A DNA stretch of 64,000 nt from Oceanispirochaeta sp. (GCA_963663385.2 CAXXXD010000003.1:672001-736000); one strand, 5' to 3'. Positions 1-64,000 are shown, counted from the stretch's first letter. The notes: generated by a model not told the origin, from the sequence alone. Translations and numbers: made by a program.

Positions 1-66
1 GGTTCTCCTGATTCGATTGTCGGTGGATTTACAGAGGCAGTTTACGTTAATTTTCCCCGGACGCCT

Positions 67-828
67 CTATTTGAGAATCAGTTCTATGGGACAGTGATCA
101 CTGCCCAATACTTCCTGATGGATAAGGCTGTCTTCCACCTGTTCCATAAATTCCGGGTTTGCGCACCAGTAATCGATCCTCCATCCCACATTCTTCTCAC
201 GGGCTTTCATGCGGTAGGACCACCAGGTGTACTGTTCCGGTTCCTTGTGAAAATGACGGAAGGTATCCACCCAGCCGGATCCGGTAAAGTGGTCCATCCA
301 GGCACGTTCTTCGGGCAGGTAGCCGGGATTTTTCTCATTGCTCTTGGGGTGGGTCAGGTCTATGGGTTTATGGGCCACATTGTAATCCCCGCAGATCAGG
401 ACATTCTTTCCTTCCTTCACCAGGGTATCCGCCAGATTATGAACCGCTTTGTTAAAACCGATTTTATAATCCAGCCGGGCCCCTTCATGCTGTGAGTTGG
501 GGAAATAGCAGTTGATCAGGGTAAACTCTTCAAATTCAGCCACCATGGTGCGGCCTTCCGCATCATATTCCGCTATGCCTAAATTGCTTACGGAAATAGG
601 CTTTTCCTTTGAGTAGAGGGCTACTCCGCTGTATCCCTTCCTTTCGGCTGATACAAAATAGATATGGTAACCCTTTCTTTCCAGAAAGTGGGGTTTCAGC
701 TGTTCCGGCCGGGCTTTGGTTTCCTGAAGACAGAGGATATCGGGACAGAAATCCTCCATCCACTCAAAAAGTCCTTTGCCCTCTGCGGCACGGATTCCAT
801 TCACATTCCAGGATACAAGTTTTTTCAT
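67..828 (-). CDS. xth: Exodeoxyribonuclease III / AP endonuclease
   Basis: SWNVNG, LCLQETK, GYSGVA, GDYNVAH, YTWWSYR, GWRIDY and SDHCP motifs. Start moved to MKKLVSW (828), which has a GAGG RBS. Confidence 0.95.
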   Translation of the reverse strand: MKKLVSWNVNGIRAAEGKGLFEWMEDFCPDILCLQETKARPEQLKPHFLERKGYHIYFVSAERKGYSGVALYSKEKPISVSNLGIAEYDAEGRTMVAEFEEFTLINCYFPNSQHEGARLDYKIGFNKAVHNLADTLVKEGKNVLICGDYNVAHKPIDLTHPKSNEKNPGYLPEERAWMDHFTGSGWVDTFRHFHKEPEQYTWWSYRMKAREKNVGWRIDYWCANPEFMEQVEDSLIHQEVLGSDHCPIELILK

Positions 829-925
829 TTCTACCTCGCTATCCAAAGAATAGAAAACCCTGCTGCAGGTGTCAACAGATTGTATGAATTAAGGATTTTT
901 ATATAAAATGGATTGGATGTGTCCG

Positions 926-1261
926 CTAGATCGCTTTTATAATCAGGGGGATAAACCCGCCCAGCATGGTAATAAACAGGGCTGAAAGGAACCCGTAGAG
1001 TCTGTTGAATCTCTGATTCATTGTTCTCTGGAGTTCTTCAAAACGTCTGTCAGAGTGCTGCATCATCAGCTCCAGCTTTTCATTCTGAAATTTAAGCTGT
1101 TGTTCCACTGTCACCATTCGTTCCAGTAATTCCGTATCCCTGCTTCTTTCCTGCTGGGGATAGGGGAATATATTCTGCTCTTTTATCCACTGGCCGATAT
1201 GGATCTTTACATAGTTCCCTATCTGTTCCAACTGATTCTGATCCACCTGCGCTTCTCCCAT
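926..1261 (-). CDS. Hypothetical coiled-coil protein with C-terminal membrane anchor (DUF1640-like)
   Basis: GAGGAG RBS; heptad-rich 'DRRFEELQRTMNQRF' followed by a hydrophobic C-terminal helix. Confidence 0.6.
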   Translation of the reverse strand: MGEAQVDQNQLEQIGNYVKIHIGQWIKEQNIFPYPQQERSRDTELLERMVTVEQQLKFQNEKLELMMQHSDRRFEELQRTMNQRFNRLYGFLSALFITMLGGFIPLIIKAI

Positions 1262-1408
1262 TATTTTACTCCTCTATTATAATTGGTATTTCCTGTTTAA
1301 TACAGGGATTTGGTTATATCTGCTTCAATAAATCAGTTTCGAAAGATGATTCATTGACTTCACAGAAATCTGATAGGATACTCTGTAAACATAAAACAGG
1401 AGGCTTAA

Positions 1409-1486
1409 ATGGGGGATTCTGAACAAAGCGTGTTAATCGGCTGCATTGCAGACGACTTTATCGTGGATACGGCGGTAGAGGAATAA
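1409..1486 (+). pseudogene. 25-codon remnant beginning like a four-carbon acid sugar kinase (OtnK/YgbK, DUF1537)
   Basis: AGGAGG at 1398-1403, then MGDSEQSVLIGCIADDFIVDTAVEE*. 'LIGCIADDF' matches the conserved family N-terminus (…GxIADDxTGA) but is cut after DDF. Confidence 0.5.
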
Positions 1487-1492
1487 CTTACA

Positions 1493-2068
1493 ATGAACAG
1501 GCTCCCCGTTGAATTTTACCTGCAAACACCCGATCCTGTCGCCCGGGAACTACTGGGAAAAATCCTCTTACGCCGACTCCCGGACGGTACGGTACTTTCC
1601 GGACGGATCTGTGAAACCGAAGCCTACAGCCAGGAGGATCCCGCCTCTCACTCCTATCCGGGTCCGACCAGACGGAACGCCCCCATGTTTGATAAGGGCG
1701 GAATCGCCTATATTTACCTTATCTATGGAATCCATCACTGCTTTAATGTGGTAACAGGACCGGCCGGGGAGGGAAGCGCCGTGCTGATCCGTTCCCTGAT
1801 TCCCCTGGAGGGAGCAGAGGCAATGCGGCGGAACCGGGGAGTACACAGAACAGCACGGGATGCTTCCCTCTGTGACGGTCCGGGGAAAATCTGCCGGGCC
1901 CTGAATCTTGATCTGGGCTGGAACGGGCATAATCTGTCCGAAGAGCCTCTCAGGATACTGGACGACGGCTCTACCGTATCTGATAAAGATGTGAAACTGA
2001 CTCCCCGTATCGGGATTACAAAAAATGCGGATCAGCTCAGACGGTATCTGTGGGTTCAGGGTGATTGA
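1493..2068 (+). CDS. mpg: DNA-3-methyladenine glycosylase (AAG/MPG type)
   Basis: GRICETEAY, DPASHS, AYIYLIYG, SAVLIR, GPGKIC and RIGI motifs. Confidence 0.93.
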   Translation: MNRLPVEFYLQTPDPVARELLGKILLRRLPDGTVLSGRICETEAYSQEDPASHSYPGPTRRNAPMFDKGGIAYIYLIYGIHHCFNVVTGPAGEGSAVLIRSLIPLEGAEAMRRNRGVHRTARDASLCDGPGKICRALNLDLGWNGHNLSEEPLRILDDGSTVSDKDVKLTPRIGITKNADQLRRYLWVQGD

Positions 2069-2104
2069 TGTTCTTACGAAATTCATAAATATATATAAAT
2101 CTAC

Positions 2105-2133
2105 TTGACCAGTTTTTACAGCAGGAGTATCAT
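2105..2133 (+). promoter_or_regulatory. Sigma70-type promoter for the leader peptide/aminotransferase
   Basis: TTGACC (2105-2110), 17-nt spacer, TATCAT (2128-2133). Expected +1 is about 2140, the A of the leader ATG. Confidence 0.7.
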
Positions 2134-2139
2134 TGGCCA

Positions 2140-2226
2140 ATGAAATTGCGAGAACAACTGTCTATTAACAGTCATCTCAACGCAGCAGCGGCGGCAGCGG
2201 CCTCTTATGGAGGAATCGCCGGCTGA
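2140..2226 (+). CDS. Attenuator leader peptide with 7 consecutive Ala (MKLREQLSINSHLNAAAAAAASYGGIAG)
   Basis: Read directly: ATG 2140; GCA GCA GCG GCG GCA GCG GCC at 2182-2202; TGA 2224-2226. An intrinsic terminator begins 20 nt after the stop. Confidence 0.85.
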   Translation: MKLREQLSINSHLNAAAAAAASYGGIAG

Positions 2227-2246
2227 GCTGTTAACTAGTTAATTAT

Positions 2247-2281
2247 GCCGCGGTTCCTGAGGGAACCGCGGCTTTTTTTTT
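2247..2281 (+). terminator. Attenuator (intrinsic terminator) upstream of the aminotransferase
   Basis: Perfect 11-bp stem GCCGCGGTTCC/GGAACCGCGGC, 4-nt loop, 9 T; lies 51 nt before the aminotransferase ATG. Confidence 0.9.
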
Positions 2282-2332
2282 ACCAGAACAGCAGCGGTTC
2301 CCAAAGGACTCAGGCAGCACAAGGAGTGTATC

Positions 2333-3622
2333 ATGCGTCGAAACATTGTCTGGGAGGGAGCCGATCAGCTCCATTACGAAATTCGTGAAATTGTGGGGAC
2401 CGCCCACGGTCTTCAGCGTCTTGGAAGGGATATTATCTTCGAAAACATTGGAGACCCCGTGCAGAAAGGGGAGGAAGTCCCTCTCTGGATTCGGGATATT
2501 ATTACGGGACTGGCATCTGAAAGCAGCAGCTATGCCTACACCGCTACCGAAGGGGATCTGACTACCCGCCGGTATCTGGCTCAGAGTGTAAACGGCCGGG
2601 GAGGCTGTCAGATTACACCGGAGGATATAATCTTTTTTAACGGACTGGGGGATGCGGTTTCAACGGTATTTGCCTTTTTAAAGAGGGAAGCCCGGGTTAT
2701 CGGCCCTTCTCCGGCCTATTCCACGCTCTCATCGGCCGAAGCGGCTCATTCAGGCTATGCCCATACCACCTATACCCTTGATCCGGATAATAACTGGATG
2801 CCCGATCTGGAGGATCTGGAAAACAAGGTCCGCTATAATGACTCCATTGCGGGGATACTGCTGATCAACCCGGATAACCCTACCGGAGCTGTCTATCCGA
2901 AAGACATACTGCTGAAAATTGTGGATATCGCCCGGCGGTACGACCTTTTTGTTATCTGTGACGAAACCTATGCCCATATTGTCTATAACGGAGCGGACAG
3001 CTGCCACCTCAGCGAAGTGATCGGGGACGTTCCGGGAATAGCCATGCGGAGTATCAGCAAGGAGTACCCCTGGCCCGGCGGACGCTGCGGATGGATAGAG
3101 GTTTTCAACCGGGACAAAGATGAGAATTTCAATGAGTTTATCCAGACTCTGGTTAATGCCAAACGTCTGGAAGTCTGTTCCACAACCCTCCCTCAGCTCT
3201 CCATCCCCCTTGTGTACAGTGATCCCCGTTACTGGGAGCACCTGGAAAGGCGGAACAGAATCTTCGGAGAGCGGGCGGCGGAAGCGGCGGAAATTTTAAA
3301 TGCCGTACAGGGTGTTCAGGTGAATCTTCCCAGAGGCGCTTTCTACCTGACCGTGCTCCTGGATAAGGAGCGGATCCGGAACTTTATCCCTCTGCCCATG
3401 AGACGGGATGTGGAAGAGTATCTCAATGAGAAGATGGGACATGCCCCGGCAGATAAAAAGCTGGTCTACAACCTCCTGGGCGCTGTGGGGATCTGTACGG
3501 TTCCTCTGAGCGGATTCTGTTCAGATCTGCCCGGGTTCCGCTGTACTCTGCTGGAACAGGATGATGCCAAACGCCTTCAGATCTGGCATACCCTTGCGGA
3601 TGCCCTGAAGCGGATGCTTTAA
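2333..3622 (+). CDS. PLP-dependent class I aminotransferase, AlaA/AlaAT-like (probable alanine transaminase)
   Basis: N-terminal YEIR…NIGDP as in AlaA/archaeal AlaAT; INPDNPTG, DETY and SISKEYPWPGGRCGW (PLP lysine); AAGGAG RBS. Confidence 0.85.
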   Translation: MRRNIVWEGADQLHYEIREIVGTAHGLQRLGRDIIFENIGDPVQKGEEVPLWIRDIITGLASESSSYAYTATEGDLTTRRYLAQSVNGRGGCQITPEDIIFFNGLGDAVSTVFAFLKREARVIGPSPAYSTLSSAEAAHSGYAHTTYTLDPDNNWMPDLEDLENKVRYNDSIAGILLINPDNPTGAVYPKDILLKIVDIARRYDLFVICDETYAHIVYNGADSCHLSEVIGDVPGIAMRSISKEYPWPGGRCGWIEVFNRDKDENFNEFIQTLVNAKRLEVCSTTLPQLSIPLVYSDPRYWEHLERRNRIFGERAAEAAEILNAVQGVQVNLPRGAFYLTVLLDKERIRNFIPLPMRRDVEEYLNEKMGHAPADKKLVYNLLGAVGICTVPLSGFCSDLPGFRCTLLEQDDAKRLQIWHTLADALKRML

Positions 3623-3632
3623 AACTTCTTAA

Positions 3633-3779
3633 TTAATAGACGGGCCTCTCCCTGTATCTCCATATACTACCCTGACTGGTGAGTTTCTCCCTGAATTCCC
3701 GGTCGTGGGATACCAGAAGCAGGGTCCCGTCATATTCCGGCAATGCCGATTCCAGAAAGGCTATAGCCGAAAGATCCAG
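3633..3779 (-). pseudogene. C-terminal fragment of an ABC-F family ATPase
   Basis: Minus strand reads LDLSAIAFLESALPEYDGTLLLVSHDREF…*, the post-Walker-B/H-loop signature of ABC-F proteins. The rest of the gene is absent. Confidence 0.7.
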
Positions 3780-3838
3780 CGGAATATTCCATCTGATTAT
3801 CGCTTCCCTCTCCTATATTTAAATGGATATAATGAGTT

Positions 3839-4309
3839 ATGAATCAATTTAAAATACTGTTCGTCTGTCTGGGGAATATCTGCCGCTCTCCTCTGGCTCA
3901 TGCTGTTTTTGAAACAATGGCCGGCCGGGAAGGTCTGGATATATTTGTCGAATCCTGCGGAACCGGGAGCTGGCATACGGGAGAACCGGCTGATTCCCGT
4001 ATGAGGAGCACCGCCCGGGAGCATGGCGTAATCATCGACCACCTGGCCCGGCGCTTTCAACCCTCGGATCTGGATGAATATGACCTTATTGTCCCTATGG
4101 ATAAAAATAATCTGAAAGATCTGAAGCGTTATATGCATCCGGAACACCGGGATAAGGTTGTCCTTCTGCGGGACTGGGATCCGGAAGGTCCCGGGGAGGT
4201 CCCCGACCCCTGGTATGGCGGCCCCGAAGGTTTTGAAACTGTATTCACCATTGTGGAAAGAAGCTGTACCGCTCTTCTGGAAGACGTAAAATCCCGATTA
4301 ATACAATAA
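3839..4309 (+). CDS. Low-molecular-weight protein-tyrosine phosphatase
   Basis: ILFVCLGNICRSP P-loop; VPDPWYG. Confidence 0.93.
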   Translation: MNQFKILFVCLGNICRSPLAHAVFETMAGREGLDIFVESCGTGSWHTGEPADSRMRSTAREHGVIIDHLARRFQPSDLDEYDLIVPMDKNNLKDLKRYMHPEHRDKVVLLRDWDPEGPGEVPDPWYGGPEGFETVFTIVERSCTALLEDVKSRLIQ

Positions 4310-4314
4310 CCCCT

Positions 4315-4455
4315 CTCCCTCTGGGAGAGGGGATTAAGGGGAGAGGGTATTACCAGCAAGCTCCCTCTGGGAGAGGGTATTAAGGGGAGAGGGTATTACC
4401 AGCAAGCTCCCTCTGGGAGAGGGTATTAAGGGGAGAGGGTATTACCAGCAAGCTC
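4315..4455. repeat. 3 x 46-bp tandem repeat of a REP-like palindromic unit
   Basis: Unit CTCCCTCTGGGAGAGGG(G/T)ATTAAGGGGAGAGGGTATTACCAGCAAG at 4315-4360, 4361-4406 and 4407-4452; one mismatch in copy 1. Confidence 0.95.
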
Positions 4456-4471
4456 AGTCAGGAGGTAAACC

Positions 4472-5365
4472 GTGAACCGTAAAAAACATCTGTCCTTGAA
4501 AAACGCCGTTGAATCCCTTTACGGCCCCGGGGTAGAGCCCGGAACCGAAAGAAGTGTCGGTGGGGGCTGTATTAACGATACGGGGATTCTGACCCTCAGT
4601 AATGGAGAAAAACTTTTTATCAAGCGGAACGGGAAAGCCCGGCTGGAACTGTTTGAACGGGAGGCTGACGGGCTGGATGCTCTGGGTGCGGTGGAAGGAG
4701 CCCCCCGTGTTCCGGAAGTGATGGCCCTGGGGGTGGACGGGGCGTTTTCTTTTCTGCTGATGGAGTTCCTGCCGTCTTCTTCCCGGAGAAAGGATTTCTG
4801 GGAGTGCTTCGGCCGGGAAATGGCAGTGCTGCACCGGAACGGCCGAAGCGATCTCTGCGGATTCATCCATGATAATCATATAGGCGCCACCCCGCAGATA
4901 AATACGCCTGTATCATCATGGTTTGATTTCTTCAGGATATACCGGATTGAATATCAACTCAGGCTCGCCCGGGACCGGGGACTGGCCGACAGCACCATGG
5001 TACGCGCTGTGAGCCGGACGGCAGAAAAACTGGATGACTACCTTATACCGCCGGATGATAACAGGCCATCCCTGCTTCACGGTGATCTGTGGAACGGGAA
5101 TTTTCTGGAAGGCCCCGAAGGGCGGGCCTGCCTGATCGATCCGGCTGCCCATTTCGGGCACAGAGAGGCTGATCTGGCCATGACAGAACTTTTCGGCGGA
5201 TTTGACAGGTCATTCTACAGCAGCTATAACGAGGCCTGGCCTCTGGAACCGGGCTATGCGGTCCGGCGGGATTTATATAATCTGTATCATATGCTGAACC
5301 ATCTGAATTTGTTTGGTGGGGGATATGCGGGAAGCGTTCAGGCGATTGCTTCCCGCTATGCCTGA
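4472..5365 (+). CDS. Fructosamine-3-kinase family (ketosamine kinase)
   Basis: GGGCIN, PSLLHGDLWNGN, IDPA…GHREADLAM, LYHMLNHLNLFG. Confidence 0.92.
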   Translation: MNRKKHLSLKNAVESLYGPGVEPGTERSVGGGCINDTGILTLSNGEKLFIKRNGKARLELFEREADGLDALGAVEGAPRVPEVMALGVDGAFSFLLMEFLPSSSRRKDFWECFGREMAVLHRNGRSDLCGFIHDNHIGATPQINTPVSSWFDFFRIYRIEYQLRLARDRGLADSTMVRAVSRTAEKLDDYLIPPDDNRPSLLHGDLWNGNFLEGPEGRACLIDPAAHFGHREADLAMTELFGGFDRSFYSSYNEAWPLEPGYAVRRDLYNLYHMLNHLNLFGGGYAGSVQAIASRYA

Positions 5366-5373
5366 TTAGGCTG

Positions 5374-6543
5374 TCAGCTGATCAGATTCTTTAATACCCG
5401 TCCTTTGACAATTGTAACCAGCACATTGAACTGTCTGTCAAATACGGTAATATCCGCATCGCTTCCCGGGACAAGGGTTCCCAGTTTGGGGAAGCCCAGA
5501 ATCCGGGCAGGGTTGCTCCCCGCCATCTGAACGGCCTGTTCAATGGGAATCTGCCAGGAGACAAGGTTCTGAATTCCCTTGATCATGGTCAGACAGGATC
5601 CGGCAAAAACTCCGTCTTTCTTTTTAAATACATTTTCATCAAGGATTACCTCTTCATTATTGGCTAAAAGAGGAGCACTGTGCTGTTCCGTAGGCTTCAA
5701 CCCGTCCGTTACCAGTACAACCTTGCTGACCGGTTTATCCCTCATTAAAAGCCGGATAAGCTCCGGATGTACATGTTCTCCATCAGCTATGATTTCACAG
5801 GACATTTCAGGATGAATCATAATGGCGCCCACCGCACCGGGATTCCGGTGGTGAAGACGGCTCATGGCATTGAAAAAGTGGGTGGAGTGAAGTATCCCCG
5901 CCTGCATGCCTTCCACCATGTTCTCGTAGGCCGCATCCGTATGACCGGCCTGCAGGGTTATCCCCTTTTTAAGGCAGTAGAGAGCCAGTTCCCGCATCTT
6001 CTTCAGTTCCGGTGCAACCGTCATATTTGTAATCAGGCCTTCTCCCGCCTGATAAAGGCGTTCCATCAGCTCCATATCAACGGGGCTGCAGCCATCTTTA
6101 TTCTGAGCGCCCAGTCTTTTTTCAGAAATAAAGGGGCCTTCCAGGTGTATTCCCAGTATGGATGCTCCCTTCTCCTGACCTTTAGCTTTAACTATGGCCT
6201 TGATAGCCGGGATCATTTTGTCTTCCGTATTGGAGTATATGGTAGGGCAGAAGGATGTTACACCGTATCCGGCCAGTTTTTCCGACATGCCCAGTATGGA
6301 GTTTTTATCGGCATCCTCCGTACCGTAACCCCCAAAACCATGGATATGGGAATCAATAAACCCCGGAGCTATCCAGGCCCCGCCTACATCATAGACCAGG
6401 GCATCGGCAGAGATTTTTTTTTCGTGAAAACGCTTAAGGCTGATAACATCCCCGATTTCGCCGTTTTCGATATAGATACAGCATTTTTCCTGCTGCAGGT
6501 AACCCGTAATTACGGTACCATTGATCAGCCATATATTACTCAT
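5374..6543 (-). CDS. nagA: N-acetylglucosamine-6-phosphate deacetylase
   Basis: PGFIDSHIHG, GIHLEGPFI, TVAPE, AGHT, THFFNAM, IIADGEHV, LVTD. Confidence 0.92.
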   Translation of the reverse strand: MSNIWLINGTVITGYLQQEKCCIYIENGEIGDVISLKRFHEKKISADALVYDVGGAWIAPGFIDSHIHGFGGYGTEDADKNSILGMSEKLAGYGVTSFCPTIYSNTEDKMIPAIKAIVKAKGQEKGASILGIHLEGPFISEKRLGAQNKDGCSPVDMELMERLYQAGEGLITNMTVAPELKKMRELALYCLKKGITLQAGHTDAAYENMVEGMQAGILHSTHFFNAMSRLHHRNPGAVGAIMIHPEMSCEIIADGEHVHPELIRLLMRDKPVSKVVLVTDGLKPTEQHSAPLLANNEEVILDENVFKKKDGVFAGSCLTMIKGIQNLVSWQIPIEQAVQMAGSNPARILGFPKLGTLVPGSDADITVFDRQFNVLVTIVKGRVLKNLIS

Positions 6544-7987
6544 TAATCAACTCCTCCAGTATGGCAGCCCCATCAGAAGGTTTTACAGAAAAAAGCATCT
6601 TCCCGCCTTCAGGGTAATTCAGGTATTTATTGTAGTACTCTTCCAGCAGAGCCTTGCGGTATGTTTCTCCTTTATCTTTATTGACAAGGTGGACACTGCA
6701 TCCTCCGAATCCGGCTCCCGTCAAACGGCATCCCTCCGCACCGTTCTCATTTCCAATGGTAATCAGTTTATCCAGTTCGGGGCAGCTTATTTCATGATTA
6801 TCCCGGCAGCTGCCGTGGGATTCGTTCATCAGGCGTCCGAAGTCTGTTATCCTGTTTTCCAGGAGGGCGTTTTTAGAATCTTCCACTCTGTTCCATTCGG
6901 TCAATACATGGAAAGCTCTTTTGTAGAGCAGGAAGCCTTCTTCGGGTTCGGGAAAATCCGTTCCGTCTTTGCGGTAACACCACTTCCGGTTCAATTCCTT
7001 TTCGTTTACCTTCAGGATGCGGCAGAGTTCTTCCTTTGAATACCCGTCGGTTTTCAAAACTTCCTGCAGTTTTGTTTTCGCACCTTTTCCGCTCTCATAC
7101 CAGGAACCGGAAAGATCTCCCAGAAAATTTATCGCCGGCTGACCTTTTTCTTCCAGAAAACGGCTTATCAAAGCGGCTGCCAGGCGGCATTCGATGCTCC
7201 TTCGGTTGTATTTATCCATTACCTCCCGGGTTTTGGGGGCTTCCACAGTTGAATGGGCCACCAGTATTTCGAATCTTTCGGGCAGGGGGAAGCTGGCCGT
7301 TTTGAGGGGGGCAAAATCTATCTTCACAGCTTTTCCCGCTTCGCCCAACAGGATGGCCGCCTGATCCATTCCGCCTCCCTGGGTTCCCGTATACCGTTCG
7401 GCCCGGGCCAGAAGGTCGGCCAGATCCTTTTTATCCATCCTGCGATTGTTCACATGAAGGAATACCAGGGCAGTTAATACAACCAGTGCGGATGAAGAGC
7501 TCATCCCTGCCGCCGGAGGGATCTGGCTATGGAACATCAGGTTAAATCCGACAGCTTCTTCCGCAGGAACTACAGTTTCCTCAATCAAACCCTGAACGGC
7601 TGCCTTGATATAGTTCGCCCAGTCTCCCCCCGGATGAGGCTGTATCTGCCGACTCAGAAAGAAATCCCGTTCTCCAAAGGCCGGGTTGAAATCAGCGATA
7701 CGGACTTTGCGGTCGTTCCTGGGGGAAAAAAAACCGATAATATCCCTGTCAACCGCCATAGGGAATACGGGACAGTGATTATAGTCCGTATGTTCTCCTA
7801 TCAGATTAATCCGGCCGGGGGAACGAACGGGCAGGAATTTCTCACTGCCGCTCCATTGGCTGAAACGCTCAAAAATCTGTTTATACCGTTCTTTCTGAGC
7901 GGGTATATCTTCTTCCCGATAGATACGGGACATCCACTCACTCCCTTCGGGGCCGGTCAGGTATTCTGTAATTGTTCGATTATTCAT
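6536..7987 (-). CDS. galK: GHMP galactokinase family, long form (possible GalNAc kinase)
   Basis: PGRINLIGEHTDY, PPAAGMSSS, GGMDQ, GCRLTGAGFGG; 483 aa with the 'YNRRSIECRLAAALI' insertion. Confidence 0.85.
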   Translation of the reverse strand: MNNRTITEYLTGPEGSEWMSRIYREEDIPAQKERYKQIFERFSQWSGSEKFLPVRSPGRINLIGEHTDYNHCPVFPMAVDRDIIGFFSPRNDRKVRIADFNPAFGERDFFLSRQIQPHPGGDWANYIKAAVQGLIEETVVPAEEAVGFNLMFHSQIPPAAGMSSSSALVVLTALVFLHVNNRRMDKKDLADLLARAERYTGTQGGGMDQAAILLGEAGKAVKIDFAPLKTASFPLPERFEILVAHSTVEAPKTREVMDKYNRRSIECRLAAALISRFLEEKGQPAINFLGDLSGSWYESGKGAKTKLQEVLKTDGYSKEELCRILKVNEKELNRKWCYRKDGTDFPEPEEGFLLYKRAFHVLTEWNRVEDSKNALLENRITDFGRLMNESHGSCRDNHEISCPELDKLITIGNENGAEGCRLTGAGFGGCSVHLVNKDKGETYRKALLEEYYNKYLNYPEGGKMLFSVKPSDGAAILEELINE

Positions 7988-10041
7988 TTATTATCCTCCC
8001 AAAGCATGGTTAAGATTCTTTCCGCTTCTCCTTCAAGGCTCATATCAAAGGGGGATATCCCTTTATAAAAATCCCTGAGAACTTCACGGGTATTCTCTTT
8101 CAGTTCTTTTGCTGTTTCCGGGTCTTTCGGCGGTGGGAAAATCCACTCTCCGGCGGCTTCTACGACGCCGATTCCCTCTGATTTGATGTTGTTGCGGTTT
8201 TCGGGGTTGCGATGGTCTGAATTCCTCAGGATAAGAGCCATTTTATAATTTTCCCCATTCTTCCAGAAAAGCAGGTTGAAGGTGTTCTTTTCCGGACACT
8301 TGTCCTTCCAGTTTCTGATAATCCGTGTTCCCTTATTCACCAGGTCTTCTCTGCATTGTCCGGTCAGGCAAAGTACCGGCATGGGGAAGTTCAGCATCTC
8401 TCCGGTAATCCCCCGTTCCCGATGGAGCACTCCCTTCAGGGGGGAGGCATCCATCAGAGGGAGCCTGTGGTCCTTGAATACCTGAAAATGGGAGTGGGAG
8501 AGAATGGAAGCGCCCGCCCAGGCCCGGTCCGAATTGGAACAGATGGTATAACCTGGCATCTTTTTAAGGAGAAGCAGCCCGTCTTCCAGTGCCTCTCTGC
8601 CTATATCCATAGGAGTATGGATCCGGTTTATCAGTACAAAATGACGGGGAGAGAGGGGGAACGGGGTCAGTTGAGCAAAATAGTTCCTGCCGTTTTCCAG
8701 AGGAATATCATAAACCCTGAGATTCTCCTTTCCCCTGGCTCCAGCATTTTCCCGGCAGATAAGGCAGGAGGCTCCCGGCGCATCCGGGGCTTTTACCGCC
8801 TGATACCGGGCCCGTGCGTAGTTTATCTGATAGACCAGGTTGATATCCCTGTCCATATCATAGAGGGTAAAGCGGTCATTGGATTCAAGCTTTTCTCTGG
8901 TGAGATAACCTGACCGGAAGCACCACTTGTAGAGCTCTTCCAGGGCACTGTTCAGACAGTCCCTGTTTTCTATATTTCTCAGATATTCCGAAAGGGTCTT
9001 CTGATCAGCATCGGCTGCAGGAGTCACCCTTTTGGCTGAAGTACTGTCCCGCGGGATTAATTGTCCGGACAAAGGCTGATAGGTCCGGGGGGGCAGGCCG
9101 TCCAGTACGGATCTTATCTCCTGAAGGGCTATCTCTCCCAGATGCTGCCAGGGAAAAGACCATGTTGTTAACCCGGGATGGCAATAGGCCGCTTCCCGGA
9201 TTCCGTCAAACCCTGCTACAGCCATCTCATCAGGAACGGAAATTCCTCTGTCTTCCAGGCAGGACAGTGCTCCCAGTGCTCTCAGATCTGTCGAACAGAT
9301 CAGTACATCCGCATCGATATTCCCGTCCAGCAGCCTGCTGCAGGCGTCATACCCATCCTGTATAGTTCCGTTACACTCGGCAATATTCTCCTGTCCTATC
9401 TCCGGGTATCCCCTGTCAATCAGACTCTGATTAATCAGGGACACCCGGTTTTTCTGAGTTGTTCCGATATAGGCAGGTCTATGAAATCCCCTGGAAACAA
9501 GATGGTTCACAATCCCCCTGAGCCCTCCGGCCAGATCCAGTTCGTAATGGAGAGGGATAACAGGTTTCTCCAGGAGAGCAAGCCGCTCCGGTTCAATACA
9601 GCGAAAACTGATGAATCCATCGAAATCTTTATTAAGATCGGGATTGACAGCTCCTTCTGGAATCATTTCCAGGGAGATATTCATATCCAGGGCATTCTTC
9701 ATAACACCGTTAAGCATTTCCATATGATTGTGCCAGGTATACTCCCAGGTATCGGAACCGGAAAACTCCCTGTTGCTCAGCAGTATTCCCACCTTGCAGT
9801 TTTTCAGACGGATCAGAAAATCTGATGTAAGGAAAGTCCCTTTTCCGGCAGACCGTTCAATAATCCCCTCCCGTACCAGTTCATTCAGGGATGAGCGGAC
9901 CGTTCCACGTCCCACCTGGAATTTTTCCATTATCTCATGTTCAGTGGGCAGCTGGTCTTCCGGTTTAAAATCCCTGACAAACCAGTTCTTCAGGGTCTGG
10001 TATAGTTTATTTCCAATCGTGGTTTCTGTTTCTTTTCCCAT
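7984..10041 (-). CDS. Fusion: GntR HTH + LacI-type effector domain + DUF4922/HIT-like nucleotidyltransferase domain
   Basis: LPTEHEIMEKFQVGRGTVR…GKGTF (GntR); D..ALGAL…VPDEMAVAGFDG…PGLTT…LIPRDST (LacI-type); CLIC and ASILSHSHFQ (HxHxQ) in the C-terminal half; one uninterrupted frame. Confidence 0.8.
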   Translation of the reverse strand: MGKETETTIGNKLYQTLKNWFVRDFKPEDQLPTEHEIMEKFQVGRGTVRSSLNELVREGIIERSAGKGTFLTSDFLIRLKNCKVGILLSNREFSGSDTWEYTWHNHMEMLNGVMKNALDMNISLEMIPEGAVNPDLNKDFDGFISFRCIEPERLALLEKPVIPLHYELDLAGGLRGIVNHLVSRGFHRPAYIGTTQKNRVSLINQSLIDRGYPEIGQENIAECNGTIQDGYDACSRLLDGNIDADVLICSTDLRALGALSCLEDRGISVPDEMAVAGFDGIREAAYCHPGLTTWSFPWQHLGEIALQEIRSVLDGLPPRTYQPLSGQLIPRDSTSAKRVTPAADADQKTLSEYLRNIENRDCLNSALEELYKWCFRSGYLTREKLESNDRFTLYDMDRDINLVYQINYARARYQAVKAPDAPGASCLICRENAGARGKENLRVYDIPLENGRNYFAQLTPFPLSPRHFVLINRIHTPMDIGREALEDGLLLLKKMPGYTICSNSDRAWAGASILSHSHFQVFKDHRLPLMDASPLKGVLHRERGITGEMLNFPMPVLCLTGQCREDLVNKGTRIIRNWKDKCPEKNTFNLLFWKNGENYKMALILRNSDHRNPENRNNIKSEGIGVVEAAGEWIFPPPKDPETAKELKENTREVLRDFYKGISPFDMSLEGEAERILTMLWEDNK

Positions 10042-10060
10042 TGTATTCTCATAAACTGAT

Positions 10061-10162
10061 TTAATTGTTCGAACAAATAAAATACTATATCAGTTCTTCT
10101 GAGAAATCAAGGGTTGATCGGCTATTTGACAGACAAATTAATTACTATGTTCGAACAATTAA
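10061..10162. promoter_or_regulatory. Two palindromic operator candidates (TGTTCGAACA)
   Basis: TTAATTGTTCGAACA (10061-10075) and its exact inverse TGTTCGAACAATTAA (10148-10162), upstream of the GntR-LacI fusion. Confidence 0.7.
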
Positions 10163-10854
10163 CTGTTAATGAACTGTTCCGCCTGATTGGCTATAAACTC
10201 GTCCAGACCGGAAAGGCGGATGCGTTTAACAACTTCCGTTGTTTTCCGGCAGCCGAATTTCCGATGGATTCCCGTAATATGGGTTTTTACCGTGACAATC
10301 TCGATATTCCTGATGGAAGCTATCTGGTTCTGCTTCTTTCCGGCCAGGAGATAACTTAATATAATGGTTTCTGTATTTGTGAGGGAGGTGACTATTCTCA
10401 TTATCTCCATCATGGCTGATTTGTCTTCCCGGACCTGCTGAAGCTGTCGGCGGATGACCTCGGAAGCGTGGGGATGGATTCTGGACTTACCCTCATAGGC
10501 GTTGCGGACAGCTTCGATTATGTCGGAGAGAGAACTGGTTTTAAGTATGTAGTTTACGGCGCCTGCCCTGAACGCGCTCAAAATCTTGTCTTCCTCCTCG
10601 TGGCAGGTCAGCATAATAGTCGTAATCTCAGGATACTCTTTTGTAACTCTCTGACAGTATTCGATCCCTGCATTGGGGGAATCCATTTCTATATCCAGAA
10701 GGAGAACATTTGTTTCTGTGGACTTCAGCAGTGAGAATAACTCCGCACCATCAGCTGCGGAACCGACAACACTGATACCTGACTCATGATCCAGAAGATT
10801 TGAGTAGATGTTTCTCAATTCTGAAAAGTCTTCAGCCACAATGCATTTAATCAT
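10159..10854 (-). CDS. Response regulator, NarL/LuxR family
   Basis: IVAED, LLDIEM and YILK receiver motifs; C-terminal LT..E…TVKTHI HTH. Confidence 0.92.
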   Translation of the reverse strand: MIKCIVAEDFSELRNIYSNLLDHESGISVVGSAADGAELFSLLKSTETNVLLLDIEMDSPNAGIEYCQRVTKEYPEITTIMLTCHEEEDKILSAFRAGAVNYILKTSSLSDIIEAVRNAYEGKSRIHPHASEVIRRQLQQVREDKSAMMEIMRIVTSLTNTETIILSYLLAGKKQNQIASIRNIEIVTVKTHITGIHRKFGCRKTTEVVKRIRLSGLDEFIANQAEQFINS

Positions 10855-12344
10855 TTTTTTCTCTCCGTGGTATGCAGATAAATATTTACAGTTGTCCCGT
10901 TTCCGGCAGTGCTGGCAACTTCAATGCTTCCTCCGAATGCTTCCATTACATTACGACAGTAGGAAAGACCCAGTCCCCAGTTACTGATGGAAGGTTTGGT
11001 TGTAAAGAAGGGATTGAATACCTGTTTCTGTATTTTATCGGGGATGCCGGATCCTGTATCTTTTAAAGAGATTATACAGTAGTTCTGTTTAAAATACTGT
11101 TTGACCCAGATAATTTTCAGGGCGCTTTTTTCAGAGGCTTCAATACTGTTGGAAAGGAGATTCCTGATGACTTCCTGAAAATGGTTCCTGTCAATCATAA
11201 GCATCCCGTATTCACCCTTAAGGTGAAAATCCCAGGCCCTGTATTCGACTCTGTACTCTCTGATAATTTCTTCCAGGAGCCGGTAAAGGTCTTCCATGGT
11301 GTAATTAAGGCTGAGGGTTCCGGTTTTTCGAGTCAGTTTGCCCAGCTGGTCTATGGAATCACTGCAGATCTTTTCAACTCTGAGAGCGGTTTCCCGGATT
11401 TCCTCATCCTTCAGTTTCCCCTGTGAGATTTGTGAAACCAGAAGACGGGCGGCAATGAACTGGTTTTTGATGGAGTGAGAGAAAATTTTCATACCCTGTT
11501 CCGCCGTGTTGACTCTGGTTGAAAAATTGAGTTCCTTTCGCTGTGTGCTCATCTGAAGGATTCTGAAGCGGTAGATTGAGTATGTCAGTACAAGTATGGA
11601 TGCCGAAGCTATTACCAGAATCAGCAGATATACCTCCCGGTTGTAGGGCATGTTGATACTCTGCAGGAAGGCATAGCGGGTATAATAGACACTATGGTTG
11701 GGAAACCAGTAGAAAAGAACCAGGAATACCATATGAATGGGAGCCAGGCTGATAATGGTAAGCATCAGACGGGATTTGTTAACGGGAATTACTTTCCGGT
11801 AATTTCGGAACATAAGGTATATGGAGAGGAGTATGCCGGTTTTAAGGAGAATATTTCCCATCAGGTTCCAGAATTTCAGCAGATTTGTGGTATTTGCATT
11901 CACGGTTCGACCATCGAATGGTGTACGGGGAATGGCAAAAAAAGTCCTGATAAACTCAGGATCAAACAGAATCAGAAAAAGTACACCCAGAAAAAGAATG
12001 CTTCGCTTCTTGCTCCTGATCCGTCTGTCGGGAATCAGGGTTACCGAAAAATAAAGGGCTCCCATGGTGTAAAGAACTGTTCCCAGGTTCATAATCCGGT
12101 ACACATCGAAGAGTTCCAGATCCAGCAGGTAGTTGATCTTCCAGATAATATCCGATAAACCGCTGAACAGATTGTTCTCGGTAAAAGTGGAATAGGCCAG
12201 GTATTCGCTGTAAACAGCCAATCCTCCGCAGCCGATAAGAAAACCGGCAAAAACCAGAAAAAACCAGAAACTCTGGGGATTCCGGAAATTCGTCAGGAGA
12301 ATGGCAATCCCCAGAAGGGTATATATCAGCAGGAACGGAAACAT
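10851..12344 (-). CDS. Membrane sensor histidine kinase
   Basis: Multiple TM helices; SHSIKN H-box; NLLSNSIEA, DTGSGI, FFTTK and GLGL boxes. Confidence 0.92.
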   Translation of the reverse strand: MFPFLLIYTLLGIAILLTNFRNPQSFWFFLVFAGFLIGCGGLAVYSEYLAYSTFTENNLFSGLSDIIWKINYLLDLELFDVYRIMNLGTVLYTMGALYFSVTLIPDRRIRSKKRSILFLGVLFLILFDPEFIRTFFAIPRTPFDGRTVNANTTNLLKFWNLMGNILLKTGILLSIYLMFRNYRKVIPVNKSRLMLTIISLAPIHMVFLVLFYWFPNHSVYYTRYAFLQSINMPYNREVYLLILVIASASILVLTYSIYRFRILQMSTQRKELNFSTRVNTAEQGMKIFSHSIKNQFIAARLLVSQISQGKLKDEEIRETALRVEKICSDSIDQLGKLTRKTGTLSLNYTMEDLYRLLEEIIREYRVEYRAWDFHLKGEYGMLMIDRNHFQEVIRNLLSNSIEASEKSALKIIWVKQYFKQNYCIISLKDTGSGIPDKIQKQVFNPFFTTKPSISNWGLGLSYCRNVMEAFGGSIEVASTAGNGTTVNIYLHTTERKK

Positions 12345-13702
12345 CAGTCCTGGTCTTTCCAGTAACGGACTGATCTCCGCTGCAGTTCATCAATAAACTC
12401 AACGGGAGATATCTCCCCGAAGACAAGGGCGTCATTCAGGGGGTTGAATACTCTGGAAAACCATTCGGGGTAATGGAGGAGAACTCCCCCGTAGGGTATA
12501 TGGAACTGTTCTGCTTCTGTGATATAGGGACGAATATCCTTAAGGGCTTCGGGATAGGGGATATCCTTACGGGCAGAAATGTTCCCGGTTTTTTCTACAA
12601 GGAATCTGCTGTTTTCCCTTCGGATCATATACTGGAGAAACTCTTCGGCGCCTTCTCTGTTGTCTGCTCCCAGCGGAATGGCGCATCCGATCAGATAAGC
12701 CTCCATCTGGAAACGTTTATCCTCTTCCGTCAAATTGGGAAAAGGGAAGTATCCTGCTGTAAATTTCCTGTATTTCTCTGTTTCCGAGGGAATCCAGCTG
12801 CCGCAGAGGATAAAAGCGCTTTCGTTTGAAGCCCACTGTTTCTGGGCAAGGGGGAAAATGCTCCTTTGATAACCGTCCTGAAAAAAAGCGTAGTGCCGGT
12901 CACTCAGGGAAGCCACATAACGGGCCGCCATCAGATAGTCATCTTCCTGCCATGTCTCTCCGCTACGGTCCATTACTGCTTTGATAAAGGCTTCCGGATC
13001 GATTAGACGGCTGAGGAACCAGTAGTAGTAATAAGCGTTATAGTAGGGGATGGAGCCGTCGAGAGCCAGGGGATTGAATCCTTTTATTTTCAGACGAAAG
13101 CAGAGGTCCATGAAAGAGTCCCAGTCCTCCGGGACGGACAGGTCTTTCTCTTCAAAGAGTTGCTTATTATAGAAAAATCCCGAAGTAATCAGTTCGTAGG
13201 GAAAAAAATAGACCCTGTCGCCTATTTTATACAGATCCATGGCCCGCTCATAGAAGATATCTATCAACCTGTTCTGTCCTTCGGGGCCGGGGCTTTTATA
13301 AAAAAGGTCCGTCAGGTCCTCGGCCTGAATCTCTTTCCCTCCCAGAAAGGCGCCATTGAGTTCACTTAAATCCTGATCCACAAGATCCGGAGGATCTTCC
13401 ATCAGTATCCTTCCGCGTATGCTGGTCAGAACTTCCCTTCCTGCGAAAGTGAACTGAATCCTGTATCCTCGATCCTGAAGAAAGCTGTCCCCCAGCTCTT
13501 TCAGGTAAAGAGCCTGGGGCTCTCCTTCGGTCCACATGGAGACGTATTCGATTATACGTTTTTCATCATCCGGAAAACGAGGTGTACAAGAGAGGAATAA
13601 AAAAACTCCTGCCAGAGCAGGAGTCAGGAGAAGCGGGACTCTGCGGTTCATCTGGGTATACATGATAGCACAGAGTCCTGCCTGTAGCAAAGGGAAGATC
13701 AC
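12344..13702 (-). CDS. Extracellular sugar-binding lipoprotein (SBP family 1); true start uncertain
   Basis: Lipobox FLSC; FFYNKQLF…P.DWD motif; translationally coupled to the kinase. Confidence 0.8.
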   Translation of the reverse strand: MIFPLLQAGLCAIMYTQMNRRVPLLLTPALAGVFLFLSCTPRFPDDEKRIIEYVSMWTEGEPQALYLKELGDSFLQDRGYRIQFTFAGREVLTSIRGRILMEDPPDLVDQDLSELNGAFLGGKEIQAEDLTDLFYKSPGPEGQNRLIDIFYERAMDLYKIGDRVYFFPYELITSGFFYNKQLFEEKDLSVPEDWDSFMDLCFRLKIKGFNPLALDGSIPYYNAYYYYWFLSRLIDPEAFIKAVMDRSGETWQEDDYLMAARYVASLSDRHYAFFQDGYQRSIFPLAQKQWASNESAFILCGSWIPSETEKYRKFTAGYFPFPNLTEEDKRFQMEAYLIGCAIPLGADNREGAEEFLQYMIRRENSRFLVEKTGNISARKDIPYPEALKDIRPYITEAEQFHIPYGGVLLHYPEWFSRVFNPLNDALVFGEISPVEFIDELQRRSVRYWKDQD

Positions 13703-14541
13703 TCTTTGAGAGCGCCGCCTGCCAATCCGGATACAAGCTGTTTCTCAACCAGATAGAAAAGGATCAGTACCGGAAGGATAGCCAGGAAGGAAGCTGTCAT
13801 CAGCAGTTCCCATTCAACGGAAAAGCGGCCGACAAACTGGAACAGCCCGATGGGAAGCGGAGTCTTCCCCTTGGACTGAATGAAAGTCAGGGCAAAGAGG
13901 AATTCATTCCAGGCATAAATAAAGGTATATATGGTTGTTGTCACTATCCCCGGTGCAGCTATGGGCAGCAATACCCTTATCATGGCGCCGAAACGGGTAC
14001 AGCCGTCTATGCGGGCCGCCTCTTCAATTCCCTTGGGGATGGCGGCAAAATAACCGTTCAGCATCCAGATGGTAAAGGGAATGGTAAAAACCGCATTGGA
14101 CAGTATCAGACTGAAGTAGGTATCGATGATTCTGATGGATACGGCGATTTTAAAGAGGCTGATTACGACAATTACCGGAGAGAACATCTGTGTTACAAGA
14201 AAAGCGTACAATATGGCTTTTCTTCCCTTGAAACGCAGACGGGCAACAGCATAACCGGCTGGGATGCTGACCACTGTATTCAGCACAACCGCACCCAGGG
14301 CAATAATCAGGCTGCTTTTAAAGTATACGCTCAGAGGGAGTACAGCCCAGACATCCTTGAAATTCTGAAGCCGGATCTGCTTGGGCAGCCAATAGGTGGG
14401 GATGCTGTATATCTCATTGGGAGATTTCAGCATGGATACGATCATTATGGCAAAGGGAAAAAGCATGACAGCCAGCAGAAAAATTACAGCCGTATAGACA
14501 AACGATCTGTTTAGAAGGAATTTCCTTTTAGTGGTAACCAT
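13699..14541 (-). CDS. Carbohydrate ABC transporter permease
   Basis: EAA loop IEEAARIDGC; AWNEFL; start reassigned to MVTTKRK (TAATG overlap with the upstream gene). Confidence 0.92.
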   Translation of the reverse strand: MVTTKRKFLLNRSFVYTAVIFLLAVMLFPFAIMIVSMLKSPNEIYSIPTYWLPKQIRLQNFKDVWAVLPLSVYFKSSLIIALGAVVLNTVVSIPAGYAVARLRFKGRKAILYAFLVTQMFSPVIVVISLFKIAVSIRIIDTYFSLILSNAVFTIPFTIWMLNGYFAAIPKGIEEAARIDGCTRFGAMIRVLLPIAAPGIVTTTIYTFIYAWNEFLFALTFIQSKGKTPLPIGLFQFVGRFSVEWELLMTASFLAILPVLILFYLVEKQLVSGLAGGALKE

Positions 14542-15443
14542 TATTCTTCCTCCCTTGCAAAATAGAATTTCGCATATACCATGCTGAAAAGGGAGAGGAT
14601 CAGGAACGTGATTACAGACAGTACAGCCGCATTCTGCCACTTAAGCCATTCGAAGCTGTTTTTGTAGATATAGGTAATCAGGATATCCGTTGATCCGGCG
14701 GGTCCGCCCTTGGTCAGGATATAAATCGTATTGAAGTCATTGAAAGTCCATAAGCCCGACAGCAGGGTGGCAATCATCAGAATCTCCCGGATGCCGGGGA
14801 TCGTGACATTTGTAAATTTCCGTCCCCAGCTGGCACCATCCATTTCGGCGGCTTCGTAGAGGGATTCGGGAATCGCCTGCATACCCGCAAGAAAAACCAG
14901 AGCCATAAAAGGCACGCCCAGCCAGACATCCGCCCACAGGGTGGCAAATAGGGCTGAAGCCGTTTCTCCCAGCCAGACCGGAGGTTTCGCCCATAAATGC
15001 AGGGATTTAAGGGTGTGGTTCAGCAAACCGAATTCATGGTGATAAACCCAGCGCCACAGCATAATGCTTATGGGTACAGAGGAGGCCCAGGGCGTTATAA
15101 AGAGCATCCGGGCAACTTTCTTCCCGGCAAACGGCACATTAAGAAGAAGAGCGATGATCATCCCGATAACGGTTTTCAGCAACACCGCCGAGATCGTCCA
15201 CAGGATTGTTCTCAGGATAACAATCCATGTCTCTCCGTTGGAGAGTATTTTGATATAATTGGCAAGACCTACAAAAGCTTTCAGATTGGAAAGTTTATCG
15301 GTTTTGAAAAAGGACATGATAAAAACATAAACAATGGGATAAACCATAAACAGAAGAAGCAGCAGCACCGACGGAGCCAGCAGCAGAAAAGCCAGCTTTG
15401 TTTCTTCTTTATGATTTTTTTTACTCAAACTTGTTTCCGGCAC
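14541..15443 (-). CDS. Carbohydrate ABC transporter permease
   Basis: LYEAAEMDGA; FNDFNTIYILTKGGP. Confidence 0.92.
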   Translation of the reverse strand: MPETSLSKKNHKEETKLAFLLLAPSVLLLLLFMVYPIVYVFIMSFFKTDKLSNLKAFVGLANYIKILSNGETWIVILRTILWTISAVLLKTVIGMIIALLLNVPFAGKKVARMLFITPWASSVPISIMLWRWVYHHEFGLLNHTLKSLHLWAKPPVWLGETASALFATLWADVWLGVPFMALVFLAGMQAIPESLYEAAEMDGASWGRKFTNVTIPGIREILMIATLLSGLWTFNDFNTIYILTKGGPAGSTDILITYIYKNSFEWLKWQNAAVLSVITFLILSLFSMVYAKFYFAREEE

Positions 15444-15511
15444 GTTATTTCTCCAGAAAATTGATAGGGAGAGCCGGTTTCCCGGCTCCCGATTAAAACT
15501 CAGGAATCAGA

Positions 15512-16756
15512 TTATTTAATATAGTCCGCGCGGGCTTCGTCAATTTTGGCGGCAGCTTCGTCCAGGGCTTCCCGGGCACTCATTTTTTCCAGGAATACTT
15601 TCTGTACGGCGTCCCAGATAATGTCGGAAGCTTCTGTCCAGCCGCTTACAAGGGGCCAGCCCCTGGCGTTCAGGTTGGCTTCAGCCATGGCAGCATACAT
15701 GGGTGTCTGAAACTGGGGGAGTCCGGCCGCACTGATTGTGACAGGAGGAAATCCGATAGCTTCGTCAAGAGCGGCTTTCCATTCATCCTGATAGAAGAAA
15801 TCCAGGAATTTTCCAACACCGTCATGGCTCTTTCCGTCTTTATAGATAACGATAGAGTCGGTAATAATAAGAGGAGTGGATTTGTTTCCTTTGAAGCCTG
15901 GGATCTGACCATATTTGATGGGCCAGTCGGCATTGACTTTCTTGTGTTCCGAATCAGCCCAGGCACCGATCATTACATAGGCTGCCTTTCCGCCGAAAAA
16001 TACGGGATGGGACTGTTTTCTATCCTGAGAAATGTAACCGTCCTGTACAACCTTATCATCGTTTGCCAGCATGGCCATATATTCCAGAGCTTTAACACCG
16101 GCTGCAGAGTTAACAGTGCTTCTGCCGTTTGCATCGAAGTATTCACCGCCGGCGGCATAGAAATAGTAGCAGAAGTCGGTCAGCTCAGTGTGTTTTCCAC
16201 CGGGCATGATCAGGCCGTAAGCGCCGTCTTTGTTGGCTTCGATTGCCAGATCGCGGAGTTCTTCCATTGTTGCAGGTGCTTTTGAAGCAAGGTTTCCGTT
16301 GTATGCAAGAAAGCGGGCGCCTGCAGCGAAGGGAATACCCATCAGTTTGCCGTCCACCTTAGCTTCCATGGCACCGGGTGCAATGTTATCAAGGGTTTCT
16401 TTGGCAATATAATCGCCGGGTTCTACAATAGCATCCAGTTCCATAAAGTCCAGGATCCATCTTGTTCCGATAACTGATGCATCGGGCGGGAGTTTACCGG
16501 CCAGAGCCGTTGTCAGTTTGTCAAGCAGATTGTCCCAGTCTACCATCACGATATTCAGATCATATTCCGGATAAGCTTCGTTATAGGCTTCTTCCAGGTT
16601 CGTCATGTAACCGCCGCGCATACCGTCGTAATCGGCCATCCAGAATGTGACTCCTTCCTTACCGGGAGAAGCTTCCTGCTGTCCGGCAGCGAACAGGGTC
16701 AGAGGAAGTAATGCCAGTACGAATAACATTAAAGATAAAACAGCTATTTTTTTCAT
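15512..16756 (-). CDS. Carbohydrate ABC transporter substrate-binding protein
   Basis: Start MKKIAVL at 16756 with GGGGG RBS; signal peptide ending FAAGQQE; SBP family 1 motifs. Confidence 0.9.
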   Translation of the reverse strand: MKKIAVLSLMLFVLALLPLTLFAAGQQEASPGKEGVTFWMADYDGMRGGYMTNLEEAYNEAYPEYDLNIVMVDWDNLLDKLTTALAGKLPPDASVIGTRWILDFMELDAIVEPGDYIAKETLDNIAPGAMEAKVDGKLMGIPFAAGARFLAYNGNLASKAPATMEELRDLAIEANKDGAYGLIMPGGKHTELTDFCYYFYAAGGEYFDANGRSTVNSAAGVKALEYMAMLANDDKVVQDGYISQDRKQSHPVFFGGKAAYVMIGAWADSEHKKVNADWPIKYGQIPGFKGNKSTPLIITDSIVIYKDGKSHDGVGKFLDFFYQDEWKAALDEAIGFPPVTISAAGLPQFQTPMYAAMAEANLNARGWPLVSGWTEASDIIWDAVQKVFLEKMSAREALDEAAAKIDEARADYIK

Positions 16757-16857
16757 ATAGCCCCCTTTTAAGTATTTATTTAATACTAAGTCTGAATAAT
16801 CAAATCCATAAGTCAAAATTTTTATCATACGTAAATGGGTATTTATAAGGAGGATAT

Positions 16858-16888
16858 AAAAAAAGGTAGGAGATTTCCTCCTACCTTT
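16858..16888 (-). terminator. Intrinsic terminator after trkH
   Basis: Minus strand AAAGGTAGGAG-GAAAT-CTCCTACCTTTTTTT. Confidence 0.75.
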
Positions 16889-16923
16889 GCTTTCGGGAAC
16901 ATACGGGCAGATCTGCAGCCCTG

Positions 16924-18381
16924 TTACTGGCGCTTCCAGAACCAGGGGGTAAGGATTACCAGTACTGTATAGATTTCCAGCCGGCCCATCATCATAGCCA
17001 GGCTGAGGAACCATTTGATACCGTCCTGGAAAAACGAGTAATTCATGGTTGGACCTACCAGGTTAAAACCGGGGCCGATATTTCCTACGGTAACAAGGGC
17101 CGTAGAGAAGGAGGACAGGATATCATATCCTCCTGCCGCCACCACGACAGTCGTCGTCAGCAGGCTGACCATATAAAGGAACACGAATCCCGTAATCACA
17201 CTGATTATATCTTTTCGTACAACCATCCTGTTCAGGCGGAGATGAAAAACACCGCGCGGATGGATGAGGTGCTTCAATTCCCTGGAGGCCAGTTTGAACA
17301 GCGTAACAATACGAACAACTTTCATACCGCCTCCGGTCGATCCGGCACAGCCTCCGATGAACATCATCAGAAAAAGGATTGTCTTGCTGAAGTTGGGCCA
17401 AACATCATAATCCGCGGTGGCATACCCTGTAGTCGTAATAATGGAAGCGACCTGAAATGCCGCATACCGGAGGCTTTCCCAGAATCCCTTGAATACACTG
17501 TTCTTCATAAGGGAAAAGGTTATGGCCAGGGATGCCGCAGCAAAAATTCCCAGATAGGCTTTCATTTCCGTATCGTCAGCCAGATCCCTGAAACGGCCGG
17601 TCAGCAGTTTGAAGTAGAGGGCAAAGTTCATACCCGCCATAACCATGAAAATGGTAATAACCCAGTGAATCCAGGGGGAGTCATAAAACCCGACACTTGT
17701 ATTCCTGGGGGAGAATCCACCGGTTGCCATTGTTCCGAACGTATGAGTCAGGGCATCGAAAAGGTTCATTCCCCCCATCATCAGGAGGATTGTTTCCACA
17801 ATCGTCAAACCCAGATAGATAAACCACAGGATTTTTGCCGTGTGAGTAATCTTCGGGGTAATCTTGTCAACCGAAGGACCGGGGGCTTCTGCTTTCAGAA
17901 GCTGCATGCCCCCGATTCCCAGCAGGGGAAATATGGCAACCGTCAGAACAACGATTCCCATTCCTCCCAGCCAGTGGGTCAGGCTGCGCCAGAACAGCAT
18001 GGAATAGGGCAGGCCTTCAATCGCCTTAAGTATGGATGCTCCGGTTGTTGTAAAACCGGACATGGTTTCAAAGTAGGCATCCGTATAGGAGGGAATTGTG
18101 CCTGAGATGTAAAAGGGAACCGCACCAAGCGCAGAAGCGGCAATCCAGCTGAGGGTTACCAGCATAAACCCTTCCCGTGGGGTTAATACTTTATCTCTGT
18201 TGTTTCTGGTTAATACGTAGATGACGGCTGAAACAGGGAGGAGCATAAGGATCGGTTCGATAAAGGCCTTGAAACTGTCCATTTCTCCGTAAAAAAGCGC
18301 AATCCCGGCCGGAATAAGCATAAATGCCGCAATTATAAGCAGCAGAATGGTCAGAACGTGAAAAATCAGTTTGTATTTCAT
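16924..18381 (-). CDS. trkH: Trk K+ uptake membrane subunit
   Basis: FETMSGFTTTG, WLGGMGI, ATGGFS, GGCAGSTGGG, GNIGPG, GRLE. Confidence 0.95.
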   Translation of the reverse strand: MKYKLIFHVLTILLLIIAAFMLIPAGIALFYGEMDSFKAFIEPILMLLPVSAVIYVLTRNNRDKVLTPREGFMLVTLSWIAASALGAVPFYISGTIPSYTDAYFETMSGFTTTGASILKAIEGLPYSMLFWRSLTHWLGGMGIVVLTVAIFPLLGIGGMQLLKAEAPGPSVDKITPKITHTAKILWFIYLGLTIVETILLMMGGMNLFDALTHTFGTMATGGFSPRNTSVGFYDSPWIHWVITIFMVMAGMNFALYFKLLTGRFRDLADDTEMKAYLGIFAAASLAITFSLMKNSVFKGFWESLRYAAFQVASIITTTGYATADYDVWPNFSKTILFLMMFIGGCAGSTGGGMKVVRIVTLFKLASRELKHLIHPRGVFHLRLNRMVVRKDIISVITGFVFLYMVSLLTTTVVVAAGGYDILSSFSTALVTVGNIGPGFNLVGPTMNYSFFQDGIKWFLSLAMMMGRLEIYTVLVILTPWFWKRQ

Positions 18382-18386
18382 TCGGT

Positions 18387-19793
18387 TTAACCGCTTATGA
18401 TGGATTCAATTTTAGAGATGGAGTTCCGCTCCAGAATCATAACCAGATAATCACCGTTCTGAACAACCGTATCCCCAGTGGGGATAATATCGTTACCGTC
18501 ATGGGATATAAAAATGATCAGACTCTTGGCGGGCAGCCGGATTTCATTTATTTTCTTACCGGCTATGGGGGATTCGTTGCCTATCAGGAATTCTATTACC
18601 TCCAGCTTTCCTCCGGGAAGGGCATGAACATTCTTGATATTTCCTTTTCTGATTATCTTCAGAATGGAATTGACTACCGTATCATTCAGGCAGACAGTCA
18701 TATCCACATTCAAATTATGCGCCATTGTCCTGTAGCTGTTTCTGGTTACAAGGGCGAGCGACTTGGGTACCCCCAGGGTTTTGGCATAGATGCCTGTGAT
18801 GATATTGAGTTCCTGATTATTGGTAGCCGTAATAATCAGATCTGTGTCGTTCAGAAATTCCTCATCCTGAAAATGATCTTCCGTTACATCCGCATGAGTA
18901 ATCAGGGCCAGGGGAAACCGTTCGGCCAGTTCTTTACAGCGTTCGTAGTCCTTTTCGATAATCTGAATCTGTTTTTTGTTTTTTCTGTTTAAAAAGCGGG
19001 AAAGACGGGTCAGCCCCAGACGGGAGTACCCCCCCGATTCCTGCTGAAGCATTTCATCTGCCACATAGGAGGTTATGTGACCGCCTCCTATCATCAGGAT
19101 CCTGTTGATCTCCCTGTTTTCCTGATACTCCATATGGAATATCATTTCAAATCCTTTTTCCGTTGAAAGGAGGTATAGCTCATCCCCTTCAAGGATCGTT
19201 GTTTCCCCGGAGGGTATTATAAAATGGTCTTCCCGCATAACCGCTGCGACAAGAAAGGCAAAATTCACTTCCTGACGTATTGATTTCAGATCCTTGTTCA
19301 GAAAAACCGAGTCCCTTCTTATGGTAAGGTTCCGCATCTGCAGGCTGGTATTCTCAAAAAGCATAATATCGCTTCTGGCACCATGATTGACTGCGTAAGT
19401 TATAATCCGGGCGGCTTCAATTTCGGGATTTATTACATGATCGATTCCCAGAAAGGAGTTGGAAATCATTTTGGTCCGGGAGTAATCCAGGTTTCGAACC
19501 CTCGCAATGGTTCTGACTTGTTCGAACTCTGCAGAAACAAGTCCGCAGGAAATAAGATTGGTTTCATCCGAAGCTGTGACACTGACAAAAATATCCGCTT
19601 TTTGAATACCGGCTTTTATCAGGCTTTCCAGGTTATTACCTTCATCGTTGATAACAAGACAATCCAGTCTGTTGGCAGCGTCCCGGGCTTTATCCGGGTC
19701 TCTTTCGATTAGGGCGACGTCTTTATTTTCGGCAATTAATTGCCGGGCCAGCTGTGAACCTACACGACCGGCACCAAGTATTACAACGTACAT
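18387..19793 (-). CDS. trkA: Trk K+ uptake NAD-binding subunit
   Basis: Two RCK domains; ILGAGRVG; start set at MYVVILG. Confidence 0.92.
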   Translation of the reverse strand: MYVVILGAGRVGSQLARQLIAENKDVALIERDPDKARDAANRLDCLVINDEGNNLESLIKAGIQKADIFVSVTASDETNLISCGLVSAEFEQVRTIARVRNLDYSRTKMISNSFLGIDHVINPEIEAARIITYAVNHGARSDIMLFENTSLQMRNLTIRRDSVFLNKDLKSIRQEVNFAFLVAAVMREDHFIIPSGETTILEGDELYLLSTEKGFEMIFHMEYQENREINRILMIGGGHITSYVADEMLQQESGGYSRLGLTRLSRFLNRKNKKQIQIIEKDYERCKELAERFPLALITHADVTEDHFQDEEFLNDTDLIITATNNQELNIITGIYAKTLGVPKSLALVTRNSYRTMAHNLNVDMTVCLNDTVVNSILKIIRKGNIKNVHALPGGKLEVIEFLIGNESPIAGKKINEIRLPAKSLIIFISHDGNDIIPTGDTVVQNGDYLVMILERNSISKIESIISG

Positions 19794-19988
19794 GATGACA
19801 AGATGATAATAGGAAAAACGGAAAATTGTCAATTTAAGTATATAATAATAAAATCGTATTTTAATAATTGGAATTAAAAGATTTTATCAAGGGTGCTGCT
19901 GTTACAGGAAAGGAACTTAATAATATTGCGGTAGTTCTCCATTCACTTTATAATATATTATGTATCATATCGGAGGAGTTACAGCCAA

Positions 19989-21299
19989 ATGAAAGAACGA
20001 GCCAAGACTTTTGTTATCGACACCAATGTTCTTATTCACAGACCGGATGCCATTATGTCTTTTAAAGACAGCGAAGTTGTTATTCCCATATGGGTTCTGG
20101 AAGAACTGGATAAGCTGAAGACCGAACATGAAGGACGGGGCCGGAGCGCCAGAGCTGCCATTCGCTTTATGAACGGAGTAAGTCGTCACGGGAACCTGCA
20201 GCAGGGGGTAAAGCTTGAAAACGGAGGACTCCTGAAAGTCATACTTGAGTACGATAAATCCGTGGAGGAGTCTCTGACTTCCTCTAAAATGGATAACAAG
20301 ATTATCCTCTGTGCCAAATACCTGCAAAAGCACAACAGCAATGTCTTTTTTGTTTCCAAAGATATAAATGCACGGATAAAGGCAATTTCCATCGGTATTA
20401 AAGCGGTGGATTATGAAAAACATAAAGTTAATATGCAGCACCTGTACGAAGGTTTCAGAGAACTTGATGGAGAGAAAAAATGCATTGATACCCTTCTCTC
20501 GGAAGGTGTAGCCGAGGCTCCGGACGCTAATATTTTCCCGAATCAGTATCTTATGCTGAAAGAAGGGGGAGAATCCAGGACTTTTCATATGGCACGTTAC
20601 AATAAAAATGATAATACGGTGGTGCATGTTCCGTCCTCTCTTGATGAGGCCATTATGGGCATAAGGCCTTTGAATGCCCAGCAGAGAATAGCTTTTGATC
20701 TGCTGCTGAATGACGATATCAAACTGGTGACCCTTGTGGGAAAGGCCGGAACGGGTAAAACCCTCCTGTCTCTGGCTGCGGGCCTGCAGAAGACAATGGA
20801 TGAAAAAAAGTATACCAGGGTATTACTGAGCCGTCCCGTAATCCCTATGGGAAAAGACATCGGCTACCTGCCGGGTGCCAAAAACCAGAAAATGAGCCAT
20901 TGGATGCAGCCTCTGTTCGATAACCTGGAGTATATTATCGATGTAGCCCACAGGCAGAATCTGAAAAGTATAGATCAGGTTATGAATAACAAGGTTATCG
21001 AAATCGAGGCGCTGACGTATATCCGGGGCCGTTCGCTTCCGCGGCAGTATATAATCATTGATGAAGCACAGAACCTGAGTCCTCACGAAGTTAAAACCAT
21101 TGTGAGCCGGGCCGGGGAGGGAACAAAGGTTGTACTGACCGGCGATCCCTACCAGATTGACAACCCTTATCTGGATGCTGAATCCAACGGACTTACCTGT
21201 CTGGTTGAAGCATTCCGCGAGGTGGAACTGGCCGGGCATATTACTCTTGGGCACTCGGAAAGAAGTCCGCTGGCTGAACTGGCATCAGAGTTGCTATAG
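19989..21299 (+). CDS. PIN-PhoH (PhoH2) protein
   Basis: VIDTNVL PIN domain; GKAGTGKT, YIRGRSL, DEAQN, GDPYQID. Confidence 0.92.
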   Translation: MKERAKTFVIDTNVLIHRPDAIMSFKDSEVVIPIWVLEELDKLKTEHEGRGRSARAAIRFMNGVSRHGNLQQGVKLENGGLLKVILEYDKSVEESLTSSKMDNKIILCAKYLQKHNSNVFFVSKDINARIKAISIGIKAVDYEKHKVNMQHLYEGFRELDGEKKCIDTLLSEGVAEAPDANIFPNQYLMLKEGGESRTFHMARYNKNDNTVVHVPSSLDEAIMGIRPLNAQQRIAFDLLLNDDIKLVTLVGKAGTGKTLLSLAAGLQKTMDEKKYTRVLLSRPVIPMGKDIGYLPGAKNQKMSHWMQPLFDNLEYIIDVAHRQNLKSIDQVMNNKVIEIEALTYIRGRSLPRQYIIIDEAQNLSPHEVKTIVSRAGEGTKVVLTGDPYQIDNPYLDAESNGLTCLVEAFREVELAGHITLGHSERSPLAELASELL

Positions 21300-21320
21300 A
21301 AAGTCGGTAAAGGATATCGG

Positions 21321-21647
21321 ATGCCAAAATACAGTAAAAAGGTTCTGAGTGAACTGAATAAATGGAAAAAAAACTCCTTTAAAATTGCCCAGGAAAAGGC
21401 ATTGAGCGATCTGGCCCGGGAATTTAACCGATGGGAAAAAAAAAGGATCAGCGCGGATACACTGGAAATCGCCATTGAAAAGCATAAATCCTTCAGACGG
21501 GATCAGCTTGAGAAACAGTATATCGAGGACGGTGACCCGGGAGTGCCGGTGGCGGAAGGAATTGTTCAGGGATATATTCGAAAAGAAGATTTATCTGCGG
21601 AAGCTTATAATTCTATTGAGATTTTAATCGACTTGGTTAATATTTAA
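21321..21647 (+). CDS. Hypothetical protein
   Basis: AAGGA RBS; co-oriented and non-overlapping. Confidence 0.65.
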   Translation: MPKYSKKVLSELNKWKKNSFKIAQEKALSDLAREFNRWEKKRISADTLEIAIEKHKSFRRDQLEKQYIEDGDPGVPVAEGIVQGYIRKEDLSAEAYNSIEILIDLVNI

Positions 21648-21684
21648 AGTAGGGACTGAAATTAATATATAAGGAGCGGCACTT

Positions 21685-21927
21685 ATGGAAGAAGTTAAAT
21701 TTTGTTCATACTGCGGTAAATTGACAAGCTCCTGTTATGCCTACTGTCCGTGGTGCGGAAAAAGTCTTGAAAATAAAACCGACCTGGCGGATGCTCTGGA
21801 TAAATCTTTTGATAAAATAGAGAGAATTCAGGCGGAAGACAGGCTTGAGGTTCTGGATAAGCTTCAATCCTGTCTGGATTCCCTTGAAGAGGAAATCGAA
21901 GCTTTTTTGGCAAAATCTCATCATTAA
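21685..21927 (+). CDS. Small zinc-ribbon protein
   Basis: CxxC…CPWCG plus coiled coil; AAGGAG RBS. Confidence 0.7.
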   Translation: MEEVKFCSYCGKLTSSCYAYCPWCGKSLENKTDLADALDKSFDKIERIQAEDRLEVLDKLQSCLDSLEEEIEAFLAKSHH

Positions 21928-21953
21928 GCTCTCTGTTTCCGATAATTCCAGTA

Positions 21954-24215
21954 ATGTACCGATTTAAAATACTTATTCTATTCCTGATTATACCTCTGGC
22001 CGGATTGTTCTCTCAATCCAGGCAGTTTCAGTTATCCCTGGCGGATATCAGTTCCGATAACCATATCCTTGTAGCCGCCGAGAATCCCCTGACCGGGGGC
22101 TATTCCTATAAAACCCTTATTCTGGGAAATGCGGAAACCCTTGAATATGGACCCCTGACCCTGTTTCCCGAGGAGAGTGGTTATTTCCCGGCCAGAAGGG
22201 AGCTGAGAGTTCACAACCATTACGGAATGTTCTCCTATGATTTAGATAATAAGAGCTGGCAGAGGGCGGATTTTCTCCCCTCTTTTAAACAGGGTGTCAG
22301 TATTTCACCCCTGACGCTCCTGCCAGTATACGACTCGCCCGACGGAAAATACAGTCTGTATCTGAAAGAAGAGGAGGGCGTCCGTGTCTCTCTCTATCTG
22401 TATGATCACGACAGAAGCAAGTCTATTCTTGTAACAGGATCCGTCCCGAGGGACTTCAGTTCCGAAATGGCAAAATGGTCTCCCGATTCCCGGTACTTTG
22501 TTTACAGGCGGAACAGAGATCTCTATTATTTTTCCATTGAGCAGTATATGAGCGGACGTATCCCTGCAGAGGACTTCAGGACTCTGGGCCACGAATATAT
22601 GAACTCTGTTTGCTGGGGTCAGGGAAACTATCTCTATCTTATCAGTGATAATTTGATTTACAGGCTCCATAGTTCCGAGTTTTTTACAAGATCATTTTAT
22701 GCAGACCCTTTTCATAAAGGATCCGTATGGGGGCGGATTCCCATTCATTACGATCCCCTGTTTGACGGTTTTGCCATTAATCCTTCCGGAACAGATATTT
22801 TTGTGGATAAAGATGACAGGCATGGTTTTGTATTCGCCCTGAACCAGATCTATGAGGAAAAGGAGAGTGTCCGGCAATCCGGAACCCTGTCTCTTCCGGC
22901 CGGCCAGGTTCTCAGCGACTACACATGGGTTGATAACCACAGGGTTCTGACCATGGCCAGGGATAGGTTGAAAAAATCCGGAGTCCTGTATCAGATGGAC
23001 AGACGGGAATCTACCGCTTTTTCTCCTGTTACAGCAGATGAGATAAATGCATTTGCCCTCAGTCCGGATAATTCTCAGATAGCCCTGTTAAGCAGGGAAC
23101 ATCTGACTATTGTGGACAGCTCTTTTAAAGAGGAACTGAACACGTATAAGCTGGATTCTCCCAGGAAGGTATACTGGATCGATGAAGGACTACTGATACT
23201 GGGGGGGCATGTTTTATCCAGGCAGGAGGAAGGCAAAAGTGAAATTATCGGACTGAGTCAGGTGGATGCCTATGCCTTTGATGCGGACAACAGGGTTGTC
23301 GTGGTTTCATCCGGAGAATCTTTTACCTATAACAGGGATTTCTCCTGGGAAAAGACAGAGGATAAATCCCTGAGACCCCATCGTCAGAGTACGGATGATT
23401 ACAGAATCTATCTGGAAGACCGTCCCGAGGGCTGGTATGCTCAGTCCCTTAAGGTAAGAAAGAATGACAGCTATACAACTGATGATCTGCTGCAGCCCTT
23501 CAGGATAACCGGTCTGGATGAGCTTCTGCCGCAGAATCTCCGGAATCAGGAGGATATCCCCTGGTACTTCAGTCACGGTAACAGACAGGGACGGAGACAG
23601 GTCAGTCTGGTAATCAATGCTGTAAACTCTGCAGAAGGCCTGAACCGGCTGATGGAAACCCTGGACGGCTACGGAATAAGGGCCGCCTTCTTTCTGAACG
23701 GAGACTTTATTAACAATTATCCCGACGGAACAAGGCTTATTGCCGAATCCGGGCATACGGTGGGTTCCCTTTTTTATACCTATTTTGATATGTCCGATCC
23801 CAAGTATCAGATTAACCGTGACTTTCTGAAAAAAGGACTGGCACGGAATGAGGATGATTACTTTATTGTTACCGGAAAAGAGATGGCCATGCTCTGGCAC
23901 GCTCCCTATTACTACCTGAACCGGGAGATTCTGGAAACGACCGGTATTCTGGACTATACCTATGTAGGAAAGGAAATGGAAATTCCGGACTGGATCGGGA
24001 AAGGTTCCGCAGAAAACGGACGATCGGGGTATGCCGAATCCCTTGAGCTGATAGACAGGATTCTGGATCAGGTAACACCCGGAGCCATCATCCCGCTTAC
24101 TCTCGGGCGCTTCGCCGAACGGGATGATTACCTTTACATGAAACTGGGAATGCTGATAGAGGGGCTGATTCTCGAAGGGTATGAAATTGTCCCCCTCTAC
24201 AATCTGATGGAGTAA
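21954..24215 (+). CDS. Secreted protein: beta-propeller-like region + C-terminal polysaccharide-deacetylase-like domain
   Basis: Signal peptide; WSPD/SPD repeats; AAFFLNG…GH.VGS…WHAPYY (degenerate NodB-like). Confidence 0.75.
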   Translation: MYRFKILILFLIIPLAGLFSQSRQFQLSLADISSDNHILVAAENPLTGGYSYKTLILGNAETLEYGPLTLFPEESGYFPARRELRVHNHYGMFSYDLDNKSWQRADFLPSFKQGVSISPLTLLPVYDSPDGKYSLYLKEEEGVRVSLYLYDHDRSKSILVTGSVPRDFSSEMAKWSPDSRYFVYRRNRDLYYFSIEQYMSGRIPAEDFRTLGHEYMNSVCWGQGNYLYLISDNLIYRLHSSEFFTRSFYADPFHKGSVWGRIPIHYDPLFDGFAINPSGTDIFVDKDDRHGFVFALNQIYEEKESVRQSGTLSLPAGQVLSDYTWVDNHRVLTMARDRLKKSGVLYQMDRRESTAFSPVTADEINAFALSPDNSQIALLSREHLTIVDSSFKEELNTYKLDSPRKVYWIDEGLLILGGHVLSRQEEGKSEIIGLSQVDAYAFDADNRVVVVSSGESFTYNRDFSWEKTEDKSLRPHRQSTDDYRIYLEDRPEGWYAQSLKVRKNDSYTTDDLLQPFRITGLDELLPQNLRNQEDIPWYFSHGNRQGRRQVSLVINAVNSAEGLNRLMETLDGYGIRAAFFLNGDFINNYPDGTRLIAESGHTVGSLFYTYFDMSDPKYQINRDFLKKGLARNEDDYFIVTGKEMAMLWHAPYYYLNREILETTGILDYTYVGKEMEIPDWIGKGSAENGRSGYAESLELIDRILDQVTPGAIIPLTLGRFAERDDYLYMKLGMLIEGLILEGYEIVPLYNLME

Positions 24216-24371
24216 TGATCGGCTTTCTATTTGTAGATAGTCCTTTTATGCACTACAATTCAAAAGGTGAAGAATTACCCGGTATCAAAGAACTGCGAAT
24301 ATTTTATGGATCGGGCAGCTTCAGGGTTGCAAATTCTGACAAGGAGTTATAGATTTTCTAACATTCCTATT

Positions 24372-24398
24372 TAAGAATACATGAAAGCTTGCCGAAAA
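24372..24398 (+). promoter_or_regulatory. Sigma28-type promoter candidate for fliS
   Basis: TAAG-N15-GCCGAAAA versus consensus TAAA-N15-GCCGATAA, upstream of a flagellar chaperone. Confidence 0.55.
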
Positions 24399-24431
24399 TA
24401 TATTGAAGAATTAGGGGAGGGCTGCCTTTAG

Positions 24432-24854
24432 ATGAACAGAAATCCGTTAAACGCCTATCGTCAAACCAGGGTCAAAACAGCAGGACAAGGCCGACTAATT
24501 GTCATGCTCTATGATGAGGCAATCAAACAGTTGGATCATGCTGGCCAGGAACTGAAAAAATCCGAATCAAAACTCGATACCGTTCATAATTGTATCGTGA
24601 AAACACAGGATATCATCACCGAACTGATGGCATCCCTTGATTTCGAAAAAGGCGGCGATATCGCTCAGAATCTCTACAATCTTTATATGTTTTTCAATCA
24701 GCAGCTGATGGAAGCGAATATTCAGAAGAAACCGGAAAATCTTAAAGAGATACGTAATCTCATGTCTGAACTCAGAGAAGCCTGGTCTTCCATTGAAGGA
24801 AAAGCCGCTGCACCGGAAAAATCTGCTGCCATGGGTGTAAATATAGCCGGTTGA
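24432..24854 (+). CDS. fliS: Flagellin export chaperone
   Basis: AY…V.TA…LIVMLYD, DIITELMASLD, IAQNLYNLY, LREAW. Confidence 0.95.
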   Translation: MNRNPLNAYRQTRVKTAGQGRLIVMLYDEAIKQLDHAGQELKKSESKLDTVHNCIVKTQDIITELMASLDFEKGGDIAQNLYNLYMFFNQQLMEANIQKKPENLKEIRNLMSELREAWSSIEGKAAAPEKSAAMGVNIAG

Positions 24855-25285
24855 TCCAGGAGAAAGGAATGCCGGTTCATTCCGCAGCTGACTATATTCA
24901 TTCCCTGATCCTGGAGCTGGATCAGGTATATGAAGAGTATGGTAAAATACTTTGCACAGCAAAGAATAATCTGAAAAAATGGAATAATACCTCACTGTCT
25001 CATTTTCGGATTGTGGAAAAGGAATCAATGGATCGCATACGATCCTATGAAAAAACACTTTCCGCCTGGCTGAATGATCAGGAATCTTTAAGAACCCGCT
25101 TCTCACCGGAGATTTCCCTTCTGGCTGTCCGCAGAAAAGATATTTTTCAGGAAAACAGGCAGATGATGGAAGAGATCCGCTGCGTTATGTATACTCTCAA
25201 AAAGGAACAGAATTCCCTCCGGCTGCCCCGGAGCAATCCCAGAATAAAGGAATCAGTACCGACACTGATAGATATTAAATTATGA
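24851..25285 (+). CDS. Hypothetical helical protein (possibly FliT/FlgN-like)
   Basis: Overlaps the fliS stop and the polA start; function inferred from position only. Confidence 0.55.
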   Translation: MIQEKGMPVHSAADYIHSLILELDQVYEEYGKILCTAKNNLKKWNNTSLSHFRIVEKESMDRIRSYEKTLSAWLNDQESLRTRFSPEISLLAVRRKDIFQENRQMMEEIRCVMYTLKKEQNSLRLPRSNPRIKESVPTLIDIKL

Positions 25286-27969
25286 AAGAACCCCTCTACC
25301 TGCTGGATGGATACAGCGTTATCTACCGTGCCTATTTTGCTTTTATAAGACAGCCTATGCGGAACCTGGAAGGAAAGAATGTCTCGGCTATTTTCGGTTT
25401 TTTCCGTACCGTATTCAGTATTCGAAAAAGAAGGAACACAGACCGTCTCGTCGTACTGATGGATTCGAAAACAAAGACTTTCCGTCATGAGATGTATCCC
25501 GAATACAAGGCCACCCGTGATAAAACCCCTGATGACCTGCATGAACAGATCCCTGTTATCGAGGAGCTTCTGGAGATCCTGGGAATCCCCTGTCTGCGGA
25601 CAGACGGGTATGAAGCGGATGATTTGATGGGAACCCTGGCTGTAAAAGCGAAGGAAGAGGGACGGCAGGCCTATATTATCTCGGGAGACAAGGACCTTCT
25701 GCAGTTTGCCGGCGGAAATATTTCCATTCTGAAGCCCGATAAGGGTGAGCTGGTCGAAATGAACCGGGAGGAAGTGTTTAATGACCGGGGAGTATGGCCA
25801 GAGCAGATTGTGGATTACCTGGCTCTGGTTGGGGATACGGCGGATAATGTCCCCGGTGTAGCCGGAATCGGACCTAAAACGGCATCCAGACTCCTTCAGA
25901 CCTACGGAACCCTGGATGAGGTCTATAATCATCTGGATGAGATAAAAAGCAAAAGTCAGAAGCAGAAACTGGAAGATAACAGGGAAAATGCTTTTTTCAG
26001 CCGGGAGCTGGTACAGATTAAAACGGATGTCCCCATAGAGTATGATGAGGAGAATCTTGTTATTCGGGGGGAACGGACACAGGAAGCCGCCGCCCGGTTT
26101 CTGGCGGAAGGGATTGCCAGTCTGGCCAGGGAACTGGATCCTGAAATTCAGGCGGAAGAAAAACCGGAAGCTCCTAAAAATAATAGGAAAGGGGAATACG
26201 AAGCGGTTCTTACTCCGGAGGCTCTTCAGAGCTGGATAGACAGAATCCGGGAAAAGGGCGCGGTCAGCCTGGACTGTGAAACAGACAGCCTTGATCCCAT
26301 GCAGGCCAACCCGGTCGGTATCTGTCTTTCCGTCGGGGGAGAAAAAGCCTGCTATATTCCCTTAACGGCGCCGGATGCCAGGTGTCTGCCCATGGATCTG
26401 GTTAAGGGAGAGCTGAAAGCCCTGCTGGAAGACCCATCGCTGAAGATCATCGGTCAGAATATCAAGTATGACTGGAAGGTGCTGAAACGCTGGGGGATTC
26501 ATCTGGGAGATGTTTTTTTTGATACCATGATTGCCGCCTGGATGATAGACGCCGGGACAGCGGTGAATATGGATTTTCTGGCTGAGCGCTATCTGGATTA
26601 TAAAACGGTTCATTTCAAGGATATAGTCCCCAAGGGTAAACTCTTCTCGGACGTTCCCCTGGAAGAAGCGGTGGAGTATGCGGCGGAAGATGCGGATATT
26701 ACCTGGCGTCTGTATGAAGTTCTGGATCCTCTGCTGGAAGAGAAAAAACTGAAAAACCTTTTTGATACAATGGAGATGCCCCTTATCCGCATACTGGGCG
26801 AGATGGAGTACCGGGGTATCCTTCTGGATCAGGTTGAGATGGACCTGTACAGCCGTGAACTGGAGGATTCTCTGGATCTTCTGAAAAAAGAGATCTATAC
26901 CCTCTGCGGCAGGAAATTCAATATCAATAGTACAAAGCAGCTTCAGGAAGTGCTTTTTACAGACCGGAAGCTTCAGCCCGTAAAAAAGACAAAGAGCGGG
27001 TATTCAACCGATACGTCTGTACTGCAGCAGCTGGCCCAGGAGGATCCCGTTCCCGAGAAAATCCTGATATACCGCGGTCTGGCCAAACTGAAGTCCACCT
27101 ATGTGGATACCCTGCCCGGCATGATCAACCCCAGTACCGGCAGAATCCACACCTCCTATATACAGACGGGAGCGGCTACCGGCCGTCTGGCCAGCAGGGA
27201 TCCCAACCTGCAGAATATTCCTGTACGGGATGAAAACGGCAGGCGCATCAGAAAAGCCTTCCACCCGGAAAAGGGCAGTCTCTTCCTTTCGGCCGACTAC
27301 TCCCAGATAGAGCTGGTGGTTCTGGCCCATCTTTCGGAGGATCCCGGGCTGATTGAAGCTTTTACAACGGGAGAAGACGTTCACCGGAAAACGGCCTCCC
27401 TGATTTATAAACAGCCTGTTTCGGAGATAACCTCTTCCCAGCGGCGGATTGCCAAAACCATTAACTTCGGAGTGATGTACGGTATGTCGGCCTTCCGCCT
27501 TTCCAATGAGCTGAAAATACCCAGGGCCGAAGCCAAACAGTTTATTGACACATACTTTGAGGAGTATGGGGGTATAAAAAAATTCGTTGACGATACCATT
27601 GTTCAGGCCGAAAAAGAGGGCGGTGTACACACGGTGATGGGGCGGTTTCGTCCTATTCCCCAGATAACAAGTAAAAACAAGATGGAAAAAAGCGGGGCTG
27701 AAAGGGCTGCTGTAAACTCCCGGATTCAGGGGACTGCTGCCGATATTGTCAAGATGTCCATGCTTGCTCTGGACAAACGGCTGAAGGAGTCTGAACTGAA
27801 GGCCAGGGTCCTGCTTCAGGTGCACGATGAGATAATCCTGGAGGTCCCGGAAGAGGAAGCTTCTCTCTGTGAAAAGCTGCTCCGTGAGGTTATGGAGGGG
27901 ATTATGGAACTGAAAGTCCCTCTCAAGGCCAATGTGGAAACAGGCCGCAGCTGGGGAGATATTCACTAG
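25282..27969 (+). CDS. polA: DNA polymerase I
   Basis: 5'-3' exonuclease (LLDG, EADD, PGVAGIG), 3'-5' exonuclease (DCET), polymerase motifs ADYSQIEL, AKTINFG, QVHDE. Confidence 0.98.
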   Translation: MKEPLYLLDGYSVIYRAYFAFIRQPMRNLEGKNVSAIFGFFRTVFSIRKRRNTDRLVVLMDSKTKTFRHEMYPEYKATRDKTPDDLHEQIPVIEELLEILGIPCLRTDGYEADDLMGTLAVKAKEEGRQAYIISGDKDLLQFAGGNISILKPDKGELVEMNREEVFNDRGVWPEQIVDYLALVGDTADNVPGVAGIGPKTASRLLQTYGTLDEVYNHLDEIKSKSQKQKLEDNRENAFFSRELVQIKTDVPIEYDEENLVIRGERTQEAAARFLAEGIASLARELDPEIQAEEKPEAPKNNRKGEYEAVLTPEALQSWIDRIREKGAVSLDCETDSLDPMQANPVGICLSVGGEKACYIPLTAPDARCLPMDLVKGELKALLEDPSLKIIGQNIKYDWKVLKRWGIHLGDVFFDTMIAAWMIDAGTAVNMDFLAERYLDYKTVHFKDIVPKGKLFSDVPLEEAVEYAAEDADITWRLYEVLDPLLEEKKLKNLFDTMEMPLIRILGEMEYRGILLDQVEMDLYSRELEDSLDLLKKEIYTLCGRKFNINSTKQLQEVLFTDRKLQPVKKTKSGYSTDTSVLQQLAQEDPVPEKILIYRGLAKLKSTYVDTLPGMINPSTGRIHTSYIQTGAATGRLASRDPNLQNIPVRDENGRRIRKAFHPEKGSLFLSADYSQIELVVLAHLSEDPGLIEAFTTGEDVHRKTASLIYKQPVSEITSSQRRIAKTINFGVMYGMSAFRLSNELKIPRAEAKQFIDTYFEEYGGIKKFVDDTIVQAEKEGGVHTVMGRFRPIPQITSKNKMEKSGAERAAVNSRIQGTAADIVKMSMLALDKRLKESELKARVLLQVHDEIILEVPEEEASLCEKLLREVMEGIMELKVPLKANVETGRSWGDIH

Positions 27970-27971
27970 CA

Positions 27972-28565
27972 ATGATAGCAGGATTGGCCGGGAAAAGCTG
28001 TGCCGGAAAAAACCTTATCGCAGAAATCCTTCAGGACCGGGGCTGGGATGCGGTGGATATGGATCGAATGTCCCATGAAGTGCTGGAAGGACTTTCTGAA
28101 GAAGCCGCAGTCCTGTTCGGTGACGCCATCCTGACGGACAGCAGGAAGGTAGACAGGAAAGCCCTGGGGCAGATCGTGTTTTCCGACCCGGAAAAACTGA
28201 AGGATCTGGAAAATCTTATCTATCCCGTTCTTCATGACCGTCTGGATGATTATCTGAAAAACCGTAAGACCGGGCAGCCTCTGCTGATTAATGCGGCCGC
28301 TCTGGAAAAAAGTGATTTCTGGAAAATCTGTGACCTGGTTCTCTGGGTTGATGCCCCCTGGCCGGTGCGTCTGTTACGGGCCAGAAAGCGGGATAAAAAA
28401 CCTTACAGGCAGCTGGTTCAACGTTTTAGGGCCCAGGGTAAACTAAAACCTCAATATTTTTTTAAGCGGGTCGATATTTATATTATAAAGAATGGCGGAA
28501 GCAGGAAGAGACTGGAAAAGTCCATTGACAAATGGCTTCTGGAACCTTCCTCCGGAGTGAGATAG
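27972..28565 (+). CDS. coaE: Dephospho-CoA kinase
   Basis: GLAGKSCAGK P-loop; DRKALGQIVF; follows polA. Confidence 0.9.
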   Translation: MIAGLAGKSCAGKNLIAEILQDRGWDAVDMDRMSHEVLEGLSEEAAVLFGDAILTDSRKVDRKALGQIVFSDPEKLKDLENLIYPVLHDRLDDYLKNRKTGQPLLINAAALEKSDFWKICDLVLWVDAPWPVRLLRARKRDKKPYRQLVQRFRAQGKLKPQYFFKRVDIYIIKNGGSRKRLEKSIDKWLLEPSSGVR

Positions 28566-28570
28566 AAAGA

Positions 28571-29248
28571 ATGGAAATGGATAAAAGAAATAAAAATCAG
28601 GTAGAAAGCCCTCTGAAGGTACTATGGGTTTTATTGTCAGTCCTCGGGCTGTTGATTATCGTGGGAACCGCGGGATTTCGTTTCTTCTCTCCCGATAGAA
28701 GTACGGGAGAACCCAAACCGGTGCTCGCCGCTACAACCGCTCTGCCGGCTGAAACCCCGGAGGAGTTTGATCCCATTGAATGGGCCAGGAAATCAGAAGA
28801 GTATCCGGAAATGCAGGAAGAGAGCGTTCAGGACGATTCGTTTATAGTAGAACTTATAACGGAAGAAGAGGCTGCCGCCCAGGCTGAGCCGGCTCCCGAG
28901 CCGGAGCCGGTTGTCTTACCGGTTGTCACTCCGGAACCGGAAAAGCCCGCTGAACCGGAAGTCCGGTATAAGGAAGTCTCTGTTGAGGTATACTGGATTC
29001 AGGTCGGATCCTATGGCTCCATGACAAAAGCGGAAAGTGTGACAGCCTTTCTGAAAGATAAAGGCGTAAGCAGTACGGTCCAGGTCAAGTCCGTTGACGG
29101 AACGGCCCGCTACAGGGTCCGTATCGGAGCATTTAACACAAAAGCGGAGGCGGACAAGTTCAATGTACAGGTCAGGTCTCTGGAGGGATTCGAGGAGAGT
29201 TTTGTGGTGCAGTCCACTATCTCCCGGCAAGTCCCGGTAAGCTCCTGA
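28571..29248 (+). CDS. SPOR-domain membrane protein
   Basis: N-terminal TM helix, Pro/Glu linker, YWIQVGSY…YRVRIG. Confidence 0.85.
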   Translation: MEMDKRNKNQVESPLKVLWVLLSVLGLLIIVGTAGFRFFSPDRSTGEPKPVLAATTALPAETPEEFDPIEWARKSEEYPEMQEESVQDDSFIVELITEEEAAAQAEPAPEPEPVVLPVVTPEPEKPAEPEVRYKEVSVEVYWIQVGSYGSMTKAESVTAFLKDKGVSSTVQVKSVDGTARYRVRIGAFNTKAEADKFNVQVRSLEGFEESFVVQSTISRQVPVSS

Positions 29249-29253
29249 ATCAG

Positions 29254-29281
29254 ACGGTACCATTTCGGTACCGTTTTTTTT
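29254..29281 (+). terminator. Intrinsic terminator
   Basis: ACGGTACC-ATTTC-GGTACCGT followed by a T run. Confidence 0.8.
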
Positions 29282-29327
29282 AATTAATATTTATCATTCC
29301 GTAAACCAATGTTATATAATTTTTATT

Positions 29328-31052
29328 ATGAAGACCAAAGAACAATTAATATCGCATATTTACGGTGAACAGAGTGAAGAGATCCGGAAGCGTCTTGAGC
29401 TGCTGCTTGAACAGTGGAAGCCGCTGATCCACAGGCCGGATAAACCGGTAAAAAAACTGCCGGTAGATGAAAAAGATGTGGTGATGATTACCTATGGGGA
29501 CTCCATTAAGGAAGAGGGGAAACCACCGCTGAAGGCATTGAAGGATTTTGCCGACGGGTGGCTGCGGGAGATGGTGTCGGGCATCCATATTCTACCGTTT
29601 TCTCCCTATTCCTCGGACGACGGATTTTCTGTAATTGATTACCGTAAAATTGATCCGGCTCTCGGCGACTGGGATGATATGACAGGACTGGGTGAAAATT
29701 TCCAGCTCATGTTTGATCTTGTGCTGAATCACTGCAGCGTCCAGAGCGAATGGTTCAAGCGGTATCTGAAAGGGGAAGGGAAATATAAGAGCTACTTTCA
29801 CTCGGTGGATCCTTCCGCCGATCTTTCCTCCGTCTTCAGGCCGAGGGCTCTTCCTCTGCTGACGGAGTTTGAAACATCCGAAGGGAAAAAGCACGTGTGG
29901 ACAACATTCAGCGCCGATCAGGTGGATCTGAATTTTTCCCGGCCCGATGTTTTCCTTGAATTTGTGGATATTATCCTTTTCTATATAGCCCAGGGAGCGC
30001 AGATAGTCCGCCTGGATGCCATCGGGTTCCTCTGGAAAGAGATCGGCACGTCCTGTATGCATCATGAAAAGACTCACGCCATGGTTCAGCTTTTCCGTTC
30101 CATCCTGAAGGAGGCGGCACCCCATGTGGTTCTGTTGACAGAAACCAATGTGCCCCATGCCGAAAACATCTCCTACTTCGGAGAGGGGTATAACGAGGCC
30201 CATATGGTCTATCAGTTTACCCTTCCGCCCCTGACCCTTGAGGCGTATATTAAAGAAAATGCCGCACACCTTACCGAATGGGCGGCTTCCCTGCCGGAGA
30301 CAAACGATGAACATACCTTCTTCAACTTCATGTCCTCCCACGACGGGATAGGGATTCTGGGAGCCAAAGGATATTTGAGCGACCGGGAAGTCAATCATAT
30401 GCTGGAGGTTGTAAAATCCAGGGGCGGACGGATCTCCTACAAAGCCACCCCCACGGGAGAGATTCCCTACGAAATGAATATCAACTACCGGGACGCTGTT
30501 ACGCATCCTGATCTGCCGGTGGATCTGCGGGCTATGCAGTTCCTTTCCTCCCAGGCGGTTATGCTCTGTATGGCCGGTGTGCCGGGAATCTATGTCCACA
30601 GCCTTCTCGGTTCCGGAAACTGGCAGGAAGGTGTGACCGAGTCCGGTATCAACCGCCGCATCAACCGGGAAAAACTGGACAGGGATAAACTGGTCGCCGA
30701 ACTGAACGAAGAGGGTTCCCTGAGGCAGCTGATCTATACAGGGTTCAGGGATCTTCTGAAGATCCGCAGGGCGCACAGGGCGTTTGATCCCACCTCTCCC
30801 CAGACCGTGCTGAAACTTGATCCCGAAGTCTTTGCCCTGGTCCGTACGGCCTATGACGGCAGCGAATCGGTTCTCTGTCTGCAGAATACCTCACGGAGGC
30901 GGCTGTATATGACTCTGGACGGACGGAACTGTCCTGTCCCCTTAAATGATGAATATTACTGCCTGACAGAGGGGGGCAGTACGATTCAGGGGGACGAAGC
31001 AGGCTGGACCATAACCCTGGAGCCCTACGAGGTTTTCTGGGTTCAGTTCTGA
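29328..31052 (+). CDS. GH13_18 sugar phosphorylase, probably glucosylglycerate phosphorylase (YcjM-like)
   Basis: ITYGDS, HILPF.P.SSDDGF, WTTFS.DQVDLN, RLDA, TETNV, SHDGIG, PYEMN. Confidence 0.85.
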   Translation: MKTKEQLISHIYGEQSEEIRKRLELLLEQWKPLIHRPDKPVKKLPVDEKDVVMITYGDSIKEEGKPPLKALKDFADGWLREMVSGIHILPFSPYSSDDGFSVIDYRKIDPALGDWDDMTGLGENFQLMFDLVLNHCSVQSEWFKRYLKGEGKYKSYFHSVDPSADLSSVFRPRALPLLTEFETSEGKKHVWTTFSADQVDLNFSRPDVFLEFVDIILFYIAQGAQIVRLDAIGFLWKEIGTSCMHHEKTHAMVQLFRSILKEAAPHVVLLTETNVPHAENISYFGEGYNEAHMVYQFTLPPLTLEAYIKENAAHLTEWAASLPETNDEHTFFNFMSSHDGIGILGAKGYLSDREVNHMLEVVKSRGGRISYKATPTGEIPYEMNINYRDAVTHPDLPVDLRAMQFLSSQAVMLCMAGVPGIYVHSLLGSGNWQEGVTESGINRRINREKLDRDKLVAELNEEGSLRQLIYTGFRDLLKIRRAHRAFDPTSPQTVLKLDPEVFALVRTAYDGSESVLCLQNTSRRRLYMTLDGRNCPVPLNDEYYCLTEGGSTIQGDEAGWTITLEPYEVFWVQF

Positions 31053-31064
31053 GGCCTTCCCTTA

Positions 31065-31150
31065 CCCCTCCAAAAGGAGGGGATTAATCAATACAGATTT
31101 TTGCCCCGGAGGAACAGTAGAGACAGGTTTATTGAAGCCTGTCTCTACTG
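31065..31150. repeat. REP-like palindrome plus long hairpin between convergent genes
   Basis: CCCCTCC-AAAA-GGAGGGG (31065-31082); CAGTAGAGACAGG…CCTGTCTCTACTG (31115-31150). Confidence 0.6.
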
Positions 31151-31152
31151 GG

Positions 31153-33210
31153 TTAATCGGAACACTCCATTTTATCCCGGCACTTTTCTATAAAGAAAGC
31201 CGCCGCCTTATCGGAGGCATTTCCGCTCAGTATGGTATGCATGGCGGTAAGGCATTTTTCAAACTCTTCCTTGTGGTAATTCTCCACACCCTTTTCAAAC
31301 TCCCCGCAGGAACTGATTTTAAGGCTGCGTTCCGGTTCCGGAAGGCTGTTCAGAACCTCCAGCACTTCCATCTGTTTCTTCTTCCCTTTTACTTCGACGG
31401 CTCCCAGAAAGCGGGTATCCACCCTTTCCGGGTGTTTTAAAAGGGTATAGGTCTGACGGCTTATGATTATGGAGGCTCCGAAGTTTTTGGTAAGGCTTTC
31501 CATCCGGGAGGCAATGTTCACCGTATCGGAAATAACGGTAGTTTCCATCCGGTCATGTTCTCCTATTGTTCCCAGCATTATGCTGCCTGAATGAAGGCCT
31601 ATTCCCAGGCGGATCTCACGGTAACCCGCCTTGTCTCTGTTTCTGTTATACCGGGTAACCGCATTCTGAAGACCTATGGCGGCAGACAGGGCCCTGTCCG
31701 GGGATTCGGGAAAGAGGGCCATAATACCGTCACCGATAAATTTATCGACAAATCCCCCTTCCTCCCGGATAACAGGAACCACATTGGAAAGGAAGGAGTT
31801 GAGAAAACGGAAGTTTTCCTCCGGGGTCATATCTTCGGACAGGGAAGTAAAGGACCGGATATCCGCAAAAAGGATGGTCATTTCCTCATGCACCTGATCC
31901 CCCAGATTGACTTCCAGGATGCTCGCTTTCTGAAGGTATTTCAGAAACTGAAACGGGACGAACCGGGAGAGGGAGTCGTTAAACTCCTGCAGGTTGGTTG
32001 TCAGGTTTTCTATGGTTTTAAAGGATACGGCGAAACGCCTGGAGAGCATCAGGGCCTGGATGACAATAAACAGGATAAAACCGATCTGGGTCATGTAAAA
32101 GGTTTTGATAACCTGGTTGGAGTAGAGCATATCGTTGGTAATGGACAGAAGCAGGATAACCATGGCAAGCAGAATCATCAGGGATCCGATCCTTCTGTTT
32201 TTTATGGCCCTTATCATAATGGAGATGCAGTAGATCATGTTGATTACCACAGCCAGTTCCGCAATCACAATAAGATGATTGGAGATCCTGACAGGAAGAA
32301 AGAGGAAGATAACTGCCGAAAGACCGCTTATACCCAGAATCAGGCGTATGATTTTTCTGTTGGTTTCCACCGGGAACAGTGTCTGAAGGAAGAGAGGAAG
32401 CAGAGCCGCAACCAGGAAGAAAGGGGAAAATTCCATTTTTCTGGCAATTTCCCAGGGGATTCCCGGGAGGGTGTAACTTAAAAGCTGTTCTCCCGTGGAA
32501 AGGATGCGGATCGCCATGACCAGACAGATCAGACCGAAATAGAGCTGGGCTTTTTCCTTCTTTCTGAACAGGTAGAGGCTGACGTGATAGATACTCACGA
32601 ACAGCAGCAGGCCGATCAGGAACATATCCAGCAGCATCTTCTTCTGCCGCATATCCTGTATGGTATCCGGATGCCCCAGGTAGAGATTCCGCCAGACTCC
32701 GCTCTTTCTGTAATCGAAGTTGCTGACCCAGATGGTCAGGAGATCCTTCTTTCCATTGGAGATGAACTCCACGGTTTCGGGGCTGAAAAAGGGCGTGGTG
32801 TCCGCTCTGGTTTTTCCGGGGATTCCATTGGAGGCATACTCTCTCCCGTTGATGAAAAGACGGAATGCCGAGATCATCTCAGGGACATAGAGGGCATAAA
32901 TCTCTCCCTCTGAAAGCCCGGTAAGGACCAGCTGATAGGTTCCGAATCCTTCAGCGCTGAAGGATTCGTCTGCAGCCCAGTTCCCCGGAACAGAAAGCCG
33001 CGTCCCCGCTTCTATCGGGGCATCGGGATCACAGAACTGTTGCCACTGGAAATTCCACTCCCCCTTCAGGGGGATGTTTTTTACCAGTTCCGCAGGGTTA
33101 ACGGACAGGGTACCCTCTTCCGCGGGGGTTCCGAAAACCGGGAGGCATATGTTAGCCGTTAGGAGTATTACTGCAGCATAAAGTATTTTTTTAACCATAA
33201 TCTGTTTCAA
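31153..33210 (-). CDS. Membrane adenylate/guanylate cyclase with 7TM-DISM-like sensor
   Basis: Extracellular sugar-binding-like domain, several TM helices, ILFADIRSFT, DKFIGDG, DTVNIASRME. Confidence 0.9.
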   Translation of the reverse strand: MKQIMVKKILYAAVILLTANICLPVFGTPAEEGTLSVNPAELVKNIPLKGEWNFQWQQFCDPDAPIEAGTRLSVPGNWAADESFSAEGFGTYQLVLTGLSEGEIYALYVPEMISAFRLFINGREYASNGIPGKTRADTTPFFSPETVEFISNGKKDLLTIWVSNFDYRKSGVWRNLYLGHPDTIQDMRQKKMLLDMFLIGLLLFVSIYHVSLYLFRKKEKAQLYFGLICLVMAIRILSTGEQLLSYTLPGIPWEIARKMEFSPFFLVAALLPLFLQTLFPVETNRKIIRLILGISGLSAVIFLFLPVRISNHLIVIAELAVVINMIYCISIMIRAIKNRRIGSLMILLAMVILLLSITNDMLYSNQVIKTFYMTQIGFILFIVIQALMLSRRFAVSFKTIENLTTNLQEFNDSLSRFVPFQFLKYLQKASILEVNLGDQVHEEMTILFADIRSFTSLSEDMTPEENFRFLNSFLSNVVPVIREEGGFVDKFIGDGIMALFPESPDRALSAAIGLQNAVTRYNRNRDKAGYREIRLGIGLHSGSIMLGTIGEHDRMETTVISDTVNIASRMESLTKNFGASIIISRQTYTLLKHPERVDTRFLGAVEVKGKKKQMEVLEVLNSLPEPERSLKISSCGEFEKGVENYHKEEFEKCLTAMHTILSGNASDKAAAFFIEKCRDKMECSD

Positions 33211-33408
33211 AGTTTATGAAAAAATCCCGATCCAATCAATCATAAATTGTAAAACCGTATTTCTTATATCCTATATTTTAGACTCCTTCCTGAACCATTA
33301 TGAAATCCGGTGTTTTTTCTACTGGTCAGATAAGGAGTAAATGAATATAATGGGAGCAATTTAAGCAAAACACGCCCCTAGAGAGGCAGATAATCCGGAG
33401 AATAATTG

Positions 33409-34830
33409 ATGAAGTTTTTTGAAAAATTGGAAAAAGTATGTCATGAGAAGGAAAGTCTTCTCTGTGTCGGTCTGGACCCCCGCGTAGAGTACAAGGCTCC
33501 CGGAGATGCTCTCAGATCGATTGTAGAACAGAACCGCCGGATTATTGAGGCAACACTGCCTTACACGGTTTGCTATAAACCTAACATTGCCTTCTATGAA
33601 GTTTTCGGACCGGAAGGGCTGAAGGCCCTGAAAGAAACCCTGACCTTTATCCCCCGGGAAGTCCCGGTACTCATTGATGCCAAAAGAAACGATATCGGTT
33701 CCACAGCCCAGGCTTACGCGGACTCCCTTATTGATTTCTACAAGGCCGATGCTGTCACCCTCTCTCCCTATATGGGGCGGGATGCGGTAGATCCTTTTCT
33801 GGAAAAAGGGGAACAGCACGGTGTATTCCTTCTCTGCCGGACCACAAATCCGGGAGCGGGGGCCATTCAGGATCTGCAGGTGAAAAGGCCCGGCAATGTT
33901 TTTGAGGATATGTATATTGCCACAGCCAGGGAGTGTATATCCTGGGGAAGTCAGGTAGGTCTGGTAGTAGCGGGGAACGATACGGAAGCTCTGCGGAAAG
34001 TACGAAGAGTCTGCCCTGAAACATGGTTTCTTACACCGGGTATCGGAGCCCAGGGAGGTGATATGCTGGAAGCTGTTTCAGCCGGCTGCCGGGCCGACGG
34101 AATGGGAATCCTCCCCAATGTATCCAGGGGTATCGCCGGAGCGGATGATCCCGGAGCAGCGGCGAAGGAGTTCAGGGATAAACTGAATGAAGCACGGAAA
34201 AAGCTGGTTTCAGGTGAAGTGTTTACAACCCGGGATTTCCGGAAAGAAAAGATCATGAAAGGACTGATTCAGACCGAATGTTTCAGAGTTGGCGAGTTTA
34301 CCCTGAAATCCGGTAAAAAATCACCTTTCTACATAGATCTGAGAAGAGTCTCCTCCGATGCGGCTCTTCTGGCGGAAGTAGCCAGGGGCTATGCCGAGCT
34401 GATAAAGGATAAACACTATGACAGAATCGCCGGTATTCCCGTAGCGGCTCTGCCTCTGGCGACAGCCGTCTCTCTTGAAACAGGTATTCCCCTGATCTAT
34501 CCCCGTATGACCATGAAGGATCATGGAACCGGCAACCGCATTGAGGGAGAATATAAGCAAGGTGAAAAAGTTCTTCTTCTGGATGATCTGATTACAACAG
34601 GGAAAAGCAAGGTGGAAGCCATTGAAATCCTGCGGGAGGCGGGACTGGTTGTTACAGAACTGGCTGTCCTACTGGAAAGGGGCGCCCAGGGCCGTAAGGA
34701 CATGGAAGCAGCCGGTATCGCCCTCCACAGCTATGCCCATGTGAAAGAGCTTCTGCAGCCCTGTCACGAGCTGGGGCTGATAGATGAAAACCAGCTTAGG
34801 GATATGCTGGATTATGCCGCACAGGAGTAA
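33409..34830 (+). CDS. pyrF: Bifunctional OMP decarboxylase / orotate phosphoribosyltransferase (PyrF-PyrE fusion)
   Basis: LCVGLDP, DAKRNDIGST, PGIGAQGG; then FTLKSG..SPFYID, LLDDLITTG. Confidence 0.93.
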   Translation: MKFFEKLEKVCHEKESLLCVGLDPRVEYKAPGDALRSIVEQNRRIIEATLPYTVCYKPNIAFYEVFGPEGLKALKETLTFIPREVPVLIDAKRNDIGSTAQAYADSLIDFYKADAVTLSPYMGRDAVDPFLEKGEQHGVFLLCRTTNPGAGAIQDLQVKRPGNVFEDMYIATARECISWGSQVGLVVAGNDTEALRKVRRVCPETWFLTPGIGAQGGDMLEAVSAGCRADGMGILPNVSRGIAGADDPGAAAKEFRDKLNEARKKLVSGEVFTTRDFRKEKIMKGLIQTECFRVGEFTLKSGKKSPFYIDLRRVSSDAALLAEVARGYAELIKDKHYDRIAGIPVAALPLATAVSLETGIPLIYPRMTMKDHGTGNRIEGEYKQGEKVLLLDDLITTGKSKVEAIEILREAGLVVTELAVLLERGAQGRKDMEAAGIALHSYAHVKELLQPCHELGLIDENQLRDMLDYAAQE

Positions 34831-34837
34831 TATTTAA

Positions 34838-36040
34838 GTGAAATTCCTTCAAACCCTCTGGCTGCTGCTGACATCTTCCATCACTCTGGGGAATCTGAAG
34901 CTCTCCTTCAGTATCCTGGAAGTCATAACCAAGGTGGCTCTGCCCTTTATCGGTGTGCTGATTTTCTACTTCACCCTGAAGTGGCTGATCCGGAAACTGG
35001 TGAATATGACCAGGCTGAAAGAGGATGTCAGAAAGAAAATTATTCAGTACAGCCGGATGGCTTTGAAGTTCCTGGTCTTTATCGGACTGATAACCTTCAT
35101 AGGGAATCTGCTGGGAAGCCGGCTGCATTACTATATAGGGAGCTTTTTAAATATACTGAATGCGCCCTTTTTCTCCTCGGGGAATACCCATGTTTCGGTC
35201 ATCACCCTGCTGATGCTGATTCCCGTATTCTATCTGGCTTCCTGGTCGGGAAAAGCTTCCCGTACCCTGCTGGAACGATCAATCTTCGATCAGCTGGGGC
35301 TGGATGACGCCCGAAAATTCTCCTTCGGCAGCATTACCCGCTATGCGGTGATGGGGATTGTCTTTCTCTTCGGTCTGTCAATTGTGGGGCTGGATCTGTC
35401 CGTGCTGGGGGTTCTGTTCGGAGTTGTCGGTATCGGTCTCGGTTTTGGTCTGCAGAGCATAGTTTCAAACTTCTTCGCCGGTCTGATTATCATCTCCACC
35501 CGTCCCATCAAAGAGGGCGACCGGGTTCTGATTAACGGATACGACGGGATTGTCCACAATATACGCTTTGTCAGCACGGATATCAGAACCTTTGAGAATG
35601 AAAATATTATTATCCCCAATTCGCACTTTGTGGACCAGCCTGTCCATAACTACTCCTATTCGGACAGGAAGGTTGTTATTGTCAATAAGGTGCAGGCTGC
35701 CTATGATTCCGATCTGGAAAGGGCTGTTGAAATTCTGGAAGAGATAGGCAGCCGGAATCCCAACCGGATAGAGGGACCGGACAATGTGGTTCGTGTGCTC
35801 TCCTTCGATGACTCGGGGATTACCCTGAGCCTGCGGACCCTGATCCGGGATGTTGCTCTGAAAGCGGTATCCCACTCCTGGACCAATATGGAAATCTGGA
35901 AGGAGTTCAGGAATAACGGTATCGAGATTCCCTATCCCAAGATGGATGTGCATGTGGTTTCCCTGCCCGGGGCAGAAGCATCGGACGAGGGGAATACGGA
36001 TAATCGGGACAGGGATCGGGAAGAGGATTTCCCCGTCTGA
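34838..36040 (+). CDS. Small-conductance mechanosensitive channel family
   Basis: GIGLGFGLQ…NFFAG…RPIKEGD, IIPNS, GIEIPYP. Confidence 0.9.
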   Translation: MKFLQTLWLLLTSSITLGNLKLSFSILEVITKVALPFIGVLIFYFTLKWLIRKLVNMTRLKEDVRKKIIQYSRMALKFLVFIGLITFIGNLLGSRLHYYIGSFLNILNAPFFSSGNTHVSVITLLMLIPVFYLASWSGKASRTLLERSIFDQLGLDDARKFSFGSITRYAVMGIVFLFGLSIVGLDLSVLGVLFGVVGIGLGFGLQSIVSNFFAGLIIISTRPIKEGDRVLINGYDGIVHNIRFVSTDIRTFENENIIIPNSHFVDQPVHNYSYSDRKVVIVNKVQAAYDSDLERAVEILEEIGSRNPNRIEGPDNVVRVLSFDDSGITLSLRTLIRDVALKAVSHSWTNMEIWKEFRNNGIEIPYPKMDVHVVSLPGAEASDEGNTDNRDRDREEDFPV

Positions 36041-36172
36041 ATTCCTGACCTTTCCAGTTATTTCAGCTCTCGGCCTGCTCGTTTACTGCAACGAGCTGTT
36101 TGTAACAGAGGAGAGCACAAAGGATCAAAAATCAAACAATATAATACTGTAGAGTAGCAGCTGGAGGACCCC

Positions 36173-37045
36173 TTGGATTGGATAGAAAGGCTTAACGCGG
36201 CCCTGGAGTATATTGAGGATAACCTTTGCGGCAGTGAGGATATCAGGGAAATAGCCGGGGCAGCCAATACAAGTCATTTTCACTTTCAGCGGCTGTTTCA
36301 TGTGATAACTGATACAACCGTTGCGGACTATGTCAGAAGAAGACGGCTCACTCAGGCTGCCGGTGATATTCAGCAGGGGGCGGATATACTGGAAACGGCT
36401 CTGAAATACGGATATGAGTCTCAAGCCTCTTTCTCAAGAGCTTTCGGCCGCTTGCATGGTCTGACACCTGCCAAAGCCCGGGAACCGGGTGCCAGACTGA
36501 AAGCCTATCCACCCCTTACCTTCAATATATCGATACAGGGAGTACACAGTATGGAATATCAGATCAAAGACTTTGAACGTTTTCAAATTGCCGGTGCGGT
36601 GCGTAGAATCACGACTGCAGATGGACAGAACCTCAGGGATATCCCGGCCTTTTTTGAAGAGAAGGATAAAGACGGGACAATTGGCAGGCTGATGCATCTG
36701 AACGGGAAGTCCGGTCATTTTGCAGGATGCCTTTTGGGGGTCTGCGCCGATTTCGAAGAAGAGAAGGAAGAATTCAATTTTCTGATTGCGGTAGAACCGG
36801 ATAAAGACGCTGATCATAAAGACCTGGTAACAAGATCGATTCCGGCTATGACATGGGCGGTATTTCCGGGAAACGGCAAGATGCCCGAATCCATCCAGCA
36901 GGTCTGGAAGCGGATCTTCTCCGAATGGTTTCCTTCAATGGACTATGTACATGCGGACGGACCGGAACTGGAAGTGTATCTGCCGGATAACGGAGATCCT
37001 GACGACTGTCCTTTTGAAGTATGGATACCCATCCGGAAAAAATAA
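36173..37045 (+). CDS. AraC-family regulator with GyrI-like effector domain
   Basis: HFQRLF…RRRLTQAA…YGYES.ASF; WAVF…IFSEW…EVWIP. Confidence 0.9.
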   Translation: MDWIERLNAALEYIEDNLCGSEDIREIAGAANTSHFHFQRLFHVITDTTVADYVRRRRLTQAAGDIQQGADILETALKYGYESQASFSRAFGRLHGLTPAKAREPGARLKAYPPLTFNISIQGVHSMEYQIKDFERFQIAGAVRRITTADGQNLRDIPAFFEEKDKDGTIGRLMHLNGKSGHFAGCLLGVCADFEEEKEEFNFLIAVEPDKDADHKDLVTRSIPAMTWAVFPGNGKMPESIQQVWKRIFSEWFPSMDYVHADGPELEVYLPDNGDPDDCPFEVWIPIRKK

Positions 37046-37139
37046 AAAAGTCCGTTCTGTAGAGAGACCGGATTACTGTCCTGTCTTCGCCTTTCTGCAA
37101 AAGGAGGAAATCCCGAAAGCAGGAGCAGGGCAGTTCTGA

Positions 37140-38348
37140 TCAGCCCTTCTGAAGAAGTATCCCCCGGTTTCCCTTGAACCGGTCGTCTTCCCGGAAGGTA
37201 AATCCCTTCAGAAATCTGACAAGCTGGGAGAGATCCGAGCTGCGTCCCATGATATAGCAGTACTTACCCGGTTTAACCAGACGGGCCGCTGTATCCATTA
37301 CATCCTGGTGCCATTTTGCTTTGGGGATGGGGCTGAGGTTCAGATAGAGAAAATCCAGGCTCTTCTCTTCAATCCTGTCATTTAAAAAGGATTCTCCCGG
37401 CAGCTCATGGCACTCTATCTCAGCCTCAACAGAACTGTTTTCCAGATTCCTTTTTGTTATTCTGTTCTGAAGGATATCCCTGGAAGCCAGATGGATCTTT
37501 TTAAGGTGATTGGAGGGGCGTTTTGCCATCCATAGAGGAATATGTCCCTGCCCGGCATTCCAGAAGAGGGCTTCTCCCGTAAAGGCTGTATGCCGCAAAA
37601 GTTCCCCGGATATGCGGGTAGAGTAGCTGAGCTGATCAAAATCGGGTAAGTTATACACCGTCTCCATCGGATAGCTCTCTTCCGCCAGCTTAAAAGTTCC
37701 CTTATGACGGACATAGCGTCCGAAATCTTCCCCGGGAAAATCCCTTCCTCCGTCAAAGTGAAAAACCGTATGCATTTTAGTGCTTTCCTTATACAGGATA
37801 CGGCATCCCGCGTTTTCAAGAGCCTTTTCGGCTGTTTCTTTCAGAGGATCCACAATGACGACGGCAACCCGGCCGCACTCTTTAAGGAAGTATCCCGCAT
37901 AGGAGAAAAAGTCGTTTAGAACCTTCTCTCCCGCTTTTGCAGGAATATTGGAAACTATCAGATCCTGACTGGATCTTTCAAGCCCCTCCAGAAGAAGGGC
38001 ATTTTCTATTCTGTCGGCCTTTACGCCATTGAACATGCTGTTCTCTGCCGTATAGGCCGTGGCCAGTGCATCCCTGTCCTGAAAAAGCATCTCCATCCGG
38101 GGAAACTTCTTTTTCAGGCTGATACCTATCACTCCGGTGCCGCATCCCGTATCGACAGCATTTTTAACAGAATCCAGGTTTGCCTCTTTGGCAAGGGTTT
38201 TTAAAAGCAGCCTTGTTCCCGAATCGATATCAAAGCTGCTGAACAATCCCATGGAGAGATGATAAGTCATCTTTTCGCCGTAGAACTGAAAGGGAACCTG
38301 TTTGTTGGAGTAAACAGAGAGTCGGGGATCAAAGGCCTTCTTTTTCAT
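37140..38348 (-). CDS. SAM-dependent methyltransferase (RsmC-like)
   Basis: GLFSS..ID.GT.LL, DTGCGTG, IVSNIP; degenerate second domain. Confidence 0.75.
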   Translation of the reverse strand: MKKKAFDPRLSVYSNKQVPFQFYGEKMTYHLSMGLFSSFDIDSGTRLLLKTLAKEANLDSVKNAVDTGCGTGVIGISLKKKFPRMEMLFQDRDALATAYTAENSMFNGVKADRIENALLLEGLERSSQDLIVSNIPAKAGEKVLNDFFSYAGYFLKECGRVAVVIVDPLKETAEKALENAGCRILYKESTKMHTVFHFDGGRDFPGEDFGRYVRHKGTFKLAEESYPMETVYNLPDFDQLSYSTRISGELLRHTAFTGEALFWNAGQGHIPLWMAKRPSNHLKKIHLASRDILQNRITKRNLENSSVEAEIECHELPGESFLNDRIEEKSLDFLYLNLSPIPKAKWHQDVMDTAARLVKPGKYCYIMGRSSDLSQLVRFLKGFTFREDDRFKGNRGILLQKG

Positions 38349-38351
38349 ATC

Positions 38352-38921
38352 CTAGCTGTTAATCCGTTCCTGGTACTCTTTGGTTTCCACATTGATACGT
38401 ATTTTTTCACCCTGCTTGATAAAGATGGGAACCTTTACGGTCAGGCCGGTTTCCACTTTTACGAATTTGGTAGCACCTGTAACGGTATCGCCTTTTACTG
38501 CGTCTTCCGCTTCGGTTACGATCAGATCCATCTTGGGGGGGAGTTTGATATCCAGAGACTCTTCACCCCAGCGGACAACTTTATAGCTTTCGCCCTCTCT
38601 CAGAAAGTACTGCATATCCTCCATGGCTGCCATGGGAATTTCATACTGCTCATAAGTATCGGCATTCATAAAGTAAAAGTTTTCTCCGTCGGAGTAGAGA
38701 AACTGGGAACTTACATCCTGTACATCGATCTCTTCTACGATATCCTGTGATTTGTGGGTTACTTTCAGTACCGAACCGTTTCTCAGGTTCTTCAGTTTCA
38801 GTCTTACAAAGGCTGATCCTTTTCCGGGGTTAACGAACTCTCTCTCTGTTACGATAAAGGGGATCTCCTTTTCCAGGAGGAAGGTTCCTTTGGCAATTGA
38901 GCCGGCTTTAATCTGTCCCAT
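38352..38921 (-). CDS. efp: Elongation factor P
   Basis: NPGKGSAF, KGDT, ETG..V.VP.FI. Confidence 0.97.
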   Translation of the reverse strand: MGQIKAGSIAKGTFLLEKEIPFIVTEREFVNPGKGSAFVRLKLKNLRNGSVLKVTHKSQDIVEEIDVQDVSSQFLYSDGENFYFMNADTYEQYEIPMAAMEDMQYFLREGESYKVVRWGEESLDIKLPPKMDLIVTEAEDAVKGDTVTGATKFVKVETGLTVKVPIFIKQGEKIRINVETKEYQERINS

Positions 38922-39021
38922 AGTTAATCCTTTTCATATGGGGCGCCGCTGAAATCATTGCAGAACTTCAGGTATGTCGGCTGCCCTTTTTTATATAAAA
39001 TCATTTGGCATAATTTTTTGC

Positions 39022-40014
39022 TCAGGCGAGTATATCACTAAGCGGAAATAAAATCACCCCCTGTATATCCCTCTTTCCCAATATCTGCGCGATCAGCCTG
39101 TCCACCCCGACGGCAGTACCGGAGCAGGAGGGGAATGTTTTGAAAAGATCAGGGTAATCCGGATCGGTCTGTACGGGTATACGGGCCTTCAGATTCTTTT
39201 CCCTGCACTCGGTGGAGTAATACAGACGGACTTTTTCCGGATCGGTCTCTTCTGTATAGCAGTTGGCGACCTCCACTCCGTTCATATAGAGTTCCCAGCG
39301 GTCGGACCAGGGGGTCCCGGGGATATCGGCTGCCAGGGTTTTAAGGGCTGAGGGGTAATTTTTCAAAACCAGGGGGGCGTCCGTGGGGAGTTCCGGTTCC
39401 ACAAGTGTAAGAAAGAGTTTATGAAACAGAACTTCCCAGTCATCCTCCCTGTCCACAGGAATATCATGCTCCCTGTTTTTCATTCTCAGAGCTTCAGATG
39501 AAAGGTTTTCCGAAAGGGAGAATCCCGCCAGTTCGCAGAAAGCATCCTCCATTGTCCAGATTCTGAAAGGGGCTTTCACATTTTCGGGGGTTTCCCGGTC
39601 TGCCAGGGTCCTTACCAGAGCTTCGGTGATCCGGATATTCTCATCGGCGGTTATCCCTGTTCTATACCATTCCAGCATGGTGAATTCGGGGTTGTGTATG
39701 GGGCTGATCTGCTCACTGTTGCGGAAGCTTTTACAGATCTGAAAAATATCCCCCGACCCGCCGGCCAGCAGGGCCTTCATCCAGACTTCCGGTGAGGGGG
39801 TAAGGTAGAGAGGCCTTGACGGTCCATAGGGGGATATCAGATCGCATTTGAAATTTTCTATGGATGATTCGGGTATAAGGTGGGGAGAAAGAAGCGGCGT
39901 TTCCACTTCAAGAAACCCATTGCCTGTAAAAAACTGTCTGATTTTCTGTGTTATAACTGCCCGCTGACGGATAAGCGAAAGGTCCATAACTGCCTCTTGT
40001 TGATTGATTATCAT
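39022..40014 (-). CDS. epmA: EF-P lysine aminoacylase
   Basis: LysRS catalytic-domain-only protein: FLEVETP, LTPSPE..MK, FRN…HNPEFTMLEWY, GVDRL; adjacent to efp. Confidence 0.9.
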   Translation of the reverse strand: MIINQQEAVMDLSLIRQRAVITQKIRQFFTGNGFLEVETPLLSPHLIPESSIENFKCDLISPYGPSRPLYLTPSPEVWMKALLAGGSGDIFQICKSFRNSEQISPIHNPEFTMLEWYRTGITADENIRITEALVRTLADRETPENVKAPFRIWTMEDAFCELAGFSLSENLSSEALRMKNREHDIPVDREDDWEVLFHKLFLTLVEPELPTDAPLVLKNYPSALKTLAADIPGTPWSDRWELYMNGVEVANCYTEETDPEKVRLYYSTECREKNLKARIPVQTDPDYPDLFKTFPSCSGTAVGVDRLIAQILGKRDIQGVILFPLSDILA

Positions 40015-40041
40015 AAATGCTGAAATGTTTTCTTATAAAAG

Positions 40042-40065
40042 AAAAAACCGTCTGCTGACAGACGG
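40042..40065 (-). terminator. Intrinsic terminator after ferredoxin
   Basis: Minus strand CCGTCTG-TCAG-CAGACGG followed by T6. Confidence 0.7.
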
Positions 40066-40088
40066 CTTTATTAGGAAAATATTAATAA

Positions 40089-40262
40089 TTAACCTTCACT
40101 GATGCATTCGGTGGGACAAACATCGGCACAAGCTCCGCAGCTGGTACACAGATCAGGATCGATCACTCTTGCATCATCTTTTTCGCTGATAGCTTCAACC
40201 GGACATTCGCCTTCACAGGCACCGCAGTTAACGCAATCTTCTGCATTGATTACATAGGCCAT
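40089..40262 (-). CDS. 2[4Fe-4S] ferredoxin
   Basis: MAYVI…CVNCGACEGECP…CTSCGACADVCP; GGAGG RBS. Confidence 0.93.
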   Translation of the reverse strand: MAYVINAEDCVNCGACEGECPVEAISEKDDARVIDPDLCTSCGACADVCPTECISEG

Positions 40263-40557
40263 GGGTACTACCTCCATATAACAGTATGAACTTAAACATA
40301 TCCGAAACGAATTTAAATATCAAGAGATTTATCGGGTTTATTCGCTTCTCCCGGCGGAAAGAATCCTGCTTCGGGGAAGCAGAAAAATAATGAGTGAACT
40401 TTTTAAGATTCAATTGACCTCCAGAAAGCGCCGGGGTATAGTGATTTACAACTATTCGGCATAGTGACTATAAACTAGTTAGTGGATAAATACCTATTTG
40501 GACAGGTTTTAAAGTCTATCTCTATAAAGTAAAGCAAATAATGAGGAGTTAACTTGT

Positions 40558-42462
40558 ATGGAAGCAACTATCATGAAGCAGCTGCAGACAATCGTGCGGC
40601 AGTTTCCCGATCAGCCGGCTCAGAAAAGCAAGGATAAGGATGGCAATTATCAAACCACCAGTTACAGAACCTTCTATCAGGAAGTTCAGGAAGCGGCTGC
40701 GGGGTTTATGGAAATCGGCATCAGACGGGAAGAGACTGTCGGGATAATTGCAGACAACAGAAAAGAGTGGCTGATCTGCGATATGGGGCTTCTTTGCATC
40801 GGTGCCAGCGATGCCCCCAGGGGATGTGATATCACAACAAAAATTCTGGTTCATATTCTGGGTATCCCCGAATGTTCCTCTGTTATTCTGGAAAACTCTC
40901 ATCAGCTGGATAAGGTTCTGGAGGTCAGGGATGAGCTGCCGGCGCTTAAACAGATTATTATGCTGGAGCCGGCAGAAGAGGAGACTCTTTCAAAAGCAGG
41001 AGAGTACAGGATCATTAATTTCAGCGATTTTATGGAAATGGGAAAAAAGAAACTTTCTGAATCCCCTTCCATGATTGAAGAAGAGATTGCAAAGGGCCGG
41101 CCCGAAGATATTGCCACCATTATTTTTACTTCCGGCACAACAGGTGTACCCAAAGGGGTTATGCTCAGCAACTCAAGCTATGTTTACCAGGCGGAAGCCA
41201 TGCTGCATGTTATTGACGTAACCGAGAATGACACCTGGCTGACCATCCTGCCCGTATGGCACTCCTTTGAACGGATCATTCAGTATGTTTCCGCTCTGAA
41301 CGGAGCCTGTCTAGGCTACTCAAAACCTGTTGGAAAAACCCTGCTCAATGACCTCCAGGTCATTCAGCCGACCCTCTTTACGGCTGTGCCCCGGCTGTGG
41401 GACGCCCTGTATGCGGGGATCTTCCGGAATATCAAAGGAAAGGGAGAGAAAGTCGAAAAACTGTTTAACTTCTTTCTCAAAGTGGCGACCCGGGATGAGC
41501 ACTTTAAAAGAATCCTGGAAGACCGCTATCCCGATTATACGGGAAAATCCAATTCTTTTAGGAAATTCAGCGCTTCTCTGGGACGGATCGGTACTCTGCC
41601 TCTCAGGAAAGCCGGGGATAAAATCCTGTTCAGCAAAGTAGTGGAGGGGATGTTTCCCAGACTGAGAGCCGGCATCTCCGGCGGAGGGGCTCTGCAGAAA
41701 AATGTGGACGAATTCTACTCTGCCGTGGGCATAAAGGTTCTGGAAGGGTACGGCCTGACCGAATCCGGCCCTGTCATCAGTGTCCGTGACGAGAACCATC
41801 CCGTCGTGAATACAGTAGGGCCCGCCTTTATCGGAACCGAGATTAAAGTACTGGATCAGGATGGAAAGGTTCTTCCTGCGGGAGAAAGAGGGGTTCTTCA
41901 TATCAGGGGCCCCCAGGTTATGAAGGGGTACTATAAAAATCAGGAACTGACCGATAGTGTCCTGTCCGGAGACGGATGGCTGAATACGGGCGATATAGCG
42001 GTTATTTCATTGAACAACGAAATAACGCTGGTCGGACGGGCAAAGGATACGATCGTTCTGCTGGGCGGTGAAAATGTCGAACCAGTTCCCCTGGAGTCGA
42101 AGCTGAAGGAATCTCCCTACATCGATAATGCTGTGGTACTGGGGCAGGATAAAAAATACCTGTCTGCTTTGATTGTTCCCGATTTCGATACTCTGGAGGC
42201 TTATGCCAAGGAGAACGGGATCATGTATGAGGACAGGGAGCACCTGGGGGAATCCCCCGAAATCAGGGAAATGATCAATCAGGAGATTGCCGATCTTGTT
42301 TCCCCGGGCAACGGCTTTTCCACATTTGAAAGGATCTATCAGTTCACCATCCTTCAGAACTCCTTTGAAGTGGGAAAAGAGCTGTCCGCCAAGATGGAGC
42401 TTTTAAGACCGGAAATCTACGAGCTGTACGCTTCAGAAATAGAGGACCTGCTGGAAAAGTAA
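40558..42462 (+). CDS. Long-chain fatty-acid-CoA ligase (AMP-binding)
   Basis: FTSGTTGVPKG, EGYGLTE, GWLNTGD, GRAKD, GENVEP. Confidence 0.9.
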   Translation: MEATIMKQLQTIVRQFPDQPAQKSKDKDGNYQTTSYRTFYQEVQEAAAGFMEIGIRREETVGIIADNRKEWLICDMGLLCIGASDAPRGCDITTKILVHILGIPECSSVILENSHQLDKVLEVRDELPALKQIIMLEPAEEETLSKAGEYRIINFSDFMEMGKKKLSESPSMIEEEIAKGRPEDIATIIFTSGTTGVPKGVMLSNSSYVYQAEAMLHVIDVTENDTWLTILPVWHSFERIIQYVSALNGACLGYSKPVGKTLLNDLQVIQPTLFTAVPRLWDALYAGIFRNIKGKGEKVEKLFNFFLKVATRDEHFKRILEDRYPDYTGKSNSFRKFSASLGRIGTLPLRKAGDKILFSKVVEGMFPRLRAGISGGGALQKNVDEFYSAVGIKVLEGYGLTESGPVISVRDENHPVVNTVGPAFIGTEIKVLDQDGKVLPAGERGVLHIRGPQVMKGYYKNQELTDSVLSGDGWLNTGDIAVISLNNEITLVGRAKDTIVLLGGENVEPVPLESKLKESPYIDNAVVLGQDKKYLSALIVPDFDTLEAYAKENGIMYEDREHLGESPEIREMINQEIADLVSPGNGFSTFERIYQFTILQNSFEVGKELSAKMELLRPEIYELYASEIEDLLEK

Positions 42463-42463
42463 A

Positions 42464-42573
42464 CCTCCCCCGACCCCTCCTCAGGAGGGGAGAGTGTCTT
42501 GATTCCCTGGCTGAGAGGCGGCTGTGAAATGCGACAGCCTTACCTCTCCCCTGTGGGGAGACTGAGAGGGGTC
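42464..42573. repeat. Inverted pair of REP-like palindromes
   Basis: CCCCTCC-TCA-GGAGGGG (42474-42490) and CTCCCC-TGT-GGGGAG…GAGAGGGG (42546-42573); same style as the elements at 4315 and 31065. Confidence 0.55.
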
Positions 42574-42703
42574 TTGTGACTGAGATGAGTATGGAAGAAA
42601 ATAGAGGACTGCCTGCAAAAAAAATATTTTTTTGCTGCAGTCCTTTTTTATAAAATGCTGATAAAATAGAGATAACAGATAGAATAGGTACGGAGGATTA
42701 ATT

Positions 42704-43261
42704 ATGAGCAGAGTTGCAATTATTCTGGCTGAGGGACTGGAAGAAGTTGAGGCCGTTACCCCCATAGATTTTTTAAGAAGAGCCGGTATCAGCGTGGTAA
42801 CCGTCGGATTGACGGGAAGAGAAATAACGGGCGCCCACGGTATTACGATTCTGGCCGATACGGTGTTGTCTGATTTTGACGGAAGGGTCGATTGTATATT
42901 GATTCCCGGAGGAATGCCCGGAGCGGCCAATATTGCAGCCAGCAGGGATATTGTTGAGCTTGTGAGAGCATTTTATAAGGAAAGTAAACTGGTTGCGGCA
43001 ATTTGTGCCGCACCTGCTCTGGTGCTGGGCAAGGCTGCGGGTATTCTGAAAAACCGGTCTTACACCTGCTACCCCGGAATGGAGTCCGAAGCCGGGCCTG
43101 ATGGACGGTATACGGGAGAAAGGGTCGTGGTAGACGGGAATCTTATAACCGGATGCGGTCCCGGAGGGGCGGCTGAATTTACAGCGGCTGTTATTACAGC
43201 CCTTGCCGGAAAAAGCAGGGCAGATGAAGTAATGCGCGGCTCCCTGCAGGCAGGCTGCTGA
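42704..43261 (+). CDS. DJ-1/YajL/ThiJ family protein
   Basis: GLEEVEA..PID.LRRAG, PGGMPGA, AAICAAP, TCYPG. Confidence 0.92.
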   Translation: MSRVAIILAEGLEEVEAVTPIDFLRRAGISVVTVGLTGREITGAHGITILADTVLSDFDGRVDCILIPGGMPGAANIAASRDIVELVRAFYKESKLVAAICAAPALVLGKAAGILKNRSYTCYPGMESEAGPDGRYTGERVVVDGNLITGCGPGGAAEFTAAVITALAGKSRADEVMRGSLQAGC

Positions 43262-43262
43262 T

Positions 43263-44477
43263 ATGAAAGAGATGACGATCATTGCCGAAGGCCATCTTAT
43301 TGATTCGGGCCTTCTGTCCAGTATCCTCAATTTTATCCTGGAAGAGGGGATGGACTACCGTATTACCGGAATGGATGTGGGAAAAACGAAGAATGAAACT
43401 ACCCGTGCGGAAATCCTGGTATTCGGAACAACCGATGAGAGCCTGCAGGAGATTATGACGAAGCTGACTCCCCTGGGGGCTTACGAAAAGGGGGCCGTCA
43501 ATGCCCAGTTTGAAGCCGCTCCCCGGGATAAAACGGCCCCTGTTAAGTTCTATTCCACCACCAACCACCGGACGGAAGTATATAGGGACGGAAAGTGGAA
43601 TCCTGTAGAGCATCAGAGGATGGATGCTGTTATAGTTCGTAAGGATGAGCGCTTAATCTGTACAAAAATACGGGATATTGTAAAAGGCGACGAGGTCCTC
43701 TGCGGGAGTGAGTCGGTTCATGTGTATCCTCCCCAGGCCGAGAAGAAGGACGACGGTTTTGCGTTTATGACCAATGAGGTCTCATCCGAGCGGAGTTATG
43801 ATATTGCTGTGGATACCATAGCCACGGAACTCCAGCAGATAAAAGACAGAGGCGGCAAGACCGTTGTAGTCTGCGGTCCCGTGGTCGTTCATACCGGAGG
43901 TGCTCCCGCTCTGGCAGCGCTGATAAAAGCCGGGTATATTCAGGGCTTTCTGGGAGGGAACGCTGTTGCCGTTCACGATCTGGAATCCTATTTTTACGGA
44001 ACCTCCCTGGGGGTAGACCTTGAAACGGGAAAACCGACTCACGGCGGTCATAATCACCATATGCGTGCCATCAACAAAATCAACAGTTACGGTTCGATCA
44101 GGGAAACCATCAATGCGGGCGAGTTGGACAGAGGCCTGATGTATGAAGTCATAAAGGCGGATATCCCCTACTGTCTGGCCGGGTCAATCCGTGACGACGG
44201 CCCCCTTCCAGAAACGGTAATGGATATGATTGAAGCCCAGTCCCAGTATGCGGAGATCATAAAGGATACGGATATGATCCTGATGCTTTCCTCCATGCTG
44301 CACTCCATCGGTACGGGAAACATGACCCCTTCCTGGGTAAAAACGGTCTGTATTGACATCAACCCGGCTGTGGTTACCAAGCTGGCAGACAGGGGCAGCG
44401 GGCAGGCAGTAGGTATCGTCAGCGATGTAGGCCTTTTTCTGATTGCATTGGCTAAGCGGCTGCGTCTGAACTTCTAA
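43263..44477 (+). CDS. TIGR00300 / LOR-SDH-region protein (probable ornithine cyclodeaminase type)
   Basis: EGHLIDSG, FYSTTNH, F.FM..EVSSER, GGNAVAVHD, LAGSIRDDGPLP, VTKLADRGS. Confidence 0.85.
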   Translation: MKEMTIIAEGHLIDSGLLSSILNFILEEGMDYRITGMDVGKTKNETTRAEILVFGTTDESLQEIMTKLTPLGAYEKGAVNAQFEAAPRDKTAPVKFYSTTNHRTEVYRDGKWNPVEHQRMDAVIVRKDERLICTKIRDIVKGDEVLCGSESVHVYPPQAEKKDDGFAFMTNEVSSERSYDIAVDTIATELQQIKDRGGKTVVVCGPVVVHTGGAPALAALIKAGYIQGFLGGNAVAVHDLESYFYGTSLGVDLETGKPTHGGHNHHMRAINKINSYGSIRETINAGELDRGLMYEVIKADIPYCLAGSIRDDGPLPETVMDMIEAQSQYAEIIKDTDMILMLSSMLHSIGTGNMTPSWVKTVCIDINPAVVTKLADRGSGQAVGIVSDVGLFLIALAKRLRLNF

Positions 44478-44479
44478 AT

Positions 44480-44600
44480 CATAAGTCCCCTTTTGATCAA
44501 ATACTGCGTTAGAAAACTGCACGGGGTGCTCATGTATCAAAGATACACTCCGCTCCCGGTTCATTTTCTGTCTTGTCTTTGATCAAAATCATGACTTATG
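44480..44600. mobile_element. MITE-like element, about 121 bp
   Basis: Imperfect terminal inverted repeats CATAAGTC-ccc-TTTTGATCAAA / TTTGATCAAAA-tcat-GACTTATG; internal hairpin TGTATC-AAA-GATACA. Confidence 0.55.
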
Positions 44601-44620
44601 GGGGTTTTCCCCCCTCCACT

Positions 44621-44666
44621 AAAAAAAGGCTGTCAAACCCGGTTCGAACCGGGAATTGACAGCCTT
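44621..44666 (-). terminator. Intrinsic terminator after ackA
   Basis: AAGGCTGTCAA…CCCGGTTCGAACCGGG…TTGACAGCCTT with T7 on the minus strand. Confidence 0.75.
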
Positions 44667-44687
44667 GTTGTTTATAAGACGGAAGAA

Positions 44688-46022
44688 TTACAGTTCTACA
44701 ATTACATCTTTCAGAGCGGGATTCTTCTCGATGTTACCGGGAAGGGCTCTCTCTCTGGCCTTGTTTTTATACTCTTTACTCTGGAAGTAGTAGGTATAGT
44801 TTGTGTGAACATCGTAGCTGCCGTTCATCAGGGCATAGGTATCTTCTGTCATGACAAGTTCCTCATCTGTGGGAATAACAAAAACCTTTACAGGAGAATT
44901 GTCGGCTGAGATACAGGTCTCGCAGTTTCTGGAAATGGAAGCGGCATTCTTTTTCTCGTCCAGAATAATTCCCATGTTTTCCAGTCCCTGGAGGGATTTC
45001 ATTCTGTAGGTGGGGTTCATCTCTCCTACACCGGCTGTAAATACAACGGCGTCCACTCTGCCCAGTGCGGCATAATAGGAACCAATGTACTTTTTGATAC
45101 GGTAAGCTTCCATATCCTGAGCCAGGGTTGCTCTCTCTTCGCCTTTTTCGACTCCCGCCTGAACATCCCGTCTGTCCACAGTCCCTTCCGTAATTCCGAA
45201 AACTCCGCTTTTCTTGTTCATGGTGTCATCCATTTCTTTGGCATCCATACCGGTTTCATTCATCATATAGGTAACGATGGCGGGATCGATGTCTCCGCAT
45301 CTGGTGCCCATCATCAGGCCTTCAAGGGGAGTCATTCCCATGGAGGTATCAAAGCCCTTGCCGTCCTTTACGGCACACATGGAAGCGCCGTTACCGATAT
45401 GGGCAATGATAACGTTTGTTTTGGCAGGATCCTTGTCCATAAGAACAGAGGCTCTTTTGGCAGTGTACAGGTAGGATGTCCCGTGGAAACCATAGCGTCT
45501 TACATTATTTTCCTTGTACCACTTATAGGGAAGAGCATACATAAAGGACAGGGAAGGCATGGTCTGGTGCCAGGCTGTATCCATTACGGCACAGTGGGGA
45601 ACGGAAGGAAGAACCGCCATTGCTGCCCTGATACCAGTGATATTGGCGGGATTGTGCAGAGGCGCCAGGTGGTTGAGGCTTTCAAACTCTTTCAGAACTT
45701 CATCATTAACAATTACGGACTTTTTGAAAGCTTCTCCTCCGTGTACAACGCGATGACCAACAGCTTTGATTTCGCCCATATCGCTGATACAGCCGGCTTT
45801 TTCATCCAGAATGGTACTGATAATCCATTCTATGGCTTCCTTGTGGGAAGGACAGGCCTTCTTTTCTTCAAACTCGGGTTTATCAAGGGGTTTGTGTTCG
45901 ATATTGGATATATCCTGTCCGATTCTCTCTACCATTCCTACACCAAGGACTTCTTTTTTGTCCCAGTCATAAACCTGAAATTTTGCAGAAGAACTTCCGC
46001 AGTTCAGTGTTAAAATAACCAT
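44688..46022 (-). CDS. ackA: Acetate kinase
   Basis: [51 protein letters not shown]. Confidence 0.97.
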
Positions 46023-46271
46023 TTCATTCCTCCAGAGTAATACTTGCTAAATCTAAATCCGTAATTTGTACGGTAAAAGGCAGTAAAATTAAAATTTTGT
46101 TTTATTGTACAGTATGGAAAATAAAATTCAAGTCAGTGTACCTAAGGAAAGGGGTTTATCAGTATTTTTTTACTTTTAGATCTGTGCTAATTCTTCACTG
46201 TTATATTGCAGTTTTTACATTTATAAAAAAAATAACTTTGTGAATCCGAATTCCTGTTATATAATTATCCG

Positions 46272-47240
46272 GTGATTCAAGAAAGTGATGGTTCCCTTAA
46301 ATCCGGCGGAGAAGCTTTTACATTTAAAGCAGCAGACGGTGTTATGATTCATGGATGCCGTTGGATACCCGCAGAAAAAACAGTAAAAAGCATATTAATA
46401 ATCAATCACGGTATGGCCGAGCATATCCGGCGGTATAATGATTTTTCCCTTTTCCTGAATGAAAAGGGAATAGCCGTCTGGGGCGAGGATCACCGCGGAC
46501 ACGGGAAAACCGCCGGAGAAGAAACCAATCTGGGATATTTTGCCGATTCCGAAGGCTGGATGAAAGTCGTGGAGGATATCCGCAGTCTGTTCCTTCAGGT
46601 CAGAGAGGAGAATCCCGGCATTCCGGTTTTTATGATGGGGCACAGTATGGGGTCGTTTCTGACCCGGCACTACCTCAGTATATACGGAGATGACGGTCTG
46701 GCCGGAGCTATTATTTCCGGAACAGGATATACCTCCGGCGCCCTGGCTTCTATCGGCAGTCTGATCGCCAGCTTTGAAATCAGGACGAAGGGAAAACGGA
46801 ATCGCAGCAAGGTGCTGGACAATATGAGTTTCGGCTCCTTCAACAAGCCTTTTAAGGGAGAAGGCACCAGTGGCTTCGAATGGCTGAGCCGGGACAGGGA
46901 ACAGGTTCAGAAATACACCAGTGACCCCCTGTGCGGGTTTATCTGTACTTCGGGTCACTTCAAAGACCTCTTTTCGGGTGTGAAGATTATTAACAGTTTA
47001 AAGGCTTTTCAGAATACTACAGATAAACTGCCCCTGCTTATGATTTCCGGCGACAGGGACCCTGTGGGGAATAACGGCAGAGGCGTCCGGAAAGTCTATG
47101 ATCTGTACAGGAAAACGGGTCAACGGGATATAACCCTTCATCTGCTCACAGAGGGCAGACACGAATGCCTTAATGAAATCAACAAATCAGAAGTCTATAA
47201 TATTCTGTCCGACTGGATGGAAAAAAAAGTGATCGGCTGA
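46272..47240 (+). CDS. Alpha/beta hydrolase (lysophospholipase-like)
   Basis: HGMAEH, DHRGHG, GHSMG, GDRDPV, RHE.LNE. Confidence 0.9.
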   Translation: MIQESDGSLKSGGEAFTFKAADGVMIHGCRWIPAEKTVKSILIINHGMAEHIRRYNDFSLFLNEKGIAVWGEDHRGHGKTAGEETNLGYFADSEGWMKVVEDIRSLFLQVREENPGIPVFMMGHSMGSFLTRHYLSIYGDDGLAGAIISGTGYTSGALASIGSLIASFEIRTKGKRNRSKVLDNMSFGSFNKPFKGEGTSGFEWLSRDREQVQKYTSDPLCGFICTSGHFKDLFSGVKIINSLKAFQNTTDKLPLLMISGDRDPVGNNGRGVRKVYDLYRKTGQRDITLHLLTEGRHECLNEINKSEVYNILSDWMEKKVIG

Positions 47241-47312
47241 GTTTTTTATAAAACCGGCAAAAAAGGGGAATTGCCTTAATTTCATAGGGAATTAATGGCG
47301 CAAAAGGAGTTG

Positions 47313-47346
47313 GAGGCTGTCTCATCCGGGACAGCCTCTTTTTTTT
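47313..47346 (+). terminator. Intrinsic terminator
   Basis: GAGGCTGTCTC-ATCC-GGGACAGCCTC followed by T8. Confidence 0.75.
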
Positions 47347-47381
47347 GAATCATCCCGGCTTCCCGTGCTGTAGAAGCTGAT

Positions 47382-48701
47382 ATGATGAAAATTACGGTAA
47401 TCTTCCTTCTCGGGTTTCAATTTTTTCTTCTGGGAGCAGCAGAACAGACTCTTCGAAGCCAGTGGCGTCTTGAGGAATCTTCTACCTCATTTTTCTACCG
47501 CCTGGAGGAGGATGATGTTTCTACGGAGCTTCTGCTTCGCGCGGACGAATCCTTTAACGGGATTGAGCCTGCCCGCTTTATCTTTGATTCGCCCTTTATC
47601 CTGGCGGGGACAATCAAACCTCTGGGGATGTTTAAACTGTTTGAACTGGACTCGCTTATCGGCAGGGAGTCTCTTAAGGACAGGAGCCGCTACGGGGCGG
47701 ACAGGAGCGCAGAGTCCCTGGATAACCCGGGTGGCGCAGTTTTCTGGCCGGAGTGGGGAGGCCTGTTTTTTGAAACGAACCGGCAGCAGTATTTTAACGG
47801 AGGAACCTGGCTCAGCCTGGAACCGGGTTCCTGTTCCCATCTGGATTGTGCCCTGGATATAAGCATCCGGGAGGATGAGGAAACGGAAGATCCGGAAGAA
47901 GCTGAATGGTTCAGGGAGTCCCCTTCCGATGTGACGGGTTCCCTCCTTCATGCCGGTTCGGACCTGCGTTTTGATTACCGGTTTCTGAGCCTGAGGGTAA
48001 GAACTTCCCTGTCGGTAGGGGACCATTACTTTCCGGGTGTTTCTGTGCTGCCGGAAATCCATTTTATTTTTGACAGGGTTGCCCTTTATACCCGTTACTG
48101 GCGGAACTCCGCGGATTACCGGACCCGCTTTATGGAGTACCCGGACTGGAACTGGCAGTTTGAGGGAGAAGCCCTCTACTATACGGGCTGCGGCTTCTGG
48201 AGTCTGAAGGGATTAACGGGCCGGCCCAGACCGGAATCTCCTCCCTCCCCCCAAACCTGTGACCTGCCCTGCCAGGAGTATAATCTCAAATGGCAGAGGG
48301 AAGGAGACAGGCTGGACTGGCAGCTGAAGGGAACAGGATCTCTGGATCCGGAGGAATCCTCTCCTTATCAGCTGGGGGCTGAGGGATCTCTGGGCGTTCG
48401 TCTGGGCAGCTGGTATCTGAAAGGGGGAGGAGGGGGGCAGTGGGAGGGCTTTCCCCTCTGGCCTCTGTCCCGCAATGCCGAGATTCTGCTGCGGCACAGG
48501 GTAAAAGGACTGGTTCAGAACAGCCTGAAACTCTCCTGTTCGGCGGATGAGGACGGAACCGGCTGGGAGCCGGCCTGGTCCGGCACTGTTTTCCTGGGAA
48601 GGTGGAACTTCAGCGCCTCAGCCGCTTATGAAATGATGGAGTGGGGAGACCCGGCGCGGTCGCCCTTCTCCATGACCTTGAAAATCGAGTGGTCCGGTTA
48701 A
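47382..48701 (+). CDS. Hypothetical secreted protein, beta-strand-rich (possible outer-membrane barrel)
   Basis: Signal peptide; alternating aromatic/Gly strands; ends …LKIEWSG. Confidence 0.6.
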   Translation: MMKITVIFLLGFQFFLLGAAEQTLRSQWRLEESSTSFFYRLEEDDVSTELLLRADESFNGIEPARFIFDSPFILAGTIKPLGMFKLFELDSLIGRESLKDRSRYGADRSAESLDNPGGAVFWPEWGGLFFETNRQQYFNGGTWLSLEPGSCSHLDCALDISIREDEETEDPEEAEWFRESPSDVTGSLLHAGSDLRFDYRFLSLRVRTSLSVGDHYFPGVSVLPEIHFIFDRVALYTRYWRNSADYRTRFMEYPDWNWQFEGEALYYTGCGFWSLKGLTGRPRPESPPSPQTCDLPCQEYNLKWQREGDRLDWQLKGTGSLDPEESSPYQLGAEGSLGVRLGSWYLKGGGGGQWEGFPLWPLSRNAEILLRHRVKGLVQNSLKLSCSADEDGTGWEPAWSGTVFLGRWNFSASAAYEMMEWGDPARSPFSMTLKIEWSG

Positions 48702-48985
48702 GCGCTTTCTACCCCGGAATCCCGGGCTTCCACGGTTTCCGTGATTTTCTGTACAGCCTCATCCAGGGAGAGCCCGTGATAGGTGGTCCCCCCTATGGCC
48801 AGGCAGGGTTCCCTTTTCATCCTGTCCTTGTCCCGGCAGTAGCCCATACAGGGGCTTCCTTCAATCTCAACCCTGTTTTTTACGGTATCCGGAAGGTTAT
48901 CCATCAGCATCAGGTAGTTGCTTCCCCCCAGGATGTAGCAGGTTGTTCCTGTACAGATGGTGACTTTGATTCTTTCATTCTTCAT
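48698..48985 (-). CDS. Thioredoxin-like [2Fe-2S] protein (NuoE-like)
   Basis: ICTGTTC…CMGYC; AAGGAG RBS. Confidence 0.8.
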   Translation of the reverse strand: MKNERIKVTICTGTTCYILGGSNYLMLMDNLPDTVKNRVEIEGSPCMGYCRDKDRMKREPCLAIGGTTYHGLSLDEAVQKITETVEARDSGVESA

Positions 48986-49010
48986 AATTCCTACTCCTTA
49001 CAGGGATTTC

Positions 49011-50192
49011 TCAGATAAAGCTGATAATGACATTCTTCAAATACTTTTCTTTCATAGTGCCGGCTATGTTCTTTACCACATTGCGCCGGATTTCCAGTTC
49101 CATGGGCATATTGGGATCCTGATGGGCATCGTTGATTCTTGTTCCCACCACAAAGTGGATCTCATCCGAATCCATCAGGGCTTCCACAATCTGTTCCGCC
49201 GGGTTTTTATAAATGGAAGAGGGTATCCTATGACAGCGCAGGTATTCGGATACCCTTCCCAGGGTAATGATCCCTTCCGTTATTAAAGAGATCCCCTCCA
49301 TGGTGGAGGCGGGGGGGATGTCGGCGCACTGGGAATCCAGATCCACCTGGATTTCCCTTCCCAGTTCCCTGGAAACAATATTGGCTGTCGTTCCCCCGCT
49401 GATTATGGTTCTTCCGGGGAAATCCCGTATCATCTCGGTCAGGGAGATATCCCTTTCCGGGTTGTAGGGAGGTCCGGTGGCTATGAGGAGCTTGCGGGGG
49501 TCCCTGAAGTAGACGGCCCCGCAGGTAATATCATCCTTGGCCCTGTATACATCATTCTTCAGGCTCTCGTTTACCACTTTCCGGGTCAGGGCGTCGGATG
49601 AAATATTGGGTTCCTCCGCCAGAATGCCCCGGATAAAACGGCGCACCGAATCATCTCCCCAGCCCAGGGGCCACATGGTTGTTCCCAGCCCCGACTGGGT
49701 TACCCCGTCGGAAAAGAAAATCAGCCTGTCTCCGGGGCGGGCGGTAAAATGGCAGCTTGTCACCTTGTTGCGCTTTACCGTCCCCGGCTTGAAGGTGACC
49801 GTGGTTTCATCGGGCGAGGCTATTTCATTGTCCCGTATAAGAATAAAATGGGGGTTGTCGTACTCCAGTATCTGAACCTCCCCCTGCTCGTCAATGTCCA
49901 CAATGGTAAAAGTGGCGTAACTGATCTGTCTCTCGCTGCAGACGGGCAGGGTGCGGGATATGAGTTCCGCCGTTTTCAGAACAGACAGGTTTTTCTCAAC
50001 CGAACGGAGGGCTATAGTGGCTGTCAGGGAGGAGAGCACATTGGCCCGTATCCCGCTGCCCAGCCCGTCGGAGAGAACGGAGATCATCCGCTGCCGGCCC
50101 TCCACTTTTCGGGAGAGAAAGGCGTCTCCGGGAGCGGATTCGCCGTTTTTCATAACCTGGTAGTAGCCTACATCAAGAAAGGTCTGATTCAT
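49011..50192 (-). CDS. SpoIIE/PP2C-type Ser/Thr phosphatase (HfsC-like)
   Basis: GDAF, LSDGLGSG, SDGVTQSG, DDIT. Confidence 0.88.
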   Translation of the reverse strand: MNQTFLDVGYYQVMKNGESAPGDAFLSRKVEGRQRMISVLSDGLGSGIRANVLSSLTATIALRSVEKNLSVLKTAELISRTLPVCSERQISYATFTIVDIDEQGEVQILEYDNPHFILIRDNEIASPDETTVTFKPGTVKRNKVTSCHFTARPGDRLIFFSDGVTQSGLGTTMWPLGWGDDSVRRFIRGILAEEPNISSDALTRKVVNESLKNDVYRAKDDITCGAVYFRDPRKLLIATGPPYNPERDISLTEMIRDFPGRTIISGGTTANIVSRELGREIQVDLDSQCADIPPASTMEGISLITEGIITLGRVSEYLRCHRIPSSIYKNPAEQIVEALMDSDEIHFVVGTRINDAHQDPNMPMELEIRRNVVKNIAGTMKEKYLKNVIISFI

Positions 50193-51919
50193 CAGTGTTT
50201 TTCCCCGCCTTTTCCGCCGGGGCTGAAGGATTCAATAATGGTATTGAGCATAACCTCACTTTCTGCGGCATTTTCGCCCAGGAGAAAGGCAATCTGCTGA
50301 ACCGATTCAATATTTTTTTCCATAACCTGCTTGGCCTGGCGGATAATCCTCTCCTTCTGAACCTGGGGAGAGGTGACATCCTGAAAAATGGCTCCCACCG
50401 CCTGGTTCTTCTCTATGGAGAAAACAGAACCGTCCAGAATTTTGTCTCCGATATGGAAGGTTTCTCCGGTCAGGCTGCTGTCGCTTCGAAGCACCCCGTC
50501 GAATACGGCCGCAAAGGGGAGTATCTTTTCCAGCACCGCTCCCTTCAAACCGGGACGGGCCTTATAGGCTGTTTCTGTTTCCGGCCCTATCAGTCTGGCA
50601 AAGGCCCAGTTGCACTCGATGATATGCATATCCTGGTCTACAATCACCACCCCCGAAGGCATCGCTTTGAGCAGGGCGTTGGCCTTCTTTTCCGAGAGCT
50701 TTTTGAGGTAGCTCACGCACATATCCTTTTCGGCCCTGTTCTCCAGAAAAGCCCGGGCATACTCCCGGCAGGTATGGTAACCGCAGGCGCCGCAGTTTTT
50801 TTCGTCTTCGCTGTCGTACTTTCCAATGCGGCGCAGGGCCCTCCGGATATCCTCCTCCTTAAAATCCAGCTGGGGGGGAACCGTGATTTCCCTTTTGTAG
50901 CTGATGTCCCTGCACTGCAGGGCAGGATCGGGTTTTTTCTCTTCCCTGGACTGGGCGTAATCCTGAACCAGGCACTGTTTGACCGCGGAACCGACGGCCT
51001 TGGCCGCCGCCGGTCCATTAATACATCCCCCTTCGCAGGCCAGCAGTTCGAGAAAGAGGGGACCGTCCCCCTTTAGATTATCCAGTCCCTTCAGGATCTC
51101 ATCCATTTTGTGGATATTGGAAAAACTGAGCATCCTTCCCCGGGTATGGGCATCCTGCCGGCGGATGCTCTCTATCATCCCTCCTTCCGAGGGATAATAG
51201 GCTCCGTCCCCGGATGTCCGGGGAATAAAAATGTCATCGTTTTCCGGTGTCAGCCTGTAGGGATCGATCAGTTCATCATCAAACCAATGACGCAGGTCTT
51301 CAAAAGAAATGGCCAGATTCAAAAGATCGGGACGCAGATCGGCCTCCCGTTTTTTGGATATACAGGGACCTGCAAAGACAATGCGGACGTCCTCTCCGTA
51401 TATCTGCTTCAGTATACGGCAGTGGGTCAGAAGGGGAGAGAGGCTTTCTGATACATAGGAGGCATACTGAGGCTGATATTTGTTGATGTATTCCACAATG
51501 GTGGGACAGGCCGAGGAGATATGTATCTCCCTGTTGTTCCTGTTCAGAAGGGAGACCGTGTGCCTGGTGACCTCCTGAGCCCCCAGGGCTGTTTCCGAAA
51601 CCCCCGAGAATCCCAGCCTTCTGGCAGCCTTGATGAGCTGTCCCGCTTCAAGCCCGGGGAATTCACTTATAAAAGAGGGCGCCAGGGAGAGAATCACCTC
51701 CTCTTTCCGGTCGATCAGTTTTTTGGCCCGGGAGAGGTCGTTCCGGATTTTCTTTGCCCCCACGGGACAGACCCGGACGCAGTTGCCGCACAGTATGCAG
51801 TGATCCGTCAGAATTCTGGCGTGCCCATCCTTAACCTCGATGGTTTTTACAGGACAGTGTCTGAGGCATTTGTAGCAGTCCTGACACTCTGTTTCTTCTG
51901 TATATATGGGGTTCAGCAT
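50192..51919 (-). CDS. Sensory [FeFe]-hydrogenase (group C, HydS/HfsB-like) with FeS and PAS domains
   Basis: 2x[4Fe-4S] N-terminus; H-cluster motifs SSACP, GPCISKKRE, ELLACEGGCING; NCGACGY..C; C-terminal PAS-like domain. Confidence 0.9.
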   Translation of the reverse strand: MLNPIYTEETECQDCYKCLRHCPVKTIEVKDGHARILTDHCILCGNCVRVCPVGAKKIRNDLSRAKKLIDRKEEVILSLAPSFISEFPGLEAGQLIKAARRLGFSGVSETALGAQEVTRHTVSLLNRNNREIHISSACPTIVEYINKYQPQYASYVSESLSPLLTHCRILKQIYGEDVRIVFAGPCISKKREADLRPDLLNLAISFEDLRHWFDDELIDPYRLTPENDDIFIPRTSGDGAYYPSEGGMIESIRRQDAHTRGRMLSFSNIHKMDEILKGLDNLKGDGPLFLELLACEGGCINGPAAAKAVGSAVKQCLVQDYAQSREEKKPDPALQCRDISYKREITVPPQLDFKEEDIRRALRRIGKYDSEDEKNCGACGYHTCREYARAFLENRAEKDMCVSYLKKLSEKKANALLKAMPSGVVIVDQDMHIIECNWAFARLIGPETETAYKARPGLKGAVLEKILPFAAVFDGVLRSDSSLTGETFHIGDKILDGSVFSIEKNQAVGAIFQDVTSPQVQKERIIRQAKQVMEKNIESVQQIAFLLGENAAESEVMLNTIIESFSPGGKGGEKH

Positions 51920-52182
51920 TAATTCCCCTCTACCGTATCGTTCAATAAAAAGCCTTTCAGCAGATCGGGAAGATCTGACGCTTCCACATGGGTGTGGATC
52001 TGGTCGTTCAGATAGATAATGGGACCTTTCCGGCAGTTTTCCTGACAGAGGGCGCCCGACAGATTGATGTCCGCCTCCAGACTGTTCTCTTTCAGATAGT
52101 CCTGAATAATCTTCAAATTCGTATTGTTTCCTCTGGTAAAACAGGAACTTCCCATGCAGATGGTAATCTTTTTCTTATCCAT
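51919..52182 (-). CDS. Thioredoxin-like [2Fe-2S] protein (HfsA-like)
   Basis: ICMGSSCF.RGN…LCQENC..GP. Confidence 0.85.
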   Translation of the reverse strand: MDKKKITICMGSSCFTRGNNTNLKIIQDYLKENSLEADINLSGALCQENCRKGPIIYLNDQIHTHVEASDLPDLLKGFLLNDTVEGN

Positions 52183-52348
52183 GTTCTAGCGACCTCCGGA
52201 CAGCCTGTATGGTGGCATAAAAACAGGATTAAGTCAATAAATATATATCGATATAATAAAATCGATAAAAAATTACCAATTCTATTGACAAAAAAATAAA
52301 TCTGTAAAATTATATCGATAAATAATTACTCTTATTGAGGAGATTCAA

Positions 52349-54997
52349 ATGGCAAAAGATGAAATGACAGCCCTTAAAATGAAGAAGGATCTGGATGCGG
52401 CTATCCAGAGAGTAAAAGATGCACAGAAACTCTATGCTTCTTTCTCGCAGGAACAGGTTGATGAAATTTTCAGACAGTCCGCTATCGCCGCCAATGATGC
52501 CAGAATCTCACTGGCCAAAATGGCAGTAGAAGAGACTGGTATGGGAATTGTGGAAGACAAGGTAATCAAGAACCACTTTGCTTCCGAGTTCATTTTCAAT
52601 AAATACAAAGACACCAAAACCTGCGGTATCCTGGAAGACGACGGGACATACGGTATAAAGAAAATCGCCGAACCTATAGGGGTTCTCTGCGGTATCATAC
52701 CCACCACCAACCCCACATCGACGGCTATCTTTAAAGCCCTGATCGCGCTGAAAACCAGAAACGCCATCATTTTTTCACCCCATCCCCGGGCGGCCAAATG
52801 TACGGTCAGGGCGGCGCAGATTATACTGGAAGCCGCGGTCAAGGCGGGAGCACCCGCGGATATCATCGGCTGGGTGGAAGAACCGAGCATGGAGCTCTCC
52901 CAGCACCTGCTGGCGCACAGCGATATCAATATGATCCTGGCAACGGGAGGACCCGGCATGGTTAAGGCGGCCTATTCCTCCGGAAAACCGGCTGTCGGAG
53001 TAGGGGCGGGCAATACTCCGGCTCTTATGGACGAAACTGCGGATATCCGCATGGCCGTCAGCTCCGTTCTGATGAGCAAGACCTTTGATAACGGTGTTAT
53101 CTGTGCTTCCGAGCAGTCCGTTATTGTTCATAAGTCCCTCTATAACGAGGTGAAGAAGGAGTTCCTTTTAAGGGGCGCCTATATCCTTAACGCAGCGGAA
53201 ACCAAAAAGGTGGCCGGTCTGATTATCGATCCCGAACGGGGAACGATCAACCCCAAAATCGTAGGGCAGAAAGCCGCGGATATAGCCGCCATGGCCGGTT
53301 TTACCGTGGATCCGGATGTAAAGGTTCTGATTGGAGAGGTGAGCGATATCAGCCACGCCGAGCCTTTCGCTCACGAAAAACTGAGCCCCTGTCTGGCCAT
53401 GTACAAGTGTAACGATTTTGAAGACGGTCTTGACAAGGCACGCCGGCTGGTGGAACTGGGCGGTATCGGCCATACCTCCGTACTCTACACGGACGAAAAG
53501 AACGTGGACAGGATCAAACGCTACGGGGATGTTATCAAAACCGGACGCGTGCTGGTCAATATGCCTTCCTCCCACGGCGCCATCGGCGACCTTTATAACT
53601 TCCGTCTGGAACCCTCCCTTACCCTGGGATGCGGAAGCTGGGGCGGAAACTCGGTCAGTGAAAACGTTGGTGTCAAACACCTTCTGAATGTGAAAACCGT
53701 TGCGGAAAGGAGAGAGAATATGCTCTGGTTCAGAATCCCCCCCAAAGTTTACAGCAAGTACGGTTGTCTTCCCATCGCTCTGAAGGAGCTGGACGGAAAG
53801 AAACGGGCCTTTATCGTAACAGACTCCTACCTTTACGACAGCGGCTGCGTAGACAGGATCACCCGTATCCTCAAGCCCATGGGTATCGAGGTAGAGTGCT
53901 TTCATCAGGTTAAGCCCGATCCCACTCTGAGCACCATCAATGAAGGGCTGGCTGTTATGAACAACTTCAAACCCGATGTGATCATCGGTCTGGGGGGCGG
54001 TTCTCCCATGGATGCGGCCAAGATCATGTGGCTGCTGTACGAACACCCGGAAGTTCACTTCGAGGGGCTGGCCATGCGCTTTATGGACATCGAGAAGAGG
54101 ATCTACGCCTTCCCCGATATGGGTAAAAAAGCCGAGATGGTGGCTATCCCCACCACGTCCGGTACGGGCAGCGAGGTAACGCCGTTCTCTGTTGTTACAG
54201 ACGACAGAACCGGTCTTAAGTACCCTATTGCAGACTACGCTCTGACCCCCAATATGGCTATTGTGGATCCCGAGCTGGTTATGTCCATGCCCAGGGGGCT
54301 CACCGCCGCTTCCGGTATCGATGCGATTACCCACTCTCTGGAGGCTTTCGTTTCCATTATGGCGTCGGACTATACAAACGGACTGGCTCTGGAATCCCTG
54401 CGGATCCTTTTCAAATACCTGCCCGATTCCTACAGAAACGGAGCGGACGATAAAAAGGCCAAGGAGAAGGTTCACAATGCCTCCTGTATAGCCGGTATGG
54501 CTTTTGCCAATGCTTTTCTGGGTGTTTGTCACTCTATGGCCCACAAGCTGGGTGCAGCGTTCCATATCCCCCACGGTGTGGCCAATGCGCTTATGATTAA
54601 CGAGGTTATCCGCTTTAATGCTACAGATAATCCCATTAAGCAGGCGGCTTTCCCCCAGTACGAGTACCCTACGGCGATTTCCCGTTATGCGAGAATTTCC
54701 GACTACCTGGGACTGGGCGGAAAGAGCGATATGGACAAGATTGAAAAACTGACGGAAAAACTGGATGAGCTCAAGAATGAGCTGAATATCCCTGCTTCCA
54801 TCAAAGAGTACGGTATCGACGAGGCTGTCTTCCTGGATCAGGTGGATATGCTTGCCGAACAGGCTTTTGATGATCAGTGCACCGGCGGGAATCCGCGGTA
54901 TCCCCTGATGCGCGAAATAAAGCAGATGTATCTGAATGCTTTCTACGGCAAAATGCATGTGGTAAAGAGTGAGGGTAAATCTGTAAAAGCGGGCTGA
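52349..54997 (+). CDS. adhE: Bifunctional acetaldehyde-CoA/alcohol dehydrogenase
   Basis: PTTNPTST, ATGGPGMV, GVICASEQ, LGCGSWGGNS linker, GGGSPMDAAK, CHSMAHKLG…IPHG. Confidence 0.98.
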   Translation: MAKDEMTALKMKKDLDAAIQRVKDAQKLYASFSQEQVDEIFRQSAIAANDARISLAKMAVEETGMGIVEDKVIKNHFASEFIFNKYKDTKTCGILEDDGTYGIKKIAEPIGVLCGIIPTTNPTSTAIFKALIALKTRNAIIFSPHPRAAKCTVRAAQIILEAAVKAGAPADIIGWVEEPSMELSQHLLAHSDINMILATGGPGMVKAAYSSGKPAVGVGAGNTPALMDETADIRMAVSSVLMSKTFDNGVICASEQSVIVHKSLYNEVKKEFLLRGAYILNAAETKKVAGLIIDPERGTINPKIVGQKAADIAAMAGFTVDPDVKVLIGEVSDISHAEPFAHEKLSPCLAMYKCNDFEDGLDKARRLVELGGIGHTSVLYTDEKNVDRIKRYGDVIKTGRVLVNMPSSHGAIGDLYNFRLEPSLTLGCGSWGGNSVSENVGVKHLLNVKTVAERRENMLWFRIPPKVYSKYGCLPIALKELDGKKRAFIVTDSYLYDSGCVDRITRILKPMGIEVECFHQVKPDPTLSTINEGLAVMNNFKPDVIIGLGGGSPMDAAKIMWLLYEHPEVHFEGLAMRFMDIEKRIYAFPDMGKKAEMVAIPTTSGTGSEVTPFSVVTDDRTGLKYPIADYALTPNMAIVDPELVMSMPRGLTAASGIDAITHSLEAFVSIMASDYTNGLALESLRILFKYLPDSYRNGADDKKAKEKVHNASCIAGMAFANAFLGVCHSMAHKLGAAFHIPHGVANALMINEVIRFNATDNPIKQAAFPQYEYPTAISRYARISDYLGLGGKSDMDKIEKLTEKLDELKNELNIPASIKEYGIDEAVFLDQVDMLAEQAFDDQCTGGNPRYPLMREIKQMYLNAFYGKMHVVKSEGKSVKAG

Positions 54998-55102
54998 TGC
55001 GGGCTGCCTCCGGGCAGTACGATTAGGTCTATTCCCCGGTGTCCGGAAACTTCTCCTTTTGTTTCCGGGCATCAGCTTTTAAAATAAATTCCTCTAACCG
55101 CG

Positions 55103-55128
55103 GCCGCCTCTGTCAGGGGCGGTTTTTT
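55103..55128 (+). terminator. Intrinsic terminator after adhE
   Basis: GCCGCCTCT-GTC-AGGGGCGGT followed by a T run. Confidence 0.75.
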
Positions 55129-55519
55129 ATTTATAAATCCTTTTGCCGGCAAATGCCCTGCGGGCCCGGGCTCTTTCGGGCTGCGGCTGCCGCCTTCGGT
55201 ATTTGCCTGGGCAAATACAGGCTATGCCTCCCTGTCGATCCCTATTTGGGGTGGTTATTATAATCAGAAATGAGTTTTGTGTTGTCTGATTTTGCTGTGT
55301 TGATTATGTAACGTTTTATTTTGTAAGAAGTTATGGGCGGTGCTAACTAAAGTTAGTTGTGTATTTTCTTTTAAAAAATGACTTTTTACTGTAAAATGAA
55401 TCGATTTTGTACTTTTTGCAGGAGTGATTCTGTGTTTGGGTGTTTATTTATTGGTTATGTGGATATTATTGCAGGGTATTTGCGGATAATGTGGAATACC
55501 TTGTTCAAGAGATAATAAG

Positions 55520-55912
55520 TTACATCGACACATTTTGTACTTCTGGTTCTTTCATAACTGCCAGACGATTTTATAGTTTTTAGGCATATGATCCGAGTTG
55601 ATTGATGCTCTCACTACACTGATTATCAATCTTTGACGCCGGTTGCGGCTGGCAGTAGTAGAAATGAGGGCATTCGCCTTCACCTACGATAGCTTTTATA
55701 TTATTGCCTGATATGGCATCGGTGATTTTCAAAATGATGCTGACGTAACATTAAAATGATCCTGTCGTCGCTATAGATCACGATTCTTGCAAGGTAAGTC
55801 CTTTAATGAGAAATTGTTCTTTTCAAAAATATAATGACTGTTTAAAATAAAGATGCAAGAATAGCGCCTATACCTGTCCTTCGGCCAGGCCGCTCCGCAG
55901 GATATTTTGGTG
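55520..55912 (+). repeat. ORF-less cassette, copy 1 (393 bp including attC; divergent copy)
   Basis: Opens G/TTACAT, closes with the attC beginning ACGTAAC; colinear with copies 2 and 3. Confidence 0.85.
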
Positions 55913-55918
55913 TTATAT
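55743..55918 (+). other. attC-like site 1 (176 bp)
   Basis: ACGTAAC-att-AAAAT-g-ATCCTG-t-CG pairs with CG-CAGGAT-ATTTT-ggt-GTTATAT; unpaired spacer and two extrahelical bases. Confidence 0.85.
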
Positions 55919-56305
55919 CGAACACATTTTGTACTTCTGGTTCTTTCATAATTGCCAGATGATTTAGTAGGTTTTAGGGTTTTGATACGGGTTGATTGAT
56001 GCTCACACTACACTGATTATCAATCTTTGACGCCGGTTGCGGCTGGCAGAAGTGAAAATAAGGGAATTCGCCTTCACCTACGTTTATTAAGATATTCTTG
56101 CCTGATATGGCATCGGTGATTTACAAAATGCTGTAGACATAACAAGAAAATGATACTGTCGTCGCTACAGATCACATTTCTTGCAGAGATACAGAATGCT
56201 GATAAATAGTTCTTTCTTAAAAACAAATTACTGTTTAAAATAAGTCTGCAAGAAAAGCGCCTGTACCTGTCCTTCGGCCAGGCCGCTCCGCAGCATATTT
56301 TGGCG
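55913..56305 (+). repeat. ORF-less cassette, copy 2 (393 bp including attC)
   Basis: About 6 substitutions from copy 3, counted by eye. Confidence 0.9.
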
Positions 56306-56311
56306 TTATAT
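56137..56311 (+). other. attC-like site 2 (175 bp)
   Basis: ACATAAC-aag-AAAATgATaCTGtCG … CGCAGcATATTTT-ggc-GTTATAT. Confidence 0.85.
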
Positions 56312-56347
56312 TGACAAAATATCAGTCAATAGAGAATGGAGGAAAAA

Positions 56348-57013
56348 ATGAAAAGAAAAATGGTAGAGTTATTGTTACTAGTGCTGGCAATTTCAGCTTT
56401 TGCAGAAAATTACCCTGGTACATCAATTGATTTAGATAACATAAAAGCTAATAATTCTAGGGATATAGTGGCAATCTTAAACGGAAATATTTTCTATGTT
56501 TTTTATAATGATCTAAAGACATATGAAACTGAATTACAGCAAAAGAATTTTTTAGAAACAGATGAGGCTCAAGTTTATCAAGAGAAAATTGAGGAATTAA
56601 AAAATATTATTCAAACTCAGGGAATTACAACTGTTTATGAGCAAAGGAAAGCACAATTTTCCGATTATGATATTGAGAATAGAGGTTTTTGGGTTACAAT
56701 CGGAGACTCATATAATGATGGAGATAATATTTCACTAAATAATTTCCTATGTGATAAAGTAGAAATTTATACAAAAAAAAGTGCTATAACTTATTATATG
56801 CTTTTTATCCCTGTCCCCGAAGATGTTGCAGGCAAGATTGAGCATAATAATAATATTATCTTAAAACAAGAAATGAAAATATCCGATATTGGAATATTCA
56901 CCGTTGTTGCAAATGGTTGGAAATTTACTGACCCCCTTCCTATTGCTGAGACATTAAAGTTTATAATTTATGATAAAGCTACAAATGAAGTAATAACTGA
57001 AGTTCAATACTAA
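56348..57013 (+). CDS. Cassette ORF, hypothetical secreted protein
   Basis: GGAGG RBS; signal peptide …LLLLVLAISAFA; AT-rich codons. Confidence 0.8.
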   Translation: MKRKMVELLLLVLAISAFAENYPGTSIDLDNIKANNSRDIVAILNGNIFYVFYNDLKTYETELQQKNFLETDEAQVYQEKIEELKNIIQTQGITTVYEQRKAQFSDYDIENRGFWVTIGDSYNDGDNISLNNFLCDKVEIYTKKSAITYYMLFIPVPEDVAGKIEHNNNIILKQEMKISDIGIFTVVANGWKFTDPLPIAETLKFIIYDKATNEVITEVQY

Positions 57014-57027
57014 ATTAGGACATTTGT

Positions 57028-57555
57028 ATGAAGGATAATTCGTTAGAACCAAAGAAGATTGATAGTGTTGAGAAGTTGAAAAAAATAGATCTCGCGATTT
57101 GGGCCAAATCAAAGGGTTTTGACCCAATCGTTGCACATCCGAATGGTATTGGAAATGATTATAAATACCAATACCGATTGATGTTATTTTATAAATACTA
57201 TTTATCTGGTAAGAATCAAATTTCAATTGAGAATGCTAGATCATTTGTAAAATATCTTGATGAAAATTCATATTCTGGCCGATTTATTGAGTATTTTATT
57301 CGAGAATATCGAAGAATATTAGATGACTTGATAGAAGAGATTACTGGAATTGGAAGATACTGGACAGGAACCTTTATCAGAATAAGTGAAACAGCGAGTG
57401 CCGAGGAAATTTTAATTCAGCAGTGTCAGATTCTTAGAAATGAATTATTCGATAAAGATTGTTTTAGATATCTCAATGATGATAACTATTTTAAATTTAT
57501 AGAAGAAAGAGAAATGCTTTATCAGAAAGAAGAGTTTTGGGAAAAAGAAGCTTGA
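57028..57555 (+). CDS. Cassette ORF, hypothetical protein
   Basis: AGGA RBS; 175-aa ORF in AT-rich DNA; no family recognised. Confidence 0.7.
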   Translation: MKDNSLEPKKIDSVEKLKKIDLAIWAKSKGFDPIVAHPNGIGNDYKYQYRLMLFYKYYLSGKNQISIENARSFVKYLDENSYSGRFIEYFIREYRRILDDLIEEITGIGRYWTGTFIRISETASAEEILIQQCQILRNELFDKDCFRYLNDDNYFKFIEEREMLYQKEEFWEKEA

Positions 57556-57580
57556 CTATTTAAATATGAAGGAATAGAAG

Positions 57581-58573
57581 ATGGAGAATGAAAATCTTGC
57601 ATTATTCAAATATTGTCCGGAATCTAATATAAAGTATATTTTCAAGGATAAAACATTAAGATTTACACAACCATCACAATTGAACGATCCTTTAGAATTA
57701 CGTCCGTTACTCGAATTTGATAAAGCCTGTAAGAATAATTCTTATGAAATTAACGGAATTAAAATGCCATCTATGAATAAATGGTACCAGTTAATTTTAG
57801 TTGAACAAGTTGTAAATAGGTATGGGATTTTATCACTTACAAGTAATTGTAAATCGATCAATATGTGGAATTATTATGCAAATGGACATAAAGGATTCAT
57901 AATAAAATTTAAGAATGATTTTCACATGAATAATTTCATAAGATCGGAAAGAGAAGAGTTCAAGTTAAAAAAAGTTGACTATGTTTCTAAATATACATTA
58001 GATATAGGGAAAATTAGTAATAATGCTGGTTACTTCACAGAAAATGATTATATCGATGACGCTGTATTCAAAAAAATAGAAATTTGGTCTTACGAATGTG
58101 AATATCGTCTAATAAAACCATTAACTGATTTTCCGAATTATCAGGAACCTGAAAACCTTGATTTTAATGATTCAAATATATATTCATGTGAACTGGATTT
58201 CAAAATTATTGATTCTATTATTTTTGGTTCTTTAATGAGCAAAGAGGATAAACAAAAAATATATAATGAAATAAAAAATTATGACATATCAATTTTTCAG
58301 GCATTATTGATCAAAGGAAGAATATCAAATGATGCTGTCGGTTTATCACCAATTGAGATTGTGAAAATCACTGATTTTGACAATATTAAAAACTATCAGC
58401 CAAAAAATTTTGTATTTGATGATTTTCCTTTTGATGAAAAAGTTATTAAAATTGATACAATTGATAAATTACCATATTACAATGAAACATATAAACAGCA
58501 AATTGAACAATTATTTAATGCAAAGCAAAGGCAATATAACAAAGAAATGGAGCAGTCAAATCCTTTGTCATGA
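57581..58573 (+). CDS. Cassette ORF, DUF2971-domain protein
   Basis: LFKY…LRFT.P..LNDPLE, GILSLT, MWNYYANGHKGF, V.Y, K…WSYE.EYR. Confidence 0.8.
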   Translation: MENENLALFKYCPESNIKYIFKDKTLRFTQPSQLNDPLELRPLLEFDKACKNNSYEINGIKMPSMNKWYQLILVEQVVNRYGILSLTSNCKSINMWNYYANGHKGFIIKFKNDFHMNNFIRSEREEFKLKKVDYVSKYTLDIGKISNNAGYFTENDYIDDAVFKKIEIWSYECEYRLIKPLTDFPNYQEPENLDFNDSNIYSCELDFKIIDSIIFGSLMSKEDKQKIYNEIKNYDISIFQALLIKGRISNDAVGLSPIEIVKITDFDNIKNYQPKNFVFDDFPFDEKVIKIDTIDKLPYYNETYKQQIEQLFNAKQRQYNKEMEQSNPLS

Positions 58574-58640
58574 TTAATGCTTACGCAAGAATACATGCCA
58601 ACCCTTCGGGACGGCTTTGCAGCTCATTTCGGCGTTATAT
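58534..58640 (+). other. attC-like site 3 (107 bp, different sequence family)
   Basis: ATATAAC-aaa-GAAATG-g-AGCaG-t-CAAA pairs with TTTG-CaGCT-CATTTC-ggc-GTTATAT. ATATAAC is the exact complement of this cassette's opening GTTATAT (56305). Confidence 0.85.
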
Positions 58641-58864
58641 CGAACACATTTTGTACTTCTGGTTCTTTCATAATTGCCTGATGATTTAGTAGGTTTTAGG
58701 GTTTTGATACGGGTTGATTGATGCTCACACTACACTGATTATCAATCTTTGACGCCGGTTGCGGCTGGCAGAAGTGGAAATAAGGGCATTCGCCTTCACC
58801 TACGTTTATTAAGATATTCTTGCCTGATATGGCATCGGTGATTTACAAAATGCTGTAGACATAA

Positions 58865-60853
58865 ATCGGGTAGCCAGAGGCTTTTGACCTCCAGCCCCCA
58901 CACCACCCTGCAAGCGGGTCCGCACAGGGCGGTTCACTCCATGGAGCAAACGAAACTATAATTTGATCATGTGTAGCCCTGGATTTTACACCAGAGGGCC
59001 TTAATATTGATCAATCCTTGCTCTTCCAACCATTTATTGGACATAGCGGCATTGGTTGCATAGCCTTTTGACAGATGCCAGTAGGACTTACTACTTGCTC
59101 CTGTCATAATGGCAAAATCTTTCGGAATACCCAGCTCCATCAGTTTCCTGACTTTTGTTCTGGGGTAACGCCACTGTTTCCAGTAGCACATACGGATTCT
59201 TCTTCTCAGCCATTCATCAATTGATTGTAGAGGTCTGTAATATTGGGAAATACCATAATAGTTCATCCACCCCCGGATATACTCGTTAAGTTTCCGGAAT
59301 CGATATTCCATTGATACCCCCCAAGACCGTCTTGTCAAATGCTTTAACTGATATTGAAACTCCCGAAAGGATGATTCAGTCCATCGGATTTTCTTACCCT
59401 TGAAAGTGAATCCCAGAAAACTGCATTCGGAGATTTTACACACCTTGCTTTTCTTCTGGTTTACAACCAATTTTAACCTGCGACTGAGATAATCACTTAT
59501 TTCAGTCAATATAGCTTTTCCATCACACAGGCGTTTTGATACAATTAATGCATCATCTGCGTAACGTGCAAAGCACAGGTTTCTCCGTTCCAACTCCTTA
59601 TCGAAATTATCAAGAAGGATATTGGAAAGTAGAGGCGACAATGGCCCTCCTTGAGGAGTCCCGATTTCAGTAGGGATTTTAATCCCATCCTTGTCCATAA
59701 TACCGGCTCTCAGGTAGCGGCCAATCAATTTCAGGACTGATTTGTCCCGGACTTTCTTAGCCACACAATGCATCAGAATATCGTGATTTACCGTATCAAA
59801 GAACTTTTCCAAGTCCAGATCAACTGCATACTTGTATCCCGATTTAACATAGGTATTTACCTGTCGTACTGCTCCGTGAGCCGATCTTCCCGGCCTGAAT
59901 CCAAAACTGCTTTCCGAAAAATCCGAATCGAATAGAGGATTCAAAACCTGTGAAATAGCCTGTTGGATAACCCTGTCTAAAATAGTGGGAATACCCAGCA
60001 TTCGCATACCTCCGGATCTCTTGGGGATTTCCACCCTGAGCACCGGAGAGGGTACATAGTACCCCAAAAGCAAAGCTTGCTTGATTTTACTCCATCTTCT
60101 GCGTAGATATTCCGGAAATTTCTCAATAGTCATGCCATTGACTCCCGGACTGCCGCCATTGCGTTTGACCTGTTTCCAGGCCTTACGCATGTTTTCAGAT
60201 GATAAAATCAAATCCATCATAGAATCGTTCAAGGCTGGTTTCTCCATAATTCGCCAAAAGTTATTTCGGCCAGTGCTAAAATTGTTCCTTTGAGAACCAT
60301 AAGGCTCCTCCTTGTGAAATGTTCAGGCCTTCACCGTGAACCGGACATTACTCCGGGCGTTGGTTACTATGCCTTCTGCTGACTTCTGCCTGCTAATCAA
60401 CGAGATTGCTCCCGTTGATGCTATACCGTGCTTTTAAACCTGTGACGACTTATTTGTACTCAAGATAATCTTGCTCATTTCCAGAGTGTCACCCTCTGAA
60501 AAGCCGGGGATTGGTTTTCCGGTTCCCTACCGGATTCTCAGTTTAAAAGAACACATTACCGCCCCGCAGACAGATCTCCCCGAATAAGACTGTACACTGT
60601 CCCCGGACAACCCTGTGATTTACCCTATTCCATACCCACGGGGCATCGTCATCATTGGCTGACTCGCCTCTGGAACTGAGCCTTCTATCACATTCTTGTA
60701 CATGGGCTCCCGGTTTTGCATTCCGGCTTCCTCCAGACATTCCCTCGCGGAAATGCCCTTGCCTTCAGCTAACAGTTGGTATAGCATGTTCACTATACGT
60801 GGGCACCTGTAGAGGACTTTTACCTCATTAGCGTACAGCCATGTCGGGCGTAC
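58865..60853 (-). mobile_element. Group II intron, bacterial class C (IIC), 1989 bp
   Basis: 5' end GTACGCCCGACATGG; short domain V GAACCGCCCTGTGCGGACCCGCTTGCAGGGTGGTGT; domain VI ending CTACCCGAT; boundaries fixed by the empty allele at 56137-56150. Confidence 0.93.
58967..60247 (-). CDS. ltrA: Group II intron reverse transcriptase/maturase (no endonuclease domain)
   Basis: IPK.SG..R.LGIPT..DRVIQQ, SFGFRPGRS, DLEKFFD, GTPQGGPLSP, RYADD, FLGF, maturase GWMNYY. Confidence 0.95.
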   Translation of the reverse strand: MEKPALNDSMMDLILSSENMRKAWKQVKRNGGSPGVNGMTIEKFPEYLRRRWSKIKQALLLGYYVPSPVLRVEIPKRSGGMRMLGIPTILDRVIQQAISQVLNPLFDSDFSESSFGFRPGRSAHGAVRQVNTYVKSGYKYAVDLDLEKFFDTVNHDILMHCVAKKVRDKSVLKLIGRYLRAGIMDKDGIKIPTEIGTPQGGPLSPLLSNILLDNFDKELERRNLCFARYADDALIVSKRLCDGKAILTEISDYLSRRLKLVVNQKKSKVCKISECSFLGFTFKGKKIRWTESSFREFQYQLKHLTRRSWGVSMEYRFRKLNEYIRGWMNYYGISQYYRPLQSIDEWLRRRIRMCYWKQWRYPRTKVRKLMELGIPKDFAIMTGASSKSYWHLSKGYATNAAMSNKWLEEQGLINIKALWCKIQGYT

Positions 60854-61047
60854 CAAGAAAATGATACTGTCGTCGCTACAGATCACATTTCTTGCAGAGA
60901 TGCAGAATGCTGATAAATAGTTCTTTCTTAAAAACAAATTACTGTTTAAAATAAGTCTGCAAGAAAAGTGCCTGTACCTGTCCTTCGGCCAGGCCGCTCC
61001 GCAGTATATTTTGGCGTTATGTAGAACTAAGGTGTTAAAAGGTAAAT

Positions 61048-61653
61048 ATGAAAAAAGTAACGATTATAATAATTATATTGATAACACAAAGCATCTTTTC
61101 ACAATCTCAAATCAGTAGCATACGAGAATATTTAAAAGCAAATAGTTATATGCCTATTATTGAAGTACCTTTAGAATCAACAAAACTATATATATACGCT
61201 AAAGAGTCTCAGAAAAGCCAGATAAATAGTGATTATTTCTTAAACGGTGATGTATACCTTGTCAATATTGATAATGATGAAAGAATTAGATCTCATGTCA
61301 TATGCGAACTTGCTAGTAGTGCTGTTGAAGTATTCACCAATAATAAGGAATTCATAATAAATCCACGTAGTAGAAGCGAGATACGAGGATCAAGAGAAAT
61401 AATATATTATGATGAAAGATTCAATAAATTTACAATTTTCATTTCAGAATGGATGTTTCTAAGTGGCTTTAAAATTATTGATGAGTATATTGTCTGTAGC
61501 CTAGGAAACCATCCAAAATATAAGTATTTAGTGATAAATAAATATACTGGAGAAGAAATACCTGTAGATCAATTAAGCACAACCTTAAGAAGTAGTTATT
61601 CACTAGCAATACGTAATGGAAATAATTGGAATTTATATGATTACCATAAATAG
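61048..61653 (+). CDS. Cassette ORF, hypothetical secreted protein
   Basis: Signal peptide MKKVTIIIIILITQSIFS; starts about 30 nt after the GTT site. Confidence 0.75.
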   Translation: MKKVTIIIIILITQSIFSQSQISSIREYLKANSYMPIIEVPLESTKLYIYAKESQKSQINSDYFLNGDVYLVNIDNDERIRSHVICELASSAVEVFTNNKEFIINPRSRSEIRGSREIIYYDERFNKFTIFISEWMFLSGFKIIDEYIVCSLGNHPKYKYLVINKYTGEEIPVDQLSTTLRSSYSLAIRNGNNWNLYDYHK

Positions 61654-61685
61654 TAAAAATCTTTATCAAATGATAAGTGGGTAAT

Positions 61686-62366
61686 ATGAATATTGAAAAG
61701 AAGAGAATAATTTATTGTATAATTCTATTATTTATAAACTTTGTAAATATTTATTCTGAAAATATAAAAGGACTAAATATTGAGATTTTTGAATTATTAA
61801 ACGGTGTATGGGATACAAATAACTCGAAACCTAGATCTGTAGATGAAACATATAGTTGGGGAAAAGATAATTCATATAGAGATGGCATTATAATTGATTT
61901 CGGATATGCAAGAATTGAGTTCAATGGTTTAAGTTATGGCTATACAATTGAGGACGTAAATCAACTGAATGATAATATCATCGAATTTTCAGGTTATTTC
62001 ACTGTATATGATGCAAGAATTGAAAAAATTGTTAATTCGCCTGCAACAATACATATAAAGACTAATTCACTAAGTGAAATGGAATTCATTGAAGCTGAAG
62101 CTGGCGAGTATAATTTTCAGTTAAGATTCGGAGATGCGCCAAATATCAGAATCCATGAAATTGAATTCGTGGACAAAGAAATCATTATTTCTGAAGAAAC
62201 AATATTAATGACACTGAAAAGGGATGAGTATATATACTCTGCTTCAATTGAAAATACTGTAAAAGCACATGTTATAAAAAGTTATGATTCAAAATTTTTT
62301 GTGTTAACAGAAAATGGCGATATTGGATGGATAAATCAGGATAATGTACATTTCTCTAACGAATAG
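61686..62366 (+). CDS. Cassette ORF, hypothetical secreted protein (possible C-terminal SH3-like fold)
   Basis: Hydrophobic N-terminus; ends …ENGDIGWIN…; stop lies 11 nt before the attC. Alternative start 61677. Confidence 0.7.
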   Translation: MNIEKKRIIYCIILLFINFVNIYSENIKGLNIEIFELLNGVWDTNNSKPRSVDETYSWGKDNSYRDGIIIDFGYARIEFNGLSYGYTIEDVNQLNDNIIEFSGYFTVYDARIEKIVNSPATIHIKTNSLSEMEFIEAEAGEYNFQLRFGDAPNIRIHEIEFVDKEIIISEETILMTLKRDEYIYSASIENTVKAHVIKSYDSKFFVLTENGDIGWINQDNVHFSNE

Positions 62367-62377
62367 AGAATAGTACT

Positions 62378-62550
62378 ACATAACAATAAAATGATGCAGT
62401 CGAAGCTATAGATCACATTTCTTGCTGATATTGCTTCAATCAAGAATTATTGCTTCTCAAAAAGAGAATAGCTGTTTAGAATGAATGCAAGAAAAGCGCC
62501 TATACCTGTCCTTCGGCCAGGCCGCTTCGCAGCATATTTTGGCGTTGAGA
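62378..62550 (+). other. attC-like site 5 (173 bp)
   Basis: ACATAAC-aat-AAAATgATGC … GCATATTTT-ggc-GTTGAGA. CTACATAAC is the exact complement of the cassette's opening GTTATGTAG (61016). Confidence 0.85.
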
Positions 62551-62639
62551 CTGTAGAAAAAGGTAAGCGGTAATTCTCTCCATCTTGCGTGATTTCGAAA
62601 TGATTATATACTCCATGAAAAATCATGGAGGAACCTAAT

Positions 62640-62921
62640 ATGACCAACTGGAATTGGCCTGAATTAATCGAAGAACAAAAACAGAGCGGGAAAACAATTT
62701 CTGAGTTCTGCGCAGATAAAGGAGTTCACTATACATCTTTCTACAAGAATCGAAAAAAATTAAAGAAAAGCAGTTTTATTGAAATCAAACAGAAAGCCCC
62801 GGTATTACAGCCACAAAACCCCACAATGATACTCAGATACAAGGATTTCTCATTGGATCTGGCATCAGGTTATAACAGGCAATCCCTGATAGATCTTCTG
62901 AAGATTCTGAGAGAGTTGTAA
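62640..62921 (+). CDS. tnpA: IS66 accessory protein TnpA
   Basis: W…I.E…SG.TI.EFC…GV…FY HTH; GGAGG RBS. Confidence 0.8.
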   Translation: MTNWNWPELIEEQKQSGKTISEFCADKGVHYTSFYKNRKKLKKSSFIEIKQKAPVLQPQNPTMILRYKDFSLDLASGYNRQSLIDLLKILREL

Positions 62922-63265
62922 TGTTTGTTGACCTGAACGAATACCGGATCTTTCTGAGACCCGGCACGACAGACTTAAGAAAAGCGATCAACGGATTATC
63001 TCTGTTTATCCAGAATGAAATGAATCATGATTTATTCGCCAAATCGCTATTCCTCTTTTGTAACCGGCAGAGAAAACTTCTGAAAATTGTCTACTGGGAT
63101 AATACCGGTTTTTGTCTCTGGCAGAAGAGACTGGAAGAGAACAGATATCCCTGGCCGGAAACAGATGAAGATGCTAAAGAGATCAGCATGGATGAATTGA
63201 AAATGCTCCTGACGGGAATAGACTTTTTCAAAGCGCATAAAAAATTATCATATTCCCGTATTTAG
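62921..63265 (+). CDS. tnpB: IS66 accessory protein TnpB
   Basis: TDLRKAINGL, LFLFCNR…KIVYWD.TGFCL..KRLE. Confidence 0.93.
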   Translation: MFVDLNEYRIFLRPGTTDLRKAINGLSLFIQNEMNHDLFAKSLFLFCNRQRKLLKIVYWDNTGFCLWQKRLEENRYPWPETDEDAKEISMDELKMLLTGIDFFKAHKKLSYSRI

Positions 63266-63304
63266 AGATTTTATAATTATAGAAACTTTGATAGAATTCC
63301 CCGT

Positions 63305-64000
63305 ATGGAGAATGAAGAACAGCATTTAAGAGAACAACTTGATGCACAAAAAATAGAAATTGCTGAACTGAAAAGACTTAATGCCATTCTCCAGGAGCAA
63401 GTAGCAAAACTGAACCTCCTGCACTTTGGAACAAAATCAGAGAAGATAACTGCCGAAGATAAGAAACAAGCTTCTCTCTTCAATGAAGCGGAAGATAGTG
63501 CTTTTGCTCAGAATGATGAAGAGCAGGAGAAAAATGTTATTGAAACGGTTGAGGTCGGTTCCTACAAGAAAAATATTAAAAAATCCGGCCGGAAACCTCT
63601 GCCGGCAGATCTGCCGAGAGAGATCGTGGAATATGATATTCCGGATAAAGATAAGATCTGTGCCTGCGGAACAGAAAAGACCTGTATCGGTGAAGATGTT
63701 TCCGAGAGAGCAAAAATTATTCCGTCAAAAGTCGTTGTTATTCAGGAACGTAGAAAAAAGTACTCCTGCAAGAATTGTGAAGGGACGACTCTTGATGAAG
63801 CTGCTGTACAGACCGCAGAAGGAGCAAAGCATCTGGTCGCGGGCAGTATTGCCGATGAAAGCCTGCTCGCTTGGAGTATAAGCGAAAAGTTTGAGTTCGC
63901 TCTTCCTTTCTACAGGCAATCAAAACGGTTAAACCAGATAGGCATACCGATCCCCCGGGCGACATTGAGCAATCTTACGATAAAATCGGCAACGGCATGT
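63305..64000 (+). CDS. tnpC: IS66 transposase TnpC (5' part; not in the supplied ORF track)
   Basis: Translated by hand: MENEEQHLREQ…HFGTKSEK…LPADLPRE…CACG…IGEDVSE…YSCKNC…LPFYRQ; open to the window end. Confidence 0.9.
   Translation, partial: MENEEQHLREQLDAQKIEIAELKRLNAILQEQVAKLNLLHFGTKSEKITAEDKKQASLFNEAEDSAFAQNDEEQEKNVIETVEVGSYKKNIKKSGRKPLPADLPREIVEYDIPDKDKICACGTEKTCIGEDVSERAKIIPSKVVVIQERRKKYSCKNCEGTTLDEAAVQTAEGAKHLVAGSIADESLLAWSISEKFEFALPFYRQSKRLNQIGIPIPRATLSNLTIKSATAC

Follow-up and report, generated by a model that had tools for sequence, protein, structure and literature searches.

A probable alanine-specific transcription attenuator with a predicted leaderless start, upstream of an AlaA-like aminotransferase gene in Spirochaetia

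Results

Genes and sequence elements at the locus

The window analysed here is a stretch of 64,000 nucleotides from an Oceanispirochaeta genome, and all positions given for it are counted from its first letter. A methylpurine-DNA glycosylase (MPG) gene (1493-2068) and a gene encoding a PLP aminotransferase of 429 aa (2333-3622) follow each other on the + strand of this window, the latter being preceded by a Shine-Dalgarno sequence, AAGGAG, which can be read at 2321-2326 (+). The 264-nt gap between the two genes is the site of the leader element, all parts of which also lie on the + strand. A promoter scan detects a sigma-70-like promoter made of the -35 hexamer TTGACC (2105-2110), a 17-nt spacer and the -10 hexamer TATCAT (2128-2133), with 10 of 12 consensus matches. 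The -10 hexamer ends 6 nt before the ATG of a short leader ORF (2140-2226; 28 codons plus a TGA stop codon at 2224-2226), which encodes MKLREQLSINSHLNAAAAAAASYGGIAG*. Leader codons 15 to 21 form an uninterrupted run of seven Ala codons, in the order GCA GCA GCG GCG GCA GCG GCC (2182-2202), which are the putative sensing codons. The ORF is followed by an intrinsic terminator whose stem (2247-2272) contains 11 pairs, nine of them G-C, closed by a loop of 4 nt; its 5' arm (2247-2257) and 3' arm (2262-2272) are hereafter called regions 3 and 4, and they are followed by a tract of nine T residues (T9, 2273-2281). A leader with seven mixed Ala codons (GCA/GCG/GCC), followed by an 11-bp terminator and T9, is what an earlier note on this DNA had described, and it is borne out base for base for the leader and by the terminator scan, at 2247-2281, for the terminator. 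The coordinates stated in that note all proved to be right.

This combination of features is singular in the genome. Among ATG-initiated ORFs of 9-46 codons, 25 display a run of any four identical residues together with a downstream terminator, three of these 25 also have a -10-like hexamer just before the ATG, and only one of the three has a run of Ala, so that the association of at least four consecutive Ala codons, a terminator and a promoter-proximal ATG is found for one ORF in 5.3 Mb. We found no further Ala leader in the Oceanispirochaeta genome among 174 short ORFs with four identical residues out of six and a terminator, all of which were read, nor did we find a second one among the short ORFs located behind leaderless-type promoters in this genome.

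The downstream aminotransferase scores 631.7 bits on NCBIfam model NF005334 (PRK06855; cut-off 443) over residues 1-428 of 429, a family which bears a generic name only. Its closest solved relatives are the Escherichia coli glutamate-pyruvate aminotransferase AlaA (4cvq, 7.6e-41), which is the nearest, and then the putative transaminase 1xi9 (5.8e-36), which we take to be an archaeal alanine aminotransferase; tyrosine aminotransferases come next, at much weaker scores. Membership in NF005334 and similarity to AlaA suggest that the enzyme makes alanine from pyruvate, and the Ala leader itself provides an argument that it supplies alanine. The genome also carries an alanine dehydrogenase gene (locus L141, G000:C1:486767-487867, - strand), which scores above the TIGR00518 cut-off (513 bits) and thus constitutes a second route between pyruvate and alanine.

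Conservation of the leader in Spirochaetia

An orthologue of the aminotransferase (E <= 1e-60) is present in 35 of 61 related genomes. Reading the upstream DNA of 30 orthologue loci revealed an ATG-initiated ORF with 4-7 consecutive Ala residues, followed by a terminator, in 21 of them, and a weak version with Ala-Lys-Ala only in one (L027), while the leader is absent from the other eight. We then scanned 80 further loci from public genomes, with an automatic screen for at least four Ala residues in a short frame. This screen flagged nine of the 80 loci, and reading the spirochaete-labelled loci by eye added three others (L040, L063, and L083). The leader is present in 10 of the 13 public loci titled Spirochaetaceae, Spirochaetales, Spirochaetia, Treponemataceae or Treponema (one more being cut off inside the leader and two lacking it), and in none of the 12 Leptospira-type public loci. 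The remaining 55 public loci (Desulfobacterota, Planctomycetota, Nitrospirota, and others) contain an Ala-rich ORF in two cases, without a significant antiterminator. These two loci, L101 and L094, both Desulfuromonadales-type, were rejected as members, as they have a normal 5' untranslated region and antiterminator z-scores of -0.3 and -1.3, respectively. L101 (1031-1170) carries an Ala-rich short ORF, MINTAAAAARAN..., and L094 (1001-1170) a 38-aa ORF containing TTAAAASAAG, each followed by a terminator and then by the orthologous aminotransferase gene; they may represent an independent and different arrangement.

We also built a covariance model (R1) from 25 leaders and searched it over 151 genomes of the class Spirochaetia, which yielded a match at E <= 0.01 in 41 genomes. 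Thirty loci were fetched. The same aminotransferase gene lies 35-92 nt downstream of all 21 best matches (E <= 5.6e-6), as well as of those at L133 and L139, and 22 of these 23 matches contain the Ala run. The seven other matches of the fetched loci, all weak, were discarded, as they have neither an Ala run nor the aminotransferase gene, and two extra matches in the Oceanispirochaeta genome proved to be ordinary gene-end terminators. Altogether, we collected 45 distinct Ala-run leader peptides, located upstream of a PRK06855-type, AlaA-like aminotransferase in many Spirochaetia, with Ala runs of 3-8 codons (seven in the window). The attenuator-like geometry recognized in the earlier note, namely the ORF, the Ala run, the stop codon, the terminator, the antiterminator and the linkage to the aminotransferase, recurs in these 45 leaders. 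The comparison of regions upstream of orthologous aminotransferases, which had been proposed in that note, thus reveals a conserved poly-Ala ORF, as well as terminator and antiterminator stems that covary (see below).

At L134 (~1501-1640, + strand of the model match; G162:C41:26611-26747), a weak match corresponds to a His-run leader, MSAIKFKFHHHHCF..., whose ORF, MSAIKFKFHHHHCFSNGCR, contains four His codons. This ORF lies behind a TTGACA/TTTAAT promoter-like pair and is followed by a terminator and then by a hisG-like ORF, MDKLKILLPKGRIY..., so that this locus probably has a histidine attenuator with a similar overall organization. L132, L136, and L137 contain short ORFs led by a Shine-Dalgarno sequence, all ending with GDLS-stop over a conserved GGGGATCTGTCGTA motif and followed by a near-identical terminator, then by a second terminator, with neither an Ala run nor the aminotransferase.

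The position of the leader between two genes of the same strand raises the question of its relationship with the upstream one. The terminator, located 179 nt past the stop codon of the glycosylase gene (1493-2068), could merely end that gene, or else belong to an independent small RNA gene, for which a promoter and a terminator ~140 nt apart would fit, the short ORF being fortuitous in both cases. However, the upstream genes differ in every lineage examined (an MPG glycosylase gene in the window, and UPF0149, BKACE, LEA_2, DHO_dh, PEGA, GGDEF, Fer4, Amidohydro_2 or Big_2 genes elsewhere), whereas the leader is fixed before the aminotransferase, which indicates that the element travels with the aminotransferase gene. 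Besides, there are 45 distinct versions of the conserved ORF, and the scan finds a single promoter-like site in the interval 1800-2600 and none between the terminator and the aminotransferase ATG. We consider it most improbable that the element is a mere gene end or a small RNA gene, and hereafter treat it as a leader of the aminotransferase gene.

Predicted leaderless start

The ATG of the leader, which is found 6 nt after the -10 hexamer, is not preceded by a Shine-Dalgarno sequence, a point that had been missed in the earlier note. As a consequence, we predict a leaderless mRNA, with transcription starting at about 2140. The arrangement is a general one, as the ATG lies 5-8 nt past the best -10 hexamer in 40 of the 45 distinct leaders and TTGAC is present at the equivalent -35 position in 43 of them.

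To place this spacing in its genomic context, we counted the occurrences of the pattern TTGACN-N16-18-TANNNT-Nd-ATG in the whole genome. There are 38, 19, 18 and 15 sites at d = 6, 7, 8 and 9, respectively, compared with 4-12 sites only at neighbouring spacings. In addition, 58 of the 90 ATGs found at d = 6-9 open ORFs of at least 100 aa, versus 0-25% at d = 0-5 and d = 10-16. This excess of promoter-proximal ATGs opening long ORFs suggests that leaderless genes form a real class in this genome, and leaderless mRNAs thus appear to be common in this spirochaete. The leader ORF bears the signature of this class. Among orthologue loci devoid of the leader, L012, L018, L020, and L021 have the ATG of the aminotransferase gene itself located 7-8 nt past a -10-like hexamer, with TTGACC at -35, which suggests a leaderless and unattenuated aminotransferase mRNA.

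Evidence for translation of the leader

Codon composition strongly differs among the three positions of the Ala run. In 155 Ala-run codons from 29 distinct leaders, the first base is G in 154 cases and the second base is C in 154 cases, while the third base is free (52 A, 48 C, 45 G and 10 T). Fixed G and C followed by a free third base is a coding pattern rather than a pairing pattern. The ATG and the Ala run are separated by 10-16 codons, in seven length classes, all of which keep the run in frame with the promoter-proximal ATG; the codon length of this spacer is conserved and its sequence is not. The ATG start codon itself is invariant in the 25 aligned leaders. In the Oceanispirochaeta genome, tRNA-Ala is encoded by two genes, one with anticodon UGC and the other with GGC. 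Six of the seven Ala codons of the leader are GCA or GCG, which according to the usual wobble rules are read by the tRNA with anticodon UGC, compared with about one-third of the Ala codons in the long ORFs of the genome.

These features bear on whether the ORF is translated at all, as the same terminator might be switched by a structured RNA, such as a riboswitch, a T-box-like tRNA sensor or a protein-binding attenuator. The lack of a Shine-Dalgarno sequence before the ATG and the conservation of the hairpins would be consistent with an untranslated ORF. Yet such an RNA would explain neither a GCN periodicity in which the third base varies freely, nor the invariance of the ATG at the predicted +1, nor an ATG-to-run stretch in which the number of codons is maintained but not the sequence. 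Moreover, no Rfam family, T-box included, matches the leader with a sensible score: none of the amino-acid leader families, nor the T-box (RF00230), is among the 15 matches obtained up to E = 10, the best of which reaches 24.8 bits where the gathering score is 72, and every match listed falls far short of the value for its family. We thus regard an untranslated structured RNA as very unlikely, and favour a leader that is read as protein.

RNA structures

Duplex folding was performed on 31 leaders, a set which leaves aside L040 and L065, as they have no T-tract terminator. Alignment A2 comprises 25 of these 31 leaders, after L017, L029, L054, and L070 (complex architecture) as well as L101 and L094 (not spirochaetes) were dropped. 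In these 25 sequences, the two arms of the terminator can pair in 95.1% of cells, versus 37-49% when the arms are slid relative to each other, and compensatory changes are observed in nine of the 11 pairs.

The antiterminator of the window associates region 2 (2212-2224), which spans the four codons preceding the stop and the T of the TGA, with region 3 (2247-2257), which is thus the 3' strand of the antiterminator as well as the 5' arm of the terminator. Duplex folding recovers exactly the 2:3 pairing formerly proposed from the sequence, with 11 pairs, one G-U and one bulge. Its energy is -17.9 kcal/mol, compared with -9.6 +/- 2.2 kcal/mol for dinucleotide shuffles of the intervening sequence (z = -3.7), and none of 200 shuffles is as good. 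The same property is shared by most relatives, as pairing of the segment following the Ala run with the 5' arm of the terminator, evaluated without any alignment, yields z < -2 in 26 of the 31 leaders. In alignment A2, 80.9% of cells are paired in the register of the window, versus 38-50% when slid. Matching changes occur on the two strands (for example, CTGCGGT/ACCGCAG is replaced by CTGTGGT/ACCACAG). There are 14 double-change cells, compared with 5.5 +/- 1.9 in shuffles, yet a slide of +1 gives 19, and five antiterminator pairs are changed on both sides, a number that 86 out of 500 shuffles also reach. In 25 of 29 leaders, the end of region 2 falls -4 to +16 nt from the start of the stop codon, so that a ribosome positioned at the stop codon would mask this region.

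In a third, predicted hairpin (1:2, 2185-2231), Ala codons and those that come after them face region 2 together with the stop codon, the Ala run being region 1, that is, the 5' strand of this hairpin. A 1:2 hairpin had been proposed in the earlier note; it is present in the minimum free energy (MFE) structure and, together with the terminator, in the RNAalifold consensus of 12 close relatives, where one 1:2 pair is UA in five sequences and CG in five; its register is slightly different from the one that had been put forward. The choice of synonymous Ala codons is weakly tuned to 1:2 pairing (mean z = -0.6, with z < -1 in 10 of 25 leaders), and pairing with region 2 reaches -13 to -19 kcal/mol for any GCN run drawn at random. 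Given that GCN runs pair well anyway and that synonymous tuning is weak, part of the Ala run may be maintained for structural reasons.

This last point leads to another reading of a translated leader, in which the ribosome would sense general translation capacity or stress rather than alanine specifically, the Ala run being kept mainly as a G+C-rich region 1. A response of this type, to ribosomes slowed for whatever reason, has been proposed for the whiB7 and erm-type leaders. Besides the ease with which GCN runs pair with region 2, there is a precedent for a broad response, as the uORF of mycobacterial whiB7 responds to starvation for many amino acids (PMC10274678). However, G+C-rich repeats in the other two frames would pair equally well and the third positions are free, whereas the promoter-proximal ATG always sets the run in the Ala frame, whichever of the seven N-terminal lengths is present. 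Furthermore, the downstream gene is always an AlaA-like aminotransferase gene, in 23 of 23 model matches with the leader. Sensing of general translation capacity or stress therefore seems unlikely to us, and an alanine-specific leader remains our preferred reading.

Downstream of the terminator, a fifth segment (2290-2302) is complementary to region 4, in agreement with the earlier note. Duplex folding gives -17.7 kcal/mol for this pairing (z = -4.9, none of 200 shuffles being as good), and it is also present in the MFE structure. In read-through transcripts, the fifth segment could sequester region 4. It is a genus-level feature, since pairing with region 4 reaches z < -2 in 11 of 29 leaders, mostly from the same genus.

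Other structural features were noticed along the way. A small hairpin (2157-2172; ACTGT, a loop of 6 nt, ACAGT) lies in leader codons 6-11 of the window, but is weakly supported, with only 63% pairing in 12 relatives. In L029, L054, and L070, there is an extra pair of segments, with a hairpin devoid of a good T tract after the 2:3 pairing, then a second hairpin followed by a T tract. A relay involving six segments was considered for these three leaders and rejected, as z-scores of -1.2 to -1.8 give no significance to the 4:5 pairing. Finally, the Ala leaders of L040 (SAAAGAR...) and L065 (HAAAAVAR...) are followed by a conserved hairpin without a T tract, and termination at these loci, if any, would need another mechanism.

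The relative stabilities of the two alternative structures constrain the way they could compete. In the window, the 3:4 helix (-23.8 kcal/mol) is more stable than the 2:3 duplex (-17.9 kcal/mol), and equilibrium folding with ribosome-masked bases results in a terminator probability of ~0.99 for the window leader, and in high values for most relatives. Since the competition would be co-transcriptional, such masked equilibrium folding cannot separate the models. Since the equilibrium favours the terminator, antitermination would have to be kinetic. The terminator of the E. coli trp attenuator is likewise stronger than its antiterminator, which makes a kinetic switch plausible here.

Discussion

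Proposed mechanism

Taken together, these results lead us to propose, with good confidence, that the element acts as an alanine-specific transcription attenuator of the ribosome-mediated (leader-peptide) type. According to this model, which is built from sequence comparison and folding, transcription would start at the A of the leader ATG (2140) or at an adjacent base, leaving no 5' untranslated region, and a ribosome would load on the 5'-terminal AUG and trail the RNA polymerase. When Ala-tRNA is well charged, the ribosome would cross the seven Ala codons and reach the TGA at 2224, where it would cover region 2 (2212-2224); the 3:4 terminator would then form and transcription would stop in the T9 tract. 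When charging of Ala-tRNA is low, the ribosome would instead stall on 2182-2202 and occupy region 1. According to toeprinting, the leading edge of a ribosome lies ~11-12 nt past the first base of its A-site codon, so region 2 should stay free for a stall at any of the seven codons. Free region 2 would capture region 3 as the latter emerges, before region 4 is made, and as the terminator would not be formed in time, the polymerase would read into the aminotransferase gene. If the leader is not translated at all, both the 1:2 and 3:4 hairpins would form, leading to termination.

Comparison with known systems

Leader-peptide attenuators are textbook knowledge for Trp, His, Phe, Thr, Leu, and Ile/Val. 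The enterobacterial ones (trpL, hisL, pheL, thrL, leuL, and ilvL) combine a short ORF, a run of cognate codons, the 1:2, 2:3 and 3:4 pairings with a terminator, and a stop codon at which the ribosome masks region 2. The spirochaete leader resembles them in its codon run, its four candidate pairing segments, its 3:4 intrinsic terminator and the location of its stop codon near region 2. It differs from them in the amino acid concerned (alanine), in preceding a single aminotransferase gene, and in its lack of a Shine-Dalgarno sequence and predicted leaderless start; it also has no sequence match with the Rfam leader families. In Actinobacteria, for example in front of Corynebacterium ilvBNC, there are attenuators whose leader peptides are translated from transcripts that are leaderless or nearly so. 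These examples belong to another phylum and concern branched-chain amino acids or Trp, and we found no alanine example among them.

The nearest case that we encountered is mycobacterial. The 5' leader of whiB7 contains a uORF enriched in alanine, named 'Ala leader' by its authors, whose slow translation results in antitermination at a rho-independent terminator, after which WhiB7 activates aspC (PMC10274678). Both systems would thus associate an Ala-enriched uORF with antitermination, and the end result in mycobacteria is more alanine aminotransferase (AspC). However, control by whiB7 is indirect, through a transcription factor, whereas the spirochaete Ala run lies directly in cis before the aminotransferase gene; in addition, the whiB7 uORF is longer and mixed in composition, and both antibiotics and many amino acids affect it (PMC10274678), while the spirochaete run is a tight run of Ala. 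Leaderless polycysteine short ORFs of mycobacteria (10.1101/834739) are also comparable with the spirochaete leader, which is predicted to be leaderless and likewise contains a run of codons for one amino acid; stalling on the Cys run raises downstream genes for that amino acid. These polycysteine ORFs act on translation of the next gene (10.1101/834739), unlike the spirochaete leader, in which the regulated structure is an intrinsic terminator with T9.

A full-text search of the literature did not find any direct alanine attenuator, although an older report is possible as subscription journals were outside the scope of this search. The earlier note knew of no characterised alanine attenuator either, which fits the outcome of our search, where only the indirect 'Ala leader' of whiB7 turned up (PMC10274678). 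In a survey of leader genes that mentions Spirochaetales, the term 'alanine' has no occurrence (PMC4833913, term search). We think it likely that the element is the first direct alanine-specific stalling attenuator acting in cis, that it is leaderless and constitutes a Spirochaetia-wide family, and that its exclusive linkage to the aminotransferase gene marks out the PRK06855 enzymes as the transaminase that makes alanine in these bacteria. The principle itself is already known; what is new is the amino acid, the target gene, the host group and the predicted leaderless start.

Implications

If this model is confirmed, alanine would join the amino acids that are sensed through ribosome stalling, and the leader would offer a regulatory argument for the role of the widespread PRK06855 aminotransferases. 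The element would also represent a compact natural alanine-responsive switch, of ~140 nt, and the combined sequence and structure model may be used to annotate the Ala leader in other genomes. Finally, spirochaetes would be found to combine leaderless translation with attenuation, which, if confirmed, raises the question of how a ribosome loaded on a 5'-terminal AUG keeps step with the RNA polymerase.
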